DNA from: a virus
Direction: 5' to 3' (one strand)
IMG/VR virus record: IMGVR_UViG_3300020198_000887
Coordinates: 78,295 to 142,294 of that record
DNA: 64,000 nt
Under the pieces are notes generated by a model, which was given only the letters and a program-made list of their open reading frames with translations, did not search any database and was not told the DNA's origin. Of the stretch, positions 1 through 64,000 are shown piece by piece (positions within the stretch are counted from its first letter, which is position 1; every line of letters starts with the position of its first letter). The translations under genes and the position numbers were made by a program.

Positions 1-60
1 AACATTTTTTTGAATACTATTATAGTCCGATGCTATAATTAAAGATCCTTGTCCTATCAT
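1..60 (-). CDS. 5' end of a virion/tail-fibre protein, runs off the window; N-terminus paralogous to 1143..7760
   Basis: Minus strand reads AAGGA-tatgta-ATG then MIGQGSLIIASDYNSIQKNV, resembling MATQKTPVIITEYNLIQSKV; not in the ORF track because it is truncated. Confidence 0.65.
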   Translation of the reverse strand, partial: MIGQGSLIIASDYNSIQKNV

Positions 61-215
61 TACATATCCTTTTACGAAAATCCAAATCCATTTATGTTAT
101 AACTAATGTATAACCATCTATTGTAGTTCACATGCAGTTCGTCACTAAAACTGGCTTGCTATTAATATTTAATGACTCGCATATTGCCTAGTATTAATCC
201 GACTAATTTCTGAAA

Positions 216-827
216 TTAGTCCAACCTAAACCCGAAACTAATGCGTGGAGCATTAGGTGAATATACACAATGCCAGAAATAACTAGAATTGGTTATTTCA
301 AACAATCTAACAGTCCATCCTTTATTATCCCAATCCGTTACAATAGTTTTTGTTTCGTCGTCTGACTTTATATATTTAAAATATGACCCATTTTCAATAG
401 GTGAATACGCAATATATAACCGATAACACGGTGCATTGCTATTAGTGTGCCACCCCATAAATCCACCCTTCGGGTATAAAAAATTACCACTCGGTGAACG
501 TACTTTTAATCCAGTAACTGTCTCAACATATTCCATTAGTTGTTTAGTTATTGCAACAGGTGGGAATGATATTTCGCTTAACTTAGACACTACATTAACA
601 TCAAGTATAGATTTTCGCCAATTAAGAGAATTTAAATCATGATTCAATATAAACTCGTCGCTCACACCAGGATAAGTTTGGTCAGTTGGGTCACACAATA
701 CCCTTGAAAATTCATACTCAGTTGAATCATGTGTCGGATTTATATAAAAAATAGGTCTTGATAATACATCATCCACATAGGCAGTTAATGCAGTTTCTAA
801 TTCACCTGTCAATTGATATTTTTTCAT
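216..827 (-). CDS. Putative 2OG-Fe(II) oxygenase / double-stranded beta-helix protein
   Basis: YPKGGFMGWHTN ... FWHCV ... RISFGF pattern (HxN, distal H, RxS) typical of phage 2OG-Fe(II) oxygenase-like proteins. Confidence 0.55.
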   Translation of the reverse strand: MKKYQLTGELETALTAYVDDVLSRPIFYINPTHDSTEYEFSRVLCDPTDQTYPGVSDEFILNHDLNSLNWRKSILDVNVVSKLSEISFPPVAITKQLMEYVETVTGLKVRSPSGNFLYPKGGFMGWHTNSNAPCYRLYIAYSPIENGSYFKYIKSDDETKTIVTDWDNKGWTVRLFEITNSSYFWHCVYSPNAPRISFGFRLD

Positions 828-1141
828 AATGCTACTTCCTCCACTGCATCCAGCGGGGTATCAGGATTTATAATCTTGTATAATTCTGAATCAACCCTAT
901 ACGGGTTTGAATTATACTGTTCTTGCAATTTATTCCATAAATCATGAATGAGTTCGTCGGTTGGCTGTCCTATATTTGTTATTCTCCACTCAACAATGGC
1001 GGCATCTGAATTATATATGTATTGTCTCCCATCTGGTGCCAATGTTACCGTACAAGAAATAATCACATCACTCCCAATACGAATATTTTTATATTTACGT
1101 TCTAAAACGTATGAAAGTTGGTCTAAAGTTAAAGTTGTCAT
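824..1141 (-). CDS. Small tail-fibre-associated protein (XkdW-like / fibre assembly)
   Basis: IVEWRITNIGQPTDELI motif; immediately downstream of the long fibre gene; 4-bp overlap with the next gene. Confidence 0.45.
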   Translation of the reverse strand: MTTLTLDQLSYVLERKYKNIRIGSDVIISCTVTLAPDGRQYIYNSDAAIVEWRITNIGQPTDELIHDLWNKLQEQYNSNPYRVDSELYKIINPDTPLDAVEEVAL

Positions 1142-1142
1142 G

Positions 1143-4100
1143 TTATCCTCCGTTATGTATTACTTTAAGCAATGCAGTTTGTGCTGTTATTTCAAATGCT
1201 AGGCGTTGTGCCTGGCCACCAAACGTAAACTTAGCACGCAATGTCCTAATCACATGTCCATCTGGCATGGTAATGTTGCATTGTGTATTATTTTTTCTGA
1301 CTATAGTCTGATTAGTAAGTGGTCCATACTGAATATTACTAACACTAATTACTACTCCCGAACTATCACACATTTGAGAATACAATACTTCTAATTTATA
1401 ATACGGTATTTTATTATCACTAATTTCTGGTGCTTTGGATATAACAGTAATACCATTAACCACAGCATTTACTGGCAAGTCGATGTTTACTAGCTCATTA
1501 TCACGAACTTCCATTGATACGGTAACCATTGTGTTGGCAAATGTAATATTGCGTGGATTGGTACGGAATCCTGCAACTGTACCCGCAAGACCCATATATC
1601 CAGACATAAATGCATCGTTATCGTTATTTGCGTTACTTTCCGTATAGTGTGGAATCAGTGAAATCCCATTAATGAACGATTGTAGTTTGCCGGAATTGAT
1701 AGTGGCAGACGAAAAGGTCTTGGCCCCAGCAATCAACGTTTTAACTTCTGGCAACGCAGTTGGGGTGGTTGTATTACCAACCAATGCTGTTTGGGCTTTA
1801 AACTTTGCATTAATAGGATACACCGTAGACACTGGTATTGTGCAATTTTCATCAGTATACAACTTAACAGCAAACAGCTGGTCTTCTGTAGTATTATAAT
1901 CACCAACCGTTGGTATTTGGACGTTTGCAACATTTGACATTACGGGTGCGATTCCACGTGTTAATCCACCAAACCGTGGGAACGTTTGGTTATCATATAT
2001 CACTTTCCAATATACATCAGAATTAGTGGCAACTGCGGCATTGAATGATAATGTTTCACCGGCGGCGATTGCCAACGGCTTTTTCGAGCTGTCATTTATA
2101 ACAATGGTATCACTAGTACATAACAACGGACCGGTCACTGATTCAGTGTGTAATTCTACATACACGGTCTCCTGGCCTTCTGTTATTAAATCCACCGTAA
2201 CTAACGCAGTCCATACCATCGGACTACCAGTTACTACAAACGAACCATTATCATTAAATCCTTGTCCGGAAACCGCCAACCAATCCCCGGTGTCTGACCC
2301 TGTAGTGTATATAAATTTAGGATATACTAATGTTCCTTGTTTAAAATACTGGTTCGTAAAAGTAAATGTTACTAGATCACCCTCATTAACAACAAGTGGG
2401 GTGATCGTTAGCGTCCCACTTGGGTCAAACAATGACGTATCATTGATAGTAATTGTATTACTTGTTGCCACTGTTACCCCAGCAGTATCTTTAAACACCC
2501 ACGCGAACGTCTGACTCCCTTCTGTTGCATGATCTGCAACCACTGTATGCTTCCATGTAATAGTTGGCTGGGTAACCGTGAATGTGCCAGCTATGGCAGG
2601 AGCAGTTCCATCTGGGGATAAATCGTTATCCCCGGCTGTTCCACTATGAAAAGCAGTCAATACAGTACCAACTACAATATTTGCAACTTGAATTGTTGTT
2701 GTTATTAAGCTGCCCTCCGACGGCTTTGATGGTGAAATAGTTACTGCATAAGAAGGGGCCTTAGAGGTATCCTCTATGGTAAATGTCGAACTTCTTCGTA
2801 GTACAGGTCCACCAAGAACATCCATAACTTCAATGAATGCAGTTTCATATCCTTCTGTTTTGAGGTCTGGTGATACCTCAAATTGCCAAGTCATTGCACT
2901 TCCACTTGTTGAAAATGAGTAGATATTACCAGTTTTAGTGAGTGATGGACCTGATAATAAAGCATAATCAGTCCCATATGTCGCAGACCCACCAAATGAA
3001 AGATACATTGTTGAGTTTGATGCCACATTTGCAACATTTAATGTAACAGAAAATGTTTTATTTGTGGTTTCATTTATATTTCCCGATGCAGGTGAAATAG
3101 TCATCCCATATGATGGATTTTGCGAAGTGTCTAAAATTAAAATACCCTGACTTGTTTGAACTACCGGACCAGTTTTTGACCCAGTTCTAAGCTGCACCTC
3201 AAATGTTTCACCACCCTCGGTTTTATTATCAGTTAATGCAGTAATCGAAAAATTTCCTGCACCGGAACTATCAAGTATCAATTCTGCGCTTCTTTTATTC
3301 AAATCAAACTCATCCAACCCTGCCGCATCTGGAATAACCCAAAAAAGTACGGTATTTTTTGGAACATTCACTGTAGTAACAGTGAATTCAACCCCCGTTG
3401 TTCCTTCACCAATCATAGTAGCAGACTGCGCTAGGTTATAAACTTTCTGTGTTTGAGAATCATCTTTTATGATAACGCCGCTGCTTGTTTGTCTGATTGT
3501 ACCATCATACCCACCTGTTCTAACTTGCAATTCAAATGACATATCACCTTCAGTAATAACATCTGCGTTAGCAGTTAACGTTACCTTACCAACATTGTTT
3601 GTAACTGTAAATGTGCCACGAACTTTGCTTTCAACAAAATCATCCGCCGTTAATTTATCATTTGATAACGTCCAATATAAAAGTGCATTATTGGGTAAAT
3701 TTGTAGTATAAATTGTAAAAGTAACCCCTTTTCCACCCTCGTTTATTTGCGATTGACTAACATCAATCGTAATAGTTGGTTCTACAAATGTATCTGTTAT
3801 TGTTGTAACTTCACTCGTTTGAACAATCAGTCCAGCAAACCCACCAGTACGTAGTTGAATAGCAAATGATTCGGTATTTTCTGGAACACCATCTGCAGCG
3901 GCGGTTCTCACAATACTCGCTTTTCCAGTCGTATCGACATTAACAGTGCCGGATAATTTATTATCACTAAAATCAGTTGGTTGAATAACTCCAACTGGGG
4001 TTGTCGTCCAGTATAATGTTTCACTCGGTGAAACATTTGTTGTGGAAACTGTAAATGTTACAGTATTATTAGCTCCAGTTTCACCAATAGTTGATTTATC

Positions 4101-7100
4101 CCGAATAATATTATAAGTTTTAACTGTTGGGATGGTTGGGGTTAATGATAGATCATTAATTTCTATTTCAGGACTGGTTCTTAATAACGTACTAGTTGGA
4201 CCTGCATCAGATCGTAATTCAATACAAAATTTTTCAGTACCTTCGGATTTATAGTCAACACTCATCACACGGGTAACCGTTGCGGTTCCATCAGATTTTA
4301 TTAAAAATGTGCCAGCATCTAAGCTATCACTAAAATCAGCTGCTACAACAGAACCTACCGTAGATTTGGTAGTCCAATACAATCGTGTATTAACTGGTAT
4401 GCCTTGTGTATATACTGTGAAAATTACCCCAGATGGACCTAGAGTAGTCGGCCCTTCATATACAAGTCCGGTGTCCGCTGTAATAATATATTGTGATGGG
4501 GTTGTAGTTGATGTATCATTTATCAATATACCTGGGGCACTCGTCGCCAATAGCGACCCTGCCCCATTTCTAATTTCCACTTCAAACGATTCACCACCGG
4601 TTTCGGTTAAACTATCTGCTTTTGCAGTTATAGTAAACGATCCAGCCCCATTTGTGATTGTAACTGGCCCTGATAAGGTATTAGATGTAAAATCATTAGC
4701 GGTAATATTCGTACCAACTAATGTCCAATATAACGTGCCATTAACCATAGTTGTTGTAGTCACAGAAAATAATACACTAGCCCCTGCACCACTCTCATTG
4801 ATGGCAGTAACCCCCAACGAGGAGACCGTTGTATTCGCAGCAACTATTGCATCAGTTATACTTGTCATTTGGCTAGTATAAACTGCTGACCCATTTTGAG
4901 TTGTTTTCAACTGAATTGCAAATGATTCAGCTGTTTCTGATGTCAAATCTATAGCTGCCGTCCGAATGATAGGTTCCGATGATTGATTGTTATAAATAAC
5001 AACGGTACCAGACAAGGTATTGTCACTAAAATCTGCTGCAGTCAATTGTGATGTTGACGCAAGAGTAGACCAATATAAAATAGTACCATCGGGGATCCCA
5101 GTTGTATATACATCAAATGTTACGCCTTGTCCTTCTGCAATCGATGAGGTATTTCTTTCAAGTAAATACGATACGACAACTGGGGTGGTGGATAAGTCAC
5201 TAATTACAACCGCACTGCTTGTCTGTACCACGGGTCCAGCAATACTCCCAGTTCTTAACTCTATGCAGAATGTTTCTTCACCTTCAGTATACTTGTCAGG
5301 ATTGGCAATTCGAATAATAGATGCAGAATTATTTTTGATTGTCACTTGCCCACTTGCCAAATAGTCAGAGAAATCAGAGCTACTTACATCCCCAGATTTC
5401 GGCAATGTGGTCCAATACAATGTTGCCCCATTTGGAACGTTTTCAGTTATTATATTAAATGTTACACCAGTACTTCCTTCACCAATCTTGCCAATATTTT
5501 GTATAATATTATAAGTTGGGGTTAATGGATTTGTAGTGAATGAAGTATCCTTAATTATTATACCAGCACTTGAAGTTTTTATCGGGCCAGTTATTGACCC
5601 TGTTCTGATTTGAACTTCAAACGACTCATCCCCCTCGGTTGTGATGTCCGCCCTTGCTATACGGGTAAAAGTACCAGTGTTATTTGTAATAATTACTGTA
5701 CCACTATTCAAGTTATCAGTAAAATCATTAGCAGATACATTTGCACCTGATACTGTCCAATACAAGGTAGAATCAGCAATATTCACTGTATTAACAGTAA
5801 AAGTAACTTCTGTGGTCCCATCTTCATTGATTGTGGTTTTATTTGGTGTTACTGTATACGATGAAAGTGCATCAGTTATACTTGTCAATTCACTTGTTGC
5901 AACAATGCTACCAGTTATACTATTAGTTCGTAGTTGTATGGCAAACAATTCTGCACCCTCGGGAGATAAATCCGACACGGCTTCCCTAGTGATTATTCCA
6001 CTATTATTATTAATTTCAACTGTACCAGATAATGTGTTATCACTAAAATCTGCTTCAGTAATCCCAGCACTTACACTGGTTGTCCAATATAATGTGGTTG
6101 GACTCGGTAATCCGGTAGTAGTTATTGTAAATACTGCACGGCCACCTTCAACAATAGCCGGTGCATTTCTTGTAATAACATATGGCGATGCACCAGCCAG
6201 ATCATTTATTTTTACACTTGCGCTAGTTGCTTTAATTGGACCAGAAATAGAATCTGTCCTAATTTGTATTTCAAATACTTCCGTACCTTCTACAAGGAGA
6301 TCAGCCTTTGCAATACGTGAAATTGTCCCAACATTGTTACTAATTACGACAACCCCACTTAAAGATTCATCTACAAAGTCATTTGCGGTTATCCCATTAC
6401 CAGAGGTTGTCCAATATAATACAGTATTACCAGGTACATTCACTGTGTTGACAGTAAAAACAACTTGGGTTTGGCCTTCTATTATCGAATTACTAGCTGG
6501 TGTTACCGAATATGATCTAGCAATATCTTGTATATCTGTAATTTCACTTTGTGCAACAATTGACCCGGTAGTTGAAAATGTTCTTATTTGAATAGCGAAT
6601 GATTCAGTGTTTTCAACAGCTAAGTCATCTTTTGCTATTCTAGTAATAGTACCGCTTCCATTGTTGATAATAACGGTACCAGTATAGGTTTCATCACTAA
6701 AATCTGCCGGGGTTAACCCAGTACTCGTGCTTGTTGACCAGTATAATATAGTACCAGAGGGAACATTGGTTGTGGTAACCGTAAACACTACGCCAACCCC
6801 ACCTTCGGTAATTGCGGTTGTGTTTCTAGTCACAGTATAGGTAGGCACAACAGCAGGAATTACTGGCGCAACAGTCACAGTGCCACCAGTAAATGTGCTA
6901 ATTGCAGCTGGTCTTGCAACAGTTACATTATGCCCAGATGCCCGGCAAATCTTCATCGAACTCAACAAATTCCCATCGATGTTTGGATCACCACTACCAT
7001 CTGCGATGTCAGAAAATTCAATTGTAAATATAACTTGTGCAGAAGTTGTTCCTAATTTTGCATAAACAGCATATCTGTTAAGCTCAAATGATGGGGTAGA

Positions 7101-7760
7101 ATCATATTTTTCATATACTAATTTATTAGTTTGTGTTAAATTAGCATATCCAACTGATGTGGTAGTTGAATAATTTATATTTCTAGTTTGAAGCCTGCTA
7201 AATGATATGACACCAATCCCATCTAACAAATTTGTCCAAGAAGTATTTTTAGTGGTAGATGACCCACCAGTCCGCGATGCCGAAAATTCAAACGAGCTAC
7301 CAGCATTGAAATACCACCTGGCAGCATTTTGGTTTTCAAAATTCACAGTAATTGAATGAGTTAATGTATTATTCCATGCTGACGTTCTGGAAGCCGACAC
7401 CAATGGTTCACGTGTTGATTGACTTAATGGTGCATCTAATGCCCTATCTCGGTGAATCAATTCAGCCATTGTTAAATATGAATTAGTTGTTGCTGCCGTA
7501 ATTGATGTATTTTTATACACCGTTGGAATATTCCCAGATTCATCAATCCCGGTCTGATGTTGGCGGACACGAAGCATATCTGAACGCAATACATTCCACT
7601 GATCAGCGGAAATCAATGGTTTTGTGCTTTCATTTATCTGTGAACTGTATACAGTTTGCCCATATCCATAATCATCCGCCCCAACCCCTAATACGTGTGC
7701 AACTTTTGATTGAATTAAGTTATATTCAGTTATAATAACTGGAGTTTTTTGTGTGGCCAT
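1143..7760 (-). CDS. 2205-aa tail fibre/adhesin with about 14 Calx-beta-like Ig-fold repeats
   Basis: Repeated ~115-aa unit: Y.I....I.EG..V.FTV.T.NVP..T.LYW...ADFSD..LSG.V.I.NN...R.A..D...EG.E.F.IQ.RT.S..G.....S....I.D; SD GAGGAG upstream. Confidence 0.75.
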   Translation of the reverse strand: MATQKTPVIITEYNLIQSKVAHVLGVGADDYGYGQTVYSSQINESTKPLISADQWNVLRSDMLRVRQHQTGIDESGNIPTVYKNTSITAATTNSYLTMAELIHRDRALDAPLSQSTREPLVSASRTSAWNNTLTHSITVNFENQNAARWYFNAGSSFEFSASRTGGSSTTKNTSWTNLLDGIGVISFSRLQTRNINYSTTTSVGYANLTQTNKLVYEKYDSTPSFELNRYAVYAKLGTTSAQVIFTIEFSDIADGSGDPNIDGNLLSSMKICRASGHNVTVARPAAISTFTGGTVTVAPVIPAVVPTYTVTRNTTAITEGGVGVVFTVTTTNVPSGTILYWSTSTSTGLTPADFSDETYTGTVIINNGSGTITRIAKDDLAVENTESFAIQIRTFSTTGSIVAQSEITDIQDIARSYSVTPASNSIIEGQTQVVFTVNTVNVPGNTVLYWTTSGNGITANDFVDESLSGVVVISNNVGTISRIAKADLLVEGTEVFEIQIRTDSISGPIKATSASVKINDLAGASPYVITRNAPAIVEGGRAVFTITTTGLPSPTTLYWTTSVSAGITEADFSDNTLSGTVEINNNSGIITREAVSDLSPEGAELFAIQLRTNSITGSIVATSELTSITDALSSYTVTPNKTTINEDGTTEVTFTVNTVNIADSTLYWTVSGANVSANDFTDNLNSGTVIITNNTGTFTRIARADITTEGDESFEVQIRTGSITGPIKTSSAGIIIKDTSFTTNPLTPTYNIIQNIGKIGEGSTGVTFNIITENVPNGATLYWTTLPKSGDVSSSDFSDYLASGQVTIKNNSASIIRIANPDKYTEGEETFCIELRTGSIAGPVVQTSSAVVISDLSTTPVVVSYLLERNTSSIAEGQGVTFDVYTTGIPDGTILYWSTLASTSQLTAADFSDNTLSGTVVIYNNQSSEPIIRTAAIDLTSETAESFAIQLKTTQNGSAVYTSQMTSITDAIVAANTTVSSLGVTAINESGAGASVLFSVTTTTMVNGTLYWTLVGTNITANDFTSNTLSGPVTITNGAGSFTITAKADSLTETGGESFEVEIRNGAGSLLATSAPGILINDTSTTTPSQYIITADTGLVYEGPTTLGPSGVIFTVYTQGIPVNTRLYWTTKSTVGSVVAADFSDSLDAGTFLIKSDGTATVTRVMSVDYKSEGTEKFCIELRSDAGPTSTLLRTSPEIEINDLSLTPTIPTVKTYNIIRDKSTIGETGANNTVTFTVSTTNVSPSETLYWTTTPVGVIQPTDFSDNKLSGTVNVDTTGKASIVRTAAADGVPENTESFAIQLRTGGFAGLIVQTSEVTTITDTFVEPTITIDVSQSQINEGGKGVTFTIYTTNLPNNALLYWTLSNDKLTADDFVESKVRGTFTVTNNVGKVTLTANADVITEGDMSFELQVRTGGYDGTIRQTSSGVIIKDDSQTQKVYNLAQSATMIGEGTTGVEFTVTTVNVPKNTVLFWVIPDAAGLDEFDLNKRSAELILDSSGAGNFSITALTDNKTEGGETFEVQLRTGSKTGPVVQTSQGILILDTSQNPSYGMTISPASGNINETTNKTFSVTLNVANVASNSTMYLSFGGSATYGTDYALLSGPSLTKTGNIYSFSTSGSAMTWQFEVSPDLKTEGYETAFIEVMDVLGGPVLRRSSTFTIEDTSKAPSYAVTISPSKPSEGSLITTTIQVANIVVGTVLTAFHSGTAGDNDLSPDGTAPAIAGTFTVTQPTITWKHTVVADHATEGSQTFAWVFKDTAGVTVATSNTITINDTSLFDPSGTLTITPLVVNEGDLVTFTFTNQYFKQGTLVYPKFIYTTGSDTGDWLAVSGQGFNDNGSFVVTGSPMVWTALVTVDLITEGQETVYVELHTESVTGPLLCTSDTIVINDSSKKPLAIAAGETLSFNAAVATNSDVYWKVIYDNQTFPRFGGLTRGIAPVMSNVANVQIPTVGDYNTTEDQLFAVKLYTDENCTIPVSTVYPINAKFKAQTALVGNTTTPTALPEVKTLIAGAKTFSSATINSGKLQSFINGISLIPHYTESNANNDNDAFMSGYMGLAGTVAGFRTNPRNITFANTMVTVSMEVRDNELVNIDLPVNAVVNGITVISKAPEISDNKIPYYKLEVLYSQMCDSSGVVISVSNIQYGPLTNQTIVRKNNTQCNITMPDGHVIRTLRAKFTFGGQAQRLAFEITAQTALLKVIHNGG
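2090..6845 (-). repeat. Protein-level tandem repeat array (about 14 Calx-beta-like units)
   Basis: Units recognisable in the translation by the LYW and DFSD/EG.E.F motifs; diverged at DNA level. Confidence 0.8.
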
Positions 7761-7783
7761 GTGGCTCCTCTATGTTTAAAATA

Positions 7784-9313
7784 TTATAAAATTACAGCTT
7801 CAACAATTTTAACGTCGTCGGTTGTATTAGATTCTAATGCAATAGCAAAAACATTTTCCAGTAATCCTGCCACACAAGCTACACCGCCATTAGCGGCAAC
7901 TAATCGGTCGCCTTTTGAAACTTTGCCAGCAACTTTTACGGGAACACGACCTTTCAAGGCAATATATATTCCGCCTTCTAATTCACTATTCATCATGTAT
8001 GCTGGATTTTTGGACACAGTTCCCAATGCTCTTGCCCCAAGAACGCCAGCGGTCACTTCCCGGTCACCCCCCACCATAACTACAGTACCAACATCATAAT
8101 CTTCATCTGCTAAGTATTTTTCGGCCAAGTCAGCATAATATGCAGTGGTTGCTGTACCAACAAAATAATTTGCCAGAATGGAACCAGCAGTAACATTTAT
8201 CCCATTTATTGATTGGTCAGCACTTGTTCTGGCAACTATGGTACCTGATGAAACTGTTGAACTCGCAGTTTTATATGTCCCACCGACATTTAAAGAATCT
8301 GCTTGTGTTGCAGTACCTGAAAATACATTTGCAAACACCGTACTAAACTTAGATGTGATTGACCCGATATTTGATATAAGATTTTCACCGGCCAATATAT
8401 CAGACCCTTTCAACTTGAATGGTGTTTTTGTTATATTGTTAACCGTTGTACTAAAAATAATGGTGTCGCCATTTGTATTAACAATTGTTGGGATTGATTG
8501 ATTTTGTGGATCATTAAATACCTTCAATTTAGCAACTGGATTTCCAACTGTATAACCAACATCTGCAAAATTAACTACTGCAGTAAATGTAGCATGATTT
8601 GCTCGTATAAACTCAGCGGCATCATATCGTACATCAGAAATGTTTAATGAATCCGCTGATGCAGAAGTTCCAAATAATCGAAATTTTGCTACCCCTCCGG
8701 CAGCATCAGTTACACCATTTACATCAGTGTTTATAAGCGTAATACCAGAATGGACTGTCGTGAACCCAGAAATAGCAGTGGATGCATCTAAATCGAATGC
8801 CCCCCGTTTATTAATTATAAAAACAGTGGTTCCATCAACAACCGCTTCAATAATTGTATGATTTTCACCACCTGTTGCAGAAGTTGCTTTAACTGTTCTA
8901 GTTCTCATCTCGGTGATATTGTTCCCAGATGACTGTGGGCCAACTAACACGAATTGAGATCCATTCCACGCATTAAGTTGTTGATTTGATGTGTCCCACC
9001 AAAAATCACCCTCTGTTAATCCGGTTGGCTGTGTTGATCCAACTTCTGCACCACCGGTGGTTCTCCATTTCAAACTATCATAAAATTTTAACTTTTTAGT
9101 GCCACTATCAAACCAAATTTGCCCGCTTATTGCCCGCGATGGCGGGGTTACATTGGCAAAATTTTCTAATAAAAATACAATATTCTCGTTTTGAGCCTCA
9201 CCGTATCCAGCATAGTTTTTACCAATTAGTTTAATATCCAGTGTTGTATCAATTGTTCCATCAGCTACTACGGTTACTTGATTTCCATTATATTTGTTGA
9301 TGATATATGCCAT
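7784..9313 (-). CDS. Tail fibre/baseplate-attached protein, paralog 3, with C-terminal ADLAE (peptidase G2/chaperone-like) domain
   Basis: Shared N-terminus DGTID..L.LIGKNYAGYGE..NEN..LLENFAN..GQIWFD; C-terminal YADLAEKY...GTVV..GG...ALKGRVPVKV.G.V.KGDRLV. Confidence 0.65.
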   Translation of the reverse strand: MAYIINKYNGNQVTVVADGTIDTTLDIKLIGKNYAGYGEAQNENIVFLLENFANVTPPSRAISGQIWFDSGTKKLKFYDSLKWRTTGGAEVGSTQPTGLTEGDFWWDTSNQQLNAWNGSQFVLVGPQSSGNNITEMRTRTVKATSATGGENHTIIEAVVDGTTVFIINKRGAFDLDASTAISGFTTVHSGITLINTDVNGVTDAAGGVAKFRLFGTSASADSLNISDVRYDAAEFIRANHATFTAVVNFADVGYTVGNPVAKLKVFNDPQNQSIPTIVNTNGDTIIFSTTVNNITKTPFKLKGSDILAGENLISNIGSITSKFSTVFANVFSGTATQADSLNVGGTYKTASSTVSSGTIVARTSADQSINGINVTAGSILANYFVGTATTAYYADLAEKYLADEDYDVGTVVMVGGDREVTAGVLGARALGTVSKNPAYMMNSELEGGIYIALKGRVPVKVAGKVSKGDRLVAANGGVACVAGLLENVFAIALESNTTDDVKIVEAVIL

Positions 9314-9337
9314 CTGATTATTTCCTCATTCTTTGTA

Positions 9338-9345
9338 TATTTATG
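9338..9345 (-). promoter_or_regulatory. Putative late (gp55) promoter CATAAATA
   Basis: T4-like TAAATA box 25 nt upstream of the 9313 start, followed by SD GAGGA. Confidence 0.5.
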
Positions 9346-9355
9346 TGGTTATATA

Positions 9356-11008
9356 TTATATGTTAGTTTGCCAAACCCATACATTAGTAATTGATAATTC
9401 ATATTCCTTTATTACACCAGTATCAATGCATAATATTCTACAAATTGCACCAGATTGATGTTCTGTCGGTGGATATATTTTATTAATATACACACTAGCA
9501 ATCTGCTCATTACTTAAAATTCCGTTATTTATTGTTAATCCCAACGGAGCCACTTTAACTGCTGTTGTCAATGTCACTAAGTTAACAGCATCAGTTTCAT
9601 TAGTAGGTGATGCAACATTTATTAGTTTTTTATTACTAACATTAACCGACCCATTACCCTTTGGTAATAATATTATATCGCCATGTTGTATTATTGGGTT
9701 TACGTAACTTATTGTATCTGAATTAATATTCACATAATCTACTTGCAATGATGTCAATTGGCCAATACTAGTCAACCCGGGTGCACTAGTTACTGTAATT
9801 CCCAATGATGACAAACTTAATACATCTTGCGTTCCTATCTTGTATGATTTTCCACTTATCAACGCCATATTATCAGACGACGTCCATGCTGCAGTTTCAC
9901 CAACCCAATTAAATGTCTTGTCAGTGGTCCCCTTGACAGTAATACCACCACCATCTGCAGTTAAATCAGTTGGGTTATCAACTTTGCCTAATTCAATGTT
10001 TCTATCAACTATATCAATAACGGTAGATTTAACCGTAGTTAATTCACCCTTTACGGTCAAACTTCCCTGAATTATTGCGTCTCCAGTAACATCCAACGTA
10101 GCATTTGGGGTATTTGTGAATATACCAACCCGTTGATGCAATGCATTAATATGCACCCCGGGTAATAATTGATTATTATGCCGTATATTAAATTGAATAT
10201 CTTGGTCTGCCACATTTGAATTTAATTCAAACTTTAAATTACTAACTTTAATTTCGTTATTGCTAGCCGGGCCAAGTACTAATGGCGTTGAATTTATGAC
10301 AGATATTGTACCAACCGTATCAGTATCGGTGTTCGTTTTCATAAAATTTTCGGCATTATATGATGTTCCAATTGAATCTAATAGTGCTGCGGAGGTTTCA
10401 ACCGGTGCTTTGAATTTTATACCAGACAAACTTCCGGAATTAAATCCAATATCTATCAATGTTCCATTATAACCAGGAATGGTCTTGGCTAATGTAAATG
10501 CAGCACTACTAAAAATTCCCAATAATATTTTAGATACATATAATAATACTAATGTATGTTTTATTTGATGTACATCATATACTTCAGTTATAATAAATCC
10601 ACTTACACCCTGTTGTGCAGTATATGCTGGCCCAGCCAATGATAACCCAAATCCATCGTGAAAATACATTTGTCGGCGAGTGGTATCTATCCATAAATCA
10701 CCCTGTGTTAATGTGCTTGGGGCTGAACTTGCAACTACTGTTCCACTTGTTGCATTAAATCCAATACCATTGTATACTTTTAACCGTTCATCAGATGTAT
10801 CAAACCACAGCTGGCCTGCAATTGGCCTTGGTGGTGGTGTAGTATTTGCAAAATTTTCCAACAAATACACCATATTCTCATTAAACAGTTCACCATATGT
10901 ACTAGTATTTTTACCGATCAACGTTAAATCACTAGCAGTTTGGTCAATAGTTCCATCTAAGATATCAGTTAATTTTGACCCATCAGTTTTGTTTATTGTG
11001 TAACTCAT
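9356..11008 (-). CDS. Tail fibre/baseplate-attached protein, paralog 2
   Basis: Same N-terminal module (LLENFANTTPP..GQLWFD); RVGIFTNTPNATLDVTG beta-strand motif. Confidence 0.65.
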   Translation of the reverse strand: MSYTINKTDGSKLTDILDGTIDQTASDLTLIGKNTSTYGELFNENMVYLLENFANTTPPPRPIAGQLWFDTSDERLKVYNGIGFNATSGTVVASSAPSTLTQGDLWIDTTRRQMYFHDGFGLSLAGPAYTAQQGVSGFIITEVYDVHQIKHTLVLLYVSKILLGIFSSAAFTLAKTIPGYNGTLIDIGFNSGSLSGIKFKAPVETSAALLDSIGTSYNAENFMKTNTDTDTVGTISVINSTPLVLGPASNNEIKVSNLKFELNSNVADQDIQFNIRHNNQLLPGVHINALHQRVGIFTNTPNATLDVTGDAIIQGSLTVKGELTTVKSTVIDIVDRNIELGKVDNPTDLTADGGGITVKGTTDKTFNWVGETAAWTSSDNMALISGKSYKIGTQDVLSLSSLGITVTSAPGLTSIGQLTSLQVDYVNINSDTISYVNPIIQHGDIILLPKGNGSVNVSNKKLINVASPTNETDAVNLVTLTTAVKVAPLGLTINNGILSNEQIASVYINKIYPPTEHQSGAICRILCIDTGVIKEYELSITNVWVWQTNI

Positions 11009-13131
11009 TATAAGACCCCAGTAAAAATTATATAATTTATGGCTAGATATGGGTTCATAATATCAAATGAAGTACCAATTCTAGATGATATAACATTACC
11101 GCTATTACCCAATCCAAACCCAGTACTTGAACTAGGCATACCATATCCAGGTCTTGCATTGTCATCATCCATTCCATCTGGAATACCGGAAGCATAATAT
11201 TGTGCTTCCCCACTATTTAAGTTATGTTTATGCTCTGGTAGATTTTCGACTAATAATGTTTTGGTTTCACTGCCTGCGCTAGAACCCAATGTATCTGCTA
11301 CTACTGATGATACCCGATTTGCCGAACCGCCACCCGCATCTACAAAAATATCTGGATTATCAATGCTAGGTACAGTTATGTTGTTATCCATATTATCCAT
11401 ACCCAACGCAAATCTCCCACGTAAGTCTGGGAGACAAAATGTATTAGCCCCATTTAGGGCTGAAATTCGATTATAAGTTGTTCCAATAACTTCATATAGC
11501 GCGGAATATTCAGAAATTCTCACTTCACTCCCGTCACATAGTTTGTATCCAGAAGGGACCACTACCCCCGCAAATGGGAATATTGCACCAATCGGAACTA
11601 ATGGGATGTTTGATAAAAAATCTAACTTTGACACCTGTTTAAGACCGGGTGACACTGTGCCTGACCGATAAATCAATAACTTATCATCACTATATGCCAC
11701 GGGTACCTGTGGCTTTGATGTTATAATACTAGTGGTAACACTAGTTTGAAAAATGGCTGTTCCAGTACTAGTTTGCCCATTAAAACTTATTCCAGCACTA
11801 CTTATATCCCCGGTTAGACTGAATACTGTCGGGCTTGCCAACTTTGATGCTGACCCACTTGCGTTTCCAATCAATGTACCAGTAACCGTTCCGGAAAAAT
11901 TGCCAACAAATGAATCTGCGTACACATTTCTAAATTTTCTCGATTCTGACCCAATATCATAACTAGAAGTAGCAGTATCCGTCCCCGGTAATATTACGGC
12001 AGCAGGAGATACCTCACCAAATGAATCTAAGCTATTAACATATAAAGTACCATTACTGTTTATAGCAGAATTAAACCGTGCAGTTTTTTCTACTGAAATC
12101 CCACCATATGTAACAATACTTAAATCATCAGTGGTTGTAACATTGATATTACCGTTGGTGGTAATATTCCCATTAACATCAAGTGCTTCCTGGGGGTTTA
12201 TATTGTTCAACCCAATTCCAACTTTAGCAGATGAGGTCACCCGCATAGCAGTAATGATGTCTGAACTATTTGCTAAATTAAAATCTATGTTTTTGCCACT
12301 ACTCTTTGAGTACAAAACAGAAGAATTTTCATTTGTTATTAAACTGAAACTTGAATCACCACCTATACTAATGCCATCATTGGAATTTATTTTTAATGGC
12401 ACAGTCAATGGGGTGATATAATCTGTACGTACAAACTTTGTAGAATCAACCGTGACCCCATTAATAACCAATGCGTTTGCCTGACTTGCAGTTCCCCAAA
12501 ATTTTACAGGCGTAGATGTACTATCAGAATCTATATTACTTAAATTAACACCATGCTTGATTATTGGGAACCCACTTACAGTAGTTTTTGGTACAAATGT
12601 TTCTTTACTAATTATTACCAACAAATAATTTGATGCATAAAAGCAAATTACACTATGACTTATATTACTTGTATCAATAATAATATCAATCACCGGACCA
12701 GTCTTTAATCCCTCACTAAATTGTGGGCCGACTAATAACCAATTAGATCCAGAAAATATATACAATTGATGATTTGTTGTGTCAACCCACACATCACCGG
12801 TGGTACTACTTTCAATTGTTGGCGTACTACTGGATTTTTTTACTGACCCGGCTGGCATCCACAGCTCACCATCCCATATTTTAAGTAAATTTATTTTAGT
12901 ATCAAACCATAATTGACCAACGGTGGGTGGCGCTTGTCCAATTTGTGTACCAGGGGCAAATGGTCCAGAAAAATTTTCCAATAAATGTAAAAAGTTTTCT
13001 GCAATATATGGGGCATACCCAGAAAAGTTTTTACCAACAAATGTCAGGGATGTTTCTTGATTAATTTGTTGGTCATTTACAGTAATCGGAGTATTGGAGT
13101 TTGGATCTGTATGTTTAACTGTATAACTCAT
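11008..13131 (-). CDS. Short tail fibre-like protein with phage tail collar domain, paralog 1
   Basis: PIGAIFPFAG..VPSGYKLCDG...YSALYEVIGTTY...FCLPDLRGRFALG and C-terminal NPYLAINYII (T4 gp12-type collar). Confidence 0.8.
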   Translation of the reverse strand: MSYTVKHTDPNSNTPITVNDQQINQETSLTFVGKNFSGYAPYIAENFLHLLENFSGPFAPGTQIGQAPPTVGQLWFDTKINLLKIWDGELWMPAGSVKKSSSTPTIESSTTGDVWVDTTNHQLYIFSGSNWLLVGPQFSEGLKTGPVIDIIIDTSNISHSVICFYASNYLLVIISKETFVPKTTVSGFPIIKHGVNLSNIDSDSTSTPVKFWGTASQANALVINGVTVDSTKFVRTDYITPLTVPLKINSNDGISIGGDSSFSLITNENSSVLYSKSSGKNIDFNLANSSDIITAMRVTSSAKVGIGLNNINPQEALDVNGNITTNGNINVTTTDDLSIVTYGGISVEKTARFNSAINSNGTLYVNSLDSFGEVSPAAVILPGTDTATSSYDIGSESRKFRNVYADSFVGNFSGTVTGTLIGNASGSASKLASPTVFSLTGDISSAGISFNGQTSTGTAIFQTSVTTSIITSKPQVPVAYSDDKLLIYRSGTVSPGLKQVSKLDFLSNIPLVPIGAIFPFAGVVVPSGYKLCDGSEVRISEYSALYEVIGTTYNRISALNGANTFCLPDLRGRFALGMDNMDNNITVPSIDNPDIFVDAGGGSANRVSSVVADTLGSSAGSETKTLLVENLPEHKHNLNSGEAQYYASGIPDGMDDDNARPGYGMPSSSTGFGLGNSGNVISSRIGTSFDIMNPYLAINYIIFTGVL

Positions 13132-13134
13132 CTG

Positions 13135-13743
13135 TTAAACCCCCACTAACCCAGTCAAACTTTGGATACGAACTGTGTAATCAATTTGTATCAATCTATT
13201 AAGAGATTTTTGAACTGGATGAAATATAACATGGGTTAATAATAAACTTTGACCAGTTGAACTATATGACTTCAACCCAAGTTCATCGAAAATATACGAG
13301 CTATCAGAGTTTGTTGAATTGTCGAATGCACTTTGACCATCCGGCTCACCATAATCTAACAAACACGTAATAAAAACATCGGTATAATTGGTACCAGTTA
13401 CATGACGTGTTTCTATAAAATTTCTGGTAGGGTCAACATTATTACTCGATCTATCATCAACCACTTTGGTGTATGTTTGATTATACAAACTCGCATTTGC
13501 CCCAGACCCGTTTGGTGTTAAATATGTAATTATACCAGTTGGGTCAACCGTTGTACCGCCATTTCCAAATGCCATTTCATATATAAATCCTTGCCCACTA
13601 TTAGCAATACTTTGTGCTAACCCAATACTAATATTTTCATAATGAATGGCATTTCTCTTATTAACAAATACCTCTGTAGTTTCTGGATCCCACAGTTTAA
13701 TATGACCTTCTACATGTATTCCTGTTGTTTCTTTACTCTGCAT
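13135..13743 (-). CDS. Conserved virion structural protein (baseplate region)
   Basis: 202 aa, inside the baseplate operon; FDELGL and THVIFHPVQKSLNR motifs. Confidence 0.6.
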   Translation of the reverse strand: MQSKETTGIHVEGHIKLWDPETTEVFVNKRNAIHYENISIGLAQSIANSGQGFIYEMAFGNGGTTVDPTGIITYLTPNGSGANASLYNQTYTKVVDDRSSNNVDPTRNFIETRHVTGTNYTDVFITCLLDYGEPDGQSAFDNSTNSDSSYIFDELGLKSYSSTGQSLLLTHVIFHPVQKSLNRLIQIDYTVRIQSLTGLVGV

Positions 13744-13764
13744 GATACGCTCTCTTTATCTGTA

Positions 13765-13772
13765 TATTTATC
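13765..13772 (-). promoter_or_regulatory. Putative late promoter GATAAATA
   Basis: TAAATA box 22 nt upstream of the 13743 start. Confidence 0.5.
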
Positions 13773-13810
13773 TTATCCAATTATCTACCAAGTTATTCAC
13801 ATTCGCCATA

Positions 13811-16800
13811 TCAATATGGCGAATACCAAATACCAGGGGTTGTTTTTAAGAAGGTGGCAACTTCAGATATATCAGAATTCATATCAAGCGTAACATTCCA
13901 CGCTCTCCCAGTTCGTTTGACAACGGTAATATGTGTACCTGCTTCCAATTTGTTAGTTAATACAATTTCACTAGCAACCCCATCGACCGCAAAGTCCGCG
14001 TCAAAATTAATGTCTCCCTCTGGACTATCCATATGTTTACCAACGTTATGAACTTTATATGGCGCTTTTTTCAATCTAATATTCCCTATAAAAAACTCCC
14101 ATTTAGTCGAATCATCCGCAAACATCATAGAACTGGTATGTTCTGTTACGCATTTATATGTGTAACTCCCATTAACGACAAGTGTTCCAACGGTATACAA
14201 TACATTGGGCACCCATGGGGTATTGTTGGCATATCCACCAACAAATACCTCAATAGAATTACATTGTCCATAATCTAATGGAATACTTGACCGATAATCC
14301 CATACATTGGTCGATTTTTCGGGGATAAATTTCAATGGCACAATTGTTGTTCCATCTGAAACTATCTGTTCAGTAATTGTATGATCACGATATGGAATTG
14401 TTTCACTAGTTCCAATATCCTGGACATTTGCACCAACACTATGCATTAACGGGGTTCCCGTACCTAATGTTCCACGACGCAGTTGACTCAATACATTCCC
14501 ATTTTTGTTGAAATATTCAATTCGTTCACCACGTATTTCAATTATCCCAGGTCTGTTAAGCAATGGGTTTGGTTCATCAAAGTTGCTTGCATCACTTACT
14601 ATTATACTAGTATCATTCCATTTCAAATCGTGTGCTAGTGTAGTTTGTTTAGACAAACTTAGCCGTTTAAAATGTGTTCTATTCAACATATCTTTAAACT
14701 GCATATACGAAATACCACTTTTTAATATATTGTTACTATATGTTATAATTGTAAATGTGTCATTCACTTTAGATTTTTTACCCAATGTGATACTACGTTT
14801 ATCTGAATTCAACTTATAATCCACACTCGAAGTTAATAAACTATCATTTTTTATAACCCAGACATAACTGTCGTCCATTACTGCATTTTCAAGTGGTATC
14901 ACACCACCTTTAATATTCACATATGAATAATATGTTGGTGAATAAAGATCTACTAATATATCACTTACATTAAAACCAGTTTCGTGTGATATAATATTTT
15001 CATGTTTATATGAACTTACTATACTGATAGTTTTACCGGACTCATGCTGGTCAGTAAATTGTATTTTAGCACTTTCTGTGTGGGTGGCAGGAATATAAAA
15101 ATACTCATTATCACGTGTAATACTTACAATCATCTCTTTATTATTATATTTTTTATATACACGCTTGTTTATAGTAATACTAATACAAGACAAATCAACA
15201 GTATAATCAGATGACACCTTCAATTTATTACCATCAACAATTACTTCGAAATCTTCGATGTTTACTGTATGTGGTTGGAACTTTATGGCATCTATTACAT
15301 ATGTTAAAATACTATTTTTAATAGTATAATAATTATTAACAGGAGCTTTCAATACCTTGTTCCCCACAAACACCAACATTTTAGATTCAACTGGCAATGA
15401 GTCACCAACAACACTTTGAATATTGTACGGGACCCCGGCAGGTCTACCATCCGCGATTATATTTTCTGTTTTTGTAACTGCAAATGAATACAGTTCCCCA
15501 TCAAACACAACGTACGTCACCAATGAATCATTCGCAGGTGGTATTGCTAAATTGATTTTTACAAACCCATTTTCTTTACTAACTGTATAAGAAACATTCA
15601 CCCCGTTGACATATACCATTGCATTAATATTGGTTTTATATGACACAGTTGTTAAGATTCCAGTAGTTTCACCAGTTGAAATAACCGAATTAATATCTAA
15701 AATTTTGACCCCATTTACACCAAAACTGTATATTGATACAATATGATTAATCGGTGGTGGGGTTACAAATGTTATGGAATTATTTCTTAAATTAACAATG
15801 TAATCAACTCCTTGTTCTTTTATAGTAGAAGTAGTTCCATTTGATACCTTTACAATTACCGCCTGCGAATTGTTTATTTGATGTGTCATTGTATAAGTTT
15901 TACTAACCCCATCAGTAATAAAATTATCTATTTTAATACTCGCCGATCCCGAATAGGATTTTTCAAATACTTTTATTGCAACCGCATCAACAACCTGCCC
16001 AGGAACAACTTCTTCTGTAGCAGGACTAGTAGTGGGGGTAACAAATCCATCACCATCTACAATAATATCATCTGCATTAATACCAACTGCGCTTTGATAT
16101 GCAAGATCACCACCAACCAATGTGGTATCATAATCATACTCACTTGGGTTTGGGGCACCATCACTTGTAATTTTTCGTAAAATTATTTGGTCACTATTCT
16201 TTATAACAATAGGCTGAATAATACCATCTATGTCACTATATGAATTAGGAATAGTCACAGTATGTCTAACCCCATCAGCAACCCAGGATGCCATCCTAGC
16301 ATGTTTATTGGTTTGTGATTCTGTGCCATAATATGGGTCATCAATTTTAATGCCATTATGATATACGTTTATAACCGTACCAGCTGTTGGAATGTATGGT
16401 AATGTAAATTCGTGTTCATTAGCAGATGTCATAACAATATAATCATCAAAAGTGGGATCTTTACTATCCCATCTATCTGAATAATATGGGATTGAATCCC
16501 ATCCACCAGTTTGTGCAAATCCCAACCCAGATACAATAACACCACCATAATCAACCCCTGACATCAACTGTGCCAGGTCATTACCTAACTCACCAGATGT
16601 TGGATTATAATAATATTGTATTCTGTCTGATGCATTTAACAATGACCAATCCTTGACATATGTAACACTAATTTTAGATTTCACAGCAGGAGCACTATTA
16701 AATGTTATAGTTCCATAATAAGAAGTATATCCACGAGTTTTAGACTTACGAATATCCATTTTATAATTAGATTTTACTACAGTTTGACCATCAACTATTA

Positions 16801-19800
16801 CTGATGTATTTGTTAATATCAAGTTTGGTGCCCACGTTAATGAGAATTGTAACCGAGTTCCTGTTCCAGTAAATTCTTCTGTTTCCTGTAATTGTGTTAT
16901 AAAATATGTTTGTGTTATCCTATCAAATTTGATTTTTAGCATATTAGAACGTACAACACCATCCCCAATTGTCGCAATTGCGGTTGCAGAGACCCCATTT
17001 TCTGATAAGCCACCTTCTATTTTTACGTGTGGTGCCTGTAAATACCCAGATCCGTTTGATACCATTACAATCCGTGTAACTTTACCGTGTGCAATATATG
17101 CTTTTGCGATGGAAGTTGATTTTGAAGCACCAACTATAGTTACAATTGGTTCATTGATATAACCAGACCCACCATCAATAATTGTGATACTAGTAACAGA
17201 AAACCCAACATTATCTGCCCAATGTCGCCATGGATATGTGTCCAACGTTTCATCATGTGTGATAGTTGAATTATTAACAGATAATAATAGATGTCTATTA
17301 TACAAAGGAGGTACATCAAAATCAGTAGTGGATACCCCACCCATATCCAATTTTTCATATGAACTAATATATTCCCTAATCTGTGTTCTATATGGTTTTA
17401 CTTCTGCTACGTAATCTTCAAAATTTTGAAGATTATCATTTCGATACCCAGATGGTTGATGTAATTCACCAACATTATGTTTGGCTTTTACAAAACTAGT
17501 TTTGAAAACCCAGTCAACATATGTTTGTTCGCTTAATGCATATCTAATACTTGTAAAAAACAAATTTAAATAATGGTGTTTTAAATTATCAATGAATATA
17601 TTATTTTTAATAACATTGAATATAAATCTAAGTTCAATAGATGCATTATCATCATAAGTTCCACTATCAAATAATATTCCATCATATCCACTACCTGTGT
17701 TTGAAAATTCATATAATGAAGATTTAAATTGTATAGTGCCCTGCTGACTACCAACGACTCTGTATGACATCGTCCAATCAACCGAAATTGCATCAGAATA
17801 TTTTACCAACAATACCCATTTGCCATTATTGGTTAGTCTAACTTTTACCAACTCACCAATTTTAACAGTTTTACTACTTATATCAGCAAATGTATCCACT
17901 GAATGGTGTATTTTAGTATGTTTGGTGTAATCATCCGCATACCAATCAATATATTCCCAATATTCAGATACATCATATGATTGTGACTTTACTTTTGACC
18001 ATAATTTGTTAATTGGGTCATATGAATATATCCCCCATTTGTCACCAGACTGTGAATCACTGTATACCAAAATAGAATAATCCCGCACAAACAACACAGT
18101 ATTATTATCATAGCCGTTACCACCAGATATAACATCAACACCTGTTATTTGACCAGCTGAATTTATTTTAGTTTTTAACACTGCCCCCTTCCCACTACCA
18201 ACTACTTCAATATATGAAACATTTTTATACCCATTTCCTTTGTTTATAATAGTTACATCAACAATTCTTCCATCGACGATAATCGGCGTCAATACTGGAC
18301 GCTTAAATAACGTAATATTAGTTAATTGCAATTCTTCATATGTATCAACAACTGAATCATATAGCCCACGGGTAGTTGATGGATAATTGTCATATCTACT
18401 TAGTATTGAAATATCCCTAGTGTCTGTTATTAAATTGGCTTTTAATACGGCATTCGTTTGAACGATTAACTGTTTTAAAATTTCAAACCGGTTAACAAAC
18501 ATACTTTGTCTAGGAATAGCTTCGATACCATACCGAAGTTTTGGTGGGACCCCCATATCAGGTACTAATCTATTTGATTCGTCCTTCCCACATAAACTAT
18601 CAACCCACTTTTCTTCTATTCTTGATGGGATAATAGTCGTGGTATCACTACTAATAATTTTCCACTCAGTATGAATATTTTGGTCTGTTTTATCACCTGT
18701 CCAATATTCAACCGATAGCACCACATCATTATCATTAAGTAATGGTTTTATGTTGGTTAGACTAAATGAATTAGTACCTGTCAATGCAAGATACTGCCGA
18801 CCAACACCACGTGGGTTCGCTATTATTGAAGATGCATCATATGATGATATCCGTCTTCCAGCTACATTCGGAATGGTTTTTTTGTTTTTAACCCAAAAAT
18901 AATATGTATTTTTAAATGTTTGGCTTATGTTGTCATATTTACGAACTATACTATATGATTTATCACCATATAGTGTCATTCCACTAATATTATTAACCAA
19001 CCCTTCCTCAGTATCGGCTAATTTATCCCACAAAGACGGAAGTGTCGTAGTCTCAACCCATTCATATATGTCAATGGATGCACCATATGCCAATGTGTTC
19101 CACGTATTAGTTCTATATAAAATATTATCATCATAACTATTGACAAATTTTGCTGTTCTTAAATCCCACCATACTCGCCCAACATATGATTTAGTCCATG
19201 CCAGCCCATCATCAACCGTAACACCATCCGTTCCCTTAGAATATATAGCCGGATCATAAAATGTTTTGTAATCAATCTCTTCCTCAACTACCCCAGCAAT
19301 TTTGCCTTGAATTGGATCGATTATATCAAGATAGGTAATTAATTTATTTGAATTTTTATTATACAAAAATGCTTGTTTAATTTTGGTAACGTCTGGACGT
19401 GGAACTTCTGTATGTTTCATCGTCCAAGAATATGAATTTAATGAAAGTTTTGTATATTCATATACTTTCCCTGAAATTACGGATTGATCAATTCCAAAAG
19501 GAGCACCAACTAATATAGTATTTCTACTTACTGCAACACTTTTACCATAATATTCTGCATCATGACATTCAACTTCCAACGATTCACCAAATACCCAATT
19601 AGTTAAATACCTATCATAGATATCAACCCGGCCACTGTTTGGCTGTTTAGTGACAAACAATGTTGTTTTATTATCAAATGTCGTATTATCATTAAACGAT
19701 AATGATTGCTTGCTATCAGAATTTTCACTGTACACAACCAATGTGTTACTACCATTCATAAAAAATACTTTACTTCCAAAATGTTGCATTGATTCTGGCA

Positions 19801-22800
19801 AAATGTTAACCAATGTGCTCGTCAATTCCCCATCCTTAGAATAGATTGAAACCTTCCCAACTTCTACCAGGTTAATGTTTTGGTCTGGGACATTCATAGA
19901 ATAAACTGCATCTGAAATAGCAACAAATTCGCCATCGCCCGATATTGATATACTATTCCCATCGGCAATCGTCTGTTCAGCAATGGTTGACCGTAAAATA
20001 ATTGAATCATCCGACACAGAATAAACTTTTACGACACCCCCAATAGACGTTGTATTTGGTGCTGCAATAACCAATGTTGAATTATCGTTGCTAAAGTGGA
20101 GTTCAGTACCAAATTTACTATTTTCGCTACCGACTAATACTTGAAGATAATCATATTGCCAAGCATATTTTATAAATTGAATTTTACCAGATGGGGTGTA
20201 ATCTGGTTTAGCGCTGAGTTCTATGGTAGCTGCATCAATTATCCGCATAACAGAATGCCCATTGAACCCGGCACCAACAATAATATCACCAACTTCAATT
20301 CCAAGGGCAGATGAAATAACTAATGTTGTACCTGCACTTCCATTTGGGTTGTAGTAAGAAGTAGCATTAATAATTGGATTGAAATCAATTTTATACACAC
20401 GACCACTATTATCAGATGACCCAGGGGCACCAACATATAATGTGTCGTTTCTAAAAGCTATACTATGTCCGAAGTTTTCATTTGCACATGGTCGTGGACT
20501 CATAACTACATGCAATAACGAATACAATTTCGTTTTTGAATCCTGTTCATAAATGGCAACTACACCATGATTTAATAAATTACTAGGTTTTAATTGTGGG
20601 GCAACTTCAAGAAGTGATATTTCCATCCATTCACTATTATATGCATCTGGTTCGTGGTGCATACCTATCTCGCCCAACGCTGTATACAATCTGTTATTAT
20701 AACTTACAACCGACCGGGCGGCATATGAATAATCCGTATTATATTCACCAAGATACGAATTATTAGAATATGAGGCAGAAGAATACCCAATTGCCACCCA
20801 TTTGCTATCACCGGAAAATACCATATCTGATATAGTCGATACAATAGAATATGTAAGTGTTATACTACCAGTGGCAGTAGTCAATTGAACTTCACCACCA
20901 TTAACAGTCAATGATACTTTTATTGTGGTTGTATTTACAATAGCTGCTATATAATAGCGTGTGTCACTTATTAGTCCACCAACTGAATTTGCAAATCGTA
21001 CTTCTTGCCCTACTTGAAATATAGCTGCATTAGCAATGTGTATAGTATTTACAGTAGACGTGGTTTTTAGAATTACAACAGAACTCTGTAATTTTTTCGC
21101 ACTGCCAGAAAATGAATCCGAAACAGTAATTTTATTACTATATTTGTCAATACTCAATATATAATAACTACTTTTATTATCCAACCCACCAATACTATTA
21201 CTAAAAGAAATCATTTCACCCACTGATAGTGGCTCGACTGTTTCAACAGATATTAAATTAGTCGTTTCCTCTGTGTAATACACCCCCATCATATCTTCAC
21301 TAATGTAAGGCTGTGTCAACAATTGACTTCTCGACCATTGGTTTCTTATACCTGATTTTAAATTCAATATTATTTCGTGTGAAGCGGTTGCAACTGCGGC
21401 TATATTTGCATTATCATTTAATGCAACCCTTGTTCCAAACCCCAAGTTGTATATTTGATTTACATTTTTAATAGTATCTTTCTTATACACAGGATTATAC
21501 TCAATAACCCCCCATTTATTACTGCCAGTGTTATCAATCCATCGCATATCGCCAGGCATTGTTCTAGAATAATTTAAATCTATGTCATCAATAGTTTTTG
21601 TTCTTTTACTAACCAGTTTATATATTATAATTTTACTTTGTTCATTGAATATAGTAATATCAATGGCAGCTTTTATTATGATACTAGTTAAGTTAATATC
21701 AGATATTTTGTAAAAACCACTAAACAAAGAAATATTATTAATGCCAATGTAATCACCGACTTGCAAATCAACTAATTTAGTTGTTATAATTTTTATAGTT
21801 GTACCAGATGATGTGACATTTAATACATCAATATTTGCATTAACTAATTGGTATACATCCCAGCTAACTGGGTCCCACGGTGTTCCACCGAATGTATTCC
21901 AAATATAATCACCCAGTGAAAATTCTGAAATATTCTTTGATAATAATTCATCCATCGATGATATAACAAATTGTACATCCATTGTTCTAACATACCCAGG
22001 GGTTCTTAATAGAGTTTGATTTTTTGTAGTTACCGGCCAAGGATTAGAATTATATGCGGGTGGTTTTAAATAGACATCTGATTCTGATTGTCTTATAATA
22101 AAATCAAATGGGGTATTACCAGTTACGTTAGCAAGTTGAATTCCCTGTGGATTTATTTTAAATTTGTCTTCTTGTAGTACAAACTCAATATTTTCATACG
22201 CAGAGCTGGCACCGTACTGCCCAAGTCTGAGTGCCCATTCTTCATAAAATCTTAAACTTTCTTGACCATCCGAACTTAATACATCAAATAATTTATTAAG
22301 AACATTTGCTGTCCCCTTCTCAGGAAGCATCCCTTGATAAAATTTAAATTCACTAACATCATTTTGAATAATATTTTCTAGATATTGCCGCTTTTGATAC
22401 CCAACCAAATGCTGTGCCATTTTTTGTTGTCCAATATCAAAATTGTCGCTATCTAAACTATAAAAATCTTCAAATTGGCTTGCTTTATAACTCCAGTTTG
22501 GTAATAAGCTAGGTTCTGGTTTTTTTGTAAGACGAACCCATCTTGCATCATCGAATGTTTCTGTTCCTGGGTTAAATTTATTTGCACTGTAGTAATATTC
22601 TTTATATTTTACAACATCACCCATTGCATAATTTTGCCATGCAACCCATTCTTGAATATATGCTTGGTCAAATATAAATCCAGGAATAGAAAATGTCCCA
22701 TTCCAATTCATACTAACGTATCCAGATAACTTTATTCTTTCTTGCTTGTACCCACTTACTGGGTTGTAAATAGTGTCGTTAAATATTGTATTATTATCAA

Positions 22801-25800
22801 ATATAACAACATGCTCTTTTTGAACCAAATAAAAACTAGCCCCAAATATTCCATCACCATTTGTTGCTGTATATGAAACTATATTATTTTCAACATATGA
22901 ATTCATGAATTCATCTGAAATTGAAATACCATTTACATCCACTAGTTCATATTCATTAAATTGGTTTCGTATATCTTCAACAGAACTTAGGTCAGTTTTA
23001 AACTTAATTCCATACGCACATGGACTCAATGATAATACAGAGCTACCAATAATACTCCTGCCGCCAACCTTTTCAAACAAATGAAAATCAAACTGGGCAG
23101 TGCCAGTAAATGACATACGTGCTTTATAATATTCACCACTGAATACTACTAATTCCCCAAATGAATAATCAGTATATGGTTTCCATAAAGTCCAGTTCTC
23201 ACCACTAACTGCCCAGTTTTGTAATGTCCAGAACATAAATTCGTTGACACTAGTTAACCAGTTGGCAACATGTGATACCGTTGTTCTAAATTCATCAAAA
23301 ATAAATCCTACGTCCTGTAAATATTCACTATACCCCAACATAAAATCAACGACTTCTTGAACACCCCCCAAAACAGTGCCATATGGCAACACAAAAACTT
23401 CCCGTTTATCTACCTTCGTTTTTATAACTGCGTCACACCCACCAATTGATGGTAATGATGGCAATGCCACATATCGTAATGGGTCAAATTCTTCACCAGA
23501 GGTATGTGATTCGATAACCCGGTAAAATCTTCCATAATATAAAACAATTTTTCCAACAACATATTCGTTAGTAGGACCCCAAGTTGAATAACTTTCAGAA
23601 ATCCCGCCAACTGTTATAGTAGAACCGCCTGGATTAAATTTATAATAATTAAAATATGGTTGTTTTTTACTATACCCGGTTATCTCATATCCAGAATCCA
23701 ACTTGGTAATTATTATCCCACTATACGTTAGTTTTTTTACACTTGACGACGAGTTTAAAATAATGTCATAATTTTCTTGTGGTACAAATATACCAGATGT
23801 CGCCATTGGATTTTTTGAATCAAGTATTAGGTTAAACTTTTCTTTACTAGTAAAGGCACCCACTCTATATGATAATTTAGCAGTGATATTTGATAAATTA
23901 AATTTATATTTGTTATATGTTGTTACATTGTCACCACTAATATAATTAACAAGATAGTTTATTATTCCAGATGTTTTAATAGATGCGCCGTTAGCATATA
24001 CACTAGGAATTTTGACATCAGATGGCTTCATTCTTACACCAGTATCTTTATACACCAGCTGTCCAGCCAAATTTCGAACTATCCTAGATCTATCAAAAAT
24101 CAACCCAAATACTTTTGATGGATTCATTAATATTAACGTCAATACAACACTGAATGAATAATGTGAACTTCTTCTCCATGCAGCCTCTACCGGACCAACA
24201 TCCCCGAACACATACTCACTAGATGAAACCTGTGAATAGTTCCCTGTAACTATTCCGGTTTCAAGTGGGCTTCTGATTACACCATTCTCGTCAACTGGAA
24301 TATAGTCTAACAAGAATAATTTTTTATACTTTGGAAGGGTAATGATTTTCTTACCCGGTTCTTTCACTAATCCATTACGTATATCTTCCCACATTACTAA
24401 ATTGTTACTTGTATATGGCGCTGGTCCATACGCAGATTTCCACCATTGTGGTTCATCCGAAAACCCAAGCATTTCCCACGGTCTGATACCTGGTTGATCA
24501 GTATCCAACATCCACCGGTATATACCTCTCCAATACCCAGGAACTATACTTGTTTTATCAAATGTTTTGTATCCATCATAATTATAAGTTATCGAATGTT
24601 GTTTATCATACCCGTGTTGTTTTTTATAATCTCTGCCAATATTTTGCATCCAACTATAAAAATTAGAAGACAATATGTTATTAAATTCTTGTAGACTGTA
24701 ATCAGTTTTTCTATTAAAACTTGGGATAAAATCCGTTATATCAAAAATAGAAGGATCATAAGATACTTTTATATTGTTATAAATTCGTTTTTCTAATTCT
24801 AGTATCAGGTCATCACGATAATCACCATATGCCAAAATTTGGCTTCCATCATGCCCTTGAATTATACGGCGATGATATATGAATGATGTATCATCATAAA
24901 TCAGTGGGTCATATGTTGGTAATATACCCAATTTTGAGGGGGTTTCTGGAATAAAACACCCATTTGTATTTTCATATTCGTAAACACTAATGATATCCCC
25001 ATCTGACATATCCGCAGAAATTACGACAAATCCGTCAGCGTCAAATTCATATTGATGTTCGTGTAATAACTGCTGATTATTCAAATAGACCAACACAGCT
25101 TTATTTGACAATTCAGTCAAATTGAATATCTCACTCAATGGATATTTTTTGATTCTATAGTCAAATACCGTGAAATCTGTTTTTATGTTTGCACCATACG
25201 GGACCATATCACTGAAATAATACGGAGAACTTTTTGGTGAATTTTTATTCATGTCTTGTAGTATCAAGTCAACATGTTGTCTAGGTTCAGCATGAACCCC
25301 AAGGCTTGCGGCAACTGACAAAAACTTTCTTTTAAATTTATCGTAATCAGCCCTACTTTTTTCAATTGCCCGAATAATATTATGTTCAGATGATGCAATA
25401 TGGTAGGTTGATAAACTGGCAGGGCCACTATGCTGAACAAATCTAGTTCCATATGGAGCAGTATTCCCAAGATCTCGCAAATTACTGACCCCTGGATATT
25501 TTCCAGTAAATGATATCAAATTATCAACTATGGTATTAACATGGTCAATAACTTCCCCTAGTGTAAATTCATAAATTTCCTCATTTAATGGGTTATTTTG
25601 TAAATTTAACGGCGGTTCATAAAACCCATTTTTATTAATTGGTTGTTTTGCAAATGCCCTAATGGTCAACACATCCGATTCGGCAAAAGTAACTAATTTG
25701 TTATCCAAAATGATTCTACCATTACTTTCATATGTCCACTCCGACGTGTCAAGTCTAATACCATTTTTGTAAACTCTCAATATTAAATCTTTCAAATCAT

Positions 25801-27832
25801 CAATGTCATCATATATGTCCAATCGGAATTTGTCAGTCAATCCTGAATTTTTGTAAATTCTCACCGCAGCCTGTGTAGTATGTGATATGTTCTTCTGCCA
25901 TCCATTCACATACGCAGTGTCTCCATTTGCATGTGTTTTTACAAGATATCCATCATTTATTATTTTATTAATTACGTTTTTATTTCTTTTATAATCAAAC
26001 GAATCAAAAAGAATGTTGAAATTAAAAACAATATCACCAATATTGTTTATATTTTTATAAGACAGCGGGAAGCCCAATGTTTTATCATCGATACCACTTC
26101 CTACTTTATAAGAAAATAGTTTTGTTCCACTAAATGTTGTGCCAATATAGGTATTAGAATCACCAAAACTTATTTTATCAAATCCGACAATATCAAATAA
26201 CGGTGCCTGATTTATTGATGTTTTTTCTTGGGCTTTTATCCAGGATTCCCCGTTGAACCAATACATAGTTCCTTTATTATGAATCCCGTCTCTGATTAAC
26301 ACTGACTGATTTACGACCGGAAAATTTTCTTTTACTAATCGTATTTGTTTTTGTAATTTCCCGTTAATACTAGTTTGCGTCAAATCAATAAATTCAACTT
26401 TATAAACATTATTTTTAACTAATACATCAGTATCCGCGGTGAATAAAATACGTTGTCCATGTACTAACTCAATACCATCAATATTGTACCCAGTCGCCCC
26501 TTCGATAATTGAAAATACGTCAGTTGTAAACGTGTCAATAAGATCAACATCATTTCCAGCAATTGTTCCAAAATTATACAACTTCAAACTAGCTTCAAAT
26601 TCTATAATTGGTCTAGTTGCTCGTAATAAATTATCAATTGTGACAACATTATCATTAATTGATGCTGTTTTTTCAATTATGTCTTTATGAAACCATCTGT
26701 TAAGTCTAGCCCATGGGTTTTTATCAATACTTGCCCGGTTTATAACAATATAGTCTTGTTTATTAGCATAAGCGGTTGCATCATTGAATGGTGTATTATC
26801 AAATGGTGTTGTGTCGAACGGGATATTTTGTGATGTTGTATAATCACAAATCACTTCAGTATCACGTTCTGGTATTAACACAATTGCAGTACCAACACCT
26901 TCAACGTAATATTGACCAGTAGAATACTCTGCTGGTATAATATTACCACCGAATGATATCTTCATACCATTACTTAATGTAATCCCATCATGGGTTGTAT
27001 ATGCTGATTTACCTATAATCTCATTTTTAACATCCAGTGAGGTGTTTTCAACAATATCATGAATATGAATAACCCCACCAACATCAATATTCACAGTGCT
27101 TTGATAATACAAAACATCAGGAGAATCATATCCCAGTGTCAACTCTATTACCCCATCTTCCACAATTTGGGTAACTGTATCAATAATACCTGGTGTTCGT
27201 CTAGTTTTTATACAAAATGGGTTTCCTACTGCCGAAACTTCAAACCTATATGTTTGTCCCCTATATAATTTTATAAATGGGTTTTTAGTAACACCATTTG
27301 GTGTGAACACGTATGCTGGTGTAATAGTGGTTTCATCAAGAGTTACAGTAAATACACTGACCGTTTTTTCCTTCTGTCCTCGTACAGTAATTATTTCAGG
27401 GCCATATGGTAACCAATAATAATTCTGAAAGTTAACAAATTTATCCCAATCAATATGCGGATCCCAGCTGTAAAACTCTTGTTTGTTTAACCGTGCATGA
27501 TTCGACGTATTTGCATTAAAAATAGCCAATTGGTTAATATAATCTTGGTAATCTTTAAAAAACGTGGTATTACCATTTGTGTCTTTAATGGTGAAACCAG
27601 GTTCTAGCTGATAATTTTGTCTAGTCGGCGTGGCCGCAGCTATAAAAACATCATCACCACCCGTGGTTTTAGAATTTTGTCTGCCAATATACCCATCTAC
27701 CTTCTTGACTGTTCCTGGTTGAACCATGTTATCAATGGTTGATTGTAGAAATTTTTTATTTGCTGCAGTTTTATATATATTAGGTATAAAATTTTCAGAA
27801 ATACTTGATCGTTGATTTTTACTATCGGTCAT
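13811..27832 (-). CDS. Giant (4673 aa) baseplate wedge / virion structural protein, in the gp7 position
   Basis: Directly follows the gp6-like gene; EVKPYRTQIRE motif, FG-GAP-like repeats, CBM5/12-like W....Y..G..V.Y motifs, I..GGSGY...P.V.I repeats. Confidence 0.7.
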   Translation of the reverse strand: MTDSKNQRSSISENFIPNIYKTAANKKFLQSTIDNMVQPGTVKKVDGYIGRQNSKTTGGDDVFIAAATPTRQNYQLEPGFTIKDTNGNTTFFKDYQDYINQLAIFNANTSNHARLNKQEFYSWDPHIDWDKFVNFQNYYWLPYGPEIITVRGQKEKTVSVFTVTLDETTITPAYVFTPNGVTKNPFIKLYRGQTYRFEVSAVGNPFCIKTRRTPGIIDTVTQIVEDGVIELTLGYDSPDVLYYQSTVNIDVGGVIHIHDIVENTSLDVKNEIIGKSAYTTHDGITLSNGMKISFGGNIIPAEYSTGQYYVEGVGTAIVLIPERDTEVICDYTTSQNIPFDTTPFDNTPFNDATAYANKQDYIVINRASIDKNPWARLNRWFHKDIIEKTASINDNVVTIDNLLRATRPIIEFEASLKLYNFGTIAGNDVDLIDTFTTDVFSIIEGATGYNIDGIELVHGQRILFTADTDVLVKNNVYKVEFIDLTQTSINGKLQKQIRLVKENFPVVNQSVLIRDGIHNKGTMYWFNGESWIKAQEKTSINQAPLFDIVGFDKISFGDSNTYIGTTFSGTKLFSYKVGSGIDDKTLGFPLSYKNINNIGDIVFNFNILFDSFDYKRNKNVINKIINDGYLVKTHANGDTAYVNGWQKNISHTTQAAVRIYKNSGLTDKFRLDIYDDIDDLKDLILRVYKNGIRLDTSEWTYESNGRIILDNKLVTFAESDVLTIRAFAKQPINKNGFYEPPLNLQNNPLNEEIYEFTLGEVIDHVNTIVDNLISFTGKYPGVSNLRDLGNTAPYGTRFVQHSGPASLSTYHIASSEHNIIRAIEKSRADYDKFKRKFLSVAASLGVHAEPRQHVDLILQDMNKNSPKSSPYYFSDMVPYGANIKTDFTVFDYRIKKYPLSEIFNLTELSNKAVLVYLNNQQLLHEHQYEFDADGFVVISADMSDGDIISVYEYENTNGCFIPETPSKLGILPTYDPLIYDDTSFIYHRRIIQGHDGSQILAYGDYRDDLILELEKRIYNNIKVSYDPSIFDITDFIPSFNRKTDYSLQEFNNILSSNFYSWMQNIGRDYKKQHGYDKQHSITYNYDGYKTFDKTSIVPGYWRGIYRWMLDTDQPGIRPWEMLGFSDEPQWWKSAYGPAPYTSNNLVMWEDIRNGLVKEPGKKIITLPKYKKLFLLDYIPVDENGVIRSPLETGIVTGNYSQVSSSEYVFGDVGPVEAAWRRSSHYSFSVVLTLILMNPSKVFGLIFDRSRIVRNLAGQLVYKDTGVRMKPSDVKIPSVYANGASIKTSGIINYLVNYISGDNVTTYNKYKFNLSNITAKLSYRVGAFTSKEKFNLILDSKNPMATSGIFVPQENYDIILNSSSSVKKLTYSGIIITKLDSGYEITGYSKKQPYFNYYKFNPGGSTITVGGISESYSTWGPTNEYVVGKIVLYYGRFYRVIESHTSGEEFDPLRYVALPSLPSIGGCDAVIKTKVDKREVFVLPYGTVLGGVQEVVDFMLGYSEYLQDVGFIFDEFRTTVSHVANWLTSVNEFMFWTLQNWAVSGENWTLWKPYTDYSFGELVVFSGEYYKARMSFTGTAQFDFHLFEKVGGRSIIGSSVLSLSPCAYGIKFKTDLSSVEDIRNQFNEYELVDVNGISISDEFMNSYVENNIVSYTATNGDGIFGASFYLVQKEHVVIFDNNTIFNDTIYNPVSGYKQERIKLSGYVSMNWNGTFSIPGFIFDQAYIQEWVAWQNYAMGDVVKYKEYYYSANKFNPGTETFDDARWVRLTKKPEPSLLPNWSYKASQFEDFYSLDSDNFDIGQQKMAQHLVGYQKRQYLENIIQNDVSEFKFYQGMLPEKGTANVLNKLFDVLSSDGQESLRFYEEWALRLGQYGASSAYENIEFVLQEDKFKINPQGIQLANVTGNTPFDFIIRQSESDVYLKPPAYNSNPWPVTTKNQTLLRTPGYVRTMDVQFVISSMDELLSKNISEFSLGDYIWNTFGGTPWDPVSWDVYQLVNANIDVLNVTSSGTTIKIITTKLVDLQVGDYIGINNISLFSGFYKISDINLTSIIIKAAIDITIFNEQSKIIIYKLVSKRTKTIDDIDLNYSRTMPGDMRWIDNTGSNKWGVIEYNPVYKKDTIKNVNQIYNLGFGTRVALNDNANIAAVATASHEIILNLKSGIRNQWSRSQLLTQPYISEDMMGVYYTEETTNLISVETVEPLSVGEMISFSNSIGGLDNKSSYYILSIDKYSNKITVSDSFSGSAKKLQSSVVILKTTSTVNTIHIANAAIFQVGQEVRFANSVGGLISDTRYYIAAIVNTTTIKVSLTVNGGEVQLTTATGSITLTYSIVSTISDMVFSGDSKWVAIGYSSASYSNNSYLGEYNTDYSYAARSVVSYNNRLYTALGEIGMHHEPDAYNSEWMEISLLEVAPQLKPSNLLNHGVVAIYEQDSKTKLYSLLHVVMSPRPCANENFGHSIAFRNDTLYVGAPGSSDNSGRVYKIDFNPIINATSYYNPNGSAGTTLVISSALGIEVGDIIVGAGFNGHSVMRIIDAATIELSAKPDYTPSGKIQFIKYAWQYDYLQVLVGSENSKFGTELHFSNDNSTLVIAAPNTTSIGGVVKVYSVSDDSIILRSTIAEQTIADGNSISISGDGEFVAISDAVYSMNVPDQNINLVEVGKVSIYSKDGELTSTLVNILPESMQHFGSKVFFMNGSNTLVVYSENSDSKQSLSFNDNTTFDNKTTLFVTKQPNSGRVDIYDRYLTNWVFGESLEVECHDAEYYGKSVAVSRNTILVGAPFGIDQSVISGKVYEYTKLSLNSYSWTMKHTEVPRPDVTKIKQAFLYNKNSNKLITYLDIIDPIQGKIAGVVEEEIDYKTFYDPAIYSKGTDGVTVDDGLAWTKSYVGRVWWDLRTAKFVNSYDDNILYRTNTWNTLAYGASIDIYEWVETTTLPSLWDKLADTEEGLVNNISGMTLYGDKSYSIVRKYDNISQTFKNTYYFWVKNKKTIPNVAGRRISSYDASSIIANPRGVGRQYLALTGTNSFSLTNIKPLLNDNDVVLSVEYWTGDKTDQNIHTEWKIISSDTTTIIPSRIEEKWVDSLCGKDESNRLVPDMGVPPKLRYGIEAIPRQSMFVNRFEILKQLIVQTNAVLKANLITDTRDISILSRYDNYPSTTRGLYDSVVDTYEELQLTNITLFKRPVLTPIIVDGRIVDVTIINKGNGYKNVSYIEVVGSGKGAVLKTKINSAGQITGVDVISGGNGYDNNTVLFVRDYSILVYSDSQSGDKWGIYSYDPINKLWSKVKSQSYDVSEYWEYIDWYADDYTKHTKIHHSVDTFADISSKTVKIGELVKVRLTNNGKWVLLVKYSDAISVDWTMSYRVVGSQQGTIQFKSSLYEFSNTGSGYDGILFDSGTYDDNASIELRFIFNVIKNNIFIDNLKHHYLNLFFTSIRYALSEQTYVDWVFKTSFVKAKHNVGELHQPSGYRNDNLQNFEDYVAEVKPYRTQIREYISSYEKLDMGGVSTTDFDVPPLYNRHLLLSVNNSTITHDETLDTYPWRHWADNVGFSVTSITIIDGGSGYINEPIVTIVGASKSTSIAKAYIAHGKVTRIVMVSNGSGYLQAPHVKIEGGLSENGVSATAIATIGDGVVRSNMLKIKFDRITQTYFITQLQETEEFTGTGTRLQFSLTWAPNLILTNTSVIVDGQTVVKSNYKMDIRKSKTRGYTSYYGTITFNSAPAVKSKISVTYVKDWSLLNASDRIQYYYNPTSGELGNDLAQLMSGVDYGGVIVSGLGFAQTGGWDSIPYYSDRWDSKDPTFDDYIVMTSANEHEFTLPYIPTAGTVINVYHNGIKIDDPYYGTESQTNKHARMASWVADGVRHTVTIPNSYSDIDGIIQPIVIKNSDQIILRKITSDGAPNPSEYDYDTTLVGGDLAYQSAVGINADDIIVDGDGFVTPTTSPATEEVVPGQVVDAVAIKVFEKSYSGSASIKIDNFITDGVSKTYTMTHQINNSQAVIVKVSNGTTSTIKEQGVDYIVNLRNNSITFVTPPPINHIVSIYSFGVNGVKILDINSVISTGETTGILTTVSYKTNINAMVYVNGVNVSYTVSKENGFVKINLAIPPANDSLVTYVVFDGELYSFAVTKTENIIADGRPAGVPYNIQSVVGDSLPVESKMLVFVGNKVLKAPVNNYYTIKNSILTYVIDAIKFQPHTVNIEDFEVIVDGNKLKVSSDYTVDLSCISITINKRVYKKYNNKEMIVSITRDNEYFYIPATHTESAKIQFTDQHESGKTISIVSSYKHENIISHETGFNVSDILVDLYSPTYYSYVNIKGGVIPLENAVMDDSYVWVIKNDSLLTSSVDYKLNSDKRSITLGKKSKVNDTFTIITYSNNILKSGISYMQFKDMLNRTHFKRLSLSKQTTLAHDLKWNDTSIIVSDASNFDEPNPLLNRPGIIEIRGERIEYFNKNGNVLSQLRRGTLGTGTPLMHSVGANVQDIGTSETIPYRDHTITEQIVSDGTTIVPLKFIPEKSTNVWDYRSSIPLDYGQCNSIEVFVGGYANNTPWVPNVLYTVGTLVVNGSYTYKCVTEHTSSMMFADDSTKWEFFIGNIRLKKAPYKVHNVGKHMDSPEGDINFDADFAVDGVASEIVLTNKLEAGTHITVVKRTGRAWNVTLDMNSDISEVATFLKTTPGIWYSPY

Positions 27833-30800
27833 TAATTACTCCAATTTGATGAACTTAATATGGTTTGTTGTGGGATACTAGAGTTCACAGTTGTACCACT
27901 TAATGATTTTATGTTACTTGTCGTCAATCCAGCCACAATTTCAATATCATCAACGGTCGCACCATTGACAAATAATTGGTTGTTTGCTGATTTGATTTCA
28001 AACAAGTTACCAAAGGTTAACCCAGATTGCTTTGGAACTATGACAAAATTAGAAATATTAGGCGCTACTGAATTCATTACATGGGTGGATAATTCAGAAA
28101 AATAAAACGTATCCCCAAAATCCCAATTTTCAATTGAAAAGAAATTGGTAATAGCCGTGATTACCCGGGTTTTAATGTCATTGTCAGAAATAACCACCCC
28201 CGGAGTTTTTGTCACTTTAAATGTTGCTTGTAACTCGACATCTGCCAGTGCGCCAAATAATACTTTATAGCCTACCGTATGATATATTACTTCATCTGAT
28301 ATTGCTTTTATTAAATTCAATTTCGGAGATAATGTGTTATACAATTCGTCGGTACTCGGCGGCAATGGTTTTGATGTAATTGCACCGCGAACCCACTGTC
28401 TGTATGCTATATCATAATCTTTCGTTAAAACATATACATCTATTAAATTACTAACCCCTGGATCTATGCGTGATTCGTAATCAGCAGTATGTGTGTACTG
28501 GAATTTTAACCCACCCCTACCAACACATACCTTGTAATCCAATGATGCAACCAATTCACCATTTGTATATTTTTTTACTACATTGGTATCAACAAAATAA
28601 AAACATTGCCCTTCTACTTTCTCCGAATAAGCCAATGCTTCAGATTGCTTAATTATTACTACATCTGATGAATTATCAATATATCTGTATTCTTCTTGTC
28701 CGTATGAAATTAAATATTTTTCTTGAACAATATATTTGTTTTTTAATGGTATGTTTTCATTTGGTTGAACTATTTTAATAAACAATTCAGGATCATCAAC
28801 CACCCCGTTGTTGTCGCTATCAGCAAACGTAATTATTACTTTTTTAGTATCAATATATCCATCTATTCCAACATACTCAGACACAATATCCCATTTCATA
28901 TCAGTAGTATATGGAAGTGTTAAATTTGGCTGATTATTAATGCTCAGTACACTTATTAAATCACGAACTAATTTGTTTTTCCGGGTGTCATAAACTTTAT
29001 TATTACTATCAAAATAAAATCTTATCTCTTTGTCGCTCTCAAATACATATCTAGATTCCCGACTGGTTACTGTATAATATTCATTGTCAGTTGTGAACAA
29101 CAACAGCCAACTTGCATCTTTATGCGCATTATTTGCACTACCTTGATTACCTAGACTAAATTCACTTTTATAATCTAAATTTAATTCATACACAATCTTC
29201 CATGTTTGGGTAATTGAATCATACCGCAACCCAAATGGCTTATTTGCAAATATCAAATCTATCATACCAGATATAACATCAGAACTTATAACTGTTCTCC
29301 AAGATGGTATTATTTGACTAATTATCGGTCTTACTGGGGTTGATGGCAACGTAATATTCAATAATATCGGACCTTCACCATTAGACAACACTTTCGTCCC
29401 ATTTCCGGAAACCGACACAACTTCTGCCCACAACGAACTTTCTTTCCCTATTCCAGTAGTCGTAACTAATGCATTTGAATTCAATGTGTCAAAATAATAC
29501 CCAGTAGGTGCATTAAATTTCACCAATGCTCCAGATTTTATATATTTTAAATTATTATTCGTGTATTTCCCAACTTGTTGAATATCATTGTTATTATCTG
29601 TGATATACCCAGTTACCGATGAAGGATCACTCGTAATTGTCGCCCATTCACTTCCCAAATTATCAGTAACATTGTTAATATAATTAATATAATAAAAATT
29701 TCTTAGTTCAGTCTTCTTAATAATATTAAAAATTTTATTATATATCACACCTTCAATATCAGTTTTAGTTGCATAATTAAATGATATTGAATTCACATAA
29801 ACTTCCTTATAAACAACCCCATCAGTCGCAAACAAATTTGTTGAGCTATATTTTCCGGTTGGGTCAACCAAATCAAAATATCTGCTTATACCACTCGCTG
29901 ACCTGTTAACTGCTTTGACTTTTAGTACTTGCTGATTTACTGATAGTGGGCCAATATTATAATCTTCGCCAGTAATCATTCTGTTTTGGGTATAATATGT
30001 TGCAGGTGCATTTGCTTTTACACTGGCGTTTGTTTCTGCAGTGGATGCATTTGATACGGAATATGTTAAACCCAAGGTCAACGTTAATGTTTCGCGCTGG
30101 CCATAGGATGATATATATGGGATTGTAAGTGAAATATTTTTTATATCTCCTGGGTTAATAGTATATGACATTCCATTACTAATTCTATAATAAACTCTAA
30201 AATCACCAAGAGGAATGTTCCCAAAAGTTCCATCACTAAATTGCAAACTTACAGAATCACCGGTTTTTGTAATAACACTAAAAATATTTCTTACATTTTT
30301 ATTTAAACTGTTATAGATAATGTTGTTCCCTTCTAAACTAGGTACTGGGGTCCATTCTTCCGATTCATACCCATTTTTATCCAATCTATATAACCATATA
30401 TCGGTATTGTTTATTCCCTGTGTAGTAATGTCCATCGACTCGGTGGTACTAGGTTGTGAAATGTTAAAATTACCATATTTCATCACGCCCTGTGTAAAGT
30501 TAAAAAAGAATCCGGTACGAGAACTTCCGAATCCCATCCCGTCATCACGGTATATACACGCAGGTTTGTTACCTAATTTAGGTGTTTCTTCATAGATATA
30601 CGATTCACCATTGAAAGTAGTACTAGTTACTTCAAAACTCATAGACCGACCAGACACAGTTTTTGAAAAACTATACACCGGCACATCTATGTTAGATGAA
30701 TTAAATCTATATTGTTCGGTAGGAATTCCATATATGACAGCTTTATCGGCTGGATTCCCAAATTGTTGTGTGCCTAACATCGCAGCGTTCATGACTTTAA

Positions 30801-31269
30801 TAAATTGGTCGTGCCAATTTGTGTTAGAGGTAGCATTCCAACCAACTACTTGGTTCGCAACATTTCTCCCATTGCTATCAATAACGGTTTGTGATGTTTG
30901 GACACTTGTGATTTTTAACAACCCAGTAGCAGCGGCATTTCGCTTGACGTTATACCCAACTAGTCTAGCTAACCGTAATATACTTTCCCGGCGTTCTGCC
31001 AACTCTAGAAAATTTTCACGTGCGTTTAAGTCAACCCGGAATGCAATGCTTTGCCCTAGAAAAGCAATTAAATCAATAAGTGCCAAATATTCAGAACTCT
31101 CAATATAATCATTAAAATCTTCTGGATAATTTTGTCTAATATAATCAATCATAGTTCTACGCAAATTTTCAAAATCGTAACTTTGAAAATCCGCATTTCT
31201 AAATGACTGATAAACCTTCTTCCAATCTTCAGCTACCAATAATCTATTCTGTCTGTCTAGTGCACTCAT
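27832..31269 (-). CDS. gp6: Baseplate wedge protein, T4 gp6-like
   Basis: DFQSYDFENLR..DFNDYIESSE..ARENFLELAERRESILRLARLVGY; QFSDGTFGNIP; TQNRMITGEDY. Confidence 0.85.
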   Translation of the reverse strand: MSALDRQNRLLVAEDWKKVYQSFRNADFQSYDFENLRRTMIDYIRQNYPEDFNDYIESSEYLALIDLIAFLGQSIAFRVDLNARENFLELAERRESILRLARLVGYNVKRNAAATGLLKITSVQTSQTVIDSNGRNVANQVVGWNATSNTNWHDQFIKVMNAAMLGTQQFGNPADKAVIYGIPTEQYRFNSSNIDVPVYSFSKTVSGRSMSFEVTSTTFNGESYIYEETPKLGNKPACIYRDDGMGFGSSRTGFFFNFTQGVMKYGNFNISQPSTTESMDITTQGINNTDIWLYRLDKNGYESEEWTPVPSLEGNNIIYNSLNKNVRNIFSVITKTGDSVSLQFSDGTFGNIPLGDFRVYYRISNGMSYTINPGDIKNISLTIPYISSYGQRETLTLTLGLTYSVSNASTAETNASVKANAPATYYTQNRMITGEDYNIGPLSVNQQVLKVKAVNRSASGISRYFDLVDPTGKYSSTNLFATDGVVYKEVYVNSISFNYATKTDIEGVIYNKIFNIIKKTELRNFYYINYINNVTDNLGSEWATITSDPSSVTGYITDNNNDIQQVGKYTNNNLKYIKSGALVKFNAPTGYYFDTLNSNALVTTTGIGKESSLWAEVVSVSGNGTKVLSNGEGPILLNITLPSTPVRPIISQIIPSWRTVISSDVISGMIDLIFANKPFGLRYDSITQTWKIVYELNLDYKSEFSLGNQGSANNAHKDASWLLLFTTDNEYYTVTSRESRYVFESDKEIRFYFDSNNKVYDTRKNKLVRDLISVLSINNQPNLTLPYTTDMKWDIVSEYVGIDGYIDTKKVIITFADSDNNGVVDDPELFIKIVQPNENIPLKNKYIVQEKYLISYGQEEYRYIDNSSDVVIIKQSEALAYSEKVEGQCFYFVDTNVVKKYTNGELVASLDYKVCVGRGGLKFQYTHTADYESRIDPGVSNLIDVYVLTKDYDIAYRQWVRGAITSKPLPPSTDELYNTLSPKLNLIKAISDEVIYHTVGYKVLFGALADVELQATFKVTKTPGVVISDNDIKTRVITAITNFFSIENWDFGDTFYFSELSTHVMNSVAPNISNFVIVPKQSGLTFGNLFEIKSANNQLFVNGATVDDIEIVAGLTTSNIKSLSGTTVNSSIPQQTILSSSNWSN

Positions 31270-31288
31270 AAGTTTGTCCTAATAAGTG

Positions 31289-31296
31289 TATTTATT
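31289..31296 (-). promoter_or_regulatory. Putative late promoter AATAAATA
   Basis: TAAATA box 20 nt upstream of the gp6 start, SD AGGA. Confidence 0.45.
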
Positions 31297-31317
31297 GAAT
31301 AAAATTATATGTGTAGT

Positions 31318-31761
31318 TTATCTTATAGATAACCCAGCAGTTTGATCAAACTGCAATTGCATTTTTTGTGAAATATTATATTGTAAAAACCTAAGAGTAC
31401 ATTCAATCCGAATACCAAATTCGTATCCAGTAACCATTACCCGTTCGGTTTGCAAACGTGGATCAGAATTCATTATTTTATTAACATTTTGAATAATTAA
31501 TGCCTTTGTTTGGTCGGTTAATGGTTCAAAAATTATATCCCAAATAATCGCACCAAAGGTAGGTTGCATCAATCGTTCACCTTGTCTTATTTGAAAATGA
31601 TTTAATAAATCTTGCTTTATCAATTCAAAATCATATAATTTAAAATTTTCGGTGTTTGCATTCACTGTGCTAAACCCTTTATACATTTTAGGAACTACTT
31701 GATTTTTGACATTTGATGCTTGTAATGATATCTTATTATATAAATTTTGATTAGAACTCAT
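31318..31761 (-). CDS. gp25: Baseplate wedge subunit / sheath initiator, gp25-like
   Basis: IKQDLLNHFQIRQGERLMQPTFGAIIWDIIFEP...DPRL motif. Confidence 0.9.
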   Translation of the reverse strand: MSSNQNLYNKISLQASNVKNQVVPKMYKGFSTVNANTENFKLYDFELIKQDLLNHFQIRQGERLMQPTFGAIIWDIIFEPLTDQTKALIIQNVNKIMNSDPRLQTERVMVTGYEFGIRIECTLRFLQYNISQKMQLQFDQTAGLSIR

Positions 31762-31764
31762 CTT

Positions 31765-33327
31765 CTATTCCTCTGTACCCTTAATTTTAGCAAATGTATC
31801 AGTAATGGTTGAATATTTTTTCCACAACTCTGCCGCTGATTTCGTTGTTTCATTGGGGGAATCATCAGTAGATTGGACCGTGTCAAAGAATGGACTTTTG
31901 GTCGTGTTGTACCGCGTTTCACCATCCCGGTCAGTATTTGCACTAGAAAATCTTAGTGGATCTAAATTTTCATGGTGGGGGTACGGTTCCTGTGTTGGTA
32001 TTCTTTTTAATATAGATGTATAATAAGCCGTTTCATCAACGTCTATATTACTTTTTGGCAATGCATATCGGGTTAACCGAGTTGCGCGGGCGGCGGTTGG
32101 TCCATTCATATGAATTTTACTCGCAGTTTCTTTATGTTCACCACCAGAATTTAAATGTAAATTATTTTTTGTAGTAATCTTCCCATCATTGCCAATTATT
32201 ATGTTAACATCACTCGCTGCTTCTACATGAAATGCCCCATCAGCATGCATATTAATATTTCGCGTTGCCTGAATATTCACATCACGCCCTGCAAAAAAAT
32301 TAAAATCTTGCTCAGTATGAATGCTGACAGAATCACTAGCATAAATGTCAATTTTCCCATTACTGGTCAATTCGATCCAAGATGTACCACGGCCATTTCC
32401 AATATAAATTAAATCTTCCGAATTATGTAGTAAAATTTGATGACCAGTTCGTGTCCTAAGTCTAATTAATTCATTATGTGGTATTGATATATCACCATCT
32501 GTGTCATCTTGCTCAACTGCTGCATATGATGGCCCAGCTTCTGCCGCAGATGCTTTTCTCAGAAACTTGTCATCTCCATCATCCATTACAAAAGTTGACC
32601 CACCCAATCTACTAACTGGTGCATTTCTAATTCTATGCTCCATTTTCCCAATTGGTCCGCGTCTTGCATTTTGTTTTTTATCCAACGGTCCTGGTGTACT
32701 AATACCAAACACCATGCTCGGTGTTTCTCGTCTGGCACTACTAGTTGTAATACCTCTGGTATCATCATATAATAATCCACTGTCATGTAATGCTACTGCA
32801 ATTGGATGATATGGTTTTTTTACTTTAGTAGGATCCATGGGTGTATTATTGACTTTTTTGTTATACTCTGATACTGGTGCCCTTGTATTTGGATCTATGT
32901 CATCTGGAATATTGGATATAAAATTAGTAGCAGCTAATCCAGGAACCATAAAATTCATATTCTCATCCTGAACACACCCTATCCAATAACCCATTTTTGG
33001 GTCCCCATCAATGAATATAACGACAACGGTAGTACCTGGGTCTGGTGGAATCATCCACATACCATAACTTTTTTGTGTATTATTATGGTCGTCTGGAATA
33101 TCCTCCCCTGCAACAGCATGCTCCACGCCAGTAACGCCATAAAATGGACTCATATACTTTACCTGATGTGTTTGTCCTTCCGATGAGGTATTACCAACTG
33201 GGCGTAATATTTCAACTTCTAATATACCCATGTATGTTGGGTCTAAATGGCTCACTACCTTTGCTAAAAACGGCCCCGGCCTTGGACTTGATTGTGATTT
33301 TGGTACGAAATCTTCATTATGCGCCAT
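31765..33327 (-). CDS. gp5: Baseplate hub / central spike, gp5 (VgrG-like), no lysozyme domain seen
   Basis: OB-fold (DPTYMGILEV; PPDPGTTVVVIFIDGD..GYWIG) and beta-helix (RTRTGHQILLHNSE..SWIELTSNGKIDIYA). Confidence 0.8.
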   Translation of the reverse strand: MAHNEDFVPKSQSSPRPGPFLAKVVSHLDPTYMGILEVEILRPVGNTSSEGQTHQVKYMSPFYGVTGVEHAVAGEDIPDDHNNTQKSYGMWMIPPDPGTTVVVIFIDGDPKMGYWIGCVQDENMNFMVPGLAATNFISNIPDDIDPNTRAPVSEYNKKVNNTPMDPTKVKKPYHPIAVALHDSGLLYDDTRGITTSSARRETPSMVFGISTPGPLDKKQNARRGPIGKMEHRIRNAPVSRLGGSTFVMDDGDDKFLRKASAAEAGPSYAAVEQDDTDGDISIPHNELIRLRTRTGHQILLHNSEDLIYIGNGRGTSWIELTSNGKIDIYASDSVSIHTEQDFNFFAGRDVNIQATRNINMHADGAFHVEAASDVNIIIGNDGKITTKNNLHLNSGGEHKETASKIHMNGPTAARATRLTRYALPKSNIDVDETAYYTSILKRIPTQEPYPHHENLDPLRFSSANTDRDGETRYNTTKSPFFDTVQSTDDSPNETTKSAAELWKKYSTITDTFAKIKGTEE

Positions 33328-33338
33328 AAAAATCCTTG

Positions 33339-35666
33339 TTATTTAAATTTATCTGAAACAAAACTAGTCACGTCCTTTGTTAATTCACCAGCCGCATTTC
33401 CTATTGAATTTAGGGGGTCATCGGCAACGTCTTGTAAAAATCCGTTAATATTCTTTAGTCCATGTGCCAATCCTTCTTCGCCTTGTTTAATTACATTCCC
33501 TAAATTAAACAATTCATTAGGGGTTGATTCGACATCCGATTCCTGCAATGGTATTCGGTATCCTTGAATGGTTTGCGTGAATTTTCCTTGTTTAAAGTTA
33601 TTAGTCACTATAGTAACTCTATACAACCCACTCCACGACATAACCGGACTAGTTTTAGTTTGATTTTCAAAACTATATAAACCAGTTGTTTGATTTATAT
33701 CAATTGGTGTTCTAAATTTAACAACTATGTGTACCTCGCCATTTTGATAATTAACACTACCATCTTCATTTATATTTGTATATTGCGTTGGTCTAGATGT
33801 ATAATTCCCAAGTCCACTATGTGCTATAAAATATGGGTCCCCTAATATTTCCATATTTAATGCCATCATGTCACCTTCACGTGTTATGGCATCATGAAAA
33901 TTTCTCGCTGCACGATTTGCGGCTCCTTGTATACCACCACCACCTTGACTTTCAGATTTAGATCCAACCGATATGTATTTTACAATTGTTGGGATGACAC
34001 CCAATGTCATATCAATAATTTTACCAGGTAACAAAAATATGCTGCTCTTTCCGTCACTAGCCGCCCCCCCAGTTTTTTCTTGGGTTTTTACATCTTGGTT
34101 ATTTTTTCCAGCATCTGCCTCCAATACATATGCAAATGAAGCAGAAAAGTCAATATCAAACCTTAATACATCAACATTTTTGCCAGTATACAAATACTCA
34201 TAATGTTTTACGGTTTGTTTCAACAATGAATTTATCCCTGGTGCCTTAACATTTGCCGGGGCCATCGCACTCACATGGTGATTTGCTGGAAGAATACGGT
34301 AAACAACAACCCTGGCTTTTTCCCCAGTGTTTTTTTGTTCTTTATCTGAAAGATCATATACTTGAACATCCACACGCCACCATTTTCTATATCCTTCTTC
34401 AGTCATATTTTCAGTTTTTAATGCTTCGGTTGGATATGCGCTCTGTAAGATAACTTGATTTATAGCATTTACAATATCGGTATTCTGCCTAAACCGCATA
34501 TCACTATTACTTTGGTCAACATTATTATTTCCACGAACATATAACTGACGTTTCTCATCCCATACAGCATTGTCCTTTGGGAATGGCGCATCCCCTTTTT
34601 TGGTTTCATCGAAACCCATTTTGGCTTTACCAATAAAGTTACAACTATCTACAGATTGCACTAATGTATCATTTATATCACTTCTGGAAACACCTAGTTT
34701 AGCTACTACGTTACCATCTGTTTTTTCAACAGCGTGTGTTGCAGCATTACCAGACGCAGGCGCAGCTGCATCGGCTTTAGATGGGTCTGACGATACTTCT
34801 TCTGGGAATAATATTACAATCTCATCGGCTACCTCGACCAACCCGTCTTTTTTAAGCTGCTTATTGCGTTGATTCAATACAGCTTGCAGACTTTTTTCCC
34901 CGGTTTGTAATACTTCTTGCACGGTCACGCCATTAACAGACACATCGCTTTTAAAATTTCCATATTGTTCTGTATAGGCTTTTGTATTAGTTGGTACACC
35001 CTCACAAACATATACCGTACCTGTTTCTTTAATTTTTGACGAAATAGTGGAAAAATTGAATGGAATGTATCTAGTAGAGTTTTGAATATTAACTAATGCT
35101 CCATCTTCTTTATTACCCCTAAATTCAATCTTTAATAAAAATGGTGCTGACCGCCAATTATCATAATGAGAATCCCATGCGGCCTGTTGACAAGCAATAG
35201 GAAACAAACCCATGCTATATGGCTCAGTTATTTCAAATGTGAGTTTGGCTGTATTTGTGTTAGACCCATCAACATACCCAATTTGTGTCATGAATGATAA
35301 ATTTTCAATAAAAAAATCAAACGACCCAAAAATAGTTTTTATTCTATTGTATGGGTCAGCATTTGCGGATTTGCATATTAAATTATCTAATGATGCTCCC
35401 TTAATATACGAATCATCTGGATTGTTTAGTTGTTCTTTCGTCAGCGGTGCCAAACTCAGCACGTAGTCATACGTTGCATAACTATGTAATGGATTTGGTA
35501 GTGGCAAGTTTAGTTCTGGAACTTTTGTAAATTTTAAACCAACAGAAGATAGCATTTCCGAAAACGAGTCTACTACCCCAGATAAGCCAGTTACATTTCC
35601 TATATCTGATACCGTATTTGAAACAAATTCTACTGCATCAGTTGCTGCATCTGTCAATATACTCAT
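33339..35666 (-). CDS. Baseplate hub protein (gp27-like)
   Basis: Position between gp53 and gp5; NPLHSYATYDY, FEITEPYS, EILGDPYF and GLYRVT.V.N.F.QGKFTQ motifs. Confidence 0.6.
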   Translation of the reverse strand: MSILTDAATDAVEFVSNTVSDIGNVTGLSGVVDSFSEMLSSVGLKFTKVPELNLPLPNPLHSYATYDYVLSLAPLTKEQLNNPDDSYIKGASLDNLICKSANADPYNRIKTIFGSFDFFIENLSFMTQIGYVDGSNTNTAKLTFEITEPYSMGLFPIACQQAAWDSHYDNWRSAPFLLKIEFRGNKEDGALVNIQNSTRYIPFNFSTISSKIKETGTVYVCEGVPTNTKAYTEQYGNFKSDVSVNGVTVQEVLQTGEKSLQAVLNQRNKQLKKDGLVEVADEIVILFPEEVSSDPSKADAAAPASGNAATHAVEKTDGNVVAKLGVSRSDINDTLVQSVDSCNFIGKAKMGFDETKKGDAPFPKDNAVWDEKRQLYVRGNNNVDQSNSDMRFRQNTDIVNAINQVILQSAYPTEALKTENMTEEGYRKWWRVDVQVYDLSDKEQKNTGEKARVVVYRILPANHHVSAMAPANVKAPGINSLLKQTVKHYEYLYTGKNVDVLRFDIDFSASFAYVLEADAGKNNQDVKTQEKTGGAASDGKSSIFLLPGKIIDMTLGVIPTIVKYISVGSKSESQGGGGIQGAANRAARNFHDAITREGDMMALNMEILGDPYFIAHSGLGNYTSRPTQYTNINEDGSVNYQNGEVHIVVKFRTPIDINQTTGLYSFENQTKTSPVMSWSGLYRVTIVTNNFKQGKFTQTIQGYRIPLQESDVESTPNELFNLGNVIKQGEEGLAHGLKNINGFLQDVADDPLNSIGNAAGELTKDVTSFVSDKFK

Positions 35667-35667
35667 T

Positions 35668-35970
35668 TTAAATACCTAATACATTTCGCAACTTACTATT
35701 TTTTGGTATGTATATGCTCACCCCTGGTTTAAAATCAAATATGGGATCTTGCAAGACGTCCAAGTTTCGCTGAATAAAAACCCACCACAACCCAGGATCA
35801 CCATACAAATCATATGCTAACAAGTCGGGACGGTACTTATATTGCGCTTCAATTGCATATAAATAATCATCTGGTTCAGAACTAACCGGACGAATTTTTA
35901 ATATATCCAAGTAATCCTGTGTAATACTGGTTCTAGACCAAGGACTGTTATTGCTGTATAATGCTGCCAT
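35668..35970 (-). CDS. gp53: Baseplate wedge protein gp53-like (LysM-like)
   Basis: YRPDLLAYDLYGDPGLWWVFIQRN..DP..F.PG..IYIP. Confidence 0.85.
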   Translation of the reverse strand: MAALYSNNSPWSRTSITQDYLDILKIRPVSSEPDDYLYAIEAQYKYRPDLLAYDLYGDPGLWWVFIQRNLDVLQDPIFDFKPGVSIYIPKNSKLRNVLGI

Positions 35971-35972
35971 AA

Positions 35973-36971
35973 TTAAATGAATCCATATGCACCGTTTAAA
36001 TACCCGCCAGTGACAAATCTATCTAAACTAAACTTTCTTACACTATCACGACTATAAACAGGTTGTAACGTAACTGTAAATTGGCTGTTAGTAGGTACAT
36101 GAGCAACCCCACCAGATGTAGTTCCACCTAATCCAAGAGAGCCGAACACCCCAGCAACCTGGCTTACACCGCCTGCCATGTTTGTTATTGAACTTGTTAT
36201 CCCACTTAACCCCGCAATCGTTTGTCCGTTTGCTGTTGCTAATCCACCAATAGTACTACTTAATCCACCAAACGAATCGGCAATTCCTGCGATTTCACCA
36301 GCCATGCTACCAGATACATTGCATCCAATGTAATCACAATCGTTTGGTAGCGTTGTAGTAAACCCAGTAACCACCACCGGGATATTTTTTAAAACATAAT
36401 TTCCATATCCATTTAAATACACAATAGGCGGTGGATTACCAGCTTTTGCATCGGCACCAGAAAACATTTTAGTCATTGAACGCAAATAATGAACTGCAGC
36501 AATCCAGTATAATGCTTGGGTAGAATCCTCCACGGGCATCGGCGCATTGATAATAATCTTCCCAGGATCACTATTTTGATACGCGTGAAAAGAATAATTA
36601 GAATGGGTTGGTGAAACAGGATTATATTTTGCCGAATGGTCAAGTTGAACTATTGGTGTATATGGGAATATCAATCCACCTGCTGCATTTAATGGGGATA
36701 GCACTGGACTAGTTCTGAAACTAGACCATTTTGGCAAACTCAATCGCACACGCCAATCATCAGAATTGGAATCACTAAATGATGCAATTGATGACATAAT
36801 ATCACCAATCGCTTCACCAGCTGCTGGAATATTGATACCCCGTATTGCAGAACCAAGACTATCTGCATTTGATATATTAGATATCAAATTACTAGCAGTA
36901 TTTGCAGCATTACTAAACGATGTTATTGCATTACCAACATTACCCATTGTGGTTTGTAAATCTTGAGCCAT
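35973..36971 (-). CDS. Baseplate tail-tube initiator/cap protein (gp48/gp54-like)
   Basis: Start revised to MAQDLQ (SD GAGGA, TATAAATA upstream); GLIFPYTP, GNPPPIVYLNGYG..NIPVVVT.F...LP.D.DYI motifs. Confidence 0.6.
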   Translation of the reverse strand: MAQDLQTTMGNVGNAITSFSNAANTASNLISNISNADSLGSAIRGINIPAAGEAIGDIMSSIASFSDSNSDDWRVRLSLPKWSSFRTSPVLSPLNAAGGLIFPYTPIVQLDHSAKYNPVSPTHSNYSFHAYQNSDPGKIIINAPMPVEDSTQALYWIAAVHYLRSMTKMFSGADAKAGNPPPIVYLNGYGNYVLKNIPVVVTGFTTTLPNDCDYIGCNVSGSMAGEIAGIADSFGGLSSTIGGLATANGQTIAGLSGITSSITNMAGGVSQVAGVFGSLGLGGTTSGGVAHVPTNSQFTVTLQPVYSRDSVRKFSLDRFVTGGYLNGAYGFI

Positions 36972-36991
36972 TATTATTCCTCTGTATGCTG

Positions 36992-36999
36992 TATTTATA
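36992..36999 (-). promoter_or_regulatory. Late promoter TATAAATA heading the baseplate operon
   Basis: Exact T4 late consensus 21 nt upstream of the 36971 ATG. Confidence 0.7.
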
Positions 37000-37085
37000 T
37001 GTGGAGCGTAAACCGGTGGGAACTTTAGGCGTGTAGCAGTTGACCGATTTCGATTAAGTCCTAATATTATTTTTTGTTTAAGGAC

Positions 37086-37113
37086 TTGACAAAATTGCAT
37101 TTTACGGTACAAT
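37086..37113 (+). promoter_or_regulatory. sigma70-type promoter for gp55 (TTGACA-16-TACAAT)
   Basis: Consensus -35, near-consensus -10, upstream of SD AAGGA and ATG 37136. Confidence 0.65.
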
Positions 37114-37135
37114 GATAGAACATAAGGACATTTTA

Positions 37136-37966
37136 ATGAGCATAAACCCAAGAAACTATCTTAACAACAAGGATTTACTTTTAGAGATTCATCGTTCAAA
37201 ATCATCATACTGTTTTTTTACAAAACCAGAATACCACCAATATGACATCATTTTACCCAGTTTGGATAAAATAAATATTCGGACAATAGCTGATGCCAAA
37301 CGTTCACACGCAAAACGATTAAGCGATGCAGAATTTATAAAAAGAAAAGCGTTAGGTGAAAAAACCAAACAAACAGATTGTGAAGTAAACTATAAAAAAA
37401 TAAACAAAACTGATTTAATTTTTAGAATTATGTCATATGACCATATTCCAATCAATAACATCAGAAAGAAAAATCCAAAAAATGAAGCAGACAAAAGGGA
37501 TAAAGTAAACTTTAAACCATTTCAACATTGGAAATTTGATGAGCATGATAATCTTGTTTGTGTTGGCAAAAGCCATTGGAAAGGTGATATAGAAAATGGT
37601 TTTTTTGATGCAAATGCAGGGAAAATGACTGATAATCTAGCAAAGATGATGTTAATGATGTGTGAAAGATATGCAACAAGAGGAAACGTGCGTGGCTATT
37701 CATATAACGATGAAATGAAAGGTCAAGCAATACTACAACTTGTCAGTATCGGATTACAATTTGATGAATCAAAATCTGATAACCCATTTGCATATCTTAC
37801 ATCATGTGTTATTAATAGCTTTGTAAGAATCATCAATGTAGAAAAACGACATCGTGAAATCAGAGATGATATCCTAGAAATGAATGGACTGAATCCTTCC
37901 TTCACCCGCACAAATTCAGGTGATTACGAAGCAAATGAACGAAGATACTCCGACGATTACGATTAA
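37136..37966 (+). CDS. gp55: Sigma factor for late transcription, gp55-like
   Basis: NYLNNKDLL N-terminus; YATRGNVRGYSYNDEM..A......FDESKSDNPFAYLT....NSF.R.I..EK; start revised to MSINPR. Confidence 0.85.
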   Translation: MSINPRNYLNNKDLLLEIHRSKSSYCFFTKPEYHQYDIILPSLDKINIRTIADAKRSHAKRLSDAEFIKRKALGEKTKQTDCEVNYKKINKTDLIFRIMSYDHIPINNIRKKNPKNEADKRDKVNFKPFQHWKFDEHDNLVCVGKSHWKGDIENGFFDANAGKMTDNLAKMMLMMCERYATRGNVRGYSYNDEMKGQAILQLVSIGLQFDESKSDNPFAYLTSCVINSFVRIINVEKRHREIRDDILEMNGLNPSFTRTNSGDYEANERRYSDDYD

Positions 37967-37980
37967 TCAGTTTCACCCAT

Positions 37981-38007
37981 AAAAACTGCACTACGTGCAG
38001 TTTTTTT
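37981..38007 (+). terminator. Intrinsic terminator (possibly bidirectional) after gp55
   Basis: AAAAACTGCAC-TAC-GTGCAGTTTTTTT. Confidence 0.8.
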
Positions 38008-38029
38008 CGTTCATTAATTACTCTGGATA

Positions 38030-38058
38030 TTGACTTCACAGATTATCTGTGGTATAAT
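38030..38058 (+). promoter_or_regulatory. sigma70-type promoter for gp47-gp46 (TTGACT-17-TATAAT, extended -10)
   Basis: TTGACT tcacagattatctgTGg TATAAT; spacer contains a perfect inverted repeat. Confidence 0.8.
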
Positions 38059-38087
38059 GGTACTATTCATATTTTGGAGATTATCTC

Positions 38088-39101
38088 GTGTCACAATTAT
38101 TTAAAAAAGCTGCGTGCTTTACCGACATTCATTATGGTGCAAAAAGTAATAGCGAAATTCACAACACCGACTGTTTAGATTTTACTAAATGGTTTATCAA
38201 AATGTCAAAGCAGCATGGATGTGACACTTGTATAATTTTAGGTGACTACCATAACAATAGGTCAACGATGAATATACGAACAATGGATTATATCCTTAAA
38301 AGTTTTGAACTTTTGAGTAACTGTTTTGAAACAGTATACCTAATTCAAGGAAACCACGACTTATTTTTCAAAGACAACCGTATTGTGTCCAGTATAAACT
38401 GGGCAGCACATATAAAAAATATAACAATTATAGATAATATAACATCAATCGGTAATGTTACATTATGCCCCTGGTTAGTTGGTGATGAATGGAAGTCATT
38501 AAAGAAAATATCTGGAAAATATATATTTGGACACTTTGAACTACCAGCATTCTTTATGAATTCATTAGTACAAATGCCAGACCACGGAGAAATTAGTCTA
38601 GAACATTTCCAAAATTATGAACTTGGTTTCAGTGGGCATTTTCATAAACGCCAATCTCGTGGAAATATGCATTACATTGGCAACGCATTTCCACATAATT
38701 ATGCAGATACCTGGGATGATGAACGCGGAATGATGATATTAGAATGGGGTGGAATACCAGAATATTATACATGGCCTGACCAACCAACATATAGAAATGT
38801 CACTTTAAGCCAGTTAATCGACAACTCTGATTCAATATTAAAACCAAAACAGCACTTACGAGTCACATTAGATATTGATATTAGTTTTGAAGAAGCCAGT
38901 TTTATTAAAGAAAACTATATCACAGAATATAATCTCAGGGAAATGACATTGATTGCCGAACGGAAAGTATCTGAAATCAACACTGACATCGATGTACAAG
39001 CATTTGAAAGTATCGATACAATTGTCGCCAATCAACTTATTAACATCGAATCTGATACATTCAACAAGTATTCTCTATTAGAAATTTATAACGAACTATG
39101 A
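38088..39101 (+). CDS. gp47: Recombination endonuclease subunit, Mre11/SbcD-like
   Basis: Metallophosphoesterase motifs FTDIHYG, LGDYHNNR, GNHD, FGHFE, SGHFH; GTG start with SD GGAG. Confidence 0.92.
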   Translation: MSQLFKKAACFTDIHYGAKSNSEIHNTDCLDFTKWFIKMSKQHGCDTCIILGDYHNNRSTMNIRTMDYILKSFELLSNCFETVYLIQGNHDLFFKDNRIVSSINWAAHIKNITIIDNITSIGNVTLCPWLVGDEWKSLKKISGKYIFGHFELPAFFMNSLVQMPDHGEISLEHFQNYELGFSGHFHKRQSRGNMHYIGNAFPHNYADTWDDERGMMILEWGGIPEYYTWPDQPTYRNVTLSQLIDNSDSILKPKQHLRVTLDIDISFEEASFIKENYITEYNLREMTLIAERKVSEINTDIDVQAFESIDTIVANQLINIESDTFNKYSLLEIYNEL

Positions 39102-40864
39102 TAATAATAAAAGAACTCACTGTAAAAAACTTCATGAGTGTTGGTAATGCTGCACAAGCAGTGACCTTTACATCAGAAAATATAACACTCGTCTTAGGTG
39201 AAAATTTAGACCAGGGCGGGGATGATGCAGGTTCAAGAAATGGTACTGGCAAAACAACCATTGTAAATGCATTAAGTTTTGCATTATACGGAGTTGCATT
39301 AACAAATATCAAAAAAGACAACCTTATCAATAAAATCAACAATAAAAATATGTTGGTGTCATTAACATTTGAAAAAGATGGGGTTGACTACAAAATAGAA
39401 CGCGGTAGAAAACCTGCTATTTTTAACTTCATTAATGTCAGTAACCCAATGGCATCCAGTGTTAGTCAAGGCGAATCAAGAGATACTCAAGAAGATATCA
39501 ACCATTTACTAGGAATGAGCCATGATATGTTTAAACATATATTGGCACTTAATACCTATTCTGATCCTTTTCTGTCAATGAGATCTAGTGACCAACGAGT
39601 TATAATTGAACAACTTTTAGGCATTACATTACTGAGTGAAAAATCCGAAGCGTTGAGCAAAGAAATTAAAAAAACAAAAGATTTGATTTTTCAAGAAAAT
39701 GCAAATTTAGAAGCAACAAAAAAAGCAAACGAAAAAATTCAGAATAGCATCGATACCCTGGTACTAAGTCAACGCGCGTGGAATTCTAAGCACAATACTG
39801 ACCTAGAGAAAATAGTAAAATCAATCGTTGATTTAGAAAGTCTTGACATCAATCGTGAACTCGAATTACACAGTGAATGGAAAATATATTCCGAATTTCG
39901 AACCAAATATAATAGTTTATCAAACGAAAAAAATACACTAGCAAATGCAGTTTCACAAGGGGCAAAAAACCTGGATAAATATTCATCTGAATTAGATATA
40001 TTATTCAGTAATAAATGCCCTATATGTAACCAAGAGTTGCACGATCATAAACACGATGAATTATCACAGATTGTCAACGCTAATATAACCGAATCACAAA
40101 AATATTACAATAAAGTAATAACAGATTATGAATTAATCATTAAAGATTTAGATGAGTTAGGTATGATGTCTGAACCAACTAGTACCTTTTATAACACCAT
40201 CGAAGAAGCGTTAACCCACCAAAATAACTTGCTGTCATTAACTACCCAACTCAATACAAAAGTAGTTGAATCTAATCCGTATGATGAACAAATTATCGAA
40301 TTAAAAAGTGAAGCATTACAAGACCTAGACTGGGACCATATAAATGAGCTTAATAAATTAAAAGATCACCAAGAATTTTTACAGAAATTATTAACGAACA
40401 AGGATAGTTTTATTCGTAAAAAAATTATTGACCAAAATCTTGCATATCTAAATAATAGATTGACATATTACCTTGACAAAATGGGCTTACCACACACCGT
40501 TATATTCCAGAATGATTTATCGGTTGAAATAACCCAACTTGGTCAGGAACTAGACTTCCACAATCTCAGTCGTGGTGAAATGACTAGGGTAACACTTGGA
40601 TTAAATTTTGCATTTCGGGATGTTTTTGAAAGTATATATTCAACTATTAATCTATTATTCATAGATGAACTAATTGACAATGGTTTAGATGCAAGTGGTG
40701 TTGAAAATAGTATTAGTATTATGAAACACATCAGCAGGGAACGAAATAAAAATATCTTTTTGATTAGTCATAAAGATGAACTATCAAACAGGGTCAACAC
40801 CATTTTAAAAGTAATCAAAGAAAATGGATTTACTGCATATCAATATCCAGAATATAATGATTGA
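39098..40864 (+). CDS. gp46: Recombination ATPase subunit, Rad50/SbcC-like
   Basis: KNFMSVGN, Walker A RNGTGKTT, zinc-hook CPIC, signature LSRGE, Walker B LLFIDE.ID.GLD, ISHK. Confidence 0.93.
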   Translation: MIIIKELTVKNFMSVGNAAQAVTFTSENITLVLGENLDQGGDDAGSRNGTGKTTIVNALSFALYGVALTNIKKDNLINKINNKNMLVSLTFEKDGVDYKIERGRKPAIFNFINVSNPMASSVSQGESRDTQEDINHLLGMSHDMFKHILALNTYSDPFLSMRSSDQRVIIEQLLGITLLSEKSEALSKEIKKTKDLIFQENANLEATKKANEKIQNSIDTLVLSQRAWNSKHNTDLEKIVKSIVDLESLDINRELELHSEWKIYSEFRTKYNSLSNEKNTLANAVSQGAKNLDKYSSELDILFSNKCPICNQELHDHKHDELSQIVNANITESQKYYNKVITDYELIIKDLDELGMMSEPTSTFYNTIEEALTHQNNLLSLTTQLNTKVVESNPYDEQIIELKSEALQDLDWDHINELNKLKDHQEFLQKLLTNKDSFIRKKIIDQNLAYLNNRLTYYLDKMGLPHTVIFQNDLSVEITQLGQELDFHNLSRGEMTRVTLGLNFAFRDVFESIYSTINLLFIDELIDNGLDASGVENSISIMKHISRERNKNIFLISHKDELSNRVNTILKVIKENGFTAYQYPEYND

Positions 40865-40891
40865 TATCATTCAACTTAATATAATAACAGT

Positions 40892-41242
40892 ATGGTAAGA
40901 AGAGTAGAACCAAAACAAGACTATGCACAAAGAATTTATAGTTGGCAATTAGAGCAGATTCCGTCCGATGATGAAACGCATGATAAATTAATCAACGCGT
41001 TTCAACAATATTATAAAGCAAATCTACAATGGATCCAATCTGGGACAAAACGATCAGCGCAAGATGCAAGGTATTGGTTGATGGAGATTCATACCCTAAC
41101 CAAACACCAACGTAAGTTTATTTTGGGCTGGATTAAAACAATCTCTGATAAAACCAACGCCGAACGCTCGTATAAATCAACTACGAAAAAACACAGAAAA
41201 CTAGCACAAATCCAGGGTAGAGCAATCCCAGACGACGAATAA
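40892..41242 (+). CDS. Hypothetical small basic protein (possible Hc1-like DNA-binding helix)
   Basis: 116-aa ORF; SGTKRSAQDARYWLMEIHTLTKHQRKFI loosely resembles Hc1-like phage proteins. Confidence 0.55.
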   Translation: MVRRVEPKQDYAQRIYSWQLEQIPSDDETHDKLINAFQQYYKANLQWIQSGTKRSAQDARYWLMEIHTLTKHQRKFILGWIKTISDKTNAERSYKSTTKKHRKLAQIQGRAIPDDE

Positions 41243-41275
41243 CTACAAAAAACCACTATCACCGTAATTTATTGT

Positions 41276-41283
41276 CCTAAATA
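41276..41283 (+). promoter_or_regulatory. Possible late promoter CCTAAATA for the GIY-YIG gene
   Basis: TAAATA box followed by AGGAG upstream of 41306. Confidence 0.35.
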
Positions 41284-41305
41284 TACAGGAGTATGGAATT
41301 ATGGT

Positions 41306-42010
41306 ATGGATTACGGGCATTGGTTATTCAACGTTGATTTTAATCCAGAAGATTGGTTTGGGTTTATTTATATAATCACTGAACTTGACACTGGGCGAAA
41401 ATATATAGGAAAGAAACAATTTTTTAACACAAATAGAAAAGTTGTTAAGGGAAAGAAAAATAAAAAAAAGGTAATTTCCGAATCAAATTGGAGGATTTAT
41501 ACTGGGTCTTCCAAAAATTTAAATTTTGAGATCTCTATTAAAGGTAACTCTAACTATATATTTGAAATATTATCATTACATAACTCCAAAGGCTCATTAC
41601 ATTATGCAGAAGTTGAATATCAAATTACACATAATGTTTTGCGTGAATTATTAGATGATGGTATAACCAAAAAATACTTCAATAGAGCTGTTTCAGGGGT
41701 TAAATTTATACCCCCCGCAGAAACTATGGATGAATCTAGAATATCAATTAGTAAAATTTTAGCAGGTGATGATTACACACAAGGTAAAATGACAATTGCT
41801 GATTACGATAACTGGTTTGAAAACCATCATACCACTATTTCTGAAGAAGTGTATGGTTTTGAAAAAACTGAAAAATTAAAAAAATTATTAAAAAATTACT
41901 CAATGGCAAACACACCTGTTAGCAAAGGCACCCGCAGCAAACCATCCACCCCAACCGAAAAATCAAAACCCCCAACCACAAAAAAAGTTAATAAAAAGGT
42001 TGCAAAATAA
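41306..42010 (+). CDS. GIY-YIG family endonuclease with basic low-complexity C-terminal tail
   Basis: GFIYIITELDTGRKYIGKK, ESNWRIYTGSS, conserved E (YAEVEYQ) and N (YFN). Confidence 0.85.
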   Translation: MDYGHWLFNVDFNPEDWFGFIYIITELDTGRKYIGKKQFFNTNRKVVKGKKNKKKVISESNWRIYTGSSKNLNFEISIKGNSNYIFEILSLHNSKGSLHYAEVEYQITHNVLRELLDDGITKKYFNRAVSGVKFIPPAETMDESRISISKILAGDDYTQGKMTIADYDNWFENHHTTISEEVYGFEKTEKLKKLLKNYSMANTPVSKGTRSKPSTPTEKSKPPTTKKVNKKVAK

Positions 42011-42028
42011 TGCGACTTACAGTATAAT
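42000..42028 (+). promoter_or_regulatory. sigma70-type promoter TTGCAA-17-TATAAT firing into a non-coding region
   Basis: TTGCAA aataatgcgacttacag TATAAT, overlapping the GIY-YIG stop codon. Confidence 0.75.
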
Positions 42029-42034
42029 AATCAC

Positions 42035-42560
42035 ATTAATACATAATTATCTAAACAAAACTAATTTTTAGGCAAAGATAGGCATTACACTTCTGAAATA
42101 CTCGCACCGGTAGATTGATAGGTGCCGTTGGCAATGGAATGTTCTTCGCATTGGGCGCAACAGCTGGGCAGAAGCAGCGACTTTACTGACTACCCACACC
42201 GCGTGTTGTGGATGCTGATTGGATACGCCTTCTGTAAAACCAATTTCGGTAATTTGAATATCATGAAAAGGCTAAAAGACTGGGTAATTCCCAGACGTAA
42301 TAGGAATACGACTAGAGTGTTTTCCTATTGCCACCGTTGGAACGTAAGAAACAAAAAGCGCACTTCGAGGTAACGGCCAACCGCCTCTGTAATCAGTGTC
42401 ACTCTAGGTAATGAAGTCAACTCAGATGAAATTATGTTTTTGCTCCCAATTTGGGGGCAAAAATCCAGTAAATCGTAATCTAGATGAACAGTTAAGATAA
42501 TAATTATTTTTAATATGTGACGAACGACAGTGAGGAACAGGGGAATTTATTCCCCTTTGT
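42035..42560 (+). ncRNA. Candidate large structured non-coding RNA, family not recognised
   Basis: Own promoter, GC-richer than its flanks, no credible ORF, more than 10 helices, 3 possible pseudoknots, terminal hairpin. Confidence 0.6.
42539..42560 (+). terminator. Hairpin closing the non-coding region
   Basis: AGGGGAA-TTTA-TTCCCCT followed by TTGT (short U-tract). Confidence 0.5.
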
Positions 42561-42599
42561 CAAGATCAACATACATGAAAGGAATAGTATAAAAATAGT

Positions 42600-42607
42600 T
42601 ATAAATA
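42600..42607 (+). promoter_or_regulatory. Late promoter TATAAATA
   Basis: Exact consensus 21 nt upstream of ATG 42629. Confidence 0.65.
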
Positions 42608-42628
42608 TTAGATACGGAAAATGATATT

Positions 42629-43396
42629 ATGAAAATTCATGAAATAATTTATAAAACTACATTAACTGAAGCACTAGGTAACCTAGCCAAAACTGCTACT
42701 GCAGCAGCAGCTAAAAAAGCAGCAGCAGTAGCAGCTGAAAAAGCAGCCAAACCTACTGCAGCAGCAGCTGTGTTATTTAGTATGTTAAAAGCAATTGGTA
42801 TATCTGCAGTTCCTATCTCTGATTATTATAATGAGATGGAAAAGGCGGAAAAAGCATTAGAAGCAAATGAGATTACTAAATCGCAATATGATAGCTATAG
42901 AATGGAACAACTGACCATTTTAATCGAACAATTGGCAATAGGATTAAGTGGTTATTTTGTTAAAAATATTACTTATGGTAAATTACTGCCGGTTTTCAAA
43001 AACTGGATGCCAAACCTAGCTAGATCAATGCAAACCATAAACACAATTGGTGAAGTTGCATTTGTATCTTGGTTGGCATCTGATAGAGGTAGAAAATTCA
43101 TTGCTACCTACTTAACAAATGAATATATTGTGCAATTGGTTGGTGGCGGATCTGCAAGACTATTGGATTATTTCGAAAGTTTGATTCCTGGGTTTAACAC
43201 TGAACATGCATTAAGCCCATACAACAAACCTACTAAAACCACACAACAAAATACCCTATCATATGTTCCAGCAGCTGCTGCTGCGTTGGGAACAAAAACT
43301 CCAACCGACCAATCTACTGGAAGTGATGAGTATATTGATCAAAATATGAAACGAGACCCTAAAGATTATTGGAATGTAAAACCAACATTACAATAA
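42629..43396 (+). CDS. Hypothetical late protein, possible internal head/ejection protein
   Basis: Late promoter; N-terminus MKIHEIIYKTTLTE-A; Ala/Lys-rich segment and hydrophobic helices. Confidence 0.6.
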   Translation: MKIHEIIYKTTLTEALGNLAKTATAAAAKKAAAVAAEKAAKPTAAAAVLFSMLKAIGISAVPISDYYNEMEKAEKALEANEITKSQYDSYRMEQLTILIEQLAIGLSGYFVKNITYGKLLPVFKNWMPNLARSMQTINTIGEVAFVSWLASDRGRKFIATYLTNEYIVQLVGGGSARLLDYFESLIPGFNTEHALSPYNKPTKTTQQNTLSYVPAAAAALGTKTPTDQSTGSDEYIDQNMKRDPKDYWNVKPTLQ

Positions 43397-43603
43397 TGGA
43401 AGTTGTGTGTTTTTTGTTACTTCGATATTATCATTGATAATTTTGTTAAGTATTTCTCTATCTTCGAATGTGTATCTATCATGTAAATCATTGATAGATA
43501 CACCACCTCTCATATACCAACTAATTCTGAACATATCTTCTTTCAATTTTAAAGCTTGATTATCCAGCCTAATTAAATATTCTGCTAGTTGTTCCGCTGT
43601 CAA
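43388..43603 (-). CDS. gp51-like baseplate/tail assembly chaperone; probably translated as a -1 frameshift extension of the upstream ORF
   Basis: SWYMRGGVS..D......DREI..KII.DN; TTG start without a properly spaced SD; frame is open back to the slippery site at 43621-43627. Confidence 0.6.
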   Translation of the reverse strand: MTAEQLAEYLIRLDNQALKLKEDMFRISWYMRGGVSINDLHDRYTFEDREILNKIINDNIEVTKNTQLPLL

Positions 43604-43608
43604 TCCAA

Positions 43609-44433
43609 TTAGGCTTTTGCGAAAAAACTTGATTGATCTAGATCTATCATAATTTCACCTTCGGCATCGCATTCCCCACATTTTACTTTATATGGTGGAA
43701 TTTGTAATGCTTCCCGATTTTTATTGAATTTTTCTTTAATAATATCAAACACTTCTTTATCGCAATTGTTGATCCATTCTAGAATGAATGAACGATCTGT
43801 TACAACAACATCAGATGTTTGGACTGATTCAATACTTGCGTAAATCAATTCATTCTGAAGAATCCCTAACTGTTTGAATAATGATGCAATAAGTTTCTGC
43901 TGTTCATCTTTGTTATCATTATTATAGTGTGACAATTGTTGCTGTAATTCAAAATTTCTTAATGAAAACTCTGTACTTTGACGATATGTTAATGGTTGTA
44001 ATTTTATAGTTAAATCATTTATGACTATTTTGTTGTCATAAATGAATGATGAAAAATGGTCTATCAAGGTTGACAATTCTATATCATAATCATTTTCTTC
44101 ACCACAACTACGGCATTTTTGTGTAACTGTGAGTTTATTACCAAACGTAGCAATTCTGATTGCTGATAAAATTAAATCAGTATCTAGACTTGTTATTTCC
44201 CATGCATCTTTGATATTTGGACAACAACTTTCTATAACTTTTACAATACTTTCGCCGGACAATAATGCATCTGGTGTTTTCATTAACAATTCATCCATTC
44301 CTGTCATGCCAAATACTGGCATATTAGACACATCTCCAGTCAACGACCCAATCTTATTATAAACACCATTTGATGGCAGTTTAACAAAGATTTTTGGCTG
44401 TCTAAAATATTTTTGTAATGGATTTTGGCTCAT
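43609..44433 (-). CDS. gp26: Baseplate hub assembly chaperone, gp26-like
   Basis: NPL.KYFRQP...V.LPS.G, MTG.DEL..KTPDALL.G, D.D.IL.AIRIATFG, two CxxC pairs, C-terminal SFF; SD AGGAG. Confidence 0.75.
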   Translation of the reverse strand: MSQNPLQKYFRQPKIFVKLPSNGVYNKIGSLTGDVSNMPVFGMTGMDELLMKTPDALLSGESIVKVIESCCPNIKDAWEITSLDTDLILSAIRIATFGNKLTVTQKCRSCGEENDYDIELSTLIDHFSSFIYDNKIVINDLTIKLQPLTYRQSTEFSLRNFELQQQLSHYNNDNKDEQQKLIASLFKQLGILQNELIYASIESVQTSDVVVTDRSFILEWINNCDKEVFDIIKEKFNKNREALQIPPYKVKCGECDAEGEIMIDLDQSSFFAKA

Positions 44434-44444
44434 ATATAACTCCT

Positions 44445-44466
44445 GATAAATATAACAGTATTTATA
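44445..44466. promoter_or_regulatory. Face-to-face late promoters: GATAAATA (+, 44445-44452) and TATAAATA (-, 44459-44466)
   Basis: Both boxes lie in the 59-bp gap between the divergent gp26-like and tape-measure-like genes. Confidence 0.55.
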
Positions 44467-44492
44467 TACTAAAATTTCCTCGGGATTTATTT

Positions 44493-47400
44493 ATGGCAGA
44501 CCTTGACGACAGAGACAAAGAAGCATTATTACGCAGAGTTAACGAATTAGTAACGGCCAATCGAACCAACAGTAAACCAGCGGCCAATACTGGTGGACTT
44601 GGTGAATTAGAATCGGGTAACATGATTAAAACAGTTTTTGGTGTAGCCCAAGACGGGTTAGGTAAGTTGGCAGATGGCTCGATGGGCGCTGCTGACGCAT
44701 TGCATCTCACAACAGGTCTTATATCGCAATTTGGAACAGTTGCTGGGTTAGCTGGTAGTGCATTAGATAAACTTGGAACCGGAACTATAGCAGTAAATCA
44801 AGCATTGAATGAAACTGGGAAGTATGGGGTAAACCTTGGGAATGATTTAGGTCTATTCAATTCATCGGTAAAACAAGCTGGACTAACTATGCCAGAATTT
44901 ACCAGATTAGTTGAACGCAACGCTACACATCTCGCTGGGTTGGGTAGCAACATGAATAAATCAGCCCTGGCATTTCTCGAAATAGCCGAAGGCGTTAGAA
45001 CATCAGATGTAGGCAAACAATTACAAGAAGCAGGGATGAGCGCTGAGGAACTAGCAAGCGCAACTAGATCTAGTATGATTAGTCAACGTGCAATTGCACG
45101 TGATGATGCAGCATCCAAAAGAGAAAGCATAGAATCTGCACTCAGATTCGCACAAGAACTAAACAAAACTGCGGATATATCAGGAAAAAGTAGAAAAGAA
45201 GCCGAAGAATTAGTAACACAACAACAAAAACGTTCCGAAGTGGAATCTGCTATGTTCTTAGGTGGAAAGGACTATGCCGCCGCCACAACACTCGCACAAA
45301 CATCAATGTCAAAATGGGGTAAATCCCTAATGGAAGCATATGGTGATGTTGTTACTGGTGGTCCAAAAGATGCTAGAGGCAGTAATTTACAAACCGCACT
45401 GGGCAGTGAGGTTGTTGCAGCAATGCGACGACTTGATGCAGCCAATAAAACCAATAACAAAGAAGCGCAGGAAGCAGCTAGAAAACAACTCGATGCTGCA
45501 ATGATTGCTCGAACAAATTCTGTAGAATTTCATGAAACAAACCGCCAACTTGCTGGGAAATATGGCGAATATAGTCAAATGTTATCATCTTTGCAATCAG
45601 ATACCAACAGAACAGCAGCTGCCTATCAAGCAGGAATGGCTGAACTTGCGCAAGAAAAACCCGGTACAGAAATAACTCCAGAAATGGCTGTTGACACCGC
45701 TGCGTTTAAACAACAAATGGACCAAGCTGGTAAAAAAGTTAACGAGTCTGGTGAAATAGTCGACAACTCACCCGCAAAACTGGGCAGAACCATTAACGAC
45801 ATTGACATGGCATTAAAAAATGGGACAGCTATGCTAGTCGGGAGTTTCCAGGATCTTAATAATAAAATTGGGAATACTGACGGAATAAATTCTTTTCAAT
45901 CAAAAATGCGTGATTTATCATCACCTGAAGGTGTAATAACCGAATTTAATAAAAAATTATCAGACGCTTCAAAAGTAGTAGGTGTAGCAGTCGATGAATT
46001 TAGAAAGAAGTATGATATTCCGGAATATAACCCTACACCACCCCCACCAACTACGAAAGAAAGCAAAGGAGAGCGAGCATCTGGGACGTTAGGTGAGACT
46101 GGGCATCCAGTTGAACTTAAAGATTCGATATTGAAAATTCACAAAGGTGAAACAGTTGTTACACCAGAACAGATGAAAAATCTCATGAGTAATATTTCAA
46201 ATTCTGGTGCACAGCACGCAATGCGTGAATCACACGAACTATTGAAAACAATTACTTCTAATATCACACCAGGTGGTGGAAGCAATATTACTAAGATGTC
46301 AGATGAGGCACTTGCTGCGAATTCACGTATAGTCGCATCGGAAAATGAATTGCAACAAAAAATGGCGCAAACGGTCGCTGCATTAGGAAAAGAACATCCT
46401 GAAAAATCATTGATGGAATTGGTTAAAATGAAAAATGCCGATCCAGAAATAAATCAGACAAAGGAGGATTTCAACAAACTTAACGCGGAAATTCAGGCAA
46501 GGGTTTCTTCATTATCAAAGACCATACGTGATACTGGCATAAATGAAATAACAGCCACTATTTCAGAAATGGTTAAATCTAACAATAACGTGTCCAACAT
46601 GGCACATGAACAGTACCATGTGGAACGGTTGGGCGTTCAGAAAGCTTTCAATGATAAAGAACGAGAACAATTAAAAACACACATTCAACAAGTATTATCA
46701 TCACTGAAAGAGATTGTACCATCGGATTTCGGCACTAACAACGCCCTGGATGAACTTTCAAAACTGTCATCCACTTTACAAAATACTACGAATATTGGTA
46801 ATTTTACGACCGAAATATCAAAATTAACCGGGATAAATCCGGCTGAGATTAACGCCGACGATTTTAAAAATGAAATCACACAATTAAAAAATAATATTGG
46901 TGATGGTGGCAAAGATGTTAATAATGTTATTTCTGAACATTTCAAATTTTACAAAAATAGTAATATCAATTTTCACAAAGATTTAGACGCCGACAATGCC
47001 GACTGGGACCGGCAACGACTAGCAGATACACGACAATGGAAATTGGAAGAAGGTAAATCAGCCGAGCAGTTAAATGCTGAGATTTTAGCAAATAAAAAGC
47101 AAGAAAATGCGAAACTATTTGAAGAAGCAGAACGCGCAAGAACTGTAATCGGAACATCCGTTGCCGGGATTGGTGAAGATGCAATCGCAGCAATGCTGCC
47201 AGCAGGTGACACTCTCGAACGATATTACGTTGACTTAGATGGAAAACTTCAAAATTACGCAGCAGACAATGCTAAAAAAATTGAAGAATCATCTAATGCA
47301 TATAGCGAAATAAAATTACCGGACGTTACTGCGTTTTCAGAAACAACCAAATTATTGAATGATACATCCAACATAATTTCATCTAACGCCGCTGATTCAC

Positions 47401-48533
47401 TATCGAATGCCAAAGAAGAAGAAGAATCATCTCTTATGTTGTTAAGGGATGTTGGCGAATCCAAGGACTGGGTATTCTACAAGGTGATTGATACAGTTTC
47501 TGGGCTCGTCAAAGAAATAACTACCGATGAGAAATCAGCACGTGACTACATCAAAAAAAATACACATCAAAATGAGGAAGTTAGGATGTCAACCCTGTTA
47601 TCTTCACTTGCCCCACCAGGTGGTTTCAGTCATCATAGAGCGGTATCCAATGAAGTTGGTGATCTTTATGACCCCTCTAAGATTAGAGAAAAAACCCAAT
47701 CTACCAACAGCCAACCCGCTGAAACTAAACAAAAAGAAACTAGTATTTTTGAAGACATCGGGAACTTTTTTAGTTCACAAAATAAACCTGCTGAAACTAA
47801 ACAAAAAGAAACTAATATTTTTGAAGACATCGGGGACTTTTTTAGTTCACAAAATAAACCTGCATATAGTTCAGGTAATGTTAAATATGGGGTAGTCCCA
47901 CCCGAGGTGTCCGCTGAATTTAACCGAAATAAAGATAAATTAGCAGAAGAAATTAGCACTGAACAAGAGATACAGGCATATCGTAAAAAAGTTCATGAAA
48001 GTGGGATGTATAGTGAAGAAAGCAAAAAATCACTTCCAAAACCAGATTATACAAAATTAAATGAACTTCTCGCTAAGAAACATGGTGGGTCGATTTCAGA
48101 AGACAGTAAACTAGTAATCCCACAAACAGCAATTAATAAACCAACAAAAGTTGGATCAGTACCTGATGCAGGAAAAATTGCAACCGAGCAGCTTAATAAA
48201 AATCTTGGGACATCAACATCTGAATGGTTGAGAAATTTAAAAACTAATTTTGGTAAGAAACACGTAACAGCTACTGAAAAACCACCATTATCCTCTAACA
48301 TTGACAAAGTAAAACAAGCACCATCCAAACCGGACCTACATAAACCTGATGATAAAAAAGATGATATATCAATAAAACCAGTTGCTCATGAAATATCATT
48401 AAAAGACATCAATGACCAACTAATAATGTTAAATATCAGTATAAAACATCTGATATCGCATTCTGAATCCATTAGCGATGCAGCGAGCAAAACAGCAAAA
48501 CAGACCAGAACTATCAGTGGTTCTAGGGTTTAA
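44493..48533 (+). CDS. Tape-measure-like protein (long helical, Ala/Gln/Glu-rich)
   Basis: Start revised to MADLDD (upstream frame overlaps gp26 and the promoters); predominantly helical composition; adjacent to the chaperone gene. Confidence 0.6.
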   Translation: MADLDDRDKEALLRRVNELVTANRTNSKPAANTGGLGELESGNMIKTVFGVAQDGLGKLADGSMGAADALHLTTGLISQFGTVAGLAGSALDKLGTGTIAVNQALNETGKYGVNLGNDLGLFNSSVKQAGLTMPEFTRLVERNATHLAGLGSNMNKSALAFLEIAEGVRTSDVGKQLQEAGMSAEELASATRSSMISQRAIARDDAASKRESIESALRFAQELNKTADISGKSRKEAEELVTQQQKRSEVESAMFLGGKDYAAATTLAQTSMSKWGKSLMEAYGDVVTGGPKDARGSNLQTALGSEVVAAMRRLDAANKTNNKEAQEAARKQLDAAMIARTNSVEFHETNRQLAGKYGEYSQMLSSLQSDTNRTAAAYQAGMAELAQEKPGTEITPEMAVDTAAFKQQMDQAGKKVNESGEIVDNSPAKLGRTINDIDMALKNGTAMLVGSFQDLNNKIGNTDGINSFQSKMRDLSSPEGVITEFNKKLSDASKVVGVAVDEFRKKYDIPEYNPTPPPPTTKESKGERASGTLGETGHPVELKDSILKIHKGETVVTPEQMKNLMSNISNSGAQHAMRESHELLKTITSNITPGGGSNITKMSDEALAANSRIVASENELQQKMAQTVAALGKEHPEKSLMELVKMKNADPEINQTKEDFNKLNAEIQARVSSLSKTIRDTGINEITATISEMVKSNNNVSNMAHEQYHVERLGVQKAFNDKEREQLKTHIQQVLSSLKEIVPSDFGTNNALDELSKLSSTLQNTTNIGNFTTEISKLTGINPAEINADDFKNEITQLKNNIGDGGKDVNNVISEHFKFYKNSNINFHKDLDADNADWDRQRLADTRQWKLEEGKSAEQLNAEILANKKQENAKLFEEAERARTVIGTSVAGIGEDAIAAMLPAGDTLERYYVDLDGKLQNYAADNAKKIEESSNAYSEIKLPDVTAFSETTKLLNDTSNIISSNAADSLSNAKEEEESSLMLLRDVGESKDWVFYKVIDTVSGLVKEITTDEKSARDYIKKNTHQNEEVRMSTLLSSLAPPGGFSHHRAVSNEVGDLYDPSKIREKTQSTNSQPAETKQKETSIFEDIGNFFSSQNKPAETKQKETNIFEDIGDFFSSQNKPAYSSGNVKYGVVPPEVSAEFNRNKDKLAEEISTEQEIQAYRKKVHESGMYSEESKKSLPKPDYTKLNELLAKKHGGSISEDSKLVIPQTAINKPTKVGSVPDAGKIATEQLNKNLGTSTSEWLRNLKTNFGKKHVTATEKPPLSSNIDKVKQAPSKPDLHKPDDKKDDISIKPVAHEISLKDINDQLIMLNISIKHLISHSESISDAASKTAKQTRTISGSRV
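47718..47863 (+). repeat. 72-bp in-frame tandem duplication (AETKQKET(S/N)IFEDIG(N/D)FFSSQNKP x2)
   Basis: Two copies starting at 47718 and 47790 with two substitutions. Confidence 0.95.
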
Positions 48534-48544
48534 GGAAAATTTTA

Positions 48545-51500
48545 ATGTCATGGAAAAAATATTTTACACCTGTGCCAGTAGGTAAAGAGCTAAGTCCGTT
48601 AACTAGCCTTGGTAACACATCAAAAGCAGGTCCTGCACGAACCAATTATTCAAGTTATTTACCTGATGTATACACGGGTAGTCCAAATAGGATTGAGAGA
48701 TATCAACAATACGAAGTAATGGACAGCGATCCAGAAGTTAATGCGGCCCTTGATATTTTAGCAGAATTCTGTACACAAAAATTGAAGAATGGAAAAAGCC
48801 CATTTACTGTTAAATGGCATAATAAAGCTTCTAATTCTGAAGTGCGAATTCTATCTGAATACCTACAACAATGGAATACGTTACAACATTTTGACACTAG
48901 AATTTTTAGAATTGTGCGTAATGTGTACAAGTATGGGGATGCGTTCTTTATTCGTGACCCAGAGACCCAAAAATGGTCTTGGGTTGATCCTTCTAAAATT
49001 GTAAAAATAATTATAAATGAAAGTGATGGTAAAAAACCTGAACAATATATTATCAAAGATTTAGCACCGAACTTTGAAAATTTGGTTGTCACTCAGATAA
49101 CACCCAACATAAACCCACGACAAGCTGGTGGTGGGATGATGTCAGGATCAGGATATATGGGAACACAATCTGCACAGCGTGGCACTAGTGGACCATACCC
49201 GAGTGCAAGTTCTGGTAGCAGGTTCGGGTTATCTGAAACAGAATATGCAATTGGTGCAGAACATGTTGTTCATATTAGTTTATCTGAAGGATTAGATAAT
49301 AACTATCCATTTGGTAATAGTTTGTTGGAAAATGTGTATAAGGTATATAAACAAAAGGAACTTTTAGAAGATGCTATTCTAATATATCGTATACAACGTG
49401 CTCCAGAACGTCGAGTGTTTCATATTGATGTTGGTAATATGCCTTCACATATGGCTATGGCGTTTGTTGAACGTGTAAAAAATGAAATCCACCAACGACG
49501 TATTCCTAGTCAATCGGGTGGCGGGCAAAACGTTATAGATAGTGCATATAACCCGTTATGTCTCGACCTGACTACTAGAATACCATTATTGGACGGAAGA
49601 ATATTAAGTTTATCTGAGTTGATAAGTGAATTTGAACATGGGAAAGAGAATTGGGCTTATAGTTGTGACCCATCTACTGGAAAAATCGTACCTGGTGTTA
49701 TTAATTGGGCCGGTATTACACGCCGTAACACTGCGGTAATTAAACTTACATTTGATAATGGTGAAACTTTGATTTGTACCCCAGATCATAAAATACCAGT
49801 ATTTGGTAAAGGATTTGTGGATGCCCAACACTTGACTACCGAAGATAGTTTAATAGCATTTAACACCAAACATGCTGCAATATCTGGTGGCAAAACTAAC
49901 AAGTACCAGCAAGTATGGGACCATGAATCAAAATCTTGGATATGGACACATAGAATGGTTGGTGAATTTTTCAGAGAACGAAACAAACATCAGGAATTTA
50001 CATATTTGGAAGAGCATATAACATCTGTTAAATGCACCATTCATCATAAAGATAATAATAGATTCAACAATGATCCACGAAATTTGACTTATATGAATAA
50101 AACAGACCATGTTTTATATCATTCTGCACAAAAGAAAGAATTTTGGGAAAATATGACTATAGAATATAGAGCACAGATGAGTAGCAAAATTTCTAACACA
50201 TTAAAATCCAGATGGGCCAATTTAACACCAGATGAACGGGTATCTGCTATCTGGAACATTCATTCTGCTCAAAAAAACGCAGTATGGATGAGACAAAATG
50301 ACCCAACTACGTTTAAACAATATAAAGAGAATGCTAGTTTGTCTAGAAAAAAATATATTGATAACCATCCAGAATTTAAGAAAAAATTAAATAACAACCT
50401 TGAATCTAGAATTAAAATTAAGAATCAAGAATTAGATGTAACTTTTTCTATGTTACAGCGGGTTGCTGAAAAAGTAAAAGCGGGAACTACTAATAAAAAT
50501 ACAATTGTTTCATTATGTGATAACGATCAAACATTATTAGAAATGGTTCAAACTGCAAATTTGGAAAAGTTGATACATAAAAATCCGCAATGCAAAATTG
50601 ATTTTACAAAATTTGGTAGTAGTAAATTGGATAGACTTATCACTAAATTTGGATATAAAAATTGGAAATCATTTGTAAAAGAAGTGGATAACTTTAACCA
50701 TAAAGTTGTAAAAATAGAAAAAGTAGAGAACCGGGATACTGGTACTATAACTATTGATGGTACTGAACGCTGGCATGGGTATCATACATTTGCAATTGAA
50801 TCTGGGGTTTTTGTCAAAAACTCAATAAATGAGGATTATTTCTTCCCAATGACAGCAGATGGGCGTGGAAGTAAAGTTGATGTATTACCAGGCGGAACAA
50901 ATTTAGGTGAAATTGATGATTTGAAATATTTCACGAATAAATTATTTCGTGGATTACGTATCCCAAGTTCGTACTTGCCAACTGGCGCAGATGATTCACA
51001 AGCATCATTTAATGATGGTCGCGTAGGAACGGCTTATATCCAAGAATTGCGATTTAACAAATACTGTGAACGATTACAGTGGTTGATTACTGAAATATTT
51101 GACCAAGAATTCAAATTATTCATGAATTCTAACGGGGTGAATATCGATTCCGGATTATTTGAATTAAACTTCAACCCACCAATAAATTTTGCAAGTACAC
51201 GACAAAGCGCACTGGATAGCGAGCGCATTAATACGTTTAACACAATTCAAGCTATCCCATACATGAGTAATAGATTTGCGTTAAAACGTTTCTTAGGACT
51301 CACCGATGATGAAATGGCAGACAATGAACGGTTATGGGCTGAAGAAAATGGGCATGGGCAACCATCACATACCGATTCCGCAGGTGAATTACGCAGTGCA
51401 GGATTATCTGCTGCTGGTATAGAAGGTGATTTAGGTATGTCTGGTGATTTGACCGCACCTGGTGATATTGACAACAACATAGGTGAGTTTGGGCAACCTA

Positions 51501-51559
51501 TGGAGTTTAATGCAGTACCACCCGTTGCAGCAAGCCCAACAATACCCCCTGGTGTATAA
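48545..51559 (+). CDS. gp20: Portal protein gp20 precursor containing an intein (mature ~583 aa)
   Basis: [73 protein letters not shown]. Confidence 0.95.
   Translation: [1004 protein letters not shown]
49559..50821 (+). mobile_element. Intein (421 aa) with HNH homing endonuclease, in the portal
   Basis: [17 protein letters not shown] (block A), [11 protein letters not shown] (block B), [16 protein letters not shown] (block G, Ser+1); [22 protein letters not shown] HNH motif. Confidence 0.92.
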
Positions 51560-51562
51560 ATA
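51555..51562 (+). promoter_or_regulatory. Late promoter TATAAATA overlapping the portal stop codon
   Basis: Exact consensus, 4 nt before ATG 51567. Confidence 0.65.
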
Positions 51563-51566
51563 CAGT

Positions 51567-51806
51567 ATGATTTTACGAGAACTTTTTTACATTGATCCAG
51601 ATACAAGGCGGCAAGCAAATGATTTGAGATATAGCCCTAACCGGGATATTGAAACAATGCATAGAACTGACACACGAAAAACTAGATTGACTTTAGGGCA
51701 AATCAATGAGCTTCGCAAAAATAGCGAAGCTCATATATTGGAACAAGAAAGTGAACTAGAATTTATTCATTCTATGTATGCCACCCCGGTATCACCTCCT
51801 GGATAA
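51567..51806 (+). CDS. Small hypothetical head-module protein (79 aa)
   Basis: Start revised to MILRELFYID (no overlap with portal); TRKTRLTLGQINELRK motif; between portal and core genes. Confidence 0.7.
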   Translation: MILRELFYIDPDTRRQANDLRYSPNRDIETMHRTDTRKTRLTLGQINELRKNSEAHILEQESELEFIHSMYATPVSPPG

Positions 51807-51906
51807 AAACATAAATAAAAAATGGGCCATTTTTTACGTATTATAGCACTATTTTTATAAGTAGTAGTAAATATAATACAGCCTTACTAATATACAGGAG
51901 ATTAAC

Positions 51907-52716
51907 ATGACTGATAGAGCACAATTTGAAGCTATGCTTGAAGCATTGATCAATGAAGATCAAGAAGCAGCAAAAGAAATTTTCCACAATATCGTTGTTG
52001 GAAAATCACGTGAAATTTATGAAGAATTACTAGAATCAGATTTTGGTGTAATTGATGAATCTGATAAAGACGACGATGATGACGAGGATGATGCTGAACA
52101 AGAATTAGCGAACCCATTTACATCTGACGAAGATGAATCTGACGACGATGAATCTGATGAAGATGACGAAGATGAAGATGACGAAGATGAATCTGACGAC
52201 GATTTGGAAAACCGGGTTTTAGACCTTGAAGAAGCACTTGAGGAATTAAAAGCTGAATTCGACGAATTGTTGGCTGGTGAAGAAAATGAACAAGAACATA
52301 CAGATATGTTCAACGATGAAGAAGATGAATTTGGCGGTGAATTATCTGATGATGACTCTGAAATTAAAGAAATTCATCATTTCCATCATGACGGCGACGA
52401 CTCTGATGCAGAATTTAACCAATTCATGGAATATGTTAATAAAGTTGCTCTTCCGAAACACGGCGAAAGTGGTGTACAAACAAAATCAGCTGTAGCTAGT
52501 AAAAATGATATGGGTGGCACTGCTGCAAACATTGCACAAAGTCGCGCCGCATCAAAAGGCGGCACACAAGGCGGTTTATTAAACCCAACAACAAAACCAC
52601 AAACTGGTGGTAATGTGAACGTTCCAGGTGCTAAATCAGCCACCAAATTAAAACCAGTTAGCAAAGTTTCTTCAGAAAAATCAGCTAACAGCAAAAGTAT
52701 TGTAGGTGGAAAATAA
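51907..52716 (+). CDS. Highly acidic prohead core-like protein
   Basis: A.EIFH.IVV.KSREIYE N-terminus, long D/E tract, basic C-terminus; SD AGGAG; position equivalent to T4 gp67/68. Confidence 0.6.
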   Translation: MTDRAQFEAMLEALINEDQEAAKEIFHNIVVGKSREIYEELLESDFGVIDESDKDDDDDEDDAEQELANPFTSDEDESDDDESDEDDEDEDDEDESDDDLENRVLDLEEALEELKAEFDELLAGEENEQEHTDMFNDEEDEFGGELSDDDSEIKEIHHFHHDGDDSDAEFNQFMEYVNKVALPKHGESGVQTKSAVASKNDMGGTAANIAQSRAASKGGTQGGLLNPTTKPQTGGNVNVPGAKSATKLKPVSKVSSEKSANSKSIVGGK

Positions 52717-52719
52717 AAA

Positions 52720-53346
52720 ATGTTATATCTCCGAGAAAATCTAAGTTTCAACGAAGCACAAATGGTCGTTGAATCTGATGACAGAGAAGGCAAAAATTTG
52801 TATATGTCGGGTATCTGCATACAAGGAGGAATTCGTAATGCAAATCAACGTGTATATCCTGTGAGCGAGATTAGCAAGGCTGTTAATACCCTTAACGATC
52901 AGATTCAAAACGGTTATTCAGTCCTCGGAGAAGTAGATCATCCAGATGATCTAAAAATTAACCTGGACCGTGTATCACATATGATAACCAATATGTGGAT
53001 GGACGGTCCAAATGGTTATGGTAAGCTAAAAATCCTACCAACCCCTATGGGACAACTAATTAAAACAATGCTGGAAAGTGGTGTTAAATTGGGTGTCTCC
53101 TCTAGAGGGTCTGGTAATGTCAGTAACAATGGAACAAACGAAGTATCAGATTTTGAGATCATCACAGTAGATATGGTGGCTCAACCTTCCGCACCAGGAG
53201 CATATCCTACACCAATATATGAACACTTATTGAATACAAGAGGTGGTTATAATACCTTACGCATAGCGAAAGAGGTGCAGGGTGATCCAATGGCGCAAAA
53301 ATATCTCAAAGAGAACTTATTAGGAATAATAAGTAGCCTCAAATAA
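52720..53346 (+). CDS. gp21: Prohead maturation protease
   Basis: NANQRVYP, LGEVDHP (His), LGVSSRGSG (Ser), DMVAQPSAPGA. Confidence 0.93.
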   Translation: MLYLRENLSFNEAQMVVESDDREGKNLYMSGICIQGGIRNANQRVYPVSEISKAVNTLNDQIQNGYSVLGEVDHPDDLKINLDRVSHMITNMWMDGPNGYGKLKILPTPMGQLIKTMLESGVKLGVSSRGSGNVSNNGTNEVSDFEIITVDMVAQPSAPGAYPTPIYEHLLNTRGGYNTLRIAKEVQGDPMAQKYLKENLLGIISSLK

Positions 53347-53361
53347 TAAGGGGAATCATAC

Positions 53362-54450
53362 ATGTTAGATGCATTAAACAAGTTATTTGAAAACAATGTG
53401 ATTTCTAGTGAGATTAAAGAATCAATTGAACAAGCTTGGGACCGTAAAATTCAAGAAAATCGCGACCAAGTAAGTCATCAATTGCGTGAAGAATTCGCAC
53501 AAAAATACGAGCACGATAAAAGCACCATGATTGAAGCAGTGGACCGTATGGTTACTGACTCATTGCGTGGTGAAATCGACGAGTTTGCTGAAGATCGTAA
53601 ACAATTAGCAGAAATGAAAGTTAAATATGCTAAAAAAATCACAGAAAGCGCTGATGTTATGAAGCAATTTGTAACACGTCAGTTAGTTGCTGAGGTTAAA
53701 GAATTACACGAAGATCAACTGCAAATGGCAAATAAATTTGGTGTATTGGAAAACTTCATCGTTGAAGCTTTAGCTCAAGAAATTACCGAGTTCTACAAAG
53801 ACAAACAAGATTTGGCCGAAACAAAAGTAAAATTACTTCGTGAAGGTCGTCAAGAAATCAAAAACGTGAAAGAAGAATTTGTTCAACGTGCTGCAAAAAT
53901 GGTTGAAAATGTTGTAAATACAGGATTACGTTCTGAAATTACTGCATTAAAAGAAGACATCGAAGCCGCCCGTAAACAAGAATTTGGACGTAAATTATTC
54001 GAAGCATTTGCTGCAGAATATCAAACCAGTTATCTGAATGAAAAGTCAGAAACTGCTAAATTACTCAAAGTCATAGACATGAAAGATTTGGCAATGCAAG
54101 AAGCAGCACGTGCTGTTGTCAAAGCAGAAAAAATCTTAGAAAGTAAACAAGCAGAAATTAGACAGCTTCAAGAAGCAACTGAAAGAAAAGAAATCATGTG
54201 TGAATTGCTAGCACCGTTAAATAGTGAACAGCGTTCAATTATGAGTGAAATAATGGAGAGTGTAAAAACCTCAAAATTAAATGAAAGTTTCGAAAAGTAT
54301 CTACCAGCGGTAATTGCTGGCAAGGCTCCTCAAAAGAGACAGGCACTAGTAGAGGCTAAAGAAATAACTGGAAACAAAATTTCCACAACAAATCGTAGCA
54401 GCGAAGCGGAATCAAATATCATAGATATCCGTAGACTCGCTGGGCTTTAA
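53362..54450 (+). CDS. gp22: Prohead scaffolding/core protein
   Basis: Coiled-coil, E/K-rich; FGRKLFEAFAAE; C-terminal IRRLAGL; between protease and capsid genes. Confidence 0.8.
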   Translation: MLDALNKLFENNVISSEIKESIEQAWDRKIQENRDQVSHQLREEFAQKYEHDKSTMIEAVDRMVTDSLRGEIDEFAEDRKQLAEMKVKYAKKITESADVMKQFVTRQLVAEVKELHEDQLQMANKFGVLENFIVEALAQEITEFYKDKQDLAETKVKLLREGRQEIKNVKEEFVQRAAKMVENVVNTGLRSEITALKEDIEAARKQEFGRKLFEAFAAEYQTSYLNEKSETAKLLKVIDMKDLAMQEAARAVVKAEKILESKQAEIRQLQEATERKEIMCELLAPLNSEQRSIMSEIMESVKTSKLNESFEKYLPAVIAGKAPQKRQALVEAKEITGNKISTTNRSSEAESNIIDIRRLAGL

Positions 54451-54467
54451 ATTTAAGGAGAAATTAA

Positions 54468-55628
54468 ATGTCAGAACTACTTAATGGCCGTTGGGCGGAA
54501 ACCAAAGAAGCCCTATTGGAAGGTCTACAAGGAACAAAAAAATCAGTAATGGGTGTAACATTAGAAAACACTCGTAAATATTTGATGGAATCACCAACCG
54601 CTGGTGCTACTTCAGCAGGTAACGTTGCAACTTTAAACCGTGTAATTTTACCAGTAATTCGTCGTGTAATGCCAACCGTTATCGCTAACGAGTTGGTTGG
54701 TGTTCAACCGTTAACTGGTCCAGTTGGCCAAATTAATACATTGCGTGTACGTTACGCAGAAAATGGCAATGGTGCAGTCGCTGGGGAAGAAGCGTTGAGC
54801 CCATTCAAAATTGCAGAAGCCTATTCAGGTGCGGCTAATGGCAAAGCAGCTTCAACCGCTTCATTAGAGGGTTCTGCTGGTAGCAAATTAAGCATTCAAT
54901 TATTGAAACAAACCGTCGAAGCAAAAACTCGTAAATTGAGTGCGCGTTGGACATTCGAAGCAGCACAAGATGCACAAGCTCAACAAGGTATTGACGTTGA
55001 AGCAGAAATCATGGGTGCACTAGCACAAGAAATTACTGCTGAAATCGACCAAGAAATCTTGGCTTCATTGTCTTCGTTGGCTGGTACAGCTTCACAAACA
55101 TATGATCAAGCAAACGTTTCTGGTACAGCCACGTTCGTTGGTGACGAACATGCTGCGTTGGCTATCCAAATCAACCGTGTTTCTAACTTGATTGCTCAAC
55201 GTACCCGTCGTGGTCCTGGCAACTGGGCTGTTGTATCTCCATTAGCATTGACAATTTTGCAATCTGCTACAACATCTGCATTTGCCCGTACTACCGAAGG
55301 TACATTCGAAGCTCCAACCAATACAAAATTCGTTGGTACTTTGAACAGCGCAATGAAAGTTTATGTAAACAGCTATGCTAATGACAACACTGCAGTGTTG
55401 GTAGGTTACAAAGGCCCATCAGAATCTGATGCAGCCGCATTCTACTGCCCATACATTCCGTTGATGTCATCTGGTGTTGTATTAGATCCATCAACATTCG
55501 AACCAACCGTTTCATTCATGACACGTTATGGTTATGTTGAATTAAGCAACACAGCATCATCTTTAGGTAATGCTGCTGATTACTTGGGTAAAGTTGCTAT
55601 TGCTGAAGGAAACGTCAAATTTAGCTAA
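54468..55628 (+). CDS. gp23: Major capsid protein
   Basis: LPVIRRVMPTVIANELVGVQPLTGPVGQI, VEAKTRKLSARWTFEAAQDAQAQQGIDVEAE, AFYCPYIPL, FMTRYG; strong SD AAGGAG. Confidence 0.96.
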   Translation: MSELLNGRWAETKEALLEGLQGTKKSVMGVTLENTRKYLMESPTAGATSAGNVATLNRVILPVIRRVMPTVIANELVGVQPLTGPVGQINTLRVRYAENGNGAVAGEEALSPFKIAEAYSGAANGKAASTASLEGSAGSKLSIQLLKQTVEAKTRKLSARWTFEAAQDAQAQQGIDVEAEIMGALAQEITAEIDQEILASLSSLAGTASQTYDQANVSGTATFVGDEHAALAIQINRVSNLIAQRTRRGPGNWAVVSPLALTILQSATTSAFARTTEGTFEAPTNTKFVGTLNSAMKVYVNSYANDNTAVLVGYKGPSESDAAAFYCPYIPLMSSGVVLDPSTFEPTVSFMTRYGYVELSNTASSLGNAADYLGKVAIAEGNVKFS

Positions 55629-55652
55629 GTTATACCTAGATATACAAACAAT

Positions 55653-55678
55653 AAAGCCACCTTCGGGTGGCTTTTTTT
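55653..55678 (+). terminator. Intrinsic terminator with cUUCGg loop after the capsid gene (bidirectional geometry)
   Basis: AAAGCCACC-TTCG-GGTGGCTTTTTTT between convergent genes. Confidence 0.9.
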
Positions 55679-55681
55679 GTT

Positions 55682-57121
55682 CTATGTTTTAATAGTAAAA
55701 ATGATGTTACCGCAATCCCAATACCGACGATACTTTGCGTTAAACATATTTTTAGATTCAGATAATGATGCATCAAACGATGGTAGAAATGACGATAAAT
55801 TATGTTTTTGTGTTTTATACCTACTAATAATAATATCACCATTCGTCCAACAATATCCAGGTTGTGAAATGCCTTCTTTTGTAAATCCTGCCGCAAGATA
55901 CCCTTGTCCATTTCCTTTGCTAAAATCACAATAGCTAACAATTACTGAATTCGGTAATTTCCCCTTTAAATACGATACCAGTTTACTAACCCCACCGATT
56001 ACGGTGATATCAGATTTTGTGCACATTCTCAAAATCTCGTAATCATACGCGGAATTATACCTAGATTTTCCTATTGACATCATCATAATTAAATCATCAG
56101 CCAAAAATAATCCAAACGCGATGTATGATGAAATAAAGCCTTGAATATGATATGTATTCAAAAAATCTTTCTCGGTTTCTTTGTCAATTTCTCTTATTAC
56201 ACATTTCCGCCCATGAATTCTTGAATTGATGCCTAACCGTGATTTAATCATCGATTTTATAATTGGTTTTTTAGTATGCCAGTCAAAGTCTGTTATATGC
56301 ATCAATGAATAACCAGCATTGTTTACTGAAATTGTTTTATTAAGATGTCGGTACCTATCTTCTGGTATTCCTAATTCTGGATGGTAGCTATGCCACCACA
56401 ACCCATTTAGTTCTATCGAAAGATTTGCCCTTGGTATCAGGATATCTAATTCTTTTGGGGAAATTAATGTCCTATTTGATATGTCTGTTGTAAATCCAAG
56501 GTCATTTATAAACGAAACAATTTCACATTCTTCAACTGACCGCATAGAAGATGGACGTATTGTAAAATTAAATTTTTTACAATACGACGAAACAGTAGTG
56601 TAATCAATTCCTAATTCGTATGCTATTTCACTTAATGAACGTTTTTTTATATTATATTCGTTGTCCAACCAGGCTTGATTTGACAATTTTTCATGAATTA
56701 CCGGTGATATTTTTGGCCGTTTCCAAATATCTTTCATATCATTTCGTTGACTATTGAATTCGACACCATATTTTTGAATCATCGTTTCTTTTCGTTTAGT
56801 ATTAGCCAGCTGCTTTTTTTCAGAAGGTGTATGCTCTTTAGTTTTGGAAACATTTTTTGAAATATTTTCTAATGTACATTTGCAATTGTTAGCCAACCCA
56901 CATCCAATAAACCCAGTACTTATTCTATCAAATTTTTTGATATTCCCATTCTTGCATATATTAGATTCTTGATACAACGCACTGAATATCATTGATGGCA
57001 AGTGCGCACTATCTATTAACGAATTAGTTAACACCCATTCTAACATACTAGGGTTTTTTAACACTAATTTAACATAATGTTTAGGTTTACATTTGATTAG
57101 ATTTAACAATTCTTCTTTCAT
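55682..57121 (-). CDS. Hef-like free-standing homing endonuclease (PD-(D/E)XK-type core) with C-terminal GNAT/Mom-like domain
   Basis: KETMIQKYGVE repeat, HTH (SLSEIAYELGIDYTTV), ELDILIP..NLSIELNGLWWHS..HLNKT core, then FLNTYHIQG..YEILRMC..GGVSKL..IVSYCD..GYLAAGF..WDCG; inverted within the head module. Confidence 0.75.
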   Translation of the reverse strand: MKEELLNLIKCKPKHYVKLVLKNPSMLEWVLTNSLIDSAHLPSMIFSALYQESNICKNGNIKKFDRISTGFIGCGLANNCKCTLENISKNVSKTKEHTPSEKKQLANTKRKETMIQKYGVEFNSQRNDMKDIWKRPKISPVIHEKLSNQAWLDNEYNIKKRSLSEIAYELGIDYTTVSSYCKKFNFTIRPSSMRSVEECEIVSFINDLGFTTDISNRTLISPKELDILIPRANLSIELNGLWWHSYHPELGIPEDRYRHLNKTISVNNAGYSLMHITDFDWHTKKPIIKSMIKSRLGINSRIHGRKCVIREIDKETEKDFLNTYHIQGFISSYIAFGLFLADDLIMMMSIGKSRYNSAYDYEILRMCTKSDITVIGGVSKLVSYLKGKLPNSVIVSYCDFSKGNGQGYLAAGFTKEGISQPGYCWTNGDIIISRYKTQKHNLSSFLPSFDASLSESKNMFNAKYRRYWDCGNIIFTIKT

Positions 57122-57149
57122 GATTAATGGGTTCGCATTCTATTACCTA

Positions 57150-57178
57150 CTTATACCATGAAAATGTAATTAATGCAA
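57150..57178 (-). promoter_or_regulatory. Possible sigma70 promoter for the endonuclease gene (TTGCAT-17-TATAAG, extended TG)
   Basis: Minus strand TTGCAT taattacattttcaTGg TATAAG, 29 nt upstream of the ATG. Confidence 0.45.
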
Positions 57179-57191
57179 CTAATGTTAAATA

Positions 57192-57199
57192 GATAAATA
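57192..57199 (+). promoter_or_regulatory. Putative late promoter GATAAATA
   Basis: TAAATA box ahead of a ~75-nt structured leader and gene 57278. Confidence 0.55.
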
Positions 57200-57200
57200 C

Positions 57201-57277
57201 CTAGTCATATAGAAACTACTAACGTAGATTTATGCTGTATTCCATAGCGTATGACCTAGAACGTCAAGGAGATAAAA
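57201..57277 (+). promoter_or_regulatory. Structured 5' leader, candidate cis-regulatory RNA
   Basis: Three-way junction plus a competing hairpin next to SD AAGGAG. Confidence 0.4.
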
Positions 57278-58225
57278 ATGGGAAGACCTCTTAGTAAAAA
57301 ATTTTTCGGTAACCGTAATATCGGTTCAACAAGTACAACTTCGGATAATGGTATCGGTGGGGAAGGTGTTGCTAGTGCAGCCATTAGCGTTGCTGGATCA
57401 TACACTACATTACCAACTTTTACGTTTACTGCCCCGCAATTGCCCAATGGGGTAACTGCAACCGGGGTTGTTGTTTCAGAAGTATTAAGCGCAACTATCA
57501 GTGGTGGTACAGGGTATGGAACATCACAAACGTTTGACTTAACTGTTACTACTGCTGGTGGCACAGCAATTATCAATGTAACATCAACCGCGGAAGGTGC
57601 AATTGATACTGTTAATAGCATTACAACACGTGGGACATTTACTTCATTGGGTCCTGTTACCAGTATTTCGGGCGGGATTGGTGATAATGCCGCAGTACCA
57701 GTGCTAATATTTCGTGCATCAGCCGTGACCATAACCGAATCTGGGTCCGGATATACATCAGCACCAACCATCGCTGGTTATACCAGTCGTGGCGGTATCA
57801 CTGTTAATGCAATTACATTGACAACTGATAGCGGAAATGTTGGTTCGTCAACTAACCAAGAAAATGCAATTCAAATTACAGCATGGGTTCCAGAAACTGG
57901 TGCTGCGGGTAATATTTCAGGTAATGGTACATCTGCAGTTACTGGTGATATTGTCCGTCAATGTGGTAGTAAAAAATACATTGTTAAAACTGCACAAGGT
58001 ATCGGTAGAGTATCATTGGTTGCTGCAACACCCGGCGCTGGTGAGGCAACAATTATTGCAATAGATGCAAATAATAACAATTATTATGTAACTAAACTAA
58101 CTACCCATAAAGCACAATTAACACAAATCGATGGTGGTTCAAATTATGTTTATTCATCAGGTGATTTTGCACAGTGGTCATTCGCCAATGCAAGTGGGTT
58201 AATTGTTAAAATAGAAAACGCGTAA
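57278..58225 (+). CDS. Virion structural protein (possible head decoration/whisker)
   Basis: MGRPLSKKFFG N-terminus, Thr/Gly-rich, ITESGSGYTSAPTI repeat; strong SD; first same-strand gene after the capsid gene. Confidence 0.65.
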   Translation: MGRPLSKKFFGNRNIGSTSTTSDNGIGGEGVASAAISVAGSYTTLPTFTFTAPQLPNGVTATGVVVSEVLSATISGGTGYGTSQTFDLTVTTAGGTAIINVTSTAEGAIDTVNSITTRGTFTSLGPVTSISGGIGDNAAVPVLIFRASAVTITESGSGYTSAPTIAGYTSRGGITVNAITLTTDSGNVGSSTNQENAIQITAWVPETGAAGNISGNGTSAVTGDIVRQCGSKKYIVKTAQGIGRVSLVAATPGAGEATIIAIDANNNNYYVTKLTTHKAQLTQIDGGSNYVYSSGDFAQWSFANASGLIVKIENA

Positions 58226-58235
58226 TGTTGTCACT

Positions 58236-58258
58236 GGGGGGAATACTTTCCCCCCTTT
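58236..58258 (+). terminator. Hairpin, weak terminator or mRNA stabiliser
   Basis: GGGGGGAA-TACT-TTCCCCCC-TTT. Confidence 0.55.
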
Positions 58259-58272
58259 AAAAGGATTTGTAA

Positions 58273-59247
58273 ATGTCAAGAATATTAAAAGTCAGTCAGA
58301 GTAATTATAGGGTAGCAGTACAATCTGGTGGCACTATTACTTTAGATACTGGATTAAACACCGGCGACGTTGTAATAACTGGTAACTTAACTGTTAACGG
58401 TAATTATACAACTATTAATGTGTCTGACATGAAAGTAGAAGATAACATTCTAGTTTTAAATAAGAATGAAGAAAATGCTGGAATAACACTTGGGCGTTCC
58501 GGTATAGAGATTGAGCGTGGTACACTTAGTAATGCACAATTGTTATTTGATGAAAATGTTCAGCACTGGGACCCAATAACATCTAGTTATATTGCTGGTA
58601 CATTTGTTGTAAAAACGGCGGATGGTGCGTTGTCGGGAGTACAAACTAGTGTTATTACAAATGACGGAACAACTGACATAGTATTTGATTTACAAGGTGG
58701 GCCAGGCGTATTATCGGTGGCACACAGCATCAGTAGTCTAGACGGATTAAACTACGAAGACCGGGTTACATTTGCGGATGCGATACCAAACAAAAAATGG
58801 GTGGAAGGATATATATCATCCGGTGCATATACTATTGGGATGGCAGATGTCGATAAATTATATAAAAAAGACGCACTCAACAATGAACGTTCTAGAGTTC
58901 AAGCATTACTTTCCGGGATTGACATTCGTGTTAATGATGTTAGACGAGCATATATAACAGCATCTGGACTTAATGTAGATAACATAAATATTTATTCTGG
59001 CACTATATCAAATACTTCTGCTACGAACTTAATTTTAACTGCTAATAATAAGCTAGTCGAAGTTGATGCAACCTTGGTACTCGACGACCAAAATGGTAAT
59101 ATACCAACGACAACGATTGGAAAAACAAAAGTGTATTCATTGGCTAATGTTGGACCAGGTAAATCTGGATTGTTTTTTAAAAATGTAAATCATTCAGATG
59201 AATTAATAGCTAAAAATAGAGCAGTATTATTTAGTATGCTTTTTTAA
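58273..59247 (+). CDS. Virion structural protein
   Basis: V.ITGNLTVNG..TT...EDNILVLNK...SGIEIERGT fibre-type motif; SD AAGGA. Confidence 0.65.
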   Translation: MSRILKVSQSNYRVAVQSGGTITLDTGLNTGDVVITGNLTVNGNYTTINVSDMKVEDNILVLNKNEENAGITLGRSGIEIERGTLSNAQLLFDENVQHWDPITSSYIAGTFVVKTADGALSGVQTSVITNDGTTDIVFDLQGGPGVLSVAHSISSLDGLNYEDRVTFADAIPNKKWVEGYISSGAYTIGMADVDKLYKKDALNNERSRVQALLSGIDIRVNDVRRAYITASGLNVDNINIYSGTISNTSATNLILTANNKLVEVDATLVLDDQNGNIPTTTIGKTKVYSLANVGPGKSGLFFKNVNHSDELIAKNRAVLFSMLF

Positions 59248-59256
59248 GGATAACAC

Positions 59257-59607
59257 ATGGCAATTTCAAACACAACTATTGCATCATCAAATACCGTAGT
59301 ATATACAAGTACCGGGAATAATGGCAATGCCATAACAACAATAATGGTATGCAATACGGCTACATATGACCCATTAAACCCAACCGCTGGACAAACCAAC
59401 TTATTTTTGTATATAGTCCCTGCTGCTGAAGTATCTGGGAATAACACACTGTTAAAACACACTGTGATAAATGGGTTGCCTATCCCAGCTGGTGAAACTG
59501 TGTCATTGGACCAGGAAAAAATTGTATTAGAACACAACGCTAAAATCATTGCGAAAAGTAGTAGTCCAGCAAATTTAGCAATTACAATTAGTTCATTGGA
59601 AGTATAA
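59257..59607 (+). CDS. Small virion structural protein
   Basis: 116 aa beta-rich; AITTIMVCN..IPAGETVSLDQEKIVL; SD AAGGA. Confidence 0.6.
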   Translation: MAISNTTIASSNTVVYTSTGNNGNAITTIMVCNTATYDPLNPTAGQTNLFLYIVPAAEVSGNNTLLKHTVINGLPIPAGETVSLDQEKIVLEHNAKIIAKSSSPANLAITISSLEV

Positions 59608-59610
59608 CAC

Positions 59611-60612
59611 ATGCGATACCTAAGACAACAAGTTTTAAATCGTAGAACACCACACGACCAACGGTTAACTGTTGATATGTCACATGGTGTTATCATGAAT
59701 ACACCTAACAACTTATTATTACCAAAGGGCACTACTGAGGAACGACCAGTATCACCGTTAAATGGAATGATTAGATATAACATAACTACCAGTGAATTGG
59801 AAGTATACCAAGTTAACAACTGGCGTGCATTGCGATTCAAAGAATCCACCCACATTACACAACAAAATTTAGGAGCTGGTGATAGCGATAATGTTTTTTT
59901 CGGGCCATTAAATCCAGCGCCACCAACGACGGTACAAAGTGGTACAACGTGGGGTGGTCAAAACTTATTAGTTATTGTGGAAAATGTTATTCAATTGTCC
60001 AACATAAATTATACAATAGTTCAGAACCCATCAGTTCCAACGGAATCATATACTGGTTCATTGAGTGCAGAAGCAACTGATGGGGTGGATACACTATATT
60101 TCAATTCAAGCGTTAATTGTTCGGGTGCAACGGGTGATGGAAATACTACAACTATAACTTTTGATTCACACTCACAAACGCCGTTTGCAATCGGCTCAAC
60201 AATTACGGTGACTAATTTTATTCCAGTATCATTTAATGGTGTATATACTGTTTCAGCCTCAGCAACAAATTCGGTTAGCTTCCTCAATGGGGCAAGCGGG
60301 GTGGCATCGTTTTATGGAACAGTTACCAGCAATAATACAATATACACCTCTATAGATTTAGTTGGTGCAGTTGTAACCGGAAATCCTAGTATACAACCCA
60401 ATACTGTAGTAGTGTCATATGAATCTGACCCACAAACCGACGCGCTGATAAAAATAGTGTTAAATAAACCATTGGTAACAGCTAGTATTAACGCCAATGC
60501 GGTAATTACGTTAACAGCGGTGACATATACTGGATCTGGGTACTTTTTAAAATTTAGTTCACCAGTACCAGTTGGCAAAACAGTTACTGTTCTACACGGG
60601 TTTGACCAATAA
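59611..60612 (+). CDS. Virion structural protein (fibre/whisker-like)
   Basis: LLLPKGTTEERP..GMIRYN....LEVY motif; VIVENVIQ and FSSPVP.GK.VTVLHGFD. Confidence 0.65.
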   Translation: MRYLRQQVLNRRTPHDQRLTVDMSHGVIMNTPNNLLLPKGTTEERPVSPLNGMIRYNITTSELEVYQVNNWRALRFKESTHITQQNLGAGDSDNVFFGPLNPAPPTTVQSGTTWGGQNLLVIVENVIQLSNINYTIVQNPSVPTESYTGSLSAEATDGVDTLYFNSSVNCSGATGDGNTTTITFDSHSQTPFAIGSTITVTNFIPVSFNGVYTVSASATNSVSFLNGASGVASFYGTVTSNNTIYTSIDLVGAVVTGNPSIQPNTVVVSYESDPQTDALIKIVLNKPLVTASINANAVITLTAVTYTGSGYFLKFSSPVPVGKTVTVLHGFDQ

Positions 60613-60632
60613 AACTTTTTTAAGGATTCGCC

Positions 60633-63600
60633 ATGGGCATAGAAATGGGTAGAATTAGCGGCCCTCTCTTATCAGACAATCTGATAAGAAATGGTGTTGA
60701 CTTAGCAGTTGAAACAGATCTTCTATATTTTGATGTAATAAGTGGCAAAGTTGGTATCAACACAGATTCACCAGCCACACTACTAAACATTAGTGGTACA
60801 ACACAGACTACCTCTTTAATTGCCGATACACAAACAGATATTGACAGTTTTATTTTTGTTGGAAATAAAATACAACACATAACTGATAATATCTACATAC
60901 GGCCAAACCAAACATCCAACCCAGTTGTTGTATTGCCTCCCCTGCAATCCCAAAATTTACTGATTGGTCCCAATTTAATAGAAAATACAACCCTAAATAA
61001 TAACATTATTATTAGCTGCCATCCTTCTGGTAAGGTTAAATTTGACACTACCCTTGTTGATGTTGTTGGTAATATTCATTCTACTGGTAATATAACTTGG
61101 GATGGCACTATAACCTTTGGTAGTGATGCAATTGACAGCATCGACTTCAACGCGGGTATTGGTAGTGATTTAATTCCAGATTTGCCTGCATTTTACGAGT
61201 TGGGAAAGAATTATGCAACGGTTGGAAAACTGTATTCGACTAATGTAAAATCATTTAATATAACATCCACTAATTCTATTATAGTCAATGACTTTGATTT
61301 GTTATTAACACAAGGTAATACAATTTATGTTTCTAAAAATGGGGATGATAATAATCAAGGAACACACCTACAAGCAACATTCAAAACAATAAAACATGCA
61401 CTATTAACTGCACAAAATGGGGATGAAATAGTAATATTCCCTGGTGCATTTGCAGAAGATTTCCCACTAATAGTACCACAGGGGGTCAGCGTACGTGGAA
61501 TGAGTACCAATAGTGTGATTATTACACCAACACCATCCACAAATACGAATGATGCATTTTTACTACACGGTGACACTTCTGTTTCATTTGTAACGATAAA
61601 AGATTTCTTTATTAATAATATAACCAATACCGGGTATGCATTCAAGTTTGCACCAGATATCACTGTAAATTCACAAAGTCCATACATTTTTAATATCAAT
61701 GTTAATACATCAGGTACCGTTACTTCACCAAACGATCCACTTGGATTTGCGCATGGTGATGCTGGCGGCGGTGTGTATATCGACGGGGCATTGATAAATC
61801 CTATATCGCCAATATTCCCACCAGTGTTGATTTATTCATCAACTTTTATAACACCGAACCAAGATGCAATAGTTGCAACAAATGGCGCAAAACTGGAATG
61901 TAGCAATGTTGCTACCTATTACGCCAAACGCGGACTTTACCTAAAATCTGGAATTAATGGTGTATCAAATTCTGGATTAACCGCAAGTGTAGTTACAAAT
62001 GGAACCCCAGGTGAATCATGGGCCGCACCGGTGACATTGATTTACGCTGGTAAACTCAATGGAAAAAACTCATATTATCAGGGTGATAACCGTATAAACT
62101 GGACTGGAAGTGAATGGCGATTTTATAATATAACAGTCGGTACAGATGTCTACTATTCATCATTCGATAACGTGGAATACCCTTGGTTAGCAACGTCTTG
62201 GATAGCAACCGGTGCATTACTACCAGTTCCATCATTTACTAGTAACATTTCTCCTAAAAAATTTGGGGCCGAAGTTAGAATTACCAACAGTAAAAATGCA
62301 TATGGAACATATGGTTCAGTTGCAGATGGGTTCGGTACACTTGCGAATTTAACTGGACATACATTTGCATATATTGGTAATAATGGGGATTCACGTAGTT
62401 GGATTGATTCATCGAATCATGACAATGAACTCGTTGTAATAAACGGCGGCGTGATAAATCATGAAAGTATGCAACAACGCGGTACATATCGAGTTGGTGA
62501 TATAATTACCATAGACCAAGACAATAAACACATCACACTCACCGCTAACAATATAAACTTCGTGGATAAAAGTGAGGTAACGATAGCCAGTGAAAATGGC
62601 TTGGCCAATATCAATTCTTCTGGTATCCGCACAGATAATATATTAATCCAATCGAATGATATAAATTCATTGTACGGAACTGTAAAATTTAAATCCGCTG
62701 CTAATAAAATAAATCTGAATAATGATGTCAATGTTGCTGGTAGCATGAATATTACCGGGAATACTGTCGTTAAAGGTAATGTGTTCTTGGGGGATTCGTC
62801 GTTTGATACATTATCCATATTTCCGCTAATCGATCAAACACTATCACCAGATGATAATGCATTGATTTACTCATTGGGATTGGAAGATAAACGCTGGCGT
62901 GATGCATACTTAACAATGCTAAATGTAGATGGTGTTATCACCATTGAGAATAATACCATTACATCTACCACAGACTTGATACTTAACGCAGCTGGAACAG
63001 GTATAATATCAATCGATTCAACTGATGTTATAATATCCAATTTGATGTTGGTTAGTGGTTTTAGCGCATTACATAATATTGCACTATTAAACGAATTTCA
63101 ACATTCTGGCATATCCATTCACACCGGTGATATTACCAGAACTGGAAATACCAATATAACTGGGAATTTATCGGTTACTGCACTTGTTAATTTTGCTGAC
63201 ATTAAATTTGATAATAATGTATTAACTACTACCCTGCTTACAAATGATTTAACATTACTTGCTGATGGCAGTGGTATTGTTTCAATACCTACCAATGACG
63301 TACTAGTAGATAATAATTTAACAGCTGGTCACGCATATTTAAATTCAGCAGTGGTACTTACCACTACTACAGCTACTGAATTATTTGATAATGATATCTC
63401 GATTTACAATAATGTCATTACAACAACAATTTCATCTAATGACTTAATATTAAAAGCACATGGTACTGGTAGAATTTATGTTCCACTTAAAAATGTTGAA
63501 ATAACTAACGATTTAACAATTTCTGGTACATCTACCTTTGGTGCTGTTAATATTGGGACTGCATTACTGCCAAAAGTAGTAACACAGCAGGGTGATATTA

Positions 63601-64000
63601 TACAGACCGGTGATATTACCAGAACTGGAAATACCAATATAACTGGGAATTTATCGGTTACTACACTTGTTAATTTTGCTGATATCAAGGTTGATAATAA
63701 TGTATTAACTACTACCCTGCTTACAAATGATTTAACATTACTTGCTGATGGCAGTGGTATTGTTTCAATACCTACCAATGACGTACTAGTAGATAATAAT
63801 TTAACAGCTGGTCACGCATATTTAAATTCAGCAGTGGTACTTACCACTACTACAGCTACTGAATTATTTGATAATGATATCTCGATTTACAATAATGTCA
63901 TTACAACAACAATTTCATCTAATGACTTAATATTAAAAGCACATGGTACTGGTAGAATTTATGTTCCACTTAAAAATGTTGAAATAACTAACGATTTAAC
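60633..64000 (+). CDS. Large virion fibre protein with pectin-lyase-like beta-helix entry motif; runs off the window
   Basis: SD AAGGA, MGIEMGRISGPLLSDNLIRNGVDLAVETDLLYFDV; IYVSKNGDDNNQG..FKTIKHAL..GDEIVIFPG..PL.VP.GVSVRG; same frame still open at 63123; absent from the ORF track, consistent with no stop in the window. Confidence 0.8.
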   Translation, partial: MGIEMGRISGPLLSDNLIRNGVDLAVETDLLYFDVISGKVGINTDSPATLLNISGTTQTTSLIADTQTDIDSFIFVGNKIQHITDNIYIRPNQTSNPVVVLPPLQSQNLLIGPNLIENTTLNNNIIISCHPSGKVKFDTTLVDVVGNIHSTGNITWDGTITFGSDAIDSIDFNAGIGSDLIPDLPAFYELGKNYATVGKLYSTNVKSFNITSTNSIIVNDFDLLLTQGNTIYVSKNGDDNNQGTHLQATFKTIKHALLTAQNGDEIVIFPGAFAEDFPLIVPQGVSVRGMSTNSVIITPTPSTNTNDAFLLHGDTSVSFVTIKDFFINNITNTGYAFKFAPDITVNSQSPYIFNINVNTSGTVTSPNDPLGFAHGDAGGGVYIDGALINPISPIFPPVLIYSSTFITPNQDAIVATNGAKLECSNVATYYAKRGLYLKSGINGVSNSGLTASVVTNGTPGESWAAPVTLIYAGKLNGKNSYYQGDNRINWTGSEWRFYNITVGTDVYYSSFDNVEYPWLATSWIATGALLPVPSFTSNISPKKFGAEVRITNSKNAYGTYGSVADGFGTLANLTGHTFAYIGNNGDSRSWIDSSNHDNELVVINGGVINHESMQQRGTYRVGDIITIDQDNKHITLTANNINFVDKSEVTIASENGLANINSSGIRTDNILIQSNDINSLYGTVKFKSAANKINLNNDVNVAGSMNITGNTVVKGNVFLGDSSFDTLSIFPLIDQTLSPDDNALIYSLGLEDKRWRDAYLTMLNVDGVITIENNTITSTTDLILNAAGTGIISIDSTDVIISNLMLVSGFSALHNIALLNEFQHSGISIHTGDITRTGNTNITGNLSVTALVNFADIKFDNNVLTTTLLTNDLTLLADGSGIVSIPTNDVLVDNNLTAGHAYLNSAVVLTTTTATELFDNDISIYNNVITTTISSNDLILKAHGTGRIYVPLKNVEITNDLTISGTSTFGAVNIGTALLPKVVTQQGDIIQTGDITRTGNTNITGNLSVTTLVNFADIKVDNNVLTTTLLTNDLTLLADGSGIVSIPTNDVLVDNNLTAGHAYLNSAVVLTTTTATELFDNDISIYNNVITTTISSNDLILKAHGTGRIYVPLKNVEITNDL
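63123..64000 (+). repeat. Near-identical in-frame direct repeat, period 483 bp (161 aa)
   Basis: 63123-63517 matches 63606-64000 with 5 mismatches counted by eye. Confidence 0.95.

Follow-up and report, generated by a model that had tools for sequence, protein, structure and literature searches.

The 618-base gap at 42011-42628 of the window, the 64-kb stretch of viral DNA analyzed here, holds what we consider, with a probability of roughly 0.8, to be a real, stand-alone gene for a non-coding RNA of about 520 nt that is doubly pseudoknotted and contains a full-length Polynucleobacter-1 RNA. Two parts of this reading, the Polynucleobacter-1 identity and the non-coding nature of the RNA, are firmer still and very likely correct.

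The Polynucleobacter-1 motif originates from Weinberg et al. (2010, Genome Biol 11:R31, PMC2864571), and our literature search found it named in that paper only. The entry for the motif in the 2010 supplement (PMC2864571) places it in environmental sequence and one Polynucleobacter genome, downstream of the GOS11034 gene family, for which a possible homology to a cyanophage gene is given. That entry records no motif copy in any purified phage and states that the 3' half is not always detected, and the motif was rated possibly cis-regulatory. The raw alignment published with the paper (PMC2864571) additionally holds a 'tail' sub-family with three additional hairpins and a tentative 7-bp pseudoknot.

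Genomic setting

The window forms the right-hand end, 64 kb long, of an IMG/VR virus record of 142 kb, whose CheckV completeness of 37% gives a genome estimate near 385 kb. The carrier is an uncultured freshwater T4-like phage, and the T4-like genes near the gap include gp47- and gp46-type nuclease subunits at 38088-40864. The gap separates the open reading frames 41306-42010 and 42629-43396, both on the same strand as the RNA. GC content is 0.40-0.475 within the gap versus about 0.30 in the flanks, so that the intergenic gap richer in GC than its surroundings, from which the preliminary description of this DNA set out, is borne out by both the frame boundaries and the composition. An 83-codon frame at 42122-42373 has no Pfam match and is not preserved in relatives, and the RNA is therefore read as non-coding. 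The 255-aa protein of 42629-43396, which has an alanine-rich start, belongs to no Pfam or PHROG family and has no similarity to DUF6641. A search for loci related to it returned none, and only weak relatives of it stand in the same place in three contigs. Further along, a 1371-aa protein at 44418-48533 is without a Pfam family. The features of the locus are as follows.

41306..42010, plus strand: SegE-type GIY-YIG homing endonuclease gene, a neighbor outside the RNA (PF19835, E = 5.5e-33)
42000..42028, plus strand: sigma-70-type promoter-like site, -35 at 42000-05, 17-nt spacer, -10 at 42023-28 (10 of 12 positions)
42035..42098, plus strand: 5' leader in which AGGCA stands at 42070-74 and again at 42080-84, followed by a conserved part right before the Rfam match; conservation starts here
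42099..42255, plus strand: 5' domain, the full-length RF01718 match, with hairpins 42104-25, 42132-53 and 42163-78 (helices 94-100% paired)
Within 42099..42255, plus strand: closing stem 42183-88/42247-52 around hairpins 42194-211 and 42218-44 (5 of 6 pairs covary)
42256..42418, plus strand: middle domain outside the Rfam model, with hairpins 42280-94, 42298-330, 42360-64/42395-99 and 42367-87 (groups A and B)
Within 42256..42418, plus strand: middle-domain pseudoknots 42312-19/42400-07 and 42336-40/42377-81
42424..42430, plus strand: twin box copy 1, AGATGAA, identical to copy 2; single-stranded and adjoining the 5' side of the 12-bp hairpin
42437..42463, plus strand: 12-bp hairpin between the boxes (12 of 12 pairs)
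42482..42488, plus strand: twin box copy 2, AGATGAA, which co-varies with copy 1
42489..42559, plus strand: 3' tail with an AT-rich hairpin, a small hairpin at 42517-38, the candidate terminator stem 42540-45/42550-55 and a TTTG tail (the hairpins recur in relatives)
43609-44433, minus strand: T4 baseplate protein gene

Identification as a Polynucleobacter-1 RNA

When the window was compared with Rfam 15 using cmscan, positions 42099-42255 of the plus strand matched the Polynucleobacter-1 RNA, RF01718, over model positions 1-141 of 141, with 58 bits against a cut-off of 37 and an E-value of 9e-10 for the 64-kb window. This is the single above-threshold Rfam match across the whole window, and since it is also full length, the RNA belongs to a known family and not to a new class. 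The preliminary description had called the RNA unrecognized and perhaps a member of an undescribed class, and had said beforehand that a strong cmscan match to Rfam would remove the novelty; the RF01718 match does so, and that part of the description fails. Its large pseudoknotted RNA with a promoter and terminator of its own is supported by the results below. It had also seen no hallmarks of group I or group II introns, tRNA, tmRNA or RNase P. The Rfam models of group I and II introns, RNase P RNA, tmRNA, GOLLD, ROOL, HEARO and OLE had no match at E-values up to 10 in 41900-42700, nor had they in the relatives scanned, and ARAGORN found no tRNA or tmRNA in the window. The RF01718 model covers 157 of the approximately 520 nt, which leaves about two thirds of the transcript outside every Rfam model; the remaining 300 nt or so gave no other Rfam match at E-values up to 10.

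The 5' domain of the window RNA has the same hairpins and closing stem as Polynucleobacter-1. The gene upstream is of the same family in both cases, GOS11034 there and SegE-type GIY-YIG here, if we are right to infer that GOS11034 is the SegE_GIY-YIG family. The taxonomy reported for the motif also fits the freshwater origin of the window. By a by-eye match to the alignment text, the 'tail' hairpins and tentative pseudoknot of 2010 appear to correspond to 42280-42407 of the window. On the other hand, the 2010 supplement entry names no purified-phage copy whereas the carrier here is a T4-like phage contig, and the window lies in a divergent subgroup (58-70 bits versus 81-101) in which the RNA has a promoter to itself and repeats in its leader, and in which the genes on either side vary. 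Neither the twin boxes nor the second pseudoknot figures in the passages on the motif in the 2010 paper and supplement (PMC2864571).

Relatives and distribution

A degenerate 28-nt pattern taken from the conserved core found 74 viral contigs, 28 of them with an above-threshold RF01718 match. The whole unit from promoter to terminator (about 42035-42559) is conserved in these 28 IMG/VR contigs and in Polynucleobacter chromosomes, with conservation extending from the leader to the terminal hairpin and thus beyond the Rfam part. Most of the 28 contigs are fragments of T4-like phages with genomes of about 350-385 kb, as implied by their sizes and completeness. Group A consists of the window and 11 others that are 60-78% identical to it and score 59-70 bits, while group B scores 81-101 bits and group C 40 bits. 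The RNAs of the window, group B and group C had no blastn match among 50,697 phage records. Two related contigs (G008 and G013, of 56 and 29 kb) align with the genome of the window (G000) at the DNA level only across the RNA, over 588 and 500 nt (blastn); either much tighter constraint acts on the RNA than on the proteins, or the RNA passes from phage to phage.

Sixteen bacterial contigs, mostly Polynucleobacter, were found with a stricter pattern, and all are true RF01718 matches. Within a sample of 151 Polynucleobacter species genomes the RNA is present in 17-18, some of which carry two copies, and this sporadic presence marks it as accessory DNA rather than a housekeeping gene. Cultured carriers include the QLW-P1DMWA-1 type strain of the 2010 paper. 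Polynucleobacter sp. MWH-HuK1 (G071) has copies at C1:401229-401366 and 419563-419698, 18 kb apart on the same strand. They have differing box words, and each adjoins a DUF6641 gene and a recombinase of 188-189 aa.

Promoter, leader and 3' end

The promoter placed by the preliminary description at 42000-42028 agrees with the sigma-70 consensus at 10 of 12 positions, and no other promoter-like site within 2.5 kb scores as well. A site of at least 10/12 stands at the same relative place in seven of nine group-A relatives, and in four the consensus is perfect. Transcription would accordingly be predicted to start near 42035. The leader holds two AGGCA words in the window and one to four in relatives, at a spacing of about 11 nt. 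These tandem words (42065-42085 in the window, and in relatives L087-L093 and L101) occur in group A only, between the promoter and the Rfam match, and could be protein-binding sites on RNA or DNA.

At the other end, the small hairpin at 42517-42538 contains two tandem G-A mismatch pairs and may be a protein-binding motif; in two relatives G-C pairs stand in place of the outer G-A pairs. The terminal hairpin of the preliminary description is present at 42540-55 and is followed by TTTG; it is probably a terminator, although a weak one with a short U tract.

Structure of the RNA

The fold was evaluated on alignment A1, which comprises eight group-A sequences 60-78% identical to the window. All of the helices listed in the preliminary description pair as written in the window sequence, and its 17 helices are paired in 88.5% of the cells of A1. 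In a revised structure the pairings that failed make way for two others, the closing stem of the Rfam model (42183-88/42247-52) and 42336-40/42377-81. Its cells are 97.6% paired, and 29 of its 74 pairs have changes on both sides within group A. None of 500 shuffles matched the revised structure (0/500), and slid controls were 32-48% paired.

Nine of the local hairpins proposed earlier are supported by compensatory changes in A1. Among them are 42104-08/42121-25, 42132-36/42149-53, 42163-66/42175-78 and 42194-98/42207-11, as well as 42218-22/42240-44, 42280-84/42290-94 and 42298-306/42322-30, the last with such changes in seven of nine pairs. The pseudoknot 42312-19/42400-07 stands as originally written, with five of six pairs covarying in A1, and the 12-bp hairpin at 42437-63 has all 12 pairs in the window. 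A further pseudoknot is real, although its register had to be shifted by two bases, to 42336-40/42377-81, where it is 100% paired with two covarying pairs. Other proposals fared less well. The hairpin 42127-30/42158-61 is paired in 62% of cells only, and the kissing loop 42168-74/42229-35 shows four invariant pairs only and no group-B counterpart by eye. The inner three pairs of the long-range closure 42179-85/42412-18 conflict with the covarying closing stem 42183-88/42247-52, and the second long-range pairing, 42191-94/42407-10, has weak support. Folding energy on the plus strand, for which the preliminary description had suggested a comparison with shuffled sequence, is not better than that of the shuffles (z = -1.03, versus -2.43 on the minus strand), and taken alone it says little in either direction. 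The plus strand is taken as the RNA strand on the evidence of several conserved G-U pairs, which would read as A-C mismatches on the opposite strand.

The same layout is found in 12 group-B sequences. A covariance model for which only the group-B sequences of the middle domain were used matched every bacterial copy just 3' of its RF01718 match, with E-values of 6e-9 to 8e-5. The copy of group C was matched too, as was a single relative from group A; across all these copies 16 of 21 pairs show double changes. In the window, the best match of the model in 25 kb is 42272-42389, at 12.4 bits and an E-value of 0.15. Because the layout of group B is shared while the model reaches only this E-value, the subgroup of the window is understood to have the same architecture with a divergent sequence.

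Twin boxes

The two AGATGAA words flanking the 12-bp hairpin belong to a pattern that runs through the phage RNAs. All 20 distinct phage RNAs consist, in this region, of a box, 43-52 nt that include a hairpin of 8-13 bp with varying sequence, and the same box again. The two boxes are identical within each of the 20 RNAs, yet eight different words occur among them, and in three relatives the third letter has changed from A to T in both copies together. The bacterial RNAs contain two to four box copies about 58 nt apart. The copy in L092 has an insertion in the RNA, and no twin boxes were seen in it.

A word that varies between lineages while its copies stay identical suggests base pairing. No column of the RNA covaries with the boxes in the complementary sense, no box complement was found in the flanks of the RNA or in the bacterial loci (within 4-8 kb in bacteria), and a comparison of three related contigs, of little reach because two of them align only at the RNA, revealed no syntenic complementary site. 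The genome-wide count of the box word says little, as it is a common coding word. A search for inverted binding arms and inverted box copies found none. Pairing of the leader with the boxes was traced by eye in four sequences and fails in others. Start codons, Shine-Dalgarno mimics, C/D boxes and complements of anticodon loops were considered as explanations of the boxes and set aside, since each fits some of the words only.

Neighboring genes

In groups B and C the RNA is preceded, at a distance of about 17 nt, by the end of a gene for a GIY-YIG protein of 141-144 aa that consists solely of the catalytic domain. Homologues of this small family are present in 502 cultured phage records. The region downstream of GIY-YIG orthologues had been named in the preliminary description as the place to look for the RNA, and three of these records were checked: all three lack an RF01718 match, and the non-coding DNA that follows the gene measures just 28-148 nt. 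In many records of T4-like cyanophages and rhizobiophages the small GIY-YIG gene is labelled 'NAD synthetase' (NC_028945.1, NC_041997.1, NC_020875.1), which looks like a propagated mis-annotation.

Upstream genes in the subgroup of the window encode GIY-YIG nucleases in two lineages, PD-(D/E)XK, RusA-like or TnpB nucleases, or products of unknown type, and mobile nucleases seem to settle beside the RNA. The downstream genes of group A are unrelated to one another, and the next gene after the RNA in group B is convergent. Two relatives have particular neighbors. L092, a contig of 31.8 kb rated 96% complete that by its look is a small, nearly complete phage, has a 393-aa TnpB / IS605 OrfB protein directly 5' of the RNA (locus 1913-3094, minus strand), and in L088 the gene after the RNA (1958-2548) resembles the T7 gp0.7-type protein kinase (PHROG 15752, E = 2e-12). 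Kinases of the T7 gp0.7 type shut off host transcription.

The Polynucleobacter copies are located between a divergent DUF6641 gene and a downstream gene, on the same strand, for a 188-aa tyrosine recombinase without an N-terminal domain. DUF6641, on which our literature search found nothing, was not found in the genome of the window or in five large related contigs, and the phage contigs searched yielded no recombinase gene. At L132 of P. rarus an inserted gene (7958-10399, minus strand) separates the RNA from the small recombinase; it encodes an 813-aa protein whose only family assignment is PHROG 12629, and the arrangement fits a variable cargo slot. A nuclease gene that occurs without the RNA, the varied genes upstream and the differing bacterial neighbors together indicate that the RNA is an independent module.

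Possible function of the RNA

We tentatively propose that the RNA is a trans-acting early scaffold or decoy whose boxes pair with a partner in trans, a mechanism to which we give clearly less than even odds. The RNA is probably transcribed from its own early sigma-70-type promoter to the weak terminator and probably acts in trans. In the proposed mechanism the knotted core would form a stable scaffold or a platform for protein binding, and the twin boxes would pair with a nucleic acid that varies along with them and is present in two copies or offers two sites. The upstream nuclease genes would on the simplest account be homing endonucleases that settled beside unusually conserved sequence.

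Large non-coding RNAs such as GOLLD and ROOL are known from phages and prophages through the 2010 study and later work. They too are several hundred nucleotides long, contain multiple pseudoknots and reside on phages and mobile DNA, and to our knowledge have no established biochemical function. They differ in having no sequence or model similarity to the window RNA and in their position near tRNA genes, of which the window has none. The sponge RNAs CsrB and RsmZ carry a repeated single-stranded motif, the word of which is fixed since a protein reads it. The window RNA likewise repeats a short single-stranded word between hairpins, in two copies here and up to four in the bacterial versions, but here the word changes between lineages while the copies remain identical, and the resemblance is one of possible working mode only and not of membership.

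Other explanations were weighed against the trans-acting scaffold. A new RNA class, possibly a ribozyme, as the preliminary description had it, is very unlikely: the size and pseudoknots are within the range of large ribozymes and some two thirds of the transcript extends beyond the Rfam models, but the RF01718 match is full length and above threshold, the tail was already part of the 2010 alignment, none of the models for introns, RNase P, tmRNA or self-cleavers gives a match at E-values up to 10, and no host gene is interrupted. It is also improbable that the RNA is a cis-acting leader of 42629-43396 or the 3' UTR of the nuclease gene. That both neighbors share its strand, that the terminator is weak, that the RNA of groups B and C begins about 17 nt past the nuclease stop codon and that the 2010 supplement entry rates the motif possibly cis-regulatory (PMC2864571) would suit such a role, which the convergent next gene in group B, the unrelated downstream genes and own promoter of group A and the different bacterial neighbors argue against.

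Guides or crossover sequences would vary in step just as the boxes do, and the RNA might be the partner or guide of an adjacent DNA enzyme, the GIY-YIG protein in phages and the tyrosine recombinase in bacteria, with the boxes as guide segments. The nuclease of groups B and C is a bare catalytic domain of 141-144 aa directly 5' of the RNA, and the 188-aa recombinase without N-terminal domain lies downstream of it in bacteria. We regard this as highly improbable. Members of the GIY-YIG family are widespread, the RNA is missing from the three cultured phages checked, and close relatives of the window have other genes upstream. The phage contigs searched yielded neither a recombinase nor a DUF6641 gene, and neither 4-8 kb of the bacterial loci nor the aligned phage DNA contains a box complement. 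As for an RNA-guided system in general, the RNA and the enzymes are found apart and no complementary target was found. Very little credence can be given to a bolder version in which the twin boxes are programmable pairing segments by which the RNA, as a bivalent guide or bridge, keeps hold of two copies of a nucleic-acid target, in giant phages and Polynucleobacter islands alike, possibly with a minimal DNA enzyme such as a miniature tyrosine recombinase. The IS110 bridge RNA, which is structured, has its gene next to that of a recombinase on mobile DNA and carries short programmable segments, is an analogy only for that version; here there is no IS110 enzyme and no matching target or donor sequences were found, and we know of no RNA dependence of tyrosine recombinases. 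The slightest chance of all falls to a function exercised mainly by the DNA itself, for instance as an origin or as recombination sites whose crossover cores would be the boxes. Identical short direct repeats with freely varying sequence are typical of crossover regions, and the bacterial copies are linked to a tyrosine recombinase, but dozens of compensatory changes are strand-specific and G-U pairs are present, no inverted arms or inverted box copies were found, and the boxes are only about 50 nt apart.

Conclusions

The discovery is modest in that the family is already in Rfam. A catalogued orphan RNA nonetheless gains a definite setting, as a doubly knotted molecule of approximately 0.5 kb on giant freshwater T4-like phages that is more conserved at the DNA level than the surrounding protein genes and is also found in accessory DNA of the likely host genus, Polynucleobacter. 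The twin boxes, variable between RNAs and identical within one RNA, offer a concrete hypothesis that is testable by mutation, and cultured Polynucleobacter strains that carry the RNA make such experiments feasible.
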